A stretch of 64,000 nucleotides of DNA from Catajapyx aquilonaris (taxonomy: Eukaryota), in assembly GCA_000934665.2 (NCBI GenBank), contig KZ538130.1, positions 1-64,000 on the forward strand, given 5' to 3'. Positions 1 through 64,000 of this stretch are shown here, piece after piece. The first letter of the stretch is position 1, and each line of letters starts with the position of its first letter. The position numbers and the translations under genes were made by a program. The notes under the pieces were generated by a model, which made no database searches, was not told the origin of the DNA, and worked only from the letters and a program-made list of their open reading frames with translations.

Positions 1-444
1 ACTCCTCCTGAGATTTTTTTCTATGTCAGGGAAAGGGTCTGAGTTACAACATATTTAAAAATCGGATTTTTAAATTAGGCGGATTTTTTTTTAAAAAACT
101 CTGAAATTTTGAAAATGGGACAAAATTTTCAAAAAAGTCACAATACGAATTTTCAATCCTTAGTGAGATTGGGCTCTCGAATCTCTTCAAAGGGAGCGGT
201 CTGCGACGTCTGTAGCTCAATTGGTTCACGAGATATGGCCGATTTCTGAAACCCTACCTTCCGAAAATGACGTTTTTTTCGGTGGGCCTATCTCCGGGGA
301 GGGGGGGGTAAATCTCAAAACCGCGCAAATGGTATTTTTGAAAGACGTAATTAAAGCGATTCGCCGATTTTCGTCAAAATCTGACAACCCAAGGGTCAAT
401 TTTCCTTAAAAGCTCGGTGAATTGACATGGAATGACCCACATAT
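1..444. mobile_element. Right end of a DNA transposon or MITE cut by the window edge
   Basis: Ends in ttgacatggaatgacccacatat, whose reverse complement resembles the terminal repeat of the 12270-13299 element. The partner TIR is not visible. Confidence 0.4.
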
Positions 445-1803
445 GAAACTGGCTTTCCGCAATTTGAAATTAACAAAATGAACATTCGTTTTTTCGCCTT
501 GTTTTGTCTCGCGCATACGTGATCAACTGATCATATATGCTTACATATTATGTTTTTAAATGTGTATAGGCAGCATCGCGACGTGTATACAAAATTAGTA
601 AAAGTGTGAATATGCTAATACAGCAGTGAAACCTATACCGGTACATATCGGAATCGATCCGGTACCGTACGTAAAATATTCCGTTATAAATCGTCCGCTA
701 CATCGAACAATTTTATACATTACAAATAAGTTAGGGAGCACAAGTTTGGGACAATATTCCTCAAGCTTTTTGAACGACTTTGTAAGCTCCGACGACACAC
801 ACTTGGAAGGATGTTGGCTGATTGGCAGCTTATTTTTATCGAGTATGCCAGTGATCAGAAGGGATGGCTGCGCAGAAGTATAAATAATTGGCGATTTTTG
901 TTTTGTTTTGCCGAAGCCGACCATTATTTGCTTCGCTTCAGGATTAGTGAAGCGATCTTAATGCCAATTACGATATATTGTTTTTCTTGCTGAGGGATTT
1001 TTCAAAATGCCGTCCGTTTCCTCGTTAAAGGAGTTCCAATACATCGGGCAAAAATATACGAGAAATTCTGCTTTGCTGCCGGAAAATTTTACCACTGTGA
1101 CAGATTTACTATACATACAGTATTACGCTGGAACAGACAAGGGTCAACTATTTCGATTGAACATCGCGCAATTGAAAATAATTATTCTGACTAGCCCACG
1201 CTCATGACAGGATAGACCTAGTAGGCCTAATAATTTTTGCAATAACAAAATATTTGTGATACTGTAACTTAATGTGAGCGACGGCTTAAAAATGAGAGCA
1301 ATCAGCCTGTGAACAAATATGATGCTACAGATAATTTTAATTGGAAGGCCATTTAGTGCAGTATGTCCACGGTTCACTCTTGTCCAAATAAAAGCTTTGC
1401 ATACAGTATTATGGCAGAATCCTATCTATATTCCCTAACTTTTCTGCATTTTGAAAAATAAAGTTTTAAATATTATCCATGTAAGTCCTAGTAATATATT
1501 TAGAGTGAATATGTTTGGTAGTAGCGTATTTAGAGTCGATGAATGCCATTTTATCTAACTGTAATAAACCACTAAACCCATTAGATCAACACCTTTTAGG
1601 AAGTTTTCTGAATAAACAGTTAAAACATAATAAGGGGTCGATTATGTCATTACATGCAACATGTTCGTATAATATTGGCGCGGAAATAGTTACATCTATG
1701 ACGCTTTTTTCCCCGATATGTCTAGTTTTGTAACAGTTACAAAGAAGCAGGTTGGCCTTTTTCACCTGCAAAGTTACGGAAAGACTCGTTTAATCTTGAT
1801 TGT

Positions 1804-2294
1804 ATGATTGTGCAGCAGCATTCCACCGGGAATGGCATCAAATATTTGTGTCACCTACTTGTACTGGTAGAATACCTATTAGGCCTAATCCAGAGAAGGC
1901 AGTGTGCAGTGTAAAAATTGGTAGTTCCAACTCACTGCTAGTCATGGCAACAAATAGACGTTACAGATCTTGACCAACCAATAACTGAGAATGCATTAAT
2001 AACAATGACACACGATCATTATTAATTATTATCATTATCATATTTATCATTATTAAAAATGTTAACGGTTATTATAATATTGTCAATAAGTCATCAATTG
2101 CACATTATTTTTCTTGTTATTCATGTGTCGATTTTACTATTTGTACAGCCTGGTGTACTTTGCTGCTTGAATCTCTCCCTTTCTCCCCACCTCCCAATTC
2201 CCCCCCCCCTCCCCACTCCAGACGTTTCCGCTCCTCCCGCGCCTCCCAAGAGCAGCTACCCAATCACATTCCAGCAAGACATACCTACACCCAG
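1804..2294 (+). CDS. Possible 5' exons (signal peptide plus Pro-rich segment) of the EGF/mucin gene
   Basis: Joining 1804-1866 (MIVQQHSTGNGIKYLCHLLVL|gtagaa) to the acceptor before 2149 (PGVLCCLNLSLSPHLPIPPP..) gives a plausible signal peptide. The visible donor near 2294 is phase 2, but exon 3883 needs phase 1, so the link is unresolved. Confidence 0.3.
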
Positions 2295-2604
2295 GTGCGA
2301 CCTGACCACAACTGCTGAAACCTTTCGTATAATACTAAGGTAGAACATGAGAAAACGTCAACGGTTCTTGTAGGCTTATCTATGGTAATAAATGACGTTC
2401 TTTTCTGTTGTAACTAAATGCTAACAAATGAGCACCTTGTACTGTACATACCTAACTCATGCTCCACTCTCAAAACATGCTGATAATTCCAAATGTCTGA
2501 CAACGATTACTTATCATGTGGACAAAAAATGCGATATGACATTCATCACTAAGTATAGAAAATGATGAGTTGATGACTAATGTTCAGTCCTGGTTCTTTT
2601 GAAA

Positions 2605-2872
2605 TCTTCTATATAAATAAAGCCATTTGTGAGTCTGTCTGTCCGCCTGCCAACCGTCATTTGCCTGCCATATGTGCTCCACCCCCAGCAGACCGGGAGA
2701 GGATGGAGGTGTTGGGGGGTTGACTACAGATGGCAGGCAAATGACGGTTACCGTTATACAGGCGCTGATACAGGCGGGAGAGGTTGAAGATATTGGAGTA
2801 CCAGGACCACAGATGGCATTGGTAGGCGGACACACAGAAAGACAGACAGTTGACGGGGGTACTGGCAGGTGT
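2605..2872 (+). mobile_element. Helitron-like element, 3'-truncated copy
   Basis: A|TC start and collinear similarity to 55324-55585. It lacks the hairpin/CTAG end. Confidence 0.75.
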
Positions 2873-3682
2873 TATATTATCTTATGTTTGACGTTACCAA
2901 TATAGTACGCGAGGATTGGCAGTGAGCCTGACACAAAAAATATGTTACTATGTGTTACTATTAAGGAAAATTTAATCTGCTATCCCATATTAGGTAGCAG
3001 GCAGTCGTCGAGGTCATGAAAGTATCGTAGGCTGTATCCGCGACTCTTACAGTCCAATGCAGCTGGACTGGGCAGAATGTGGCCTCAAGTTATAAACCAG
3101 TTGGTCATATAACTTAACATTTGATAAAGAGTATACGAAAAAAGTGCAATGCAGATGTACAGTACGGTATACCCTTTGTCGGCTTTTAAGCTATACACTA
3201 CTTGATATGCTTTGTGCCAGGTCGACTAAATTGCAGCCGAGGAATAATGTACTGTACCTCCTCTACATGCATTTACCTGTAGGCCTATAGGAAAGTGCTG
3301 CGTTGTAAGCCACTCTTTAGTTCGTCAACATTTTCGGCGCATTATGCTTAAAGGCTTGCATCATCTGCGTTTTTTTTGTCGGATGTGGTTAAAACTGCAT
3401 GAACGTGCAGGGTTTTCGCTGCAGTGGGAAGCGGAAAACAATATCTGGATCAAATACAGAGCATTTGCTCATGCTTGTTCGTAGAATATAATGCCATGTC
3501 TATTGTCATGCATAGACACCCCATTTATTACTTAAAGTTAGACGGAAATAACAATCAGAACAAACATCGGCAAGCTTTATTGTATAAAATTTACAGACAG
3601 TTCTTAATTACATAACTGATATTAATTAGTTTTAATGTATGTAATAGTGACGAAGTGAATGTTGCTAATAATGTGGAAAATA

Positions 3683-3803
3683 TAATAGGCCACAGCCGCT
3701 TCCTCACTTCCATATCCTTGGCCCCATCAAATGGTGGTATTCTACTCCCCTAATGGGGCACCGATTCTTCCAATGGGGTAAAATAAATAAATGAAGTAAA
3801 ATA
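3683..3803 (+). mobile_element. 5'-truncated SINE family 1 copy, tail type C
   Basis: Starts in the core (taataggccacagccgcttcct) and ends in (AAAT)n-like sequence. The 16-bp TSD aataatgtggaaaata lies at 3667-3682 and 3804-3819. Confidence 0.8.
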
Positions 3804-3882
3804 AATAATGTGGAAAATAACTTACTTTGGAGCATTGAAATTAATGATTATGGCATATTTTTGTTTTATTTCCTTTCTTCAG

Positions 3883-6800
3883 ATAAGATTTTCTTCCCAA
3901 ATGACATCGAGGCGAATGAGACGAGAACTTCAGAAAACACTTCGACACCTACAGGAACCAGTACATCCGTCAGCACATCCAAAACATCTTCTAATTATAC
4001 CAGTGGAAAATTTACATCTTCTAATACAATTGTTACAACTCAGAAATCTACCAAAAGCCCCAGTACAGCAACATCTACTACGACCTCCACTACCTCAGTC
4101 TCTACCTCTACAACTTTCCCCAAATCCACTACAACTATAACTTCTCAACCAATAACGTCATCTAACCATTCATTCTCGACAATAATTACAACCAGCACGG
4201 TAAATGTCACAACCTCTACTCAACCGCCTGTAACAACTTCGCAAGGTGGTAAGCTGTCTTAACATGTCCCTTGTGTCAACCTCTGCGCATCATAAACATG
4301 ACCTCTCGTTTTCCAATGCACAGGATGCAGCGGAGGATGCCCAAAGTATTCCAAATGCTTGAATAACACATGCCAGTGCGACCCAGGGTACATTCTGGAG
4401 GGTAAAGAATGTGTGGGTAAGTTAACACTGACCCACTGAATGTGTGGGTAAGTTAACACTTACCACTGAATGGGCGGGTAAGTTAACACTTACCCACTGA
4501 ATGTGTGGGTAAGTTAACACTTACCCACTGAATGTGTGGGTAAGTTAACACTGACCCACTGAATGGGTGAGTAAGTTAACACTTACCACTGAATGGGCGG
4601 GTAAGTTAACACTTACCACTGAATGGGTGGGTAAGTTAACACTTACCCACTGAATGTGTGGGTAAGTTAACACTGACCCACTGTCACTGTTCACTGTTGA
4701 CACAATTTGGTGAATTTGACAGGGACACCATGCCTAAAAGACATTTGTATGAACGGAGGAACCTGCAGTGGGACCGGGAGTGGCAGTTCCGACTTCATAT
4801 GTTACTGTACTCCAGGATATGAAGGCCGATATTGCGAGTGCCAAAACAAATGCCTGGACAATGCTTGCCCTTCAGAAGCAGAGTGTCTGGACCTGTGCAA
4901 CGTTGCTATTTGCGAATGCCCACAAGGAAAATCCTACAATCGAACTACGAACAAATGTGATGGTATGTATCGACATGTCATGTTAACAGTATTTTTAATA
5001 TTTCAGAACACACTGCCTATGGGTTTACCTGCTGCATACTGGGCTGTCAAGCTGTCAAACTCCGACTGGGAAATTGGAAAAAAAAAAAGTTTTTTTTCTT
5101 CCAGTCTAGGGTTCCGATTTTCAGACGGGACATTACTGAATATTCCCGACATTTTTCCCGCCGTGCCGTAAGAAAGGGTCTCGTCACGCGGCCTGTGACG
5201 TCGCAGGACTTTCCTTTTCAACTCCTAGATATTGATCCACAACGACGTAGTATAAGAAAGTTGACACACTGTCCCAACTCCAAGGCGTGATTCCAGACGG
5301 GAGAAATGGGCATTTCCCCTTTCCCAAGTCGGAACATAAATTACAATGGAATCCGACACAACCAATAGTCAAAAATGAAATATTAATAAAGAAGCCTTAA
5401 TATATTTAATAAGTTATTATTAAATTTTAATGTTACATTATTAAATTAAATTTATTTATTAATTAAATTTGAACATTAGTAGCCTACCGTGTGTTTTGTA
5501 ACTCAGCTCACAGTGGATATTAATGTCATTCAATCTTTTCCCACAATATTGTGCTGGGTTTGCCACAAGGGCGACTTATGTCCTTTCCGGGTGACTACTA
5601 TGGTAACCCCATACAAAATCTCGTTTTGATTCGATTCAGATGTAGACATCTGCGACCTAATCGGGAAGCTGGTGTGCGATGCTGAGAAAGGACGAAAGTG
5701 CCAGTCCAACATCGGGACCACCAACTTCACATGTGTATGTGACGGACCTATATATGAGCCTGTCAATGCGACTGAGGACAAGGATGTGGACATTAAGTGC
5801 AAATGTAAGAATATTAAAAATATATACTATGAGAAGATTTCATCTGACCATTTTATATTATAGATGCTGATATTTGTAACACAACTCACAGTCTTTGTGG
5901 TGAGAATGCGATTTGCACTTACAACGAGTTTAATGGAACCGAGTGCACATGTCCAGAATTCTATGTGGGTTCTGGAAAAGATGTATGCCGACGTAAGTTT
6001 AATTCCGCTTGATCAGCAGTTTAGTTGTTTGATATGCCACATTATTATGTTTTAGCTGTCAACTTGTGCAACATACCGTCTGTAAACACATGCGAGCAAG
6101 GATGTAACCAGACAGTGACAGGACGATTGGAATGCTATTGCTTTGAAGGATTTCACATAGTCAGCGGAAATAGTTGCAAAGAAGGTTTGATATTTTAACA
6201 TTTTTTTTTTGAATAGTGCATAGCTTGCTTATTTCCTGACTAAACAACCTTAATGGGTACTATCGGTCTCAATCAGGCCCCGGACACTTATACTACATTC
6301 TGAGCTTATCGCCTGCCGAGGAGTTTTGCAGCGGATGCTCACCTGAGAGCGCCATAAGACATTTCACGGAGCAATTATGTGGCGACCCTACCGGACTAGG
6401 CTGAACTATATAGGTACAAAAGAGAAGCGCTACATTGGGGGACCCAACATGGGCGCCGGCGGCCATGTTGGGCCCGTATGTAGCGCTTCCCTTTTGTACC
6501 TATAAAGTTCAGCCTAGTCCGGTAGGGTCGCCACATAATTGTTCCGGGAAATCAATCAATCAATCAATTTTATTTTAACATCCCTATATAAGCATAGGGA
6601 GGGAATACCTCCGGGAAATGTCTTATGGCGCTCTCAGGTGAGCACCCGCTGCAAAACTCCTCGGCAGGGGGTGGGTGGGAGTGACCTAACCTGAGTCTTT
6701 TATAACCATGGTCTCAATAATTAGATTCGGCCAGTTTATCCTGGTCACCGAAGCAGGTTGGCATAGTGGATAAGGCGTCCGACTGCTAATCGGGAGGTCC

Positions 6801-8080
6801 TGGGTTCTAATCCCGGGGCCGGCAACCCTGACCGTGGTTTTCTGTGGTTTTCCACGGTCTTTCTAGGATAATTCTGGGGTCGCTTCCGTATAATAGGCCA
6901 CAGCCGCTTCCTTCCTTCCCTATCCTTGGAGGTTGAAAGGCAATGCTGGGCCAACCTCCTTAAATATCAATTATAAAGTTTATCCTGGTCTTGAAGCAAC
7001 CCTGCATGCATACATACACATAGGGCTGTGCGATATTTCGATACATCGACTGTCGATACGATATTTTCCTAATATCAAAGTTGCGATATCCGACGCTTGG
7101 CATGTTCGATGTATCGAATATCGCGATTTTTCGATGTAGGTTCGATGTCTGTTTTCGATATTTTTCGATATCGGTTTTCGATGTCGGTTTTTCGATATAT
7201 CGACTTCGATTCGATATTTTTTAAGTAGTATCGAAAGTCGATATGTAATTTCGGATATCGCACAGCCCTACATACACACCTCCTCACCGTGGGGCCTGTG
7301 CGAAGGGTTGCTTCACGGCCAGGATAAAGTGGCCGAAACTAATTGCGACCGATAGTACATATGCAATACCAGTAATATTGGTGGGCTGAGTAATATATTA
7401 TTTAAAGTTAGTTCCAACCTAAAATTCTCACCTTGTAAAATGTTTTTACAGATGATGGTTATAACTGCACGACAAAATGCGGAAACGATACAATATGCTC
7501 CAAAAATGGCACGGATTATTTTTGCACTTGCAAGGATGGATTTGTATACAACAGCACAACAAATACTTGTGAAGGTAATTACACGCATTATCACAATTTC
7601 AAATTGTCATCTCACTTGCAAGGTGTATCGTTCACCACAGAGAAGCAATAGTGTGTTATGTCGATTTATTGTGAGACTGAGTAACTTCATTCGTTTATTA
7701 TAACCTGTCTACTTCTAACTATTATAGATCTTGATGAATGTCAGGAAATTGAGGAACTTTGCAATCACACCCATGCCGTATGCAACAATCTGAAAGGAGG
7801 CTACCAGTGCATTTGTGACAATGATACCATCCAGATGAATGATGGAACTTGCCAAGGTAGGGAATGTCCGAAGTGTTTTTAAGGGAAGGGTTCAGTGATT
7901 TTGCATGTTGAGCTCCAAAAATCAAACACGACTCCCTGATTAGAAATATCCGATCCGTTTTGTTGGCAAATGCACCATAAGCGTAAAATTTCAAGTCAAA
8001 GTAGTTTTTTTAAAAAATCAGCGCCGAACACGGGTTTTCTCTAGCCACAAGAGTGGAAGCTTCGATGCAGCGGTCGAAGC

Positions 8081-8111
<31 letters not shown>

Positions 8112-11100
8112 TCATACCCCGTTATCAGCCTTTTTCGGCTCTTTAGGGGGGAAGTTTTTGATTTGCCTGGAACTCTTTGCTTTCATTTTACTGCGCTTTT
8201 TTGGGATAGGATAGGGACGGAAGGAAGCGGCTGTGGCCTATTAATTACGGACACAACTCCGGAATTTTCCTGGAAGGACCGTGGGAAACCACAGAAAACC
8301 ACGGTCAGAGTCGCCGGCCCCGGGATTTGATCCCAGGACCTCCCGATTAGCAGTCGGACACCATATCCCTTACTCCAAACTGCTTCGGTGCAGCGGTCGA
8401 AGCTTCCACTCTTGTGGCTAGAGGGAACCCGTGTCCCGTGAGAAGATGAATAAATGGGCTCCGAGCAGGCTCCGAGACTAAGCCAATCTCATTGGCCACG
8501 GTGGTGGCAGGTTACCGGAATTTCCGCGGGAGGCGCTGGCTGTACGCTTACCGTATCGAATACAGTAGCGGATATGGACTTTCACCTAACGGGATTTGTT
8601 TACGCGGCGTCAGATTCCAAAACTGACCACATTTTTGGAATCAGGGAATCTTCCTTGACCTCTGAAGCCCAACATGCAAAATCACTGAACCCTTCCTTTA
8701 AATCCTGATCAAGCCAGCCGTTTTATCATGAAGCAATTATTGCATTCCAAAAATATATTTTTTTAAAAAAGAGCCCACAGGAAGAAAAAACGCAATCTTC
8801 AAACTTCAAACATTTATGTGTTTTAATATCATTTTATTGTGACTGATAGTTCTGCATTTCAAGTCTTCATCTGGTGCCTGTTAAAATTTTCTCACAAGTT
8901 ATAGCCTATGATATGTATATTATTTTAATAAACATGTCGCCACTCTGCCATTTCAAACCACTCAGAGCACTTTTGTAGACATTATAAGAAACAAAGTTAC
9001 AGAATGCAGTACCATATATATTTAAAATAGTTTCAAGTTTTCAACCAATAAACATTCTCAGAAACTAAAAGACCATATAGCATAACCACAACCATCACAA
9101 TGAAGGTACTCCATTTTGAAACTAAGTCTAATTCTGTGAATAACAATTTAGAGCATTTAACTACAACGTTGTGGATGGTGAAAAGTAATTACAGTAACAC
9201 CATAATACGAGTGAGGCAGCTGCACTGCACATGTTTTAGCGCGACTCTATATAACCATATGTCCGTCAACAAGCGTGCTAACATTAATTTATGCACCGCT
9301 CTAATTGCTTGAACAAACACCATTTTAAAAATCCCATCTGTAACTCCCGTCGGCCATAAATATCACTTACAGTGTCTTCATACTTTCATTTCAAATTACT
9401 ATTTACAATGTTTTTTTTTTGCTCTTGTTCAGTCAAGGATGAATGCAAAATAGGTCCCAATCCCTGCCCTGGATTTGGACAAGTGTGCAATTCATTTGTG
9501 GGAGGATACAACTGCTCTTGCGACTATGGTTTTGAAGGCAATGGACAAAACTGCTCAGGTATATTTTAAACGCATGAAACCGAGTCCAAATGGCGATCTA
9601 AAACTCTTATTTTATAGTGCTGAATGTTTGTGACGAGGGATGGAACATATGCCCAACACCTAGAATGGAATGTATAAATTCATTCAACAAGAATATGTAC
9701 AAATGCCAGTGTGACGAAGGATATGTTGGGGAAATCTGCACACCTGGTAGGCTTTAAATTATTACATATAAGTATGCATTGTTATCTTAATTCAAATTTC
9801 AGCAACTCGTCTAGGACTTCCGATGTACAATGTCAACATGACTCTGTATATGAAATACACATCTGCACTGCAATATCCTGGAAGAGAAGAGTTCCGGGCA
9901 GCTGCCACAATGATCCAAAATCCGGTGAACTTTTCAATATTCATTTTGAAAATGTTTTGCTAAACACATAATTTCATTTTCAGTTGGAAGACATACTCCA
10001 GGACATTGTATCTGAGGTGCGAGTGATCTCCTTTCGTCCGGTTGACACATCCTCCAAACTTGGCCTGCTTAGTGAAGACGACTCAAATTTGACTCTGGCT
10101 TACTTGGACCTCTACTTGAAAAAGAATTTGCAACAGAATGCATCAGTACTGACAGACTTGGTGCAACGCTCGAGCATTTTGCCCAATGGAACCAAACAAG
10201 GATTCTATCTCCCTGGCATACGAGTGAACAGCTTTGGTGTGAATGGTACTGTCTGTATCTATTGTCATTCATTAAGATTGACAAGGGCGAAACCGCTTTG
10301 CATGCGAACTAAGACCCAAATCCGGATAGTTGAGAACAATCATTGAGTTTGGATGTACTATATGAGGACGAAACATTTCGAGAGTTAACTAATTTTTGTT
10401 AGAAACAGTGAGATTCCACAATATTGCAGCTCCATAATTTGAGACAAGTGTAATAAACTGCATACCAGTAGTTCATTAGTCAGCAGCAAAAGCTGGAATA
10501 CCATTTCACAATAATTTCGCAATATTCCAACGCTGTCACGAAATTAAACATTTATTACTCTATATTTAAACGACTCTGGAACGTACAGCTCCGAGTTTCC
10601 TTAATTATGCACGTTGTTCCATACTAGTAGTAGGTCATCAGGACTGCAATGATTTCTTGCAATGACTCTAGTTGACCATCATGTGTCATTACTATTATTC
10701 GCCTCTGTATTATAGATGCGGATGGGTGCGACATGGATGGAAACGAATGCTCTATGACAGACACTGTCAGTTGCGTCAGTAGTGACACAGTACCAGGGAA
10801 TTACATGTGCGTCTGTAATAAAGGGTACAAAGAAATTGGTCGTCACTACGAAGTAGCTGACTGCCAAGGTGAGTGATCTCCACCTGTCGTAAATGCAGCT
10901 AATTGTTGTCATTTTCACCACTCTTTTTATCACACACGATTGCGTACAAGGTCTGATTACATATTTCCAGCCTCTTCTCAAATAATGACTTTTGTGTTGA
11001 CGAATCATCCGATAGCAATGCTCCTGTTGCAGATATTAATGAATGCTCTGAACAACCCAACGCATGTGCCAATGAGAAAGACACTATCTGTATCAACGTT

Positions 11101-14100
11101 CGTGGATCATACAAATGTAACTGCCGTGATTTGTATGTCATGAACAACAAAACCAAAGTATGCCAACTCTGGTGCGAAGCGGAAGGAAATGCTTGCCAAA
11201 ATGGCGTGTGTGATAGAAAAACCATGAAATGCAGGTAGGACAATTATTTTGAGCCCCCCCCCCCCCCCCNCCCCCCCCCCCCCACTTACTGTTCACGCAG
11301 AGTAGGCCTACACTCGCAAGTACAGTACAATGAGGGCACACCTGAATCCGATTTATCCTGAAGGATAGGCCATTCGCATCACATCGCCGATGCCACTCGG
11401 CCAAAGGGTTAGCAACTCCCTAGAACCGGTGTACACACTGGCCAAGGAATCAGGTGGAACCGGTGTACACACTGGTCAAGGAAGCAAGTGGAACCGGGTG
11501 GAACCGGGTGGAACCGGGTGGAACCGGGTGGAACCAGCCTGGAACCGGGTGGAACCAGCCTGGAACCGGGTGGAACCGGCTTGGAACCGGGTGGAACCTC
11601 CCGGTTCCAGGTTCTGGTGTACACTTTTTGGGGGTAGTTGCTAACCCCTTGCACACGGCAAACAGGCTTGGAAATGATGACGCTGAAGGAATGGTGAGGA
11701 TGGCCTATCCTTCAGGATAAACCTGATTCATGTCTGGAACTGGTACTATAATTGTGCTGGCGACTGTACAAATCATATAAGGGTGTATGGATTTTCCCAA
11801 CCAGCTTAAATCAAATTTTAGAAACAATACCGTGCCTTAGAATCGCCATCAAGTGAAATCCCCGCATTATGGCTGCTACACGCTCAGTGAAGCAAGCTAT
11901 GCGATACAGATAGGTTTTGTTCATTGAGAAATCTAACATAGCTGTAGCTAGGCCATTAACGCAACGCCCACTTTCACCAAGTCTGTCGCTTTTGTTTGCT
12001 CAGAGATTATATACGTTGAAACGCATTAGCTGCCAGGCAACCGCTCATCGAAGGAAACATCCAGAAGAATCTATACTATAGGCCTACTCAAGATTCCGTT
12101 AGGGAATTCTCAATAGCTATGAATCAATTTAAAAATTGTGACAAATAGGCTATTATAATTTTTGTTTCATTGCTTCCAGTTGCAATAGGGGATATGATGG
12201 TGTGCACTGTGAAAACAAGAACCCACTCCTGACCACTCTCAACGGTAAATACTACTTCTTCAGTCAATCATGTGTGGCTAATTCCACGATTGACTTACAC
12301 TACACACAGAAAAATGGTGACACGCTATGGTAGTCAGGTGACGATATCCAGTTTGACTCGCCAAGCAGAGTCAGTTCACTTTCCAAACAAGTCGCCTGAC
12401 ACCTCAGGGGGGGTCAAAGGACCACCCCTCCCCGAACTGCTCTGACTATCCTGGCGGGTCCACTGATGACTCTGGGGAGTATCTCGACCATACTGGCGAG
12501 TCAAAGGACACCCCAGAGGAGTCAAATTACTCGCCTTTATAAAGGCGAGTAATTTGACTCCTCTGGGGTGTCCCTTTTCTGTGTGTACTGTACATGACAA
12601 TCAGTTCATGCCTAACTTTTAATTATTTAAAGCACAAACTTAGCATTTAAGGAAAGGGTGTATAAACAGAAATAGGCAGTATGTATCTAAGTGTTAATTA
12701 ATGTTTTGATTTAACAGTTGCACATTTCATTTGAGTTATGTATATAAAAGGAATTCGTGACTAACCGGACAAGAAAGCCACTGGTAACAGAGGCTTCAGA
12801 CATGAATGCAAATTTGTTCACATTTATGACTTAAATGTTAGTGTGATTGGGGTGAGGATATATTTTTCAAAGACCCAAATTTAAATATTATTATGTGAAC
12901 TTGGTGTCATGGTATTAATTTTACAAGAAATAAATTATTTCTTTCGTGACTTAAACGACACTTAAAACTTGACTTACACGACAAAAATTAAATGGCCATA
13001 ACAATGTTCAGACAAAAATTATCTCAAAATTATTATTATTATTTAAACTACTGTGTAGTGAGAAGGTAATTAATATCAACTTTTAGATTTTTGTAACAGT
13101 TACAGCTAAAACTTTAAAAAGGTCAAAACATCGCGACTTACACGACACACAAAGATGGTATTTAAACATGCTAATTTTTATGCCGAATAAGTCATTGCAA
13201 TGGAAAGGTAAATATATAGTACATTAATCCAGTTCTTATAAATTATTTATTTTAAAATCTGACCCTGATGTAGACTTTTGCGTGGAATTAGCCGCATATA
13301 AAAAACGATCAATGTCACATTCAAGTCATTTCGATATATTATGTGGGTTTGAAATGCATTTATTATGGCGTACTTTTTTTTCAATATTTCAATGGGGGCT
13401 GTAATTCAAAGGGGAAATCACTCGACTGAAAAGTGTACACTGGAGTACCAAATTCAAGGAGTACCAAGGATTAATAAAGAGTGAGGTACTATCGGCGCGA
13501 AAATGGTACGGACACTAAGGGATCAGCTGACTATTGACAAGTGTCCGTACCATTTCCGTGCCGATAGTACCTGAGGAGTACCTGGGAGTACCAACTCGCA
13601 GGTGTACACCGGAGTACCGAAGTGATTACCCCCTTGCTGTAATTTCTACACTCGACCTTCAGAACTACCCTTCCAGAACTACACAACGTAATGCATACCT
13701 AAATTTTGACTAAAGTTAAATAATAATACTCATGGTTTCAGAGACGGAACTAGAATTCTACATCACCGTGGGAATAATGGGCACCGCTCTGATCCTGACT
13801 GTAGTGGCAGTTATCGTCTTATGTTGCAAGTAATTATCTCAGCACTTTTTTTTACTGTATACTAATAGTGTTTGAGCTCCTATACAACCACCATACATGT
13901 TTTTGTTTTAGGATAAGACAGCGGACAAGACCGATGGAACACTGCGATCCATTTGCTCTCAACGTGCTGGATGAATACCATACGGTGAGCTCCAGGTCGT
14001 CGTACACACCACTAGAGTACTGAAGAAAATAAACTTGTTTCAGATGCATCATTATCGAGCCTGTGACTATCGAGTCCAGGTTACGAATGAAAATGATGAC

Positions 14101-14115
14101 TCAGTGTACTTGTAA
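3883..14115 (+). CDS. Transmembrane mucin-like / multi-EGF / SEA-like protein, 5' exons unresolved
   Basis: Exons 3883-4248 (S/T-rich), 4324-4416, 4723-4962, 5640-5804, 5864-5992, 6056-6184, 7452-7574, 7728-7856 (DLDEC cbEGF), 9433-9558, 9618-9746 (together 10 EGF-like units in phase-1 exons), 9803-9924 and 9984-10245 (SEA-like), 10716-10868, 11033-11234 (DINEC), 12180-12244, 13742-13829 (TM YITVGIMGTALILTVVAVIVLCC), 13912-13984, 14044-14115 (..DDSVYL stop). All are GT-AG with a continuous frame. Confidence 0.86.
4407..4682. repeat. Minisatellite, 9 x 30-31 bp, each unit containing the exon end and a GTAAGT donor
   Basis: Unit gaatgtgtgg-gtaagt-taacact(t/g)acc(c)act. The first unit overlaps the end of exon 4324-4416. 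Confidence 0.95.
6312..6668. mobile_element. Foldback/MITE with about 145-bp arms, interrupted by a 57-nt retroposon 3' fragment (6553-6609)
   Basis: Arms cctgccgaggagttttgcagcgg.. and ..ccgctgcaaaactcctcggcagg. The insert reads hairpin-AATAAA-(ATTG)n on the minus strand, with 10-bp TSD tccgggaaat at 6543-6552 and 6610-6619. Confidence 0.85.
6747..6976 (+). mobile_element. tRNA(Ser-like)-derived SINE, family 1, tail type A
   Basis: A box TGGCATAGTGG, arm CCGA-CTGCTAA-TCGG, B box GGTTCTAATCC, core ..TAGGCCACAGCCGCTTCCT. The 14-bp TSD agtttatcctggtc lies at 6733-6746 and 6977-6990. Confidence 0.88.
7021..7270. mobile_element. hAT-like MITE
   Basis: TIR tagggctgtgcgatat/atatcgcacagcccta, 8-bp TSD catacaca, and many internal ATCGA/CGATA motifs. 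Confidence 0.85.
7883..8697. mobile_element. Kolobok-like non-autonomous element (TTAA TSD) containing an internal hairpin and a SINE
   Basis: TIR ggaagggttcagtgattttgcatgttg/caacatgcaaaatcactgaacccttcc, flanked by TTAA at 7879-7882 and 8698-8701. Confidence 0.75.
8082..8390 (-). mobile_element. SINE family 1, tail type B with (TTA)n end
   Basis: Reverse-complement near-copy of 61382-61648. TSD tgcagcggtcgaagct at 8066-8081 and 8389-8404. Confidence 0.9.
11402..11651. mobile_element. MITE with 8-bp TSD and internal (GGAACCGGGT)n array, nested in a hairpin element (about 11344-11730)
   Basis: TIR caaagggttagcaact/agttgctaaccccttg, TSD cactcggc/cacacggc. Host arms tttatcctgaaggataggcca/tggcctatccttcaggataaa, with a related copy near 56612-56715. 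Confidence 0.8.
12270..13299. mobile_element. About 1-kb TIR element with nested MITE (12301-12586)
   Basis: Outer TIR ggctaattccacg (12276) and cgtggaattagcc (13281-13293). Inner TIR tacacacagaaaa/ttttctgtgtgta. Confidence 0.65.
13407..13636. mobile_element. MITE (CAA(A)GGGG termini, 8-bp TSD), inverted relative of 25174-25292
   Basis: TSD ctgtaatt, GTGTACAC and GGAGTACC motifs, and an inner hairpin at about 13484-13572. Confidence 0.8.
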
Positions 14116-16756
14116 TCAGTTGTTGTACGTCACTTGCACTCTGAATGTATGGAAAATATTGAATTACTGGATGCAGAGCATTGTATGTAGAGGTGTCTCT
14201 GAATGATCTTGTAGCATTCATTTGCCATTGAGAAATACATGTCGTCCTGATATATTCCTTTACGATAGATTTTTTTTTCACGTGGGACTAGACCTTTCTG
14301 CATGGCAAGGGTCATATACCAGAGGCACCACTCTGCAAACCTCTCTCTAATTTGCATCCATCCAATTCCAATATTGCATTCACACAAGCAGAGTGTGGCA
14401 TTCCCAACATTATAGCCACTAGTCATTTGACACTAGGTGTTTTGAAACTTGGCATTTCTAGCATTCTGCTAGAGCGTTTCAAACAGGGTTTCACGCTTGT
14501 TGACTCAACCCGACGCATGCCACTGTTGTTTATGTACTCACTATATGTCAGTCAATTAATAAATATATGTCGTGATGCATCATCAATATTAGTCACTTAA
14601 TGCCTTCCTAATGGAAAAGAAATAAACTTGAACTTTGGACCCTATATACACACACGCGCTGTTATACCATCTCCCAATGACGTCCGCAGAAAGCGGAATA
14701 TATTGATTCTCGAAAACTGAATTGATGTTCGACAGGTGTGAATACACACACAACTCGATACTTTTCCCAGAGAGAAACCTGCGCCACTTGAATTTAATAG
14801 ACCTGATAGGAAAGGGAAAAGGGCACTCTAATCACACTGAATTTTTATGATCTGGCTGTGATTCCCTTAAGGCTTAGGTATATGCCATGGGGTATCAAAA
14901 TACAGTAATCCTCTCTTCGTATCATTTTCATGTAATGACCACATTGCTTATAGAGATAGCATACTGTATTCATGCTCCGTATAAGCTGTTGGATAGAGCT
15001 TTTCTGGTTGGGTATTATGTGGGGGATTTTTTTTCCCGTCGCTTTAGTACAGAATAAACCGATTATTCAAGGACACTGCCGACCACTTTTGCTGAATAGG
15101 GTTGTGTAATATGAGGTGGTTCTTTCTGGTCTCCAGGTTTATATGGAATCAAAGATGTGATGTAACGGATGAAGATTATTTCCACAACCACACTTTGATT
15201 TTACTTTCAAATTAAGGACAACAATGGACCCTTGCTTAATCCTGATCTTCAACCTGTAATAAACATGTCTCAAATCAAAAGCGCGGCTAAGTAAAAAAAA
15301 ACGGGTCTTAAAATGAGCAAAAACTGCCGATTACTTAACTTTCACTTGTATACAATCTTGAAACCTTTTGCGTCCATATGTTGCCACGGCTCAGCTACAT
15401 ACGCAAATGTGCAAAATACCCAATGACATTAAAATACATTATTGCTGGACGTATTTGTGTTACACCCCCCAAAAATGGACTTAGCCGCTTTTGATCTGAG
15501 AACCCTCATATGAGCATTTGTAGCAATTTGCTGTAGATGTATTATTTACTTTAACTTTAAAGCTCATTTTTTAAAACTTTTCTACAAAATGTGGGTTTGC
15601 CCATTGTTGCAAAAAGCTCTTCATTTATTTCGCATATATCAGGTAGAGTTTACAACCGGCCGTATTTCGCTGCCACGAAACTACGCCTCAATATGTTATT
15701 GCGCATTAATTTGGGCGCGTCCATTTAGAATATTAGCCCCAAACTATGTGTATGTGCGACGCAACTCGGGCTTATACGGTACACTGACTATAAAAGGCAT
15801 TAGTTAAAATACCGTACCAGATGCCATTTAACATACGGGCAAAGCCTGTAGCCACAACAAACTCCATAATAAGCACCGCCACATTGCATTAGGTGGAACA
15901 TGGCCAGAGGTAATTTCCACCTTCGCAGATTCCACATATCACAGGGAATTTGAGTAAGCTCCTTAGCGCATTACACGCATTTATAATCTTCTTGCTACAT
16001 TTCCGAGTCTGCTTTTGGAATCCAACAGCTCTTTATACTGTTATTAAAGCGCTATAGACCTATAATACAATCGAAGAGAAGGTAGGCTTAGCACGAATTA
16101 TTTTTTGAACAAAAAAAAATAATAATTTTAAAAAGCAGTGAGAGCTTCATAGAGTTGGCCAATAAAGCCTCACACGATTTGAATGGCAAAGTGAAAATCA
16201 CAATGTCCTGTCATGACCTGACATTAGGCCTCCAACCGTCCTGTCACAGGCTCATCCTATTCCGTGCCAGGAGAACACCGCCATTATTTATTCGGGTTCC
16301 GATCATTTTCAGTGGGATACAGTACATGACGTGATGAAACCACAAGAGTGTTGTGTGTCGGCGTGCATCAATCAAAAAATAGAGTTTACAAACCAAACTT
16401 TTCGAATTCAATATAAAAAAAATTGTAGTGCGCCACTCTTTTTTTTTCTATCCAATGTCCACACACAGACTTGTTGATTTATTCTCTGAACATCCCCCTA
16501 CCCCCCTGCACATTCAGCGACTGAATAAATAATAGTGCGCAAACAATCGGCAGGTAACAATGTGCATGCTCCCCCAGAGAGGGGGTGTTGATACATTGCC
16601 GAATTTCAACACGCCCCAAGTGTCCGACGTCGACTTCTTTGTGCGGTACGGAAAGACACTAATCTAGAGTGTGCAAGAAGTTGACACATTGACTGGGTCT
16701 GAATCAGGATCGACTCAGTGTTGGGTGACATCTCGTTTGTCCAGAAGTGTGCAAGG

Positions 16757-18223
16757 ATGTACCGGGTTATGATGGCGGTTATGTTTGTGATATTAGTCGT
16801 TGGAGCTCAAGATAAGTGGCTGATCAGACGATTTATACTTGATTTTTCCAAGGCTTTTTCATCCCAGGAATTGGAGCTGTTTTGTGATGGAAATTGCGGT
16901 GAGAATTTCATTTTCGTACTTATGTACTATCTGTTCCAAAAAACTTTTGGCCACTTCGTCCATACACTCTTAACTATTTACCTTCTCTAGAGAGGGTAAG
17001 AAAGTGGCCATTTTTTACCTTACATTGTAGGGTAAATATTCTTGGGTAAATTGATTCTAAGGTAAATTCTGCATGTATTACCTTAGAAAATAGAGGGTAA
17101 AAAGGGCCTCTTTTTACCCTCTATCTTCATTCTTCATGCAAAATTTACCTCTCTAGAGAAGGTAAATGGTTAAGAGTGTACTTTTTCGTTCATCCTGGGC
17201 TTGAAGCAACCCGTTGCACATACAAAGACGGGCTTCGCCATGTGTAATGGGTTAAGCCCAGGATGAACGAAAGAGTCAGGACTGAGTCAGGATTAAGTGG
17301 CCAAAAGTTTTTGGAACAGAGAGTACCTGCTGATATTATGTCATAGGTCGGTACAGGAAGGATGTTATTTTTTTTGGTACCTGTTTGTTGCCATGTTGTG
17401 ATGATCTAAACGTGTTATTGCCGGATGTGGTAGCTTGACTAAGTGCGCCGAACGAATCAATGATTAAAGCATATACTCTGCGCCGAAACTTGCTTTGTGC
17501 TTCGGTCGTACTAATGGCCGCATGTTTAAATAATTGTGTGAACAGGGAGCAATTCAAAGGTTTTAAGCGTGGTTAACACTTGTTTCAAATTGCAAGGTAC
17601 AGTGTACATAATTGCAATGTTGCAAAAACATAAGCCAAATTGAGAACAGCTTATGAACAGCCGGTGGAATAGTTCAGACTTGTATAGGTTAATATTTGGC
17701 GAAAGTTAGCTTCATATTCAAGTAGTTACGTAAGTACCTTTGAATAGGCTTTCCGGTGGTGTAAGGAATAACACTACCCACACTTGAAGGTGAGGCTATA
17801 CGAAGACGAGCGTTCGTGAAATTTTCATCAATATACGTGTCTGAGCTGACTTTTGTTCCACCAGGTTCTAGGTCCCCGCTATTAATTAACTGAACCATAG
17901 AAAGGGAAGCCGGAAGTCTATGTTTTCTATGGCGCTTTTCCAGATATAGGTAGAAACTCTCTTATGAAGGAAGCAGCTCAAAGAGGTATGTTATTGCGGC
18001 TTGGCAAGAGAGAAGAGGATGAACCCGCCACTCACACCAACATGATCGTTTTGTGCTTCCGAAGTAATCCTCTCAAGCGTGTAGTGAAAGCAAAAGAAGC
18101 CAGGAATAAACGTGCAGTACTCTTACTTCTCCGTTTCCCTGAATGTGACATGTCATGGCAACCAGAGTCTAACCTCAAGTACTATTCTGCAAGATCACCG
18201 GTCAGTCATCATCATCATCATCA

Positions 18224-18269
<46 letters not shown>

Positions 18270-21200
18270 GACAGAATACTAGCAGTGATGTGGTCAGCAT
18301 TGATTTGGTTTTGAAACCGGTCCAACCAAACGAGGCGATGGTGGCAAAAGTGGCGGAATGGTCCTTGAAGTATGGTATCACCTTCATATCTGAACTTCAC
18401 AGGCTTCCCACCCTGCTAGGACAACATCTTCGAGTGGTAACAATGAACGTGAGGCCTCTTCTTATTGGATTAATCGAGTCAACCGGACAGATGTGGCACA
18501 CTGAGCAGTTCTTGGGAACCTTTTCAGGATCCTCCTAATGTGATTATAGAAGACGTGAATGGGACGCAAGTGACAGCATCTGGCTATCTTGTGGATGTCC
18601 TCAATATTGCTCAGGAACAGTTGAGATTCACGTACGTATTAGGGTGATTTTTGCCAAAGCTACAGGAATCACCCAACCTCCTGAGACCCCTGGTACAGTA
18701 TACTGTACCTTTGTTTTTTCCAGCACCTTCTGACTAACTCAAACGCGTAAAAAAACAAAAACAAAGGTGATTGAAAGGTGTACTAGGGGTCTCAGGAGGT
18801 TATGACCAGGAGCCGTATACTCATCAAGGACACTCGCAATCGACAAAGTCGATTGCGAGTGACCTGGATGAGTATACGGCTCCAGCACAATGTATGTATA
18901 CATATAATTTCTCTTCATTTGGCCTGCCTTTTCCCTTATTATGAGCATCGACGTGCAAAATATATAGTTACCTTCCCTCTGTGATTTGGAGCCAATAAAT
19001 TACTGCTCGTTCCATATGCCGACAAGGGAATTTAGAGTGTGTGTGTAATGGAACGCCAAATTGGAGAGGCCAAGTAATAAACGCGACCCTGATTGGATGA
19101 ACTTGATGCAAAAGTTTAATTCAGGCTGAGTGAGAGTTACAAAAATGTGAAAAATATGGGGGAAGGGCAACATTGCGAATGGGAATAACGAAAAAAAATA
19201 AATTGTCAGCCTGATGCACGACTGGTGTTTATTAAGCTTATTAAAACCGACAGGTGATGTACGTTGTTTTTAACAATTATACCGGGTGTTTCAGAAGTTA
19301 GCTAATATATAGGTTCAAACCTACGGCCCATTTTAAGTGAAATACACACTATTGATATGCTAATTATGGGCTTTCAACAATGTGCTGTGTAACTTATTGC
19401 CAAAATTGAAGGGACAGGAGCGAATGGAAATTAGAGTGAGATTTGTACCGATACTGATCTGAGCTAACTTATGAAACACGCTGTACATATGCTGTCCCAT
19501 TGTACGGCCAGGCACTACTAATTTTTAGTACTGCCAGAATGATTGAGGATAATTCTGCGGGTAATGTGGAATGCAGAGAATGGTGGAGTTCGCATACTGT
19601 ACAGTGCAGCAGAGAAATAAAAGTACAATGCTTAAAGGTTCAAATTCAGGAGATGTGTCTGTCATATGCCATATTACGTAAAAAAAATTGTTTAACTTAT
19701 GGGTACAGTTCTTGGACTAGGAACATAAGATATTTGGCATTAGTTCCGAGGTACATTGAGAGAGAGAAAAGACGCTGAAAATTTTAATTATGCATCACCT
19801 TCACATTACTATATCATTGATTGTGACTAGTGATATAGTGTTGCATTATATGACCATCAGAGGTGACAATGGTACGGTATATATCTGTCAAGCAAGGTGG
19901 CCTTCATATCAGCTATACAGCCTCATTTACAGGATGATTTTAATATACTGCACATGCTCGATATACTGTGGTGTTCAGTGGCGCAGGAACATGGTGGGGA
20001 CAGTGGAAACAAAGCCTCCCCCGCCCCTACTCATGGAGTAATTAGATCTAACGGTTATAGGGACACGGAAATTTATTTTTAATTAATCAAAGTGACATGT
20101 ACGCAGTACAGAAACCTATATAAGTTCTGCTTCTTTTCGGTCATTTCCCAGAATAACTTTATTCTGCGACGCAATATTCACTGTACCATCATTATTAAGT
20201 CTTCACTTTTTTCTAAAAATCCGCGGCTTTTGTCAAGTATTTTTATCGTTAGATCTTTTGTTCTCTTTGAGTTGCCTCATGCTATAATATAACTATTGTT
20301 AAGCGTTATGAAGCCATCCTAAAATTTTTCTGCGTAACCAATAAATCCGTTTTGTAGGGCACTACAACAAATTTTCGATTTTTCTCTCGCTTCGCTTGCT
20401 TTCTTGCGCATAACCGATTCTTCTTTTCATATACTGTACTACGTTATCAAGGAAAAACTTTTTCCCTGTACTTTCGCCATAATTTTTCCTAGCTCAATAT
20501 CATTAGTGAATACTTTTTCTAAAAATCAGCTTCTGAAAAGTTTTTGATAGTTTTCTTATAATTTTTGAGCCCCATGCTCTAATATCACAATTAGTAAGTT
20601 TTACACTGTGAAACCTGTCTGGACATAGCGACACCTTGCCTATTGCGTAACAATAGTTCTGTATACAAGCAGGCCAGAACTACTTGCAACATACACGTGC
20701 AATGCCTGATGTAAGGAACGCTTTATTCTACTTGCAATTGGGATTATCCTGAAATAATCATTCAACAATTGCAGCGCTTTACAATGCACGATGCTATTCA
20801 TTCAGCTTGACATACAATCCTATTCACTCTAAACACGCCCATAACCACTTACAATCCTGTCTCATATGAGAGCAGGAATTAGGAGAAGTTTTATTGCACA
20901 TTCTACTGACCTGATAGCCATTCGGACTATTCTAATTTCGAAATTCCATCCAAAGCCTATAATTAACACTCAGTCTTAAAATAAACAACACTAACTATGT
21001 TCTGACCAGAGATACATCCTGTGCTGTACCAATATAACAAGACTTGTGGACGTAGCTTAATGAACAGTACGTGACATTTCTTCCGATACTGATATAAGCT
21101 AAATGATGAAGCGCGCAGTATACAGTCTAGTCCTGATTAAATTGACAATAGAATTTTTCTATGGCAAGGAACTGCATCCCGCCCAGCAGTGAAACCGGGA

Positions 21201-24200
21201 ACGGAAATACAATATACAAAGGCAGTCTCAATTGGAAGTTGTGCAAAAAAATGAAATTGAGTGTGCTGAATACAATTCAAAAACACGAATGTCAAATGTC
21301 AGGAAGAGTATACATGCTATCTGACGTAAAGAATTTTGAGGGAAGTAAAACTGGTAGCATAGCTTTACTTCGATGGCACCAGAATCTCTTGCTTCCAAGT
21401 TCTACATGGAACACCTTATTATCAGTAGGGCATACACAATATTTCTTGCAGTAGAAATTGCAAATCGGAGATGCAAGCTAAGCCTTACTTCGTAAAAAAA
21501 AATCTATATTGGAACCGTTGGCAACCTTGTATCCTCACTCTCCACCACCAGAGGGCATAATATGGGGGTGTTTGAGATGTTTGGTGTATCAGCCGTTGGG
21601 CATTGTAGTTGAGTGATAATGAAGCCGCATGTTTAGTATATTCTACGCTTGTTACTGGTGAACTAGCCTGATATCCACGATGTCATTGAAGTCGACATGA
21701 TAATTTAATACTGACAAGCCAATCCTAATCAGTGTATAGAAAGCAAAAGAACATTAATTTTCCCTCTCTTCCCCGAAGCAGAAACAATCATGCTACAGTA
21801 GCCTACTGTGCTCCTGGTTATGCTCCAGTTAATGTAGATCAGCATTCAATCACTGCTAAATACTTTTAAAAACAAAATTTATGAGAGTAAACTCGGTTTC
21901 CCCCCAGAGTTATAACTCTGTATAGTATAGTGAGTGGTTGGTTCCATTACATCTAATTATTATATTATTGGGTACTGTTACCTACGTGATGTTGTTTTTG
22001 ATGTTTATTACCAGCTTTCTTTGATAGTTATGCGTTTCTCTGTACGGGGTACAGTATTAATTGCATTTGAGCTAACTTGCGTCATCACTTAATTCCTTTT
22101 CAGGAAAATGTCGTGATCGATGGTTGCACTTTGACATTATGATTCTGGTTCTCTGATGTTTCTTTTTGAGAACTCCGCACCCTATACAATATTACCTCCC
22201 TTTACGGCGCTTTTCAATTAGTTATTTAATTTTTATTCCTTTCGGCGCTTCCCTTGCTCTTGCTGTTAGCAATACATATAGTGGTAGCATTTTAAATTCA
22301 TTTAAAATTTTAAGTCGTAAACAACAATAAATCAAAATTGCTAAAATAGGAGAAAAATAAACACTTATTGTAAACAAATCAAGGGCTTTAAAAGGACGGG
22401 TATGGATAGCCTCTATTTGAAAACCTATACACTATAGCCTCACAAAGCGACAGTGCGATTAACATTTTTTTTAGCCGACTGGCATATCTGCTGACAGAAT
22501 AGATTTCTGGTCATGTTAGAGCTGTTTATGCACTGCCGAAATGTGTGTTTTTCCTGCGAGGCTATGCATGGAGTATAGAACCGGGTGTGAACATGCGTCA
22601 TATATGTAGTACAGGAATCAAACCCGGGTCTCGAGATACCCCTTTGCTCTCAAAAAGCTAGTTATTTGGAACAAAAAATACAGAAAAAATAGCAAAATAA
22701 CATTTCACATTGCTCGCATATACTACTGTGGTAATAATGAATGCATTCTTTTTTGCCCAGTTTTTGAACACAATGCCCTATGGCTGCAGCTGCTTATATT
22801 GACAGCATCAGTATTATAGAGTACAAAGTACAGTGCTGGACAAAAAAATGGCAAAAATGTCTATTTTTTTGGCAATGTGCAGAGTGAGCCCAGCACACAG
22901 CTGTGATGCTTCCAGTTCATTTGGAGAAACGAGAACAAGAATCAATATGCCTATACATTGTTTCCACATTGTCGTTGCCAGCCCCCTATTGAGTGGAAAG
23001 CAATGCCATAATTATGAAAATGACGATATTTTTTTTGTGTGTGTTACGACCATCCGCGGCAGTAATCATGTCCCTTGGCATTGAAACAAAAATTAACGAT
23101 TCCAGCTGCGGGGAAAGGCGAAAACGATGTATCATTTTGGCTATTCCCTCTGAACTTTACAGATACGAGCTGTTCACTACCCCAGATGAAAGCCAGGGCA
23201 TTCAAATGGAAGACGGTTCATGGAACGGGATGATAGGAGCCGTCATAAACGAGGTAAGAACTTCACAGAGTTCATTCACTACTGTTATACAGATGAAAAC
23301 GCCTACCCAAGCATATTTCTCCACTGTAGGCTACAGAACCTTTCTGGCATATACCTGCCACGAGTCAACGCTCCGATGCTGATACCATGGTTACTACAAA
23401 AATGTTTCATCATGTGTCATTCCATAAAGATAAGACTCGGAGAAAGTTATCCCTTGAAAACAAAGTTGTTAATAAGCTAATGAGAGTACTGCTCCGTCGA
23501 CACTGATATGACATAGCTGCAAGGCACACGCGTTTTCCCTGAAATAATCTGTACTATTATGCGATTCACGAGTCCTGGCCTGTTAGGCTCCACCCACCTC
23601 CTCCCAACGTCAGCGGCGGATGAAATCAGGCCTGGAATGCTCGTGATTCTCGCGAGTAGGAGCCATTGGTGCGGGGTTCGGTCTCAACAAGGGATAGGTG
23701 GTTCGTCGTATTTCTAGGCCTGGTTGTCCCCCCCCAATGCGATCCACTGCTGCCAAGTGCTCTCCCCCATCCTCCTGGCAGGCGTGTGAGGCCATGGCGG
23801 ATGCGGACGCGGAAGTGGCAACCTCGCTTCAGAGTTCGGAGGACGGGGGAGGAGCCTAACAGGCCAAGACTCGTGAATCGCATAATAAATTGTTTTGGCC
23901 ATTCTATCCTGGTCTTGAACCCGTGGCACAGACCCCACGGTGAGGAGGGGTTTGTGTGAAGGGTTGCTTCAAGACCAGGATAAAATGGCCAAAATAATTT
24001 GAGCCCCATAATATACGTACTGCATGGTAACTGGCGAATTTTTTATGGCAGTGATCTAACCATGGCATCGCATCTATTACCTATAGAACTCATCCGTCTA
24101 TCGGTTACGGTATAAGGAGTGAGGCTTGAGCACGATAGAAATCTCTCCCTAGCCATCCCCACCAAATGAGTTACGGCATCGATTTCTGATATTCCGTTAT

Positions 24201-26474
24201 CACGGTCCTACCATGTCTGAGCTATGAACACAAAACTGGGCATCGCATTTTTGGACACAAATTTTCTTCAGATTTGACCATCCCATTACTTTCCTTTTTA
24301 ACATCTTCTTTCAATCGTGATACGGTTCAGAAAACGTTAGTCATATATCATGTATGGAATTGGGTGCATCAAATTAGGACAAAAATAGTTTCTTATATAT
24401 TCCAGAGTGCGGATCTAGCTCTAGGAACTATATCCTACTCCAGTGAGAGAGAAGAGGTTGTGGAATTTGGGAAGGTGTCTGTTTACAATGGACACCATGT
24501 GTTGTGGGTGAAGCAGACGCAAACTTCAGACGACATCGACTGGGATGTATATGCCAGTCCGTTGAGTACCAAGGTCTGGATAACTACATGCCTCGTTATA
24601 CTCCTTGCAGCGGCAGTCTTTTGGTCCATTCGGCATTCCAACAGCATCCCTGCAGCTAGCAATCAAGCCTCTTCTCTGTTTCTCGCCTGGACTTGTTTGT
24701 GCCAGCAAGGTACAAAATTACACATGACATAACCGCCATTCAAATTGCGCAGTCACAATAATTTTGATATATTTTTGATCCGACCTACTTTTACCGTAAT
24801 ATGGCGGAATAAGTTAGGCGGCAGTTGAACAAGCTAGTTTTGTTACCGAAAAGTTCCAGTTCCTTTTCCTGATAAAAATTGCTTATTTTTGACAGGAGGT
24901 ATGACTATCACCATGTTCTGCTTTGCACGCAGAGCTTGTTTCCTATACTGTAGACTACTGCTCTCAAATTGTATAACCGCAGGGGTAAGAAATGGCCTTG
25001 GTGGCTACATTGGCTTTTGCCCTATAATAGACAGGCTACAAGGTATGTTACTGTAATAAGGCATTCAGCTGTACAGGTTCGATCGATATGTCTGGCAACT
25101 TTGCTCATTACATTGTGAACTAAAAGACATCGTAATAACACGTCGGATATGTAGGTGCTAGCAGGGAAAAAGCCAAGGGGTTAACCACGCTACTCTGGTG
25201 TACACCTGCAGTGGTACTCCCAGGTACTACTTGGTACTCCTTGAATTTTGGTACTCCAGTGTACACTTTACAGTCGAGTGGTTAACCCCTTGGAAAAAGC
25301 TACAGTTAATTCAGTTAAAAATTTATACCAGCATTAAGCTGCAAAAATAGCCCGATTACTGATATTTTTTATTGTTTTATTTTATTTTTGGTACCCCCTT
25401 GAGACCTAGATATTACTGATATTAGATCATTATCATTGATGAGTTGTGGTAATTTGGGGCTTTCAAATGCAAAAAATTTAGTAACGTCCATGATCTGGTT
25501 ATAGCGGAAACCTGTCTAAAACGGCAATTTTTTTGGGGTCCCGTGCGATTCCGCTATACACAAGTTTCACTGCATACACATACCACTTTTTTGAGTCATT
25601 TAATTTGGTCCCATTCTGATTTCTGTTAGGTGTAGAGAGAGACCCATTCTCATGCATATCGGGTCGTATGGCATTCTTATCCTTATGGCTACTCTGTGTG
25701 TTCCTGAGCGCATGTTACAACGCCACACTGGTCTCCTTCCTGGCTTTCAACACTCAGTATGTGCCATTCCGCACTCTTGGAGACGCTGTCAAAAGCTTTC
25801 CAAAGTGGAAAGTTGGATATCGCAAAGGCTCTCTCTGGGAAGACTACTTAGAGGTAGGCTTCTTTAGAAATCTAAAAATAAAGACGAGCAAATGTATCTT
25901 TTGTTGCAGAACACCACCAACGCCGTGTTTCGTCAACTCAAACGCAACATTGACCAAGACCCATCGGTGGTGGCATCCTCCGAGTTGCATGCTTTCGACA
26001 TGATGATGAACGGGAACGTGGCCATGCTAATGGCGGCCAACTACCGTTCCTTTCTGCCTAGAAACACCAGCTGCAATGTGTTGTCGCTGACAGAAAAGTT
26101 TCTCCCCGGAGGGAACTACCTGGCATTCCCTCGCGGCTCTATCTACATTACATCGTTTACATATCTGTGAGAGCCGACCCTCATGTCCCTGGAGATAAAT
26201 TGTTTGCAAATGTACGTTTTTTTTGTTTTTTGCCTGCAGGTTGCGACAGCTGCGCGAACAAGGGAGTTTGACACGCCTGGTACGGAATCATTACCGACGG
26301 TACCGACAGTGTGAGGATAATGATGGTGTCATTGGAGCCATGACGTTGGCCCAAGTCATTCCTGGCTTCTTTCCACTTCTGACTGGCATGTCAGTCTCGC
26401 TTCTGTTTTTGGCAGCCGAACTGTGCTACTTTCGCCTGACCAGAGGATCAAACTTGTGGCCCTGGAATCCATAG
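16757..26474 (+). CDS. Divergent ionotropic receptor (IR, variant iGluR chemoreceptor family), 9 exons, 595 aa
   Basis: Exons 16757-16898, 17944-18200, 18275-18448 (LLGQHLRVVTMN), 18528-18631, 23163-23253 (DGSWNGMIG), 24406-24709 (ADLALG..SEREEVVEF, M1, pore LCQQG), 25630-25853 (M3 CYNATLVSFL), 25910-26166 (S2, LAFPRGS), 26240-26474 (LREQGSL, M4, stop). Phases are consistent and the exons total 1788 nt. The short N-terminus lacks a full ATD. The first two exons are less certain than the rest. Confidence 0.88.
16963..17180. mobile_element. MITE with TA ends nested in hairpin element 16924-17326
   Basis: TIR tacactcttaac(t/c)atttaccttctctagaga. A 52-bp TIR-only relative lies at 35185-35236. 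Confidence 0.8.
18207..18269. repeat. (CAT)7(TAT)14 compound microsatellite
   Basis: Read directly. It fills IR intron 2. Confidence 0.97.
18809..18883. repeat. 75-bp hairpin element, with a longer copy at 27582-27702
   Basis: 36-bp arms with two mismatches and a 3-nt loop. Confidence 0.85.
19281..19485. mobile_element. Tc1/mariner-type MITE
   Basis: Imperfect TIR taccgggtgtttcagaagttagct/agctaacttatgaaacacgctgta. Confidence 0.6.
23555..23887. mobile_element. TIR element (37-bp arms, 1 mismatch)
   Basis: tattatgcgattcacgagtcctggcctgttaggctcc and ggagcctaacaggccaagactcgtgaatcgcataata. Confidence 0.75.
25174..25292. mobile_element. MITE (CAAGGGG termini, 8-bp TSD)
   Basis: TIR caaggggttaaccac/gtggttaaccccttg, TSD gaaaaagc. 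Confidence 0.85.
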
Positions 26475-26644
26475 ACAAATACTATGCAAGCTTCAGTGTC
26501 CGGTGTTCTGAAAAATGAGAGCTTATTTTGATGGGGGTGTGTGTGTGTACCTGCCTTTCAAGTGATATGGCGGTTCGAGTGCTATTTGTTGTTATTAAAA
26601 GTACAGCGGGACCCCATTATCAGCGGTTTGATTTTTTTTAAAAT

Positions 26645-26907
26645 TATAATAACAATTATGATTATTTTACCCCGTGATAGGGCGGTTCCCGAGGGAGGGC
26701 ACTGTAATTATAGTCGTTTCGGACTTTCTGAAATACACCAAGCCTTTCTCCTGGCCCTGGGCAGAGTAGGGAGTGCAATTCTGCCCCGGCATGTCGGGTG
26801 AAAATCGGAAAAAGACCCGGCCAAGCTTAGGTGACGGGGACGGGATTTGAACCCCGGTTCCCGCTTGGCTGGCCAGTGGCGTAACCACCAGACCACCATG
26901 CCTCCCT
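26645..26907 (-). mobile_element. tRNA-derived SINE, family 2, nested in a Tc1/pogo-like MITE (about 26602-27037)
   Basis: Minus-strand A box TGGTCTGGTGG, B box GGTTCAAATCC, and an AT-rich tail after ggggtaaaataa. The host ends are acagcgggaccccattatc and gataacggggactcactgt. Confidence 0.7.
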
Positions 26908-29900
26908 CGGTTTGAAAATATTAAAAACATTCAATTCAAAAAAATATAAATGTCATAATGTGCATTTTTGTCAATTAGAAATGTATGTGTGTTACATAGG
27001 GTTCGGTAATATCCCGCGGATAACGGGGACTCACTGTGGCATCATGCAATGGATATACATGCACTTGCCTGTATCAGCCCTCCGACCTCCGACCTGTCCA
27101 TCTTCTCACCTATAATTTTCCACCCAACCTGCTGGACTAAAAGCAGTGTAAGGTAATGATATATAGTTTGGGATACAATTAACACCAAATTCCTTTATTT
27201 CCCGCGATTGCAATCTTTTTCTCTGATTTCATTCGGGAAAACAATACGCTCCGTGACGTCACTCTTATGTCGGATTCAAGGCAGGAAATTGCAGTCTATC
27301 CTGCTGCAGGAAATGGCATAGGAAAGCGAGTTCCAGCAGAGTAAAGGGGGGGGGGGGGGAAGGGAAATGCGATGATGGTAATTCTCGCGCTCCAAATTCC
27401 CTCCGTATAGGACGCACTTTCTTGATCCACCCAGACGTTACGCGCGTACATTTTTCTATAGGCATATTCTAAGCGCTCTGGCCTTTAAAATTTATCTCTC
27501 CACAAAAAACATTACGTTAAACTCTGTCAAACTTAAATCAAGACTAGAAAATCATCGATTCGCTCCATTTTTTCTAGTCAAGGAGGCGTATACTCATCCA
27601 GGTCACTCGCAATCGACAAAGTCGATTGACGTCAAAATGACGTCGCCAATGATGACCAGGGCAGGGCGAGGTTGCGAGTGACCTGGATGAGTATACGCCT
27701 CCGGATGTGTACCATCTATCGTTAATTATTTTTCTTAACATACTAGTACTATAGGCAATTATGTTGCCCGTAAACGAGTAAATTCTGCGCGTCCCTTAGA
27801 CTTGTTGTGTACGGAGCAAAATCGATCAAACCTAACGATTGGCATGCCATAAAAAATATATTGCCTATACCTTTGATTATGCGTTCATTGGCACCAAGTT
27901 TTTGTAATTTTTTTCCTCAGTGAATTTACTCGCTGGTTGTTCATTATAGAAAGGAAAACGGAAGGGTTTGAGGATAAAGCGTATGGAAAGCTAAGTGGTG
28001 AGTTTTTTTTTAAATATTTGGCACAAAGAACACGGTTCTTCCCTCTCAAGGCTTGGCTTCAACCTTCATCTTGACCTAATGCACAGACGTCGGGTGGGAT
28101 TCAACAATGTAACCCGTGCTAAAGGTAACAATTGACACGTCTCGTAATGAATCAGTAAAAATCAGGTACTTCCGTAGCTCGGTTCTCAAAAACTGAGCGT
28201 ATTTTTTTTTATATAACTAAAGATGTTTGTAAAATTTCTTCTTAAAGATGGGTTAAGGGTAAAATGAGGTTGTAGGATTGCACTCGGGAAGAAGAGTGTC
28301 ATTTATTCATTTTTCGGATTATGCTCTTTGAAATACCTGGATCCCAGTGATTGGACGAGTTGGGAGGACTCGATAAGGTATGTACGGTGTCGTCACGGAG
28401 CGTGTCATGTCCTTCCCATTGGCTTAGTCGTCATCAAAATCATGTACAGTGGATTGAGCAAAGAACCTCTCCCAACCCTCCACACACGTTTCATTTATTT
28501 TACTTTTTTTTTCAAAATCTTCTTCTTCTTCTTCGCTACCTTTGACGACTAGCTTTTTTAGTCCAATGGATTAGAAGCGGTGTGGTTTCTCTTCGTCTAG
28601 AAAACAGAGCTATGTGGTTGCAAGCAAGTTCACTCTTGGCTTCCTGGGCTGGGCTGGGCTGGTCTAGGTTTTAAACTTTTTAAAACACTGTCAACATCAT
28701 ATGAGGTACATGGTAATTCGGAGCCCGCCAACACAGCCCTGCCATGTGTATTTGCTTCTTTCGGAGGGGGATCTAGAAGAGATATAGTTGCATCCAACCA
28801 CATGGCTTGGTTCTCACATGGCAAAAAACGCAACATGCTAACAGCCAACAAAGTCCAACTCTCATCTTTTCCGCACCAAAAAAAAAAAAAAAAACAATCC
28901 AACTTTGCTAAAAAGTCCGTCGGGACTCTACAAAGTGAACGAGAACAACGACGGATTTGTGTATTTTTCTTCTTTTTTTCTCACCATTCAGCAGTGTACA
29001 CTGCGCATTTTTTTTTTAATGTTATGATGTCAGCCTATATAACGTAAATAGCCTATATAACGTACGAGTTACTGTACAATGTAGGTACAAATTGTCTCAT
29101 CAAATCTCTCGATCCTCTTCCTACGCGTGGCAGCTGAGCAATTGTCGAGTGGTTTCATTTTTTAAATTCCTGGTATACATAGGTGCGAATGAAAAGCTTT
29201 TTTTTTTTTTTTTTCAGGAGAGCGTTTCGCACCTGCCCAGCTGGTCCTCAAGCACGCGAAAATAGACATGATGTGTGGAAAATGGGTATTATGGGGGATA
29301 GGGTTATGGGTGTAGGTGTTAAGGGTATCAGTCTTTCCGGCTGCGAATCGAGTATTATATATTTCCCTCCCCCCCCCCNNNNNNNNGGGGGGGGGGGGAG
29401 GAGGGCATATTTTTAAGGGTATGTCAGTGGACAATTGGCGATTACGGAGTAGGTAAAGGAGCGGGTGAAAAATGAAATCCAGGTGTTGAAAAAAGTACGA
29501 CTTGTCACGCGCACAAACATACGCACGTTCTCTCGTTCGAACTATAAAGAGTGTCATTATTAATTTGTTTTTCTTCTTCTCTTATATATTTATATATATA
29601 TATTTTTAAATATCCCCACAGCAAAACGAGTCGGCACGCGCACAGTGTTTGTTTTGGGCACCTTTCGCAGTCGGGTTGTACCGTATCAAAGACTACGCAA
29701 TCGCGACGTTTTGCGAATAGAAAAAAGAAGGCGAAAAAGAGCTCGTCCTTGGGGGGCCAACTTTCTTCATCTTTCTTCATATCGTCATCTTCATGGTGCT
29801 CTGGGAGAGGGGGAGTATGGCCGTGCGTGCTTCACATATACACTGATCTCTCACGCACCCCCACACATTCGCGCAATCACACTGTCCCTTGCACGTCCTT

Positions 29901-30156
29901 GTCCCTTCCGGATATCTGGACACACGAGCGCTCCAGGTGGGGACACCTTGAGCCTGAGAGGAAGGGGCAACAACTTGTCCACGGGAGCCTATTTCGAATC
30001 TTTCGCAACGTTCTGCTCTGTGGATTCTGAAAATAACAGGGATGGGTCTCACTTCTTTTGGTACGTTTATCATTGCATGCATGGGGTAGTCAAATATGGT
30101 GATTAAAATGGCGTACGTATCCAAGAGCAGTCTGGCAGGTCTGATTCTCCTATCTG

Positions 30157-30268
30157 TTCAAAACTAGTAAGGGTGAAAGTCGCGTGCATCCTCCGCACTA
30201 ATCCCCTCTTGAGTCAGGGGGGATTAGTGCAGGGCATGCATGCGACTTTCACCCTTACTAGTTTTGAA
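30157..30268. repeat. Inverted repeat or MITE in the presumed GluCl 3' UTR
   Basis: 27-bp perfect outer stem ttcaaaactagtaagggtgaaagtcgc plus an imperfect inner stem. Confidence 0.85.
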
Positions 30269-30682
30269 GCGAGGGTGTTTCTCCTTGGGACCGCAGGATT
30301 ACAAATTACGCCATCCACAATTGTTTTTTTTTTAAAGCTTATTAAGAGCAACTGTGCGTTTCAACAAGCAAGTACCGGCTCAGAATGAGGAACATAATCA
30401 CAATACTATATGAAACAGGCCTTGCGGCCTGAACGTGGTCCATGCCGCAATGCTGCTCAAGACAGGCCCATTTTTCAGAAGCATTAGGACGCCTTGATTA
30501 ATTAGATGAAAAATCATCCCGTATCCAACGCCTGGGGCAGACAGGCTTCAAACTGTACCCCTAATTTATTAGTCGAAATGTAAACACCCGGAGCCGAGAG
30601 TTCTTCTAACTCGGCCCAATTGCTGGAGGTTATATGCAGTAGTTTGGGTACTCACAAAAAGAAGAGTGGCAAGTAGTCTTGT

Positions 30683-33600
30683 TCACTCCAGTTCCTCCTC
30701 TCGGAACAGGTACGCCGACCAGTAGACCAGGTTGAAAAGGGCGAAGACCAGTGGGAATGTGATTCGAGAGATGACATCGATGCGCTTGGAGCGGGTCGGA
30801 AATTTGGAGAGCCAAGAGCGACAACAGTTGTCTCTCTTGGGCTGCATGTGGATTTCGCACTGACGAGCCTTCTCCAGAGCCAGAGCCTCATTGGCCACGT
30901 GGTGGTGGTGCACGAGGGGCTTCTGTTAGGACATCAATTAAAGGACAGCATTTCAGGGGTTGCAATATCCGATAAAATGTGTCAGGGGGATGAATGAAAT
31001 CGCGCGGCCCTAGTGGAATGCAGGGCAATTACAGTTCAGGGTTGAGGGGAAAGAGGTCGCTGTATTGACCGCAGCGCCATCTGGCCGTGATAATTGTTTG
31101 GTGGTAGTAGTCTGTAATTGAGTAAACTGACCATGGCGAAAGTCGTAGCGCCATCTTCTAGGTGGTCAGCAGCCGCTTCCAAAGTGGCGGCGTGCTCAAG
31201 TTCCCATTGTCGACGCTGGCTCTTGATCTTCTCTCGCTGCGAATCGCTACGAGAGGCATAGTTGACCAAGGCGAATTCCAACAGCGCCCCGAACACGAAA
31301 GTCAGGCACACACCTGTCCACACGTCGATGGCCTTTGTGTACGACACTGGTGGCAGGCTAGCGTTGATGCCTGACAAGTACACAATGTTTGTGTTAGTGG
31401 TGTTCATTACACTTATAACTGAATGCATACCTGAGGTCTGCGTGGCCATGGTAAGAAGCGTGGTGACCCCTAGGGACACTCGGGCAGGAACCGCACTCTG
31501 GTCCAACCAGAAAGACACCCAGGACACGATGACCAACATACAGCAAGGTATATAAATCTGGATCAGGTAGTACGAAAACTCTCGCTTGAAGAGAAGATCT
31601 ACTTTGAGGCAACTGTATTCGCCTGAGGGGAAAATAATGAGAATATTGGAAAGTTGAGCACGAAAAGTTCCGGAAGAGTTCACCTTCTTACCTGTATTGG
31701 TTCGACTGTTGCAATAGTCGGTGAAGAATCGTTCTAGAGCAAAACGTGGAAGGTTGAGTGTGTTGACTACTTGCACTGGATCGCCGTCTTTCCAGAGGAA
31801 CACGAGGTCATCTGTAGTCCATCCGTCTGAAAATAGCGCATAGGGAGAAAAAATAGCATTAGGAAACTATAGCCCATTTATAGGACACTGACATCTGTCA
31901 TGCATAAATAAGACATTTCTTTCCAGCCCAATGCACAGTGATTCGACAACATGATCCTGAGCCTGGCATTTCGGCCCGCCCACACAGTACAGGAGACGCA
32001 TCGGTCAAATAACTTCTAAGATGAACAACCTCCAAATGGCTTCCTTATAGGTTCATTGTATCACATGTTTCGAAATATACCGTATCGATATGTAAAGGTC
32101 ATTTTGGTTCAGTTCTTTCATTCGCATAGTATAATAATTTGGAACCATAGAAGTGCATTGTTGTCATCGTTATGCGCTTTAGGAATGGAATTTAAAAGGT
32201 CAACCGGACGCTCCTAATTGATGACCATTTTACGTAACCCGGCTATAGAGCTTGCACCATAGCATTTAAAAAACCCACTCAAATATCAGGCTCATTATGA
32301 AACTAAACTACTTGTGGTCAAAAATATGCCATCATTGGAACATATTAATGGGTCGGTTGGAGTGATTAAATTCCTTACAGTATTCGTGGTATACTGTAGG
32401 GTGCAGGAGACATACTGTACATGTGGCTTATTGGCATTTTATTTGCAAGGTCAAGAGTCTCAATTTGTTTATTCTATCCACATGCGCAACCTCGATTGCC
32501 TCTTGTAGACGGCGAATTATCCAATGAACAAGTGCGAATGTCGATACCGCACCATTATTGTAATGAAATCGAATATTATTTGACATTTACTAAGCTGATA
32601 GTGAGAGTAGGTAAAGACTTCATTATCTCGAAAATTCATTTACTATGCACACACAACTTGAGAGAAGCTTTCGGGCGTGGATTTTCTGGTACGCAAATAA
32701 AGCAGCTAAATACAGTAGGCCTATATATTTACACTAGCCTTTTATATATATATATATATAAAAGTGAGGCCAGACGATTGCAGATTTTAATAAAACAAAT
32801 GTGGGAATTGAGTGCACATGTATTGTACAGTACAGTACAACAATGCAATATTTGCAGAGAGTGCGAGGGTTCGTTAAGTGCTCACTCGAAACACTTCTGC
32901 AAAATTAACGCTCTTTAAACAGGTGCATTTTGAATAAGTAGGACGAAACCAGTCACATTCCGGTTACTTGGCAACAATTATCCTCCCGGCAAAATGCAGG
33001 GCTCTGCAGCGGTTCAACCGGGCGCAAGTAGCGTAAACGTCGTAAATAATGCTGGACATGTTTACCTACAGCAATGCATATATGAAAGTTTCTACTCACA
33101 ACTGGCCATGCGAAGGCTGCAGGTCTGTCGATCCAAAGGATACAGTTTGAGGTCCATGGGACAAGATAACGTCAAAGAAATTCTGAAAACAAATAGAAGC
33201 AACAATTATGTGACGTCAGGAGTAGAGTATGTACACAGTATACGTACCGTATGGAATATAACACCTGGCCGTCCGGATGGATTCTGACATATACGTTAGG
33301 CATGATGATCTCATGAAAGTGGCCATCCTTCTCATTAGAGAAGAAAAGATCGGGCATCCACACACGGCTGGGGTCAGTCAGGGTCAGGTACTTCAGCTTG
33401 CCTAAATAACACCAATAGAAGCGATAAGTCATAAACCAATCACCGTCTGTCTATCGAAACTCACCGCCGTAATTGTTGAACTTGAGCCTCTCGTCCAACC
33501 ACTGCTCTCGGAAGGTCAACTGGACACTGTATTCCTGCCAGACAAGTAAGTGGCAAGGTCAGTATCGTGCGGTTCGATTTCACAACGGAACACAGTCAAA

Positions 33601-36600
33601 TTCTCGTTCAAATAAATTTTGGGCGCCAAATCATTCGCGTCACATTCCAATTGTTCACCAAAAAATTAGCCAGCAAATTTTTCAACCGGAGAAAGTTCAA
33701 ATTTCATCTCATTTGGTCGTGCCGTGGACACGACAAGACACAGACGAGAACACGTGTGTGGACGAACACTACACTACAAAAAGTGGATAGTCAAAGAAGA
33801 GGAACCAAGCGATTATACGTCCTCACCTGCACCTCCTGGGAAAACCCCCCAGACCTTATGACTGCACCGTACCTTACATAATCAAGTAGACCCTTTTTGG
33901 AAGCTGGCCGCTTTTCAGACAGTCCTTAGCAACGGCTGATATCCCGTCGTTATATGGACTCGTGCTTGGCCGATGCCCTCCACTATATTCGCCAGCTTAC
34001 ACGGTTGACCTATACCTCACCTTTGCCTTCACTCCCACAGTACAGGTCAACCAATTTTGTTACCTATACCCCGGCTCTTTTCCTCTCTATTATGCGTCCA
34101 ACCTCGAGTCAATCGGTGGAAATGTCAAATACCGGCTTTGCTAGAAACTGTGTTCAAGGTTAGGTTGTATCCTTGTTGAATTGATTTCACGAGGAATGGA
34201 GGTATCTCGGTGCTGAAAAGTCATTTCTTGCTACTATTTTTCTTTTTTTTTGTGTGTGGTCAATTCTTACCTGACAGACACCGGTCCGAGTGATGGAAAC
34301 TTGTGACCGACTGTTAGAAACCCTTGTGACAAAAGTTTTTGAATGGTAGCAGGTGATGGACATTGCTACTTGTGACGTAGGGTTGTAAATGAGGGAATAA
34401 AAGAGGTGCTCACCTTGTGGTCTGTACGTCATGCCAGGTGAACATGGCCACATCAGAAGTTAAGGTCAGGTCAAGGTTGTGGTTGGTAACAAGGGTTTTT
34501 TTTTTCAGGATTTCTCATACACACACACACATATACACACACATACAGCGAAGCTGCCCATTTTCCTCCCCATCCTCCAATCATGTTCCCCTCCACAAAA
34601 TTATTTAACTTTTCTATCCATTTTGGTATTGTTTTTTTAGGGCAAGACGAAAGAAAATGAAGGAAGAAAGTAGAGGTGACACAGAGTTACTTTAATTTTT
34701 TTTTAAAAAGTTCTGAAGGCGAAGCGCATCCAAGAATTCACCGGATTTTGCTCGTCTCCTGTCAGTCTGGTACGAATACAATGTCCATCTAGCGAGTCAT
34801 CCACACCTTGTCTTTGGGGATTATATTTCCTCAATCCACTCGAGTGGTTCGACTTTTTTTCTCTCTCTCTTTTTCCTCTCCCTAATCTCTTCTCCAGGAT
34901 GGAATGAAGGATTTTGTTTCCTGCGCCAGAGTTCCAATGAAATCCGGAATGGTTTCCTTTCTTCATTCCACCACGCCAACCCGGATTTTCTATACTTTTA
35001 GGCATTTTTTTTTTTGGGGGGGGGGGGGGGGGNNNNNNNNNNNNNNNNNNNNNNNGGGGGGGGGGTTATATCTGCCAATGGAGCTAATGGTGCTCTGATG
35101 TTTCCCCGGATAACTTGGTTCTTGGATTCGTGTGGATTTGATAAACACCTCCCAAGTTTTTTAAAAAAAGGCATAGTCGTACTGTACACTCTTAACCATT
35201 TACCCTCTCTAGAGAAGGTAAATGGTTAAGAGTGTACTTCAATTACCCGGATCAAAATACGGTGTTGGGTGCGCTCCAAAAAGACAAGAGAGTGAAAATG
35301 TCCATACTGTCACCCTGATACTAAATGCTGACATCTGCCGGTACCCCCCCTAAAAAAGGAGAGAAAATTTAAAAGGCCAAACCAATTCCCAAGAGGGGAT
35401 ATAGGTATTTAAGACGCGACATCGGTTCCGGGTAATCAATCACGCCATTCGAGGCCATTTACTCTTTTAGTAATGGCTTCTTCCGTGGCTAAAGGACTCT
35501 CAAAACGTCGTCTTGCCAGATGCAAAACTGGGAGAGGCTACACCCCCCCCCCCCCCCCCCCCCCNNNNNNNNNNNNNNNNNNNNNNNNNNNNNNNNNNNN
35601 NNNNNNNNNNNNNNNNNNNNNNNNNNNNNNNNNNNNNNNNNNNNNNNNNNNNNNNNNNNNNNNNNNNNNNNNNNNNNNNNNNNNNNNNNNNNNNNNNNNN
35701 NNNNNNNNNNGTACTTTTGCACTTTTTTTTTTACGTGCTGTAAATTGTGTGTTATGGCTTCCCTGCTTTTTTGGGGGTGGAGGGGGGGGGGTCTCCCTTA
35801 GTAGCTATATTGTCATCAAGGCGACTGTTATCACTAGAGTCCGATATCGACTAGTAATATAGGGCCACTGGAGGGTTTCGTGGAGATACATCGACAGACT
35901 AGAGCATACAGTACCATGGAACTGGACACACGTGGATAAGCAACAATGGCTCAGGCACAAAAGAAACACGGCGAACATATATCGGGCGCTTTGGGAGAAA
36001 CTTAAAAAATGTTATTTAGAGGGGNCGGGGCGCATAGTTGTTTTTTTTTGAAAAAAAAAAAAAAAAATCCTCCCCCAAAGCGCTTTTCTACCCGATTTAG
36101 AAAAAAAGGGGGTTAGAAAACACGGAGCTCTAAATAGGACAGGTCGCAACCAATTTGTGTTTCGCGTCATATAAAAAAAAAGCCACAAATAAAAACTGAA
36201 TAAAGCCCAACTGTGAATGAACATATCACACGTCACCGAACTCACCATCTTGTAATCGTCAATGCGGCTGATTGATCGCAGGTAGATGTTGACATAGACA
36301 ACGACGGGAGATGCTGTTCCGATTTGGAAAAAAAAGCAATAGCTAATGAAATAAATGAACTAATGGGTCTAGTCTAAGTAACTTAACACTGCTTTTTTTT
36401 AATACTGCATTTTTCCTCCATTGGGTAGTGGAAATCAGGAAGAAGTTTGGAGAGGGACGTTGGCTCTCGACATTTTATCGTCTTTTGTTTGTTTTCTTGG
36501 AGGGGCATCAAGACCAAATAGCCGCTTTCACAATCAGCTTCCTGACAGGTTCACGTGTACGACTCTTGTGGAGAGGGTAAGGAGAAGAGGGGGATTTCAG

Positions 36601-39600
36601 AGGAGTGCATACCAGGAGTGACACAAGATCCACCATCGAGTTGGCTTTTGGTTAACTCGAGACAGACAGATCGCTCGGAGGAGGAGGAACAGGCATGGCC
36701 CCTAGTCAGTTGGGGCTGGGCAGGCAAACAAGGCAAAGGTTTTGGGGGTTCGAAAACTGATGTCGTGACGTCATCGGCGGAGCTAGCTGGCTGGCTCGGT
36801 CCGATGACGTCACCCGGCCGGCCTACCGATTCCAAAGTGACGTCGGTCGGCCTCTTTCCCCTTTGCAAGTGTGCTCCGCTAATTAGTGCATCTAGGGAAA
36901 TGGAGGCTGCCTGGGCTCACCTGATCGTCTCTCTCTCGACCAGATTCCCAGCTAGGCCTCCATTTCCCTTCTAGCGAAACTAGAAATGCCAAGCTTTAGA
37001 ACAAAGACACAATCGACGAAGGAGCTAGAAGGAGAAACTAAGGCTATCGTTGAAAGAATGGGAAATGTTGGGGCAGTTCCGCTCAAACTTACCATGGTGA
37101 CGTCATCAATTTTCGAAATACTTCGAACGTAAATGTTGACCGTTACGATGGTGGGGCCATCTATCAGAGGGGACGGAAACAAAGGCTGTTATCTGTGGCA
37201 GTGGTTTCGCTGATTTTTTTAAAAAAATATATATTTTTTTCTGATCAGATAGATCCTACACGTCAAGGCTGCAACCCTAATGGTTGCCTCTTTCTGCTAA
37301 TTACGATCAGTTGTTGGCAAGCAAGCATGCAAGCAAGCTCGTGGTGAAACCCAAACGGCTTTAACGATTCGCTCTAGAAGCCTATAAAATTATAGACGAT
37401 TGCCTCAACCGCGTCGCAAACGACCACAAATACATAGTTACGGCACTATTGTTCTCGTCCTTAGTTGGTACGCGCCTCCAACCATTCTGTCCCGTCTGCT
37501 TTCCATTGCCCGCTAATTGCCCCACCCAATTTCACCCCTATTTCAAGAGTCAAACCAACAAAGAGCCCTATCTACCTAACACCCCCTCCCCCCTATTTTG
37601 TCACACAGAACACTAAATACCTAGCCTACTGCAGGTCGTAAACGCCGACACTCTCTCGCATACTCACACTGAATCAAATATGGACCAGTACTGTTGGGTT
37701 CGCGACACGTTCAAAAATTCAGTCGCAACATGGCCTACTTTGCAGGTAATACTCTTGTCCAATAAAAATTGCAATTGGGTTGACACTGTGCAAGTGCATA
37801 TTGATCATGATGGCGTCAGGTGTGTCAGGTAGATCAATGATTAGAGGCCAACTTTATTTCCGGTTAAAACAGAGCAACCCGCATTGCTGAATGACTGCAA
37901 ATATGGCAGTGGTAGCATATGCAAAATTTTATTACATCACATTAAAGCCATATTGGTCGAGCGCCACCTAAGCCCCCCCTAAAATGGGCACAGTATGCAA
38001 AATAACGTCACTATTGGAAAATTGTCCGCGAGATGTTTCTCACCATAGCGAGTCGAATCAGATGATGTGTTGACGTTAGACCCCCAAGAAATACTGGTCC
38101 TTCAGAAAAGTCTATCCAAACCCGGAATCTTGTTACTCTCGAGTGTAGGCTTTTTTTCACCATATTTTTAATTTTTTTTTGGAGTTATTGTTTTAGGGTA
38201 GCCCATAGCATGATGACAAAATGAAATGGCTATCCACTCAACCCACACCCCACCCACACCACAACAACCGCTTTGCTGCCCTTACCTCCAGTAGCTGACA
38301 CGTTTGTAGTAGCAAACGGAAGATCAAGAAAAACAGAAAAAGCTTTTCGTTAATATCAATTAAGTTCGCTTTTACAAAGGGGGAATGAAGATTTTTTGGG
38401 GGGTCATAAATCAGTCGTCAAGTGCCAATGTTGGAGGAGGAGTCTTCTTTGTTGCTGAGGCAAAACAAGACGAGAAATTCCAGTCATTTTCCTCCTCCTC
38501 CAATTCACTTGTCAGTTGTCGGCCCGTAAAGAGGCGTGGCCCGTCCCATTTATGAAATTCCGCGTCCCTGCCAACCAGTCTATCTCCTCGGGTCTTTACC
38601 CATGAATCAGGACAGCAAAGTCTTCTTCCGCATGCAAACTGCCCAATCGTAGGCCACCGACTACACTCTTTTTTAAAAATTTTAATATTAAAAAATATCC
38701 AGCCCTCACTATGCATTTGCAAAAAAATCCTACCAACACCGCCTTTTTTTCGATATCCACATGTTCAAACCAAAACTATCAAGTCCAACAAAACTTACAT
38801 AGACATGCATTACATGCCAACTAACATTGAGGGAGCAAGAAAAAATCTACAAGAAAGTTCTTTTAGAATCACGTTCTTATTATTGCATGCTAAACGTGAT
38901 TCGAAACGAACTTTTCTTGCATCCCAAACACTTTTAATATACCATTTAGTACAATGTGATACTGTATGGTAATCAGTCCAACAGGAATTGTCGCAGCGGC
39001 AGCGCACGAACTACAATCTACGAGCAGAGACTGTAGTTCGTGCGCTGCCGCTGCGACAATTCTTGTTGGACACCAGGTACACAACAAAAGTTACTGGAGG
39101 CTTGGTTCACGTTGCGTGCTTCGTAAAAGTACATATGGCACGTTCCAACCCTGACCTTTTTTTGTTTTTCTTGTTATTGTGAGAAACACGACCTGAAGCA
39201 AACGGTACCCCCGCCGTACACTTCAGGGGTTTCTATTTTTTTTCAGGTCTATCTGGCTGGAAGAATCCCTGCCTGCCTCACAAATGGCCATTTCACGTTT
39301 CTAACTTGATTGCATTTATTGATCTAGCACTTGTGTGCAACCTGTCGTGCCTCTCGTCCATTTCATCTCACGTTCGTTTCTTCTCTAACAAATGTTTTTT
39401 TTCTTCTTCATACACTAACAAAAAGATGTCTTCAACAATTTTCTGGGAGCTGAAACATGTCGGCAGTGGTAATCCAAGCAGCACTTACCTATCGTAGCAA
39501 TGACCAGTTCACATGAGGTCAAGAATACAAGCTCCCATCTTCTGGCAAATACAATTTTTTTTTTTTTTTGCTACCCTAGACTTGTCCCATTCAAAACTTT

Positions 39601-42600
39601 TTTTTTGGCCCACTTGGCACAAGAATCCACTTCTGATAAAAGTGCAAATTTATACCAGGCTATAGTCGTGGTTTTTTTTAAAAAAAATAAACAAGGCCTC
39701 GAGAAGTGAAATCCACTTTTTGGTGCCTCTTTGTCTCCAAGCCACCAGCAAAGCCAATTCCAGAGGATTGGCAAGGATTCCCACGGACGATTACACCACA
39801 CTACCAGGCTCTATCAGTCAAAAAAAAAAAATGCCACCCAAAAGCAGTTTTGTAACACAGCAAGTTTTTTCTCGGATATGTGCAGCGTTGCACGCTCTCT
39901 CGTTGTTGCCACATTTCAAAAATATTTTTTTTCTCATCTCTTTTATTCCAAAAAAACAGACGGTCATGCTTAAATTCATTCTCGGACCACCTCGCACACA
40001 AGTACACGCCACGTGCGTAAAAATACACCGTGCAATAAATAATTAACTATAGAACACAACAAGTAAAAAAATAAATAATATACGGTACGTGTGGAAAACA
40101 CACATGCTATATACTTGGGCAGTCTGAAGTGAGGCAACATTGCGTGGGTTATGCTGCACCCGGGGGTCCACAGTGGAGCATAGGAATTGTGTTCCAGGAG
40201 CAAGGGAAAACCGGGTTTAAATTTGAATCAGGAAGAGGCCTGGGGGGTTCCAGCAGACAGAGAAAGAAGATATTTTGCTCGGATGTCCGCTAGAAATCAA
40301 GAGAATGATGTGCTGTCGTGGGGGGTTTGTCACATCGGCTAATTGCGCCCGATTCAAACTAGTTCAATTAGAGTGGAACGTGATTCACGCCATGTATTAT
40401 GCTGACTTGGGAGGAATTGCGACGCGGTTCTGGTATTATGCATTTGGTAGATATAAAATGCTTTTGATGTCGAGTCGCGCGTCTTTGATCGTGAAACATT
40501 CTTTTCAATTTGTAATCAAGAAGATACTGAATAGTCTTAGAATTTACAGTTCAAAATATATATATTGAAAAAAGTGATTAAGATCACTAAGATTGTTTCA
40601 ACTGCCGCGTTCCTGACTGGTGAGTTTTCAAAACGGTACATCTTTGTATTGGCGCAATATTTAGTACTTTTATACCTCAAAGGGAGCGTCCAGGCGTATG
40701 CTACAATTCATCAAACGATTGAGGCATTCAAATGACTTCAGTGGGTATTCACACAATTTTCGTGCATCAAAGGGCCGCTTCTTTTCGAACTGATGTATGT
40801 GAGATACAAAAATGGGAATAAAATTACACGCGTTTCCTATGCCCCCCTCTCCTCTACCCCCACCTCGGATTCTGTTTGACGACTTTCCGCGAACCTGTTA
40901 ATAGACAGAATAATCTACTATGCCGCATACACTTTCCCCCCCGTGTAATCAAATTTGGCGCTAACAAACCTATCGCTCTGGCCATTCCCGACATTCGCAC
41001 AGCACCGGGGACATCATTCTCCTTTCACTAGCTTCCAATATTTAAAAAAAAAAAAAAAAAAATCCCAGGGATTTTTCCTTTTTTTGGAAAATTGCACCGT
41101 GTGTGCCGCAGCGACAAAGATTACAAGGAACTAGAACGGCGATCGTTTCGCACAACCCTTGTTGTTTTTGGAAAACGAAATAAATAAAAACCCCGACAAC
41201 GCGTGCCTCGTTTTTGTCAAAATGGTCGAAAAAACCAGTCAACCATACCATACTGCGTGACATTCCAGGGGAGAAAAATGGCGGCCTGGCCTCTCAAAAA
41301 ATTAGCATCTTGTAATATTAAAAATGCAATCCAACAAAAAAAAAACACAACACTTGTTTCAATATGACGTTTGACTTGCAAATACATTCCGGAGGCTCGT
41401 GTGAACAAGTCCGCCATTTTCCCAGCACGCAGTGATGCCATTTTGTTGCTTGGCTGTGGACACCCTGCTCGAGAGTGGCTGGCTGTGTCGCAAAACTGCT
41501 TGGCGAGCGCCTTGCCAAGGTTTTCATATTATATATTTTTGGGGGCAAAAAATATATATACACATTTCGCTAGAAACCTTGGAGAGGAGGTCGCAACGTT
41601 CCTCTTACCTCGGTCGCCTTGGCAGCCAGTCGAAGAAGAGTCGCGGGAACAGGCAGACAGACAGACAGAAAGAGAGAAAGAGAGTGAAGAGAGAGTTTGT
41701 GATGAGAGGGTTTGTAGGGTAGGTTTTGTCAGCCTGGAGTAGAGACAGTAGATGTGCCAATAGAAGAAACTGCTTACACCATATTCTTTTCCAGGAGTTG
41801 GAAAATTCCAAGCAGTTTCCTCTACTTTGGACTGGTTTGACTCGGCTTACTGAACCCTGGCATTTGCAAATAAGGTTCCACGACAAGGGCACACCCACTG
41901 CCTCCATTAGCGAAGCAATCTGGCAGCGTGAAGCGGATTCGGCGTGGAGATTTCAAATGGGAACCAAGGGAGGTAGGGTCAAAGGTAAAGATAGGTCGGG
42001 GGCATGGGAGATGAAGAACAGGTCTCGGCCCAATTTGGAAGCTCCACAACCCCCTCCCCCCCAACAAATAGATCCATAGATATACGCACGTATATACAAC
42101 ATACTACGTACAGTACAAATATGAATCTATTCTGACAGAGCGAAAAGTTGCAGAAACACTGAAAAAGATTAGAGAAAAAGAACAGAAAATGTATGCTGTA
42201 TATGGACAGAACAAATATTCAACACAACAAGCGGTGCTTGGTTAAGTTTTATGAACTAGAAACTTCTTTTTTAGTCACGTTCTAAAACACCCGTGTTTGT
42301 GAATCAAAAAAAAATTGACCTACTTGCAGAAATCCATGAGGAAGAGGTAGAAAGTGACCAATAGAGAAATAGTGTAACAAGCAGGGCTGGGGAGCAATAT
42401 TTTCGTGGCAGTTTTGCACTTTTTTTTTGGTCGTTCTATTTTTCCTTCTTTTTTTGTCTTTTTTTATCAAGGTTAGAAGAAAGATTTTGCGATCCTTATT
42501 CTTCTTCACCATTAAAACGCCAATCCGTGGGAAATGGACCAATAATTTGGGAAATACCACGCCCCTTCCTGGTCAGCAATCACCATGATGTGATTCGGAG

Positions 42601-44332
42601 AGCAAACGTCTGTGTTACAAGCTAGCGAATTCCGCCCAAGTTATACGTTACATTATGCACAATTTGTTTGTCAATCGACTTGAATGTGAAAGATTCCAAT
42701 ACTTTATGTGTAATCCAATGTCAACTGGACCAGTGAACGATTGCAGTGAGTGAGAGAGAGGCTTTTGTTCTCATTGCTAACGCTGCAGTCTCGTTCGATG
42801 CAATTTACGCGACATTGGAAAAACAATTACTTTTCCTTAACGACGTTTGGTCACCGGAAAACAATCCAAGTTATTGAAAATCAATAGAAATCGAGTCGGA
42901 ATCACCATTTGGCAGTCGGTTCGACTTGCGTATGGAGATTTCGACCCCCCCCCCCTCCCCCCCAAAAAAGCACTGGCAACATTCATCTTCAAACAAACAA
43001 CTCATTAAAATCTATTAGTGCTGATGGGTTTTCCAAAATTCTGAAACGAACATTTGTTAGAAAAGGATTCACTTTGTTGACTTCCTACACTGCATAGAGT
43101 GGTACAAATTCAATGACTCTGGCTGCCGTTGGCGACCATCCTGCCTGCAAGCGACCGATTTAATTGAACGTTTCCTGTCACACCACTATTGGCAAGCCAA
43201 TTGATTCTCTTAAGGCTCTCTTGAATCACTTCAACATTTGCATCAATCGGCCGGTTGCTTCACTGGAGCTTTTTTTTTGGTGTCTTCTCCAAGTAGTACA
43301 CCCATCCCAATTGATGCTATAGTCATGCAAAAAAATTCCAGTGGCATTTACTAGCAAATAGGCAGCCTTCCATTTGATAGCAGCAGGCTCAGGTGGTTCT
43401 ACGGCAGCAGAGGCCTAGAACACCACCCAACACAATGCTGGAGCAGTCGAGCTGTGATCAAATGCTGTGTAGAATAGAAATGCTAAGGGGAATGAGACTC
43501 ACCCGTTCCATTGAGACCAGGCGGACGGATCTTGCTGTCGTAGCGTCCTTGGCCTAAGATTTGGTCCAGCACCTGCTTCTCCTTCTCTCGGTAGTTGATG
43601 CGCTGCTGGGTTGCTCTGCGGATGCCCCCATACATTTGACGTCAGCTTTGGCCCGTTACATTTTTACTAACATTATCCCTTTCTACACACTATGCTGGCT
43701 GCACTAATCAGCGGAATTCCAGAGGTGGTCGGTTTGGTTTGGCTACTGGCCTGCCATGTCTCAAAAGTCCCAACATTATGACCAAAAAACAGGGGGGAGG
43801 CCCGAAATGCTCCGAATTCTTGGGACGCTTACGGTTCTCCCTCCCTGAATAATAAAAAAGTAAATTAAAACCGGGGCTAGTCCAGTGTCAATAATGAAAG
43901 CTAATTGTGTTTTGGAAGGGGTAATAAGCTTCGTGTTTATAAATTGCGTGTGACGTAAGGCCAAGTCAACAACCCCTGTCAGTCCGCTGCTACTACTACT
44001 ATTACTACTAAGGGTACAAGATTCAAGTTAAGGTCCAGCCTTGTTATTAATTAATAGCAAAGCAAACTTGCATCTTGCTCCTAAGAGTATACTAACAATG
44101 CTGAAGACAACAAGTTGCGGGATGCCCTGAAACTGCATTTATTATAATGAGAAGGTTCACCGCCAAAATACTGCAGCTCTGAGTCAACGGGAGTTGACTT
44201 CCAACCCCGGGCAACACTTTGTGAAAAGCTAATCATCTCAACCAATCTCAACACTCACCGTCCGCTGGGACACAAACATAGCAGTAGCAGCGCAGCGAAG
44301 AGATGGACCGCTGCCAAGGATATCGGCTTCAT
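30683..44332 (-). CDS. GluCl: Glutamate-gated chloride channel alpha subunit (Cys-loop anion channel), 10 coding exons per isoform, 455 aa
   Basis: Exons 44332-44259 (signal peptide [24 protein letters not shown]), 43615-43503 ([26 protein letters not shown]), alternative exon 3 at 37160-37093 or 36313-36246, then 33534-33465, 33401-33248, 33182-33100 (Cys-loop [15 protein letters not shown]), 31826-31692 (loop [10 protein letters not shown]), 31622-31431 (M1, PAR motif, M2), 31370-31132 (M3), 30922-30683 (M4, stop). All introns are GT-AG with matching phases, and the exons total 1368 nt. The second Cys pair [13 protein letters not shown] and the tail [14 protein letters not shown] match arthropod GluCl as I recall it. 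Confidence 0.96.
36246..36313 (-). CDS. GluCl: GluCl alternative exon 3, DDYKM type (A)[22 protein letters not shown]
   Basis: 68 nt, acceptor gaacag, donor ATG|gtgagt, same phases, clearly paralogous to the 37093-37160 exon. It is too short for the ORF track. Confidence 0.9.
37093..37160 (-). CDS. GluCl: GluCl alternative exon 3, DDVTM type (D)[22 protein letters not shown]
   Basis: 68 nt, acceptor ctgatag, donor ATG|gtaagt, phase 1 in and phase 0 out, matching exons 2 and 4. Confidence 0.92.
38976..39071. repeat. 96-bp hairpin in GluCl intron 2
   Basis: About 40-bp near-perfect stem starting gtccaacaggaattgtcgcagcggcagcgcacgaactaca. Confidence 0.85.
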
Positions 44333-44502
44333 CTTCTGTTCTTCCTCAAAAATGGACAAAAAGGAAAAAGCTCAGTGACTATGAGAGCAGCATTAATATT
44401 AACATTCTCCCTTTTCCCCCCACCCACCCACTACCCTTTGTTCCACCCACATAATTATGTCCACACAAACATATTGGTACAATAATGTGTAATTCCAATC
44501 TG

Positions 44503-44627
44503 ATTGGCTCCAGCTAAGAATTCCGGCCACTCATTGGCGCCAGCTAAGAATTCCGGACACCTATTGGCTCCAGCTAAGAATTCCGGCCACTCACTGGCTC
44601 CAGCTAAGAATGCCGGCCACCCATTGA
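44503..44627. repeat. Tandem repeat, 4 x 30 bp
   Basis: Unit attggctccagctaagaattccggccactc. Confidence 0.92.
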
Positions 44628-47600
44628 CCCAGTACTGGAAATACCACCACTATACCGCTATACAAGCCACATGCAATCCGGCTTGAAAAATGAATCAAAA
44701 ACCTGAACCTGCCTTGCATCCGTTTGAATCCCCACTTTTTTCCCCCTGCTTAATTACATCCGATTAATTGTACCGTGCGACCTGGGCTTAAGGGAGCAGA
44801 CGGTTTGCGAGATCTGCTCCTAAATAATTCGGACAAACCTACGAGAGTGTAACAAGCCGACCTTATCCGGACAGGCGGAAAAGCTATGCGCCACAACGGG
44901 CGACAAACCCCGGCGTATAATTTCAACGCTAGTAGTTTCCAATCCCAATGACGTAAACCTGTTGGGACTTAGGTTAAATATATAAAACTACATCGTGGGA
45001 ATTTATAACCAAGTTTTTTTTTTGGTGGATTGGTATGACGTATTTTCTCATGTTGAAATATGCTTGGCGAGGTACCCTTTGACGGTCAACAAACCAGTAG
45101 GTCTTAATTTGGCGGGTGGTTCGTCGCCACATTTTTCAACTGTCTCCGGCGTACAATTACATCAGCCCGTACTGGGATAGGGAGGAACGGAGAGTAGGGG
45201 TAGAAATCGAACTAATTAAGCTTATGTATCCGAGTATGGTGGAAAAGGAGCAGTCGTGAGCAAACTGCACCAGGCACAGCTAATTGGAATTTCGGCGAGG
45301 CGGAAGCCACCCCCCCCCCCCAAAAAAAGCTGCTGGAAATGAGAAGGCTACACTACTTTTTTCCGTTTTTCACCCCCAAAAAATTATTACTTTGCTCCAG
45401 ATTCCATTTGTTTTTACGCTGCAAATTAAATAACGGTTCTGACTAGAAAATGGTAATGATGTGCCCGAATCGGTGCTTGGCTTCCAATCAAGGAGCATGT
45501 TGCTTTTGTTCAGTTTCATTGGCAGTTACGTCCGGACTAAAGCAGGCCACCCATGAATTTTAATAGGGTTATCTTCTTACTTCCGCTCTTCCTTTAGAAG
45601 TCTTAGCAGCGCTGTACATATTAAATCTGATCTTGTTAAGGACGTATTTCCTGCCGAACAAAGAGATGACATCACTTTTTTAGACTCTTCCTGACGAGCC
45701 AAACAAGCTCGTTAGAAAGGCTATTTTTGATGACACTCCAAACGCTACTTTCCATTTAGTTAATATTGACTGGTATATAGCTGAAATATAGCTTGTTCAC
45801 CATTTTAGGCCCGGTTGTAGAAAAGTAGACAGCGGAATAATGTCCACCTATTAACAGCACGTGCCACCTTAAATGGTCCGAAATATTAACCATAATTGCT
45901 ACTCTGTGATACAGTTGGTGTGGGTTCAATTTAATAATAAAAAGCTCATATAGATTTGCTGCTAACAACCAGAAACGATCAGGGTGGGAAGAAGCCAAGT
46001 AAGTTAAGCCCTTTATTAGATTTCCTTCCTTGAGCTATAGTGTAAGCAACACCTAGCACCTCAAGAAGGAAAAATGTAATAAATGGCTATCAAGGAATGA
46101 CCGCTCAATTCCATCTGCTCCTTAAAGACGTTTTCTCACAAATATCGAAATATAAGTACTTTAATATCAGTCCGAACTTATTTATTTTATAATATTTTAT
46201 TTTACATACCCCATACTGATTTGTGAGACTCAATTTCAGTTTGGGTATATTGAATGATTCCCGAAATAATAAGGTAAGCATGGATAGAAGTTTCCCAAAG
46301 ATGAAGCTATGTGGGTGTGTGGGTGTGTGGGTGTGTGGGTGTGTGGGTGTGTGTATGACTGAAGCAGTTTGCTCGGGACATCAATAACACCGACGTTTCG
46401 GGTTTGGTCGCAAGCCCGCACACAATCCCGGTGAGCCCTTTGACAAAATCACGCAATACAGGACGACTGCCAGCACAAAGCGGTACTTTTTTTTCTTCTT
46501 TTTTTATAGGACTGGGATCGGTGACACAGTCGAACGAGAATCACACGCTTTATATTCAATCCCCTACCCTCCCTACCCACGCCCTCACCAATTAAGTTTG
46601 AAAAGCATGCAATAACACATGCGCATCCCTGACACTCGTGGAAACAGTTTTGGTCACTCACTGATTCCAATAGGGCGTGCCTTGCATAGCCAATGAAATT
46701 CTAAATGTCAGATATACGAGTACTGTATATTATAATTATAAGAACCAGGATGTCAATCATTAATCGTTTCGATGACTAATTAGCTGTAATAATTAGAATT
46801 CCAATAGTAAACAAGCGACAGAGTGGTAGTTATTTTGCAAAAATTGTATGGAGTCAAAATTTTGGTTAGTTCTCGCCTTTGTGGAAACACAATTAGCATA
46901 ATTGGCCGTCAGAAGCGAATTTGTACGTTTAATTTCAGCGTGAGAGGCCTCCTTTTGCCCTGAGCACTGGATGCACAATATTTAGACACGAGAGCAGAGT
47001 ACAGACCACTGTCACGAAAACGAATTGCGCTTCAAATTGCACAGTAATAGTAAACAAGTCGAGCATTTCGCCCAGGCTTTCATTCCAAAATTGCAGAAAA
47101 TGATGAAAAGTGCACACGATTATTCTCTTGTCAGCATTTCAGCCTCTGCACACACAAAAAAGTAGAGTATTTTACACCGAGCGCATTATTTGTGCATAAA
47201 GCGCACATAACTGTTGTCTCATATACAGTACCATACGTTTAACAAATAAATCCTGCTAGTTAAGGCTGATATACGCACATAAAAGGGTTGACCTTTTCAG
47301 CAATGACGTCGCAAAGGCATTTTGATTCACCTTAAGTGGTCACTGATGAGCAAAGTACAGTGCACTGCTATACTGCGCTGCCAAAGCTCAAACAGAAGCT
47401 CTTTCACGCTCTTAACTGCAACCACAATGGACCACCATTGGTACCCCACCTAAGCCCAAAGACACTATCAAAAAACCGCTGTACTATGACCCAAACAAGG
47501 ATCGTCGCCGGTTATCCTGGCTTGGATGCAACCCATTGCACAGGTGTGTCCACAGAGGCCGAGAAAAGCAGATAAGGGATGGCGTCATAAGTATGGACCT

Positions 47601-47659
47601 GTGCAATGGGTTGTATCCAAGCCAGGATAACCCGTGATTATCCTTTTTTAGGCCATAGT

Positions 47660-47888
47660 CAGGGGCGGATCCAGAAATTTTTTCTGGGGGAGCCCAAGGG
47701 AACTTCTCTGGGGGGAGGGGGGAGCAGGGCTCGCCGCAAGCGAATTTTTTTTTCGGGTTCAAGGTCACAACCCTTCCTCGCGACCCCAAATTTGGGGTCG
47801 CAACCGCAAAACGGAAAAGAACCCATAGAACAGTGCAATTTTGCACTGTTCTAAAGGGTTTTTGCNCCCCCCCCTAAATCCGCCACTG
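47660..47888. mobile_element. hAT-like MITE
   Basis: TIR caggggcggat/atccgccactg, 8-bp TSD gccatagt. Confidence 0.8.
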
Positions 47889-48960
47889 GCCATAGTACTG
47901 TGCCGTCGATACAAAATCCAACTCCGAGATAATTCATGAAACTTGGAGGTGAGCTATGCAATTTTTATATCCCGAAAGTTCGAGTTGTAAAAGTTAGTAG
48001 ATCGGTACAATTCAGTACAATTAATAACTGAACAAGGATATAAAAAAGGGAAAGGTTTTGACGCAAGTACTGACGTCACGCTATTCCCTAAAGTGTTTCC
48101 CAAAAATAAAAGAAACCAGCTGACGTCATAATGGGAATGTGCACTTTTCTATTCCCAGCAGCCTCTCCCCATTGGTACCATCGGCGTTTTGTTGACAAAA
48201 AGCATGACCTTAAAGCGGAAGCACTTTGGTGACACTGTAGCGGAAATCTAATCGCAGCCCACCGAGTTTTGTAGTCCCGACCAACAGACGTCAGGCATGT
48301 GGGCATGTTGGTATTCACTGTAAATGCCACGCTGGAGTGCTTTTGCTGCGCCGACTAATTATTTTAGGCACTTGTACCGCATTGTGCTGCATGATGACGT
48401 CGTGCAAATCACATTTACTCCACCTTCGATTCCCGTATGGGAGTAAACAGGTTCGCTGATTGATCCGCTCTATGCACACTTTGCAGGTTGGATATTACTC
48501 GACACCCTCTAGTCTTTTGTACTATTTTGCTTGTAGTCAGTCTAAAATTTATATGCAGCTTATTCCAGTTAATTATAACACCTTAATTAAGTATAATCGC
48601 ATTTACGGCCTGAAAATTTCAGGGGGAGTTAAAATTAGGAGCACATGTTGCGACGGAATTAAGGAAACTAGGGGATTTGAAACCTATTCCGGGGTTTGGC
48701 TTGATCCGATCTGCTGGCATCCCGAATGGATCAGGAAAAAACAACGGGATCAATAATCGAGTTCTAGGTTGAGCCTACAACAAGAGATTCCGTTGCGATA
48801 TTGTATAAGTGCACCTAAACGCGTTTCATGTTGATATGATTTGAAACCTAATTTTACTTTCCGGGATTATTCAGAATTGTAGAATCTCAAGCGTTTTGAC
48901 AGTGGAATTCCGTCGCTGAAGATGAAGACTTGAAATGAGGTGAAAAATTTGTTCATATTA

Positions 48961-49504
48961 TACAGGGTGATCCAACTCTGTGGCACCAACAGTTATTGGA
49001 AAAATCAACAAGCTGCTTGTTTATAAGCAGGTCGTTGCTAAGAGATCAATAAGAGTTACTTTCTGGAGAATCGGGAATAGCACCTGCTGATATTAGGTCC
49101 AATGCCCATGTAACAATATTAATGAGGGAAAAAAGGATCATCCGTGGGAAACAGGCTGTTCTGGTGTTCGCTGGAGGGTTTCACATGAGGTCACTAGCTG
49201 CCAAACCAAAGGTCTAATCCGTCGGAACTGGACAGACCCGGGTGTGTCAATAAATAGGCCTTCTGGTCTGTTCATTGTTGGTCGCTGTTGGCAAAACTGA
49301 GACAGGTCAACAGGCAGCGTTGTTTAGTTACCAGCAAGTAAAATATTATTGTTACATGGCCATTGGACCTAATATCAGCAGGTGCTATTCCCGATTCTCC
49401 AGAAAGAGCCAGAAAGCATCTCTTAGCAACGACTTGCTTATAAACAAGCAGCTTGCGCGATTTTTTCAGTAACTACTGGTGCCATAGAGTTGGATCACCC
49501 TGTA
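48961..49504. mobile_element. Tc1/mariner-type MITE with long (about 160 bp) TIRs
   Basis: tacagggtgatccaactct.. and ..agagttggatcaccctgta, with TA ends. Confidence 0.85.
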
Positions 49505-50198
49505 TTTGTGCTTACAGGTGTTTGTATTGCTAAATTTGGATTTTTATTGGTTCCTCTATTTAGACGCAATAAGATTATAAGAAATATTGGCTACGCTTTC
49601 ACATCAGGAGACCACGTAATTTTACCTACTTTCCTAGGCATGTATCAGCTGAAGGATAGGCGTATATCCATCGGGAAGGAAGGTTAGGTCATGGGGTAGG
49701 TTCCCCTACCTTTGCCACATTCGGTCTCCCATTACGAATGTCCGGAAATATCACACCTGGGGTATTAGACTTGAAGATTTACATGATTAAATCTATGAAA
49801 ATACCGTTCTCACTGATTTCATAAGTTAATGTATTAAGTTCATAAGAAAAATTAATTAATGGAATCAATCCGCAGAAAGTAGCTGTAGGCCTAGATATTT
49901 TGAGACCTCTTTTACACGTGTTGTGTGAACTCACTTTCAATATACGTAATCCCAGATAATTAATTAGGAGTTTCCAATTAATAGCTCAAAACTCAAACAG
50001 AGTCGCTTTACCAGTTTCAAACTCGGAGAAATTCAGTTTGATTTTTATGAGACCAAAAGGGCAAAAGTTATTGTTAGAGGTCGCGAAATTTTCATACTAG
50101 GAATTGATACTGTATGCTCAATATTAATCTTTGCACGTGTAATTATTTTCAAGATACTATATATCAAGAGGAGATTCATTTACAGTGAAAAGGACTAA

Positions 50199-50323
50199 GG
50201 GCCGGTTTCACCGAGCTCAGTATATGATAAAACCAGGGTATTTCTCAAAATCCCTATCTATTTGTATGGATTTTCCTAAAGAACCCTGGTTTTATCATAT
50301 ACTGAGCTCGGTGAAACCGGCCC
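50199..50323. mobile_element. PIF/Harbinger-type MITE
   Basis: 41-bp perfect TIR starting gggccggtttcacc, TAA TSD. Confidence 0.85.
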
Positions 50324-52343
50324 TAAGAGAAGAAGCAATTTACTTCAAGGTTTTGGGATATAAATCCTTGCTTTTCACAGTGCTTGAAGTCTAAAACCGC
50401 TCTTACCTGGTGCTCTCATAAAATTCATCTGGCACAATATTCTTCCTGAAAAGCCATATCTACACAGCTCAGTATTTACCCTGCGCAGAGACTAAGCCCT
50501 TTTGTGAGTTTTTAATTCCACTCTTCTCATTTCACAACTCTAGAAATGATGATGTAAGAATGAGGTAACCATTAGGTCACTTGTAGAATTTTAAAATAAC
50601 CGCTTAGACTCCGTGAGAAAAAAATCAATGGCAACCGCTACTCTTGATATATGCTATACAACAAACTATCATTGAAATACCGGGAGCGACACATTTCCGA
50701 AGCCGATCTAAAGGTATCATTACTGTGGCCCTTATAGTCCGGGCCCTAAGAGCAAAAATCAGGCCTAACCTTGCACTTTGTGATAAGAAGGTACCACTGG
50801 GCACCTACGTTCCTTAGGCGTATATGAGCAATTCCAGAGTTGCAGGCAACTGATCGGCCCCTTAGGTCACGAGTTATGCGGTGTTGCCAACATGGCCTGG
50901 GATGACCTGAGCTAAATACGACGAATTTCACTAAGCAGTATTACGATCATATATTACTACAGTATGGGTCTGATTCAGTTGTGTAACATCTTTAAATCTA
51001 AATTATGAAAATTGCACCGAGTCAGTGTCTAGTTCATACCCTGTCAATCCAGCCGGCTCACGTCACGGTCAGTGCATTATTTTGTAATCCGAATGAATCT
51101 GTACTCACCCAGTAATACCAGAACCAAAATAGAATGACGACTGCGGTTTTGCAAATTCGCATTTGAATGTTGCAGCCAAGAGAGCACCATCCATTCAGAA
51201 TTTGATCACTTAATAAGTAATTACCTCCCCGAGCCAGCTTGGCGTATATCTTTTCCCTCCTGGCCCGCAAATCTAAACGTTCCTCCTTAAATGAATGGTT
51301 GAGTCGATCAGTGTTAGTCTCAGGGGGTGGCAAATGCGACACAACAAAGTGCAGTGGTGGTGAGGGTGACAAATCGTTCCGTTTGCCTCAATCAATTAGC
51401 TAGCCAGTTCCCAACAAAGCAGCATTCGGTTATATGGGAAGCCCAACGGAGATTTCAGACTCTGGAAACTCCATTGGAAAAAATGGCGTCGTACTGGTGG
51501 TGCCACTGGTGGCAAAACAGCAAATGAATGATGAATGAGTTATACGTGTGCAGTAAAGCCTTGGCGTACGATTGCATCCGACCAACTCATTCCATTGACG
51601 AGTCGAAATAAGTGCTCATCTGGGAATGATTGGCGTTAATGTAGATTGAAAGAGGGTGACCCTCGACTGATTCTTTCCTCTTGTCCCTCGCGGGGGCCAC
51701 TTGTTGGGAGCCTGTCACTGACCGTGACATGTGTAGCCATCGTCACGGTCTGTGAGCCAGATATTATGGATGGCTCCAAGAAACATCAGATCAAAGGGGG
51801 AAAAAATTAGGGACGACCCTTCCAACCTTCCTGGTAACCTTTTCAACTATTGCGGTCATCACACCGAGGCATCAAAGAGAATAATTGGTTTTCATCGTCG
51901 CCCTCGTTTGTCAACGTTTTTCGAAGCGCAAATCACAGAATGAATCTCTGCGGGCAAATTGCAATCATCGCTCTGCAGCCATTCCACCCGCCACTTACAC
52001 GTGGCCTCAATCCCTCTCCAAGAGTACCTAAAACCCAGCAATACGGTATGACTCTTTAATATTCGCTTATTAAATCTGCATTTTGTGCTCTGATGACAAG
52101 AAAGGTGCTCTAATTTCATTTTGGAGCCTGCACTGGGACTAATGCTTCAACAGGGGAATCTTTCATATTTTGGCCACATTGTTCACACGGGTTGAAAGAC
52201 TTGTAAATCAGACAGGCTAAACCTGATTTGCTACTCTGGCTGGCTTGCGATTTGATTTGGAGGATGCTGAGAACAGGCGGAGATGCAACTGTCAGCAGCT
52301 TTGTCACCCGATGGCTACCAGTTGAGCGTGTCTGAAACCCTTC

Positions 52344-52415
52344 GACCCCTGCTGGGAATTGAACCCAGGTCTACACTCTGTGCGAGTGTGTGTTCTGCCA
52401 CTAAACTACAGGGGT
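52344..52415 (-). pseudogene. tRNA-like sequence (SINE head or tRNA pseudogene)
   Basis: Acceptor-like stem cccctg/cagggg, A box TAGTTTAGTGG, B box GGTTCAATTCC. The anticodon loop is non-canonical (no U33). Confidence 0.55.
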
Positions 52416-53547
52416 TATGAGGTTCACTTCCTGCCACCCGTCCTCTTTTGTTTTTGGCCAGCAGAAGACGACAGATGAAAGCGGACAATAATGCATTTTG
52501 TAATCGATTTAGAATTCCCTGCAGAAGCATTTTGTCCCACGTTATTAGGATGTGCTGTTCAAATGGACTAAAAGTGTGGTTGGGTTGCATTTGCGTTGAT
52601 GTAACGAACTAGTCAGTTCAAGGTCTTACCTTTGTCGTCCTGCAAAAAAAAAATGCCAAATATTTGTTCATCAGCCCTAAATGGCAAGCATGTGATGTTA
52701 TTCCCACACTGCCTACAAATGAGAGTAATTTCCTAACCGATCGCATATAATGATGATAATATCGTTGTGAAAATACCGATCCTGGGAATAAGACACCCAC
52801 ACTGCGAATTACGCCTCCTGAATTGCAAATACGGAACAGCACTAATTAACCAATTAAAAACGGGGCATAGTGCTTGACACTCTCCAGTGCAAAATTCCAC
52901 TGGCTACAAAAAAAAATGATAATATTCGCTGCAGCGTGTCTCGCCGATTAAATTCAGTAGATCCCATCCCCTAGCCTCGGGAGACATAAGCAACTTTTAT
53001 TTGCACTACTGTACTAATTATCCTTCAAGTTCCACATCATCTCATCCAATAAAAATCAGCTAAATTCCCTGCATAAACCCGGCTTTTGTAAATGGAGCTC
53101 GGTTACAATGGCACCAACAGTATAAAAGATTTTTCTGCCGAACCAGCAGGTCGAATTTACAGTACCTTCCCAACCGCATGTTCAATATCAAGTCCCGTGA
53201 TAACTGCCGAAATATCCGCCATTATTTTAAAGTAGGTAACTGCACCACTGCACCGTCTCGCCAAAAAAAAATCCAACAATGCATTCCCGATTCGTAATTC
53301 ATAAAATGGGACGTTACCTTTGAAAAACCTATACGCGAACAAATATGTGGAGCGACATTTTGCACACAAAAAAAAGTCACGATTTAGTCTGTCTATCTGC
53401 GTTTTTTTTTATCTAGGTTTTTCAAAAAGTCACATTTGTGCATGTGAGTATCTGAGCGGTTCGAATCGCGCGCGCATCGGACGTGCCAAGTGGCGCCACA
53501 CATGTGTCCGTTAGCGACCGTTAGAAACGGGTAGGAAAGGGACTCAC

Positions 53548-53627
53548 CGTTACCAGAAGCTGTTGGTCACTACACTACTGCTTCTTGTGGGTTGAATGTC
53601 TGCTCTGACTGCTGCCGGCGACGGACT
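53548..53627 (-). promoter_or_regulatory. Candidate GluCl core promoter and non-coding first exon
   Basis: On the minus strand there is a TCAGTC initiator-like motif (53629-53624), AGACA at +27 to +31 (one base off DPE spacing), a GC box near 53670, CCAAT motifs near 53785-53870 and a strong donor ACG|gtgagt at 53547. The ATG exon at 44332 is preceded by a polypyrimidine tract and AG, so an upstream exon is expected. Confidence 0.4.
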
Positions 53628-55323
53628 GAAGCATAACGGAGGTGGATGTGTCCACTTTTTTACCCCTGCCCCGCCCACATCCCCCCTCTCGATTCAATGC
53701 ACCCCCCACCACTATGAACATCTCTTTCCTCAGCCTCCACTGCGCCTGTTGCCAACACGCACATGTCTGCACTTGCCTATCAATTGGTCACGCCTCTTTC
53801 CACGACTTATCTGAGGAGGATTGTTGCGCAATCTGGTTCTATAGGACCAATTGGGAGGCCAAACAAATTGGCCAAATACTTCTAAGAAAAGTGGGCATAC
53901 TAATGGTTATGATTGCTAATAGAGCTCTTAAAATAGGCTCGATTTTTTGGAGTGTACAGGATATGAACTGAAGCCCAGGTTAAGTGAAACACATTTGAGG
54001 ATAAGCAGCGTTCTAATACCAGGAAACTCTCAGCCAAGCGCGGAGCATCAGGAACGTTGGTGAACCATGCACTAAGTAACTTTCCATTTTTGCTAGGCAC
54101 ACAGTTTTGAGTTAAGCTTGTCATCCTAACCGGTGCAGGTCCAACTTTATGACGATGCTGTTTTTTTAAAGGAATTTTGTCGCTGGTTTTATAGGGCAGT
54201 CGTTGAAAATTCCAAAATAAAGGTGAACGATTTGACAAGCAAAATCTTCGCCTAGGCTACGTAACCCAAGTAACCAATATTGTTTGAGACAAAAATCGAT
54301 TGTTAATTTCTGCCTCTGCGAAGATTTCCCTTGTCAAATCGCTCACATGTAAACGCATACATTGTTGTATGAGTCGCTGATATCTACGACCAAACTAAAA
54401 TCATACACAATACCGGCAACATTGCATTGTTGAAACCAGCTGTTTTTTTCCTCTCCATATGACCTCGTTCTTGAAAACTGTAAATCGTTTTGGCTCCCCC
54501 CATACTGTTTGACTTTTACATGGAAATGGTTTTGTACAATGTAACTTTGAGGGGACTGACATCAACATTACCATATCCGATTTTTTCCCCCCCACCGCCG
54601 GCACTTCAATCAATTCAAGCAGGCAGAGTACCGCGTCATAATCTTCATCCACTCATTTCAGCTAAACCCCAAATTAATGAATAATCCATGGAATTTAAGG
54701 TCATGTACTCACACTAATGACGCTTAATAAGTGTAGCGAAACCAAAACCAGCGGAAAACGTTTCGATTCATTACTCTACAACCCTTGTAACGGCCGTTAC
54801 TTGCGCATTTTTTTTAGTTCAACAGGTCATTTGAAACTTCTCCTACACCCTTATCTCCTAATAAGTATGGTGCAACAAAAATGATTTCTAGGCAATATTG
54901 CTTTTATATGCCTATTGATTACAGGCTATCTACTTACGATAGCCAGCGGTTGAGTGATCGGGTGCTCCTGTTTAACAATAGTTCATACATCTTGTACAAG
55001 GATGGATCACATGCACAGTTGCGAATAGAGTGCACAGGCTTTTTTTGTGGGGCTTCCGTACCAAGCTTCAAAGCGACAATAGAGCTAGTAGAAATGCGAA
55101 CACGGACCCCCCCCCCCNCTCCTCACAATGTCCAAAACAGTTGCCGCGAGGGCATGAAAGATACAGGGATAGAGTGAAGCGACGAGATCAAGGCGAGGAT
55201 GTAATGTTTACTGTTACTGTAGGTGCTTTTACACTAAAGGTTCTAAACGGGGTCGAGATTCGGTCACGTACAGCACTGAAGTGTTAAGCAAATTCAAACG
55301 GAGTTTTACAATAAATGAATAAA

Positions 55324-55632
55324 TTTATATAAATAAAGCCGTTTGTGAGTCTGTCTGTCTGTCTGTCTGTCCGCCTGACAACCGTCATTTGCCTTCCATC
55401 TGTGCTCCACCCCCAGGCCGGGAGATGATGGAGGTGTTGGGGGTTGACTACAGATGGCAGGCAAATGACGGTTGCCGTTATACAGGCGGGATAGTTTGAA
55501 GGTGGGGTAGCAGGACCACAAATGGCATTGGTGGGGGGACACACAGAACGACAGACAGTTGACGGGGCTGGAACTGGCAGGTGTTTTCCCTTCATTCATT
55601 TCTTCCCGGGCAACGCCGGGTGCCGCAGCTAG
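55324..55632 (+). mobile_element. Non-autonomous Helitron-like element
   Basis: (CTGT)n near the 5' end, 3' hairpin cccgg-gcaacg-ccggg followed by CTAG|T. A second copy lies at 2605-2872. Confidence 0.8.
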
Positions 55633-55675
55633 TAGGAAATAACTCTATAGCTGAAACCATTTGTCAAGTAGCCTG

Positions 55676-55892
55676 TACAGTCGGCTCAAGGAGTATGTTA
55701 CCAGACCCCTAACCTAGAAATTAGCCTCCAACAGAGGTGCTGCCTAGGGGAGTGAGATTTATTGTATCTTTGGGAAGAACAGAGGTGCTGCTTCCCAAAG
55801 ATACAATAAATCTCACTCCACTAGGCAGCACCTCTGTTGGAGGCTAATTTCTAGGTTAGGGGTCTGGTAACATACTCCTTGAGCAGACTGTA
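55676..55892. mobile_element. Foldback MITE with about 100-bp arms and TA ends
   Basis: Near-perfect palindrome tacagtcggctcaaggag.. and ..ctccttgagcagactgta. Confidence 0.88.
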
Positions 55893-58800
55893 CTGTAATA
55901 CTCTGCATAATTGCGGCATGTGTTATCATGGTATAGATTCCAAGTGCTGCTTGATGCTTTTAAAGGTCATTTTAAAATAAAATGCCGTCAACTGGGCGAA
56001 AAAAGGTTTCATCCTATTATTACTTGATGAACAGGATGTTTGGCAAAATAGTTAGAGAACGTCATTATCGATCGCGACTATTTGAGGAGAAGCTACAATT
56101 TCCTCGCGATGATACACTCAACAATTACACAACCACTTAAGACAATACTGCACCTAATATGCCTCACTAGTTTCCTCAAAGCTATATTTGGTGTATTGCA
56201 CTCAATAAGAGCAAGATAGCTCTGAAATAGAGACGTGGGTGTGAAGAGTGGAGGTCTCCGTGGTGAATAATTGAGTCTGAGCTTCCGAGTATCGCAGGCA
56301 TGATGCTGTTGTCTACACCCCGCAAAAGGGCACGTTCGGCACAACGTATAGGACGGGTGCTCAAAACAATATCGATTTCAGCCTCTGTGGGTATAGTCGG
56401 TATATAAAAGGGAAAAAGGGAGTAGGTGGGGAGGATAGGAAATTCGGTGCGAAAAGCGCGCTTCGCTTTTCTATTCTAGCCAGCAATAACCTGCCCCGCT
56501 TTTTATCCTGATACACTCGTCCTAAATTGTACATTGCATCTAAACCGACCTGCACTTATTATGGGACATACTTATGTTTGCTTGTCACCCAGCACAAAGG
56601 GTATCGAAAGCGAATCAGGGATATCCTGAAGGATAGGCCACTTGCACTACCTCCCGGTAGTCTATCTGAAAAGTTGGCGCTGCGAGGTGGTGGCCTATCC
56701 ATCAAAATAAACCTGAGGTCTATTGTACTGTACGAAATAGTATTTTCTCCCACACCCGGTTGGTAGAAAGATTTACAGTAGATTAAGGCTAGACCTCTTG
56801 TTTTTTTTGTTTTTTTCCGGGGGGGGGGGGGTACTGTTGAGAAGGCCAACTTTATTCTTGTGGCCTCTTGCTTCGCGGAAAATTGTTTTTGAATTTCACC
56901 CTGGAGAATATTGGGAGTGCTGTTTAACATTTCTTGCACGCACGTCGCTTTCGTGGTGGGAGAAAATGGGAGGGGGGTGGGGTGGAGGAAGAAAGTGGTG
57001 CATCAACGATGCAATACAAAATGTGCTTCCTACAAGAACTATACGTTTTACCATGCAAAGTTCGATTTTGCGGCGGAACCGAACCTTAGGAAAGAATGGC
57101 TAGATGCAGTGTAGGTCCTGTAGCTCGGGCAAAGGAATATTTGGAGTTCACTCTACTAAAAGAAAATTTGATTCATGGAAGGCCATGTTTTCAAACACTT
57201 TTTTAGAAATTCTATTATAGTAAGCTCACATGGGCGGTAGTGTAGTGGTTCAGGCCAAACCACTCATGAGGTTCAATCCCCGGCTTGGAGAGGGAGGTTT
57301 TATTCATGTGGAAAGAGTTTCGATACATTCTCTCAATATCATTACCTACCGTACCATTCCACACAAAAATACCGTGTCTATCGAAACATTTTTCGAACCG
57401 TGCGTGGTACCAGAATCTGCAAGTCCACATCGAGCACTCTCGCCACTAAAGTCTATTATTTCGTCCTTTGGTCACTCAATGAAAGGCCTGGACCATTGTA
57501 TGGGCTGTTTGGAAAGTGCTCAAAGTTTTTCCACACGAATTGTTATAGAATGACTCACAACAACGCAAATGCCAGTCCGTTACTGAAAGTGTCGTAAAGT
57601 TCAAAACAACACTCAAATACACATAATAAAATGATCTTCACTTGTATTGCCCCCTATACAGAAACTATTTAGCAGGGTATAATGTAAAGGGCAATCAAGA
57701 TGCGAAAAAATAGGCTTAGCGGCAAACACTGGCTTACAAAAAAAATACTTTGATCAGCCTGATGCTTGTCTCCAGCAGTGTATAAACTGCAGTATATACA
57801 GCATATATGCCATCATGTATCTCTGTTGATTTTTGAGGGAAATGCTCTTAAATGTTTTTATGTCCAATATATTGTCCAAGCTCTGTTTACTTTTATAATG
57901 GACCTGTGTAGTGTGTACTAAATAATTATCGAAATACTCAGTAAAACACGCCTCCGTTAAAGTATAGCTTACTGGATAATTCCCTTTCCAGATTGGGAAA
58001 TACCATATCTGCCAAATTCCCAAAGGCAAACCAATAATATACGTAAAGGTCCCATTTTACAAGAACTGCGGAATTACGCCTCAGCCACTAAAAAAGCTGG
58101 ATATAAAAACCTATGAGTTTCAGCATCCACTTTAGCAAATCTCTGGTTACCCGTTCAAGGACGAGTAGTCCACAGATTCCGGTAATCACTCAATAGAGCG
58201 CAGTATACTTGAGAACTGTCGAGAAACAGGACTTATAAATGCATGAATAAATTTAGAAATTCTGTTTCGTAACCACCAATTTAGTTAATCAACCCGTGCC
58301 TATATCCACTGAGATTTACTCAACGCCTTCCCAGACCTAGTTACCCTCACCCCATAATTATTGAGCAAACCCCCTTACAAAGATCGTTTCTATAGTAAAT
58401 ACCGCTAGCTCTACTTTGCCGAAACATAATATAAAACTACCTACCATTTAATCAGTCTAATCAACTAAATAGCGCCGCACTTTGTAAACGTGTTCCCAAT
58501 TACTACAACAATATCCCAACATTGCTTTTTTCGACTTCTCTCATGCGGGGCTGTAATTAGGTGCCAGTGCAACAAACTGCGCGTTAACAACTTTCACGCA
58601 AATGAAACACTCTTACAGCTAGTGGAAAACCTGTTCATTTTCCATGGCCCTGAATATTTGTTGATTCTACGGTAGAAGCTCCTCAATAAAAACCGCAACG
58701 CATGATGGAGTAGCCAATCAAAATGCTGATAAAACGAATCTTCCACATTACTCGTCCACCTGATGTTGAGTGGTTTTAGTATGACCGAAGTGTGGTCAAA

Positions 58801-60067
58801 TTACACGAATATGATATTCATTAGACCATATGTCGTGCATCCCGATCAGCCGAAAGGGCCGAAGATAACAAGATTGATAAGGATATGACCACATGAGATA
58901 TGTACGGTATTCGCATCGCTGATTTTTGTTCTGCATAGAAATAAGTATCCAATTTCCCTTCCGGAATTCGGATTCATTCCTATATAGATATATGATCAAA
59001 CCCAACATCCCAACCGACATTTCCGCAAAGAACGTCAAGAAGACCAAATATTTGTCGACGGATCAGCCAAGCCAGTGGGGGTCGCTCAGCCTTGACATGT
59101 ACTCTATACGTAACGGCCATTTATCCACACTGGCGTCTTCTTAAAACGACAGGTTCTTCACTGGAATCACGGTCTGCTGAGAGAGAAGGTCCTCCCTCAA
59201 CAGGCCGTACACTGGAATCACCTACAACCCTGTACTTGTTGTTGTTGTTTTTTTGGGGGGGAGGGGGGGCTCCCAATTTCAAAGGGCAGCAAACGCATTC
59301 CTGGAGCTCAAATGACACATAAATGACACGGTGCACGTTTTGTCCACCTTTTTTTTGACGTGGGGACAGAGGCGACTGGGTAGCTCGAATGAAAATGTTG
59401 TGTCCAATCGCTGTTGTTTTGTGTGCTGTTGGTACTTGTGAGCCGTGGCAGGCAATCAAGCAAGGGGATGGGATTCATTTCCGACCGGGGCTAGAGATGG
59501 AAGGTAATCTAGGGAGCTCCATCCCAGACTGGCCAAAGTGCCCCAGTGGTCACCGGGGTCGAAATGCCCTCATCAGAGGAGGCCCCGACGCTATTCAGCC
59601 TTGCCCCCTACTGCTTAACCCCCTCTCTACTACCCCCCCTTTTCCGCTAATCTGTTGATCGCAGCTCGCCGCTCGGCCCCCGGAATTTCATAAACTATAT
59701 TACCGCAATGGAAGTTCCCTTGCCCCNGTTCCCCCCTCCCCTTTCCAACCGGCTGTTTTGTGGTGGAACGTGGGCAGAGAGAAGCGAAACAAGTTCATTT
59801 GCGTAGTCTCGTTCGCTAAACCTCGGCCTTATAATGCGCTCGTCGATACCTGATGGATACACACACATCAGTGATCCGTAAATTCTTACCCTTCACGCTC
59901 TCTTCAAGGTGAAAAAGATACGCTACGGGGTCGAATTTTCGCATTTTCGACCCATGTATTTTTAACAATCTGGATGTGTTCTATAGAGCATGTAAATGTA
60001 AACATTAAGTAAACTTACTAATGAAATATGACTTAATTTTTGGCAGGGGATTACGCAGAGTGAATGG

Positions 60068-60313
60068 ACTGGCGGGCGGGAGGCGGCAGGGTGAGTAGCG
60101 GCTGGGGGCAGCTTGGCTGTGTCGCAAAGGCAAGGATGCAAGGATTGATTTTTTGGATTTTGGAAGTGGTATGCTGTACTAACCAAGCCTAACCTTCCTC
60201 CCTTGCGGATACAAACCTATCTTCAGCGGATACACGCCTATCCTTTATCCTTGCCTTTGCGACGCAGCCCGCTGCCCCACCGACTACTACCCTCCCGCCT
60301 CCCGCACGCCAGT
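60068..60313. mobile_element. GC-rich TIR element with internal CCTAACCT motif
   Basis: actggcgggcgggaggcgg.. and ..ccgcctcccgcacgccagt. A related fragment lies near 49648-49690. Confidence 0.6.
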
Positions 60314-61148
60314 AAGGGCAACTGTATCCGTATACAATAACGAAGGACACAAGCACGATACGTCGTAAGTTACGACATGCTACATTATTGTACAGAGCTG
60401 GCTTTCATAAAAAGCTAGGTGGCCGTCGTCATGTTACATGATGTAAAATGGAGTTACAAACAGAACGGATATCTGCATAGTCTATATGGTCACATCGTCT
60501 AAAAATAGGGCGAAAAATACATTTAGGTCCGTTTCCGACTCAATAACGCTTTGACGACATCGCTTCAATTGCATTTACAGTAAAATTCTATTCCAGATTG
60601 GGAGGGCAGAGGAAGCTGAAGCATGCCCGAGGCTAAAACGTTTCCCAAGGAAGCGTTTTAGCTTCAGGCAATTGCGATTTATCCAGACTATACTCCTCCA
60701 AGAACGTCCAATTTCAGAAAAAAACTGATTATTTTAACATGTACATATCCGCAATATATTACGTAGATTCTGGCTCTACACAGCCCTTGTTAAAATCATG
60801 TGGCAACAGAATTGACCAAACGGTTTTTTTGACATTACAAAATCCGAAACCACTTTAAGCGCCACCCAGTATTGAATTAATGCAATGACGCATGGAAGCA
60901 ACAGGCGCGCAGTTGTCGATTAGAAAATAGTAATTTTCCCACTCAACAGGCTCAATATTATGTAACGCACATATTGACCGCCGCCGTACACACTCACATT
61001 GACTTCTTCATTGGCAGGCATTTACAATAATTAGATCCTGATAAATGTAATTTGGTTTACCCCCTAATCACAAATGCCTGAATATTATTGACAGATTTCG
61101 ACATAATGGGTTGAATTTTCGTCCCACGGCTAGTTAGTATTGTTACTG

Positions 61149-61370
61149 GTAAGGTGAAGTGGGGTAAGTGCATACACGGGGTAAGTGCATAAACAGGCCG
61201 CCATATTGGAATGAAAATGGCTGACGACACCAAAACGCATCATGCACTCTTCGTGTAGCTGCACATAACATCCCCGGACGCGTTTTGGTGTCGTCAGCCA
61301 TTTTCATTCCAATATGTTCATTCCGTTTATGCACTTACCCCGTGTATGCACTTACCCCACTTCACCTTAC
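61149..61370. mobile_element. MITE with 46-bp TIRs and an inner inverted repeat, abutting a SINE
   Basis: gtaaggtgaagtggggtaagtgcatacacggggtaagtgcataaac and its exact reverse complement. Confidence 0.85.
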
Positions 61371-61381
61371 TGCTAAGTTAG

Positions 61382-61648
61382 CACCGAAGCAGTTTGGAGA
61401 AGGGGATATGGTGTCCGACTGCTAATCGGGAGGTCCTGGGATCAAATCCCGGGGCCGGCAACTCTGACCGTTGTTTTCTGTGGTTTCCCACGGTCCTTCC
61501 AGGAAAATTCCGGAGTTGCTTCCGTAATTAATAGGCCACAGCCGCTTCCTTCCGTCCCTATCCTATCCCAAAAAGCAAAGAGTTCCAGGAAAAACAAACT
61601 TCCCCCCTAAAGAGCCGAAAAAGGCTGATAACGGGATATGAATTATTA
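61382..61648 (+). mobile_element. SINE family 1, tail type B
   Basis: Head and core related to the 6747 copy. TSD ttactgctaagttagca at 61367-61383 and 61649-61665. Confidence 0.9.
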
Positions 61649-62450
61649 TTACTGCTAAGTTAGCAGTAACTAGCAGTGGGACCAAAATGTTACCAGCACA
61701 GCAACCGCTCTCTCCAACACCCAATCCCTCCTTTCAAGTCTATTTAAAAAAAAAAATATTCTCACTAAGCTGGGCTGGTATTTCGTAACCTGATAATCCC
61801 TGAGGTAATTCCTCATAGAAATCGGGGAGCGGGTGGTTTTAGAAACCGGGGCGCTGTGGGATGGATTGCTGCAGAAACTCGTCGTATTAAGAGATCTACG
61901 CGTCTGACTGATACGGCTCAAGGCTATGGGTCTGAATGTCCTTAGGTTAGGGCACAGATGTCTGACGAAGATTTTTTATCAGTAGCAAGAAAGTGCCCTT
62001 GAAGTTTGACCTTTCATGGGCTTAACCGCAACCTTCAACCGGGAGCTGTTTCCAGGTGCGGTATAACCTCATCCTTGACATCCCGCAACCCAAACGTCTC
62101 TCTTGTTCAACGGGTAGTGTACATGACAGGGGCAAACTCGACACTGTTGTCACATTTTTTTGTTACATAAGGGATCAGGTGTCTAATTAGGAGGTATCGC
62201 AATTAATTTGACTAGAGGTGAAAATCGTGGAGGGAAAGTTTAGCAACACAATTCTGCAGCCCTGAGGGTGTTTCGTGTTTTCCATCAGCTGCCAGTAAAT
62301 CTATCGATCGGAACCTTTTTATATGATATTTGCGCTACTAAATCAAACAAAAATAGGTAGAACGTTACACCTGTAGAGCTCATTAAAAACGGGGATGTCC
62401 ATTTCTGTTCAGATTTTTAGTCTCACCCAGCTATTGGCGAGAAGAGAAAT

Positions 62451-62680
62451 TACCGTCTAACGGGATGAGATTGTACCTGGTGGGGTGAGATTGTGCCAGC
62501 GCATTTTTTAATAACAGTGGTAGCAGGCGTAAACTTGCGAATTTAGCAATGTTCACTGCATTGAGAGATGGTCAAGGTTGGCAATGACGAGTAAAATTCG
62601 TGGTAGGGCGAACTGTTGTCTAATAAATGCGCTGGCACAATCTCATCCCACCTGGCACAATCTCACGCCAATTGACGGTA
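62451..62680. mobile_element. MITE with TA ends
   Basis: taccgtc..gagattgtgccagcgcattt and aaatgcgctggcacaatctc..gacggta. Confidence 0.75.
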
Positions 62681-62710
62681 TAGCATTTTTCTGCTTTAGC
62701 TAGAATTGGA

Positions 62711-63138
62711 GGGTGTTATGCAATAATGAGTCAGCCCACATGAGAACAGCTTTGAAGATGATACCCGTGAAATTAATTCAGTGTTCTATTCTGTCATTTA
62801 TGGCAGAAGTATGCAGATTTCACCAGCGTGATTTTAGCTGAATGAAGTAGGATCCTTTAGGTATATGTCCCTGGGCTAATTAGTTCAATTTTGATATTTT
62901 TGTGGGTTGACAAATTATTGCATAACACCGTACATGCAGACCATGTGTGAGTTAATTTTTCCATCATTTGTGGCAGAAGTATCGCCACCTTGATTTTAAC
63001 TGAATGAAGTACTGGTAGATAGGGGCTTCCCTAGCAACAGCTCTATTTAGAGCCCCCCCCTGAACTTTGGGTGTATGTTTCTTGGCTTCACTCAATTTTG
63101 ATAATTTTGTGGGTTGACCTATTATTGCATAATACCGT
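62711..63138. mobile_element. Mariner-like MITE plus tandem partial duplicate
   Basis: ggtgttatgcaataat..attattgcataacaccgta. Its internal sequence is repeated at about 62945-63138. Confidence 0.6.
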
Positions 63139-64000
63139 CAAATTGCCCTGTACTAGAAAATAGTTGAGCCAACCAAAAGCGTGTTTTATTCAACCGTATC
63201 GGACTACAGGTACTGCCAAACAATTCATTAAGGTTTAGTTACGGAAACCAACATTTCGGTTGTATTGGTTAACATTGGATGGGCTGACTCAAAGGTTGGT
63301 AGAAACAATCGTGTACCTGTCAAACAAAAGGTCTTGTTCAACCAATGTTCAGCATAGAATCGTGAATAAAATAGAGAAAATGAATATTGTCAATGGGCTG
63401 ATCCTGACCAAATAAAGGGAGGAGACAAGCGGCAAATGCGATACTAACAGCGCGCTAATTAGCCATCAACTCCGCGAGAAAAGCGAGGTCCTGATAGGGC
63501 ACGGCAAGAAGCTGTGACAACGATTCCTGTTTTTTTTTTTTGTAATTTTTTTCCTTAGATGCTCGCCGAAAAACTCCGCTACCAGACCCTCCGTTTCCAG
63601 ACTGGATTTATTTGCTTCCTTTCAGGAATGTTTCCAAAATCAATTTGCCCCCCACCAGCCTCCTATTCTCCACCCTCCCCTTCCCCCCAGCCTGTGCCTC
63701 CCAGCCTTCCCGCCCCTTCTTTTTCAGATTAAAGTACTGCAAGAATTTCTAGCGAGAAAGGGCGGCGAGTCCTGAGCAAATGCGCTGAAATATATCGGGA
63801 GGATGGGTGGGTTTGGAGGGGGCGCCAACGCAAAAATGTGCCTCTTTGCTTAAGTGGATGGATAGGTCGATCCAGGGGGGGAAACTGTGGGGGTGGGGGA
63901 GGGAGAGGCGCTACTTGCAGTTTGGGCCGCGGACCATTCATTTTTCATCGCGCCATCACCCTTGGCCCGTTTCCAAACGCGCCCCACATCCTTCCTTTTA

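Follow-up and report, generated by a model that had tools for sequence, protein, structure and literature searches.

Intronic segments complementary to one of two alternative GluCl exons in Catajapyx aquilonaris, more likely members of a dense set of small inverted repeats

The DNA analysed, here called the window, is a 64,000-nt stretch of Catajapyx aquilonaris contig KZ538130.1 (GCA_000934665.2, positions 1 to 64,000). Sequence and translation place an arthropod GluCl gene on its minus strand, and the part of interest holds the following features.

37093..37160, minus strand: exon 3a (DDVTM), 68 nt, recognised by translation, open frame in the spliced model
Exon 3a donor, minus strand: ATG/GTAAGT, a strong donor
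36314..37092, minus strand: intron between exons 3a and 3b, 779 nt, ends set by RNA-contig joints
36246..36313, minus strand: exon 3b (DDYKM), 68 nt, recognised by translation, open frame in the spliced model
Exon 3b donor, minus strand: ATG/GTGAGT

An earlier note on this DNA had described a GluCl gene with two mutually exclusive 68-nt variants of exon 3, and this was borne out by RNA contigs in which each variant is spliced to exons 2 and 4. Both exon 3a and exon 3b are used. Exon 3a is joined at 37160-43503 and 33534-37093 with a depth of 8.81, and exon 3b at 36313-43503 and 33534-36246 with a depth of 3.94. The contigs are from a single sequencing run of unstated kind and behave like spliced RNA, and intron stretches that they leave uncovered carry no evidential weight. 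When frames were followed in the spliced model, inclusion of both variants and skipping of both led to premature stops, since both exons are 68 nt long and double or zero inclusion shifts the frame, so that mutual exclusion is possible with no need of RNA structure. The intron between the variants is unique in the 64-kb window, its blastn matches being its own inverted repeats only, and no Rfam match was found inside it at E <=1.

On the transcribed strand, segment A of this intron (36749-36769) pairs with exon 3a at 37097-37117 through 18 Watson-Crick pairs and one G-U pair, with two mismatches, over 21 positions, and segment B (36803-36814) pairs with 37096-37107 at 12 of 12 positions, the pairing stopping 3 nt before the donor, both as previously described. 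The local hairpin was also recovered as a perfect stem of 36801-36813 with 36765-36777, but its inner stem comprised 7 pairs in RNAfold and not the 8 claimed. In another register with a 5-nt bulge, A forms 8 + 12 pairs with the exon (duplex -24.5 kcal/mol). The elements are as follows.

37104..37117, minus strand: exon-side arm of the predicted 14-bp helix, UUCGAAAAUUGAUG, within the longer segment 37097-37117 of the earlier note
36749..36762, minus strand: arm A' of this helix in the intron, CAUCAGUUUUCGAA, at +331 to +344 from the exon 3a donor
36765..36777, minus strand: 3' arm of the local hairpin, CCGAUGACGUCAC, 13/13 pairs, pair probability 0.67-1.0
36778..36800, minus strand: imperfect inner stem of the hairpin with its loop, 7 further RNAfold pairs
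36801..36814, minus strand: 5' arm of the local hairpin, overlapping segment B
36894..36969, minus strand: another strong hairpin in this intron, with 14-nt arms that match perfectly (36894-36907 and 36956-36969)

Within the 14-bp helix, the G-U pair on the transcribed strand is the sole non-Watson-Crick pair. According to the positions of the 11-mer, the 3' hairpin arm (36765..36777) includes a direct copy of the exon's GAUGACGUCAC, and three copies (exon, direct copy and inverted copy) lie within 350 nt, which points to copying. Outside the helix, the remaining 43 exon positions give 9 Watson-Crick and 5 G-U pairs, indicating a sharp boundary. An ancient inverted copy of the whole exon was considered and rejected, because complementarity beyond the helices is at chance level in the window (9/43 Watson-Crick) and likewise in the orthologous locus L013 (4/17 and 9/32 Watson-Crick outside its helix).

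Folds were run on 376, 461 and 1221 nt of sequence. In all three, the 14-bp helix between exon 3a and A' was predicted with probabilities of 0.91-0.99 for 13 of its 14 pairs, the outermost one being at 0.66-0.68, and it occurred in the MFE and the centroid structures. The claim that a segment of the intron between the variants would pair with the 3' region of exon 3a was supported by folds of three lengths. The local 86-nt fold with the hairpin reached -37.3 kcal/mol. The proposed two-state switch was not supported, since the hairpin and the exon:A helix (37104-37117 with 36749-36762) coexist in every fold, at a probability of at least 0.9, because A and the hairpin share no more than 5 nt. 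Imposing exon:A pairing over all 21 nt cost +6.3 kcal/mol and imposing exon:B pairing cost +6.6 kcal/mol, so the alternatives are neither exclusive nor of comparable stability. The predicted helix spans exon positions -12 to -25, and B, which would reach -4, pairs with the exon at probabilities of <=0.27. For both strands the fold was much more stable than in shuffles (z -5.96 and -4.85), which is what repeats at the DNA level would give. The pre-mRNA would form one composite structure and not a switch, in which a constitutive 13-bp hairpin stands 2 nt from the 14-bp helix, the helix joins exon 3a at -12 to -25 (counted from the donor) with the intron at +331 to +344, and the exon 3a donor is thereby held inside a closed loop of about 340 nt. 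The second hairpin (36894..36969) sits within the loop closed by this helix.

In the Dscam1, 14-3-3xi and Mhc clusters, a conserved intronic docking site pairs alternately with a selector beside each variant, and GluCl goes unmentioned in the available parts of the papers on these RNA pairings (PMC4691838, PMC6071210). As far as those parts describe the three clusters, the present case is similar in that RNA pairing in the introns of a tandem-duplicated exon cluster was proposed to steer exon choice, but it differs in that one of the arms lies in the exon, a partner exists for exon 3a only and the alternatives are energetically unbalanced. In a scan of the pre-mRNA (43650-33400) with exons 3a and 3b, their acceptor regions, the exon 2 donor, the exon 4 acceptor and the A and B regions, only exon 3a had partners (scores 36 and 33), exon 3b topped at 32 and 31 at unrelated sites, and no docking site pairing with a selector of each variant was found. 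The earlier statement that no RNA-pairing mechanism has been described for GluCl exon 3 agrees with a full-text literature search. For the same exon cluster in Spodoptera frugiperda, a 2026 minigene study mapped cis-elements, an exonic 11-nt and a donor-proximal intronic 20-nt element, which both repress one variant and were ascribed to protein binding (PMC13512814). In the accessible part of that paper, these elements are read as protein-binding silencers and base pairing is undiscussed, and the intronic one lies at +13 to +32, whereas the Catajapyx elements lie at +280 to +344 (PMC13512814).

The chance of such a match had been put at about 4e-4, which is near the result for shuffled introns, where the ungapped score of 36 was reached by 3 of 3000, but the match is not unusual against the genome's own local background. 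The RNAduplex energy was -44.5 kcal/mol compared to -33.5 +/- 3.4 in shuffles (0/300 as good), and the rest of the window, both strands together (124,800 bases), held no site scoring >=36 against exon 3a. When 68-nt tiles were compared with their own downstream 779 nt, 95 of 1679 (5.7%) scored >=36, including 40 (2.4%) at 36-45, and sampled versions of the test gave 5.1-5.9% at >=36. The window also holds 22 perfect hairpin-type repeats of at least 13 bp, among which the 13-bp hairpin is the shortest, and 20 shuffles gave 0-2 each (mean about 0.15). The complementarity therefore beats shuffled sequence, yet it is ordinary for the genome's local repeat density. Among 20 comparisons of exons with flanking introns in the GluCl gene, exon 3a against its downstream intron ranked highest (36, the next being 33); exon 3a against the upstream intron scored 23, and exon 3b against its flanking introns 31 and 20. 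If the elements are ordinary inverted repeats, the case cautions against judging complementarity by equal-base expectations.

Metagenomes yielded 13 orthologous loci, 7 of them distinct and every one distant, with an exon identity of 73-82%. When contigs of prokaryote genomes and of viruses were scanned for the same pattern, 0 loci were returned. All 7 distinct DDVTM exons of the orthologues lack the TGACGTCA of exon 3a, and in these 7 distant loci the introns do not align with that of the window and none has the elements. Conservation of A and B, which the earlier note had proposed to examine, was not seen at this distance. Besides the window, a 3a-then-3b layout was verified at one locus only, L012/L013, which has its own helix between exon 3a and the intron, 19 bp long, matched by 0/1000 shuffles and predicted at a pair probability of about 1.0. 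A marginal match was observed in L004 (score 33, 23/1000 shuffles), and L001 was no outlier (score 28, 161/1000 shuffles). No outlier occurred either in four single-exon-3 loci, of which L002 was classed by direct reading and L003, L005 and L006 were assigned by a conserved block of 730-840 nt; three were without any segment reaching 27 and the fourth scored 29.

The palindromic octamer TGACGTCA occurs 9 times in the window compared to 0.73 expected, 5 of the 9 occurrences being inside the GluCl gene span, and its intronic copies are at 36766 and 36805. Because this palindrome is over-represented, B and the hairpin are helped by it, as the earlier note had remarked for the core of B. It is improbable that the two intronic octamers, which form a 13-bp inverted repeat within a patch rich in GC and CpG, are bZIP (CREB/ATF-type) sites of an intronic enhancer; the match to the exon would then be incidental to the exon's own octamer. 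Two full palindromic copies in non-coding DNA, the excess of the octamer in unrelated contexts and the composition of the patch 36750-36850 (GC 0.57-0.62 and CpG obs/exp 1.1-1.5, compared to 0.42 and 0.79 for the window) are consistent with such sites. The octamer is however absent from 13/13 orthologous loci (7 distinct), and the 14-nt extension of A past the octamer (CAUCAGUUUUCGAA), which forms the best-predicted helix, would be left unexplained.

Intronic editing-complementary sequences are found at the GluA2 Q/R and R/G sites. An analogous role here, in which the exon-intron duplex would recruit ADAR to adenosines of the S-K-I-D codons of exon 3a and, solely in the 3a isoform, recode a conserved motif near loop D, is considered highly improbable. 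The geometry resembles that of known sites, with an exon 3' part and an intron partner about 330 nt downstream. The folds contain an imperfect exon-intron duplex, a helix of 14 bp (2 mismatches over the longer 21 nt) with predicted probabilities of 0.91-0.99, which together with the stacked hairpin approaches 27 bp. A 14-bp helix is nevertheless short for ADAR, and the exon 3a contigs are identical to the genome and without A-to-G (one run, contigs only, depth 8.81), although contigs drop minority variants and low-level editing could escape such a comparison. In the same family, the I27V site of Drosophila GluClalpha, which is residue five once the protein is mature, shows 75-96% editing across four species and has a validated intronic editing partner, so that the exon-intron duplex and the distance of a few hundred nt to the partner are shared (PMC11373593, available part). 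The Drosophila site is edited and lies outside the alternative exon, unlike here, where no A-to-G was seen in the contigs of one run; all sites listed in the accessible table S1 (K26K, I27V, K241R, N345S, K347E and K348E) are outside that exon (PMC11373593). GluCl editing was not seen in Tribolium (PMC2064938), and editing of the homologous position was found neither there nor among the listed Drosophila sites. The element is also not kept in the distant orthologues that were reached.

The reading that we favour, with about an even chance of being correct, is that the elements are a neutral local inverted duplication, and they are more likely among the many small inverted repeats of a repeat-rich genome. 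They would form a lineage-specific cluster of short inverted repeats built around the palindromic octamer, which exon 3a would have solely through codon choice for D-D-V-T. Most likely, the 3' end of the exon was copied into the intron by a small, template-switch-like inverted duplication, and the same process seemingly scattered hairpin-forming repeats across the genome. Template-switch mutations create hairpins and leave near-perfect short inverted copies near their template. Here as well, a near-perfect, sharply bounded inverted copy lies close to its template in a window dense with such repeats, but the distance of about 330 nt between exon and copy is greater than typical. The sequence relations, the predicted fold and the use of both exons are shown directly, and the mutational origin and the lack of need for a regulatory role are inferred. 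This reading is favoured by the frequency of local inverted repeats (95/1679 tiles, 22 perfect hairpins), by the 20 exon-flank comparisons, in which about one match at such a level is expected and one was seen, by the sharp end of complementarity beyond the helix, by the absence of the octamer from the orthologues and their unalignable introns, by RNA contigs unchanged from the genome, and by the premature stops that follow double inclusion or skipping. Against a neutral origin stand the rarity of the match in unlinked sequence (0 in 124,800 bases) and in shuffles (3/3000), its first rank in those 20 comparisons, its site in the intron between alternative exons, where the regulatory RNA structures of such clusters sit, the outlier helix of L012/L013, the four single-exon-3 loci with no outlier, and the G-U on the transcribed strand as the helix's one non-Watson-Crick pair.

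Alternatively, the 14-bp helix and the adjacent hairpin may mask the last third of exon 3a and enclose its strong donor, a model that we regard as somewhat unlikely. Use of the first-transcribed exon would be lowered, leaving exon 2 free to join exon 3b, with nonsense-mediated decay of double inclusion or skipping enforcing exclusivity and the helix setting the ratio only. Masking of this kind over long distances is found with ISTL1 of SMN2 exon 7, the stem of chicken beta-tropomyosin exon 6B and the donor stem of MAPT exon 10, and beta-tropomyosin 6A/6B is a mutually exclusive pair. As in those systems, pairing links the terminal part of an alternative exon to a site a few hundred nt into the downstream intron; unlike in them, a gap of 11 nt separates the helix from the donor, which itself stays unpaired in it, and the helix may be a neutral repeat. 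The prediction of the helix in three folds, the rarity of the match against shuffled and unlinked real sequence, its specificity to the downstream, between-variant intron (23 upstream of exon 3a; 31 and 20 for exon 3b), the presence of both isoforms in the RNA contigs, and the independent analogue in L012/L013 with the marginal one in L004 are consistent with masking, as are the exonic and donor-proximal intronic silencers of a Spodoptera GluCl exon 3 variant (PMC13512814, available part). The ordinary local repeat density, the lack of signal in L001, and the related DmRdl exon 3, for which a competing RNA structure was reportedly tested and excluded (PMC13762713), argue against it. The part of the exon that is paired also differs between the window and L013, indicating no sequence conservation.

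Avermectins and fipronil target GluCl. Its pharmacology varies with the exon 3 variant, and these variants have been linked to resistance, according to the accessible part of PMC13512814. Were the helix functional, it would represent the first description of RNA-structure control in a cys-loop receptor exon cluster, with one 14-nt intronic element as a simple, testable handle. GluCl genes with the 3a-then-3b layout may even repeatedly evolve an intronic anti-exon-3a segment in which pairing and not sequence is selected and the position drifts along the exon, although we hold this to be unlikely. Such a segment may sequester the exon that is transcribed first and determine the ratio of 3a to 3b, with the 68-nt length and NMD enforcing exclusivity. 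The two cases at hand are the window, where 14-21 nt pair with the 3' end of the exon, and L012/L013, where 19 nt pair with its middle.

The host gene is an arthropod glutamate-gated chloride channel (GluCl) on the minus strand of the window. The open frame 31039-31866 shares 63-74% identity with insect, crustacean and chelicerate GluCl proteins, with no closer relative among the 120 matches listed, and GluCl exons were placed from about 43623 down to 30710 by tblastn with four of the matching GluCl proteins. All GluCl introns have GT..AG ends, and since two of the four very short introns (60-69 nt) are read through in frame, 31039-31866 resembles a single 276-aa open frame. The features concerned are as follows.

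37093-37160, minus strand: exon 3a (DDVTM variant), 68 nt
36246-36313, minus strand: exon 3b (DDYKM variant), 68 nt
36749-36769, minus strand: segment A, in the 779-nt 3a-3b intron, opposite exon 3a 37097-37117
36803-36814, minus strand: segment B, same intron, opposite exon 3a 37096-37107
36765-36777 and 36801-36813, minus strand: arms of the hairpin in the same intron
31371-31430, 31623-31691, 33183-33247 and 33402-33464, minus strand: the four very short introns

In X1, a run of unrecorded type and the single public one with the locus, contigs were identical in sequence to the window and spliced. One contig (depth 8.81) runs from exon 2, which ends at 43503, through exon 3a (37160-37093) into exon 4 (from 33534), and a second (depth 3.94) joins exon 2, exon 3b (36313-36246) and exon 4, indicating that both variants of exon 3 are real and exclude each other in this sample. 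DDVTM and DDYKM are ancient variant types, found in many insect GluCl isoforms. In spliced models the frame stayed open with either exon alone, and with both or neither included it ran into stops in exons 4-5, so that no RNA structure is required for exclusivity at the mRNA level. The N runs in the exon 3b-exon 4 intron (23 bases at 35016-35065, 146 bases at 35543-35792) lie between long homopolymers of G and C and look like assembly gaps.

All pairings that an earlier note had described between exon 3a and this intron were found exactly where it had placed them. Segment A pairs with exon 3a over 21 positions (18 Watson-Crick, one G-U, two mismatches; 8 + 12 pairs when a 5-nt bulge is allowed), segment B pairs at 12/12 and the hairpin arms at 13/13. 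The 11-mer GATGACGTCAC occurs in three copies within 350 nt, namely in exon 3a, in the 3' hairpin arm (direct) and in B (inverted). At 37112-37127 exon 3a contains a short self-complementary 16-mer made up of two TTCGAA palindromes with 4 nt between them, and palindromes are unusually dense in the 3' third of the exon, which makes a match to inverted copies likelier.

When the transcribed strand was folded in lengths of 376, 461 and 1221 nt, the structure stayed the same, with a hairpin pair probability of 0.67-1.0 and a predicted 14-bp helix, 2 nt away from the hairpin, in which exon 37104-37117 pairs with intron 36749-36762 (13 pairs at probability 0.91-0.99). The loop closed by this helix is predicted to hold some 340 nt of intron together with the donor of exon 3a. 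The two-state switch proposed earlier, in which these pairings compete to mask or free the exon, did not emerge: the pairings set against each other share just 5 nt, the energy of -159.2 kcal/mol worsened to -152.9 kcal/mol once the full-length (21-nt) exon:A pairing was imposed, and forcing exon:B gave -152.6 against -159.2 kcal/mol, with an exon:B pair probability of at most 0.27. By these models a balanced switch is absent, and would be possible only with a trans-acting factor. A partner scan with exons 3a and 3b, their acceptor regions, the exon 2 donor, the exon 4 acceptor and the A/B region as queries revealed no further strong partner in the whole exon 2-exon 4 pre-mRNA and none comparable for exon 3b; unlike docking-site/selector systems, this pre-mRNA lacks such a layout.

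The verdict on chance varies with the null chosen. In shuffled introns, the ungapped complementarity score of 36 between exon 3a and its downstream intron was reached or exceeded in 3/3000 cases; RNAduplex gave -44.5 against -33.5 ± 3.4 kcal/mol in shuffles for exon 3a (0/300 equal or better), and for exon 3b 111/300 shuffles were equal or better. Elsewhere in the window, no site among 124,800 bases of the two strands reached 36 against exon 3a. When 68-nt tiles were compared with their own next 779 nt, 95/1679 (5.7%) scored at least 36 and 40/1679 (2.4%) fell in the range 36-45, with 5.1-5.9% in sampled versions. Across 20 exon-flank comparisons in GluCl, exon 3a with its downstream intron ranked top at 36 (runner-up 33), about what a 5% background leads one to expect.

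The window holds 22 perfect hairpin-type inverted repeats with arms of 13-42 nt (arms of at least 13 nt, spacer up to 60, low complexity excluded), against 0-2 per shuffle (n=20). The hairpin in the 3a-3b intron is the shortest among them, and a 14-bp one shares the same intron. Arms at 18809-18883 and 27582-27702 have sequence in common, and thus apparently belong to one repeat family. In addition, the window has 9 occurrences of TGACGTCA where 0.73 would be expected, and their contexts are unrelated:

27254/27627, 36766/36805 and 48071/48121: pairs
33211: single, inside a 65-nt intron
37098: single, in exon 3a
43637: single, immediately upstream of the aligned part of exon 2

These comparisons indicate that the complementarity is non-random sequence, yet of a kind that this genome produces often.

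With a degenerate pattern covering I-S-K-I-D-D-V-T-M and the following GT, 13 metagenome loci were recovered, all 13 with a DDVTM exon 3 on translation and representing seven distinct sequences. Alignment of these to the window is confined to the exons (73-82% identity). No orthologous intron of these seven distinct, distant loci aligns, and conservation of A and B was not seen among them. TGACGTCA was absent from the orthologous exon in all seven because synonymous sites differ, and from all 13 loci as a whole; no complement to the last 25 nt of exon 3 scoring above 27 was present in any of the seven up to 2 kb downstream. The closest locus by peptide (L012/L013), the only other with a verified 3a-then-3b layout (about 1.5 kb between exons), has a predicted 19-bp helix of its own, in which the middle of exon 3a pairs with the 3a-3b intron at +1029 (L013 2257-2275 with 1178-1196, identical in L012; 16 Watson-Crick, three G-U). 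Its score of 42 was reached in 0/1000 shuffles and at no site in the 124.8-kb pool, and its pair probability was about 1.0 in a 1140-nt fold. L004 scored 33 (23/1000 shuffles; 5% in the real-sequence pool) and L001 a non-significant 28, and the upstream introns of these three scored 20-26. Four GluCl-like loci (L002, L003, L005, L006; duplicates L010, L007, L009) have a single DDVTM-type exon 3 (VNTL[VI]...) and no second variant, followed by one long fused exon encoding the rest of the ligand-binding and the membrane domains; three of the four had no segment reaching 27 and the fourth scored 29. Given small numbers and distant loci, these sequences would neither establish nor exclude recurrent masking of exon 3a.

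The observation stands, and its earlier interpretation is only partly supported. A neutral, lineage-specific cluster of inverted repeats, seeded on a palindrome made by the codons, has about an even chance of being the right account. Folding z-scores against shuffles were -5.96 for the transcribed strand and -4.85 for the opposite one (0/100 as good in each case), and such strong folding of both strands would fit DNA-level inverted repeats as well as RNA function. A CRE element acting at the DNA level is improbable. A real damper of exon 3a use, to which the predicted 14-bp helix and the separate helix of L012/L013 would be relevant, is possible and rather unlikely; if functional, the element would join known exon-intron duplexes at alternative exons.

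RNA pairing or editing for GluCl exon 3 was not found in full-text literature searches, in agreement with the earlier note. In Spodoptera GluCl minigenes (2026), two silencers of exon 3B, one intronic (20 nt) and one exonic (11 nt), were credited to RNA-binding proteins, base pairing not being discussed in the accessible part of that report (PMC13512814). For Drosophila Rdl exon 3, according to the accessible text, competing RNA structure was put to the test and not considered the main mechanism (PMC13762713). That the intron serves as an editing partner of exon 3a is very doubtful: X1 contigs carried no other letters at exon 3a, although these are contigs of one run, which low-level editing could escape. 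The accessible part of a Drosophila GluClalpha study describes an intron element validated as the editing partner of I27V, at mature residue five, and its table S1 lists K26K, I27V, K241R, N345S, K347E and K348E, none of which falls within the alternative exon (PMC11373593); in Tribolium GluCl no editing was observed (PMC2064938). Exon 2 at about 43600 (...RINYREKEK...) has an Ile that appears to be the counterpart of the conserved Drosophila I27V site, with no alternative letter in the X1 contigs over exon 2.

A hairpin in GluCl intron 2 (38976-39071; 44-nt arms 95% complementary, 8-nt loop) matched the Rfam mir-228 family once per strand at 41.5 and 38.9 bits (E 6e-7 and 3e-6), under the family's gathering score (45). 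X1 depth over the stretch peaks in bin 38903-39339 (18.4), and X1 contigs continue into unlike sequence at 38972 and 39081. The hairpin is either a repeated element or a small-RNA precursor.
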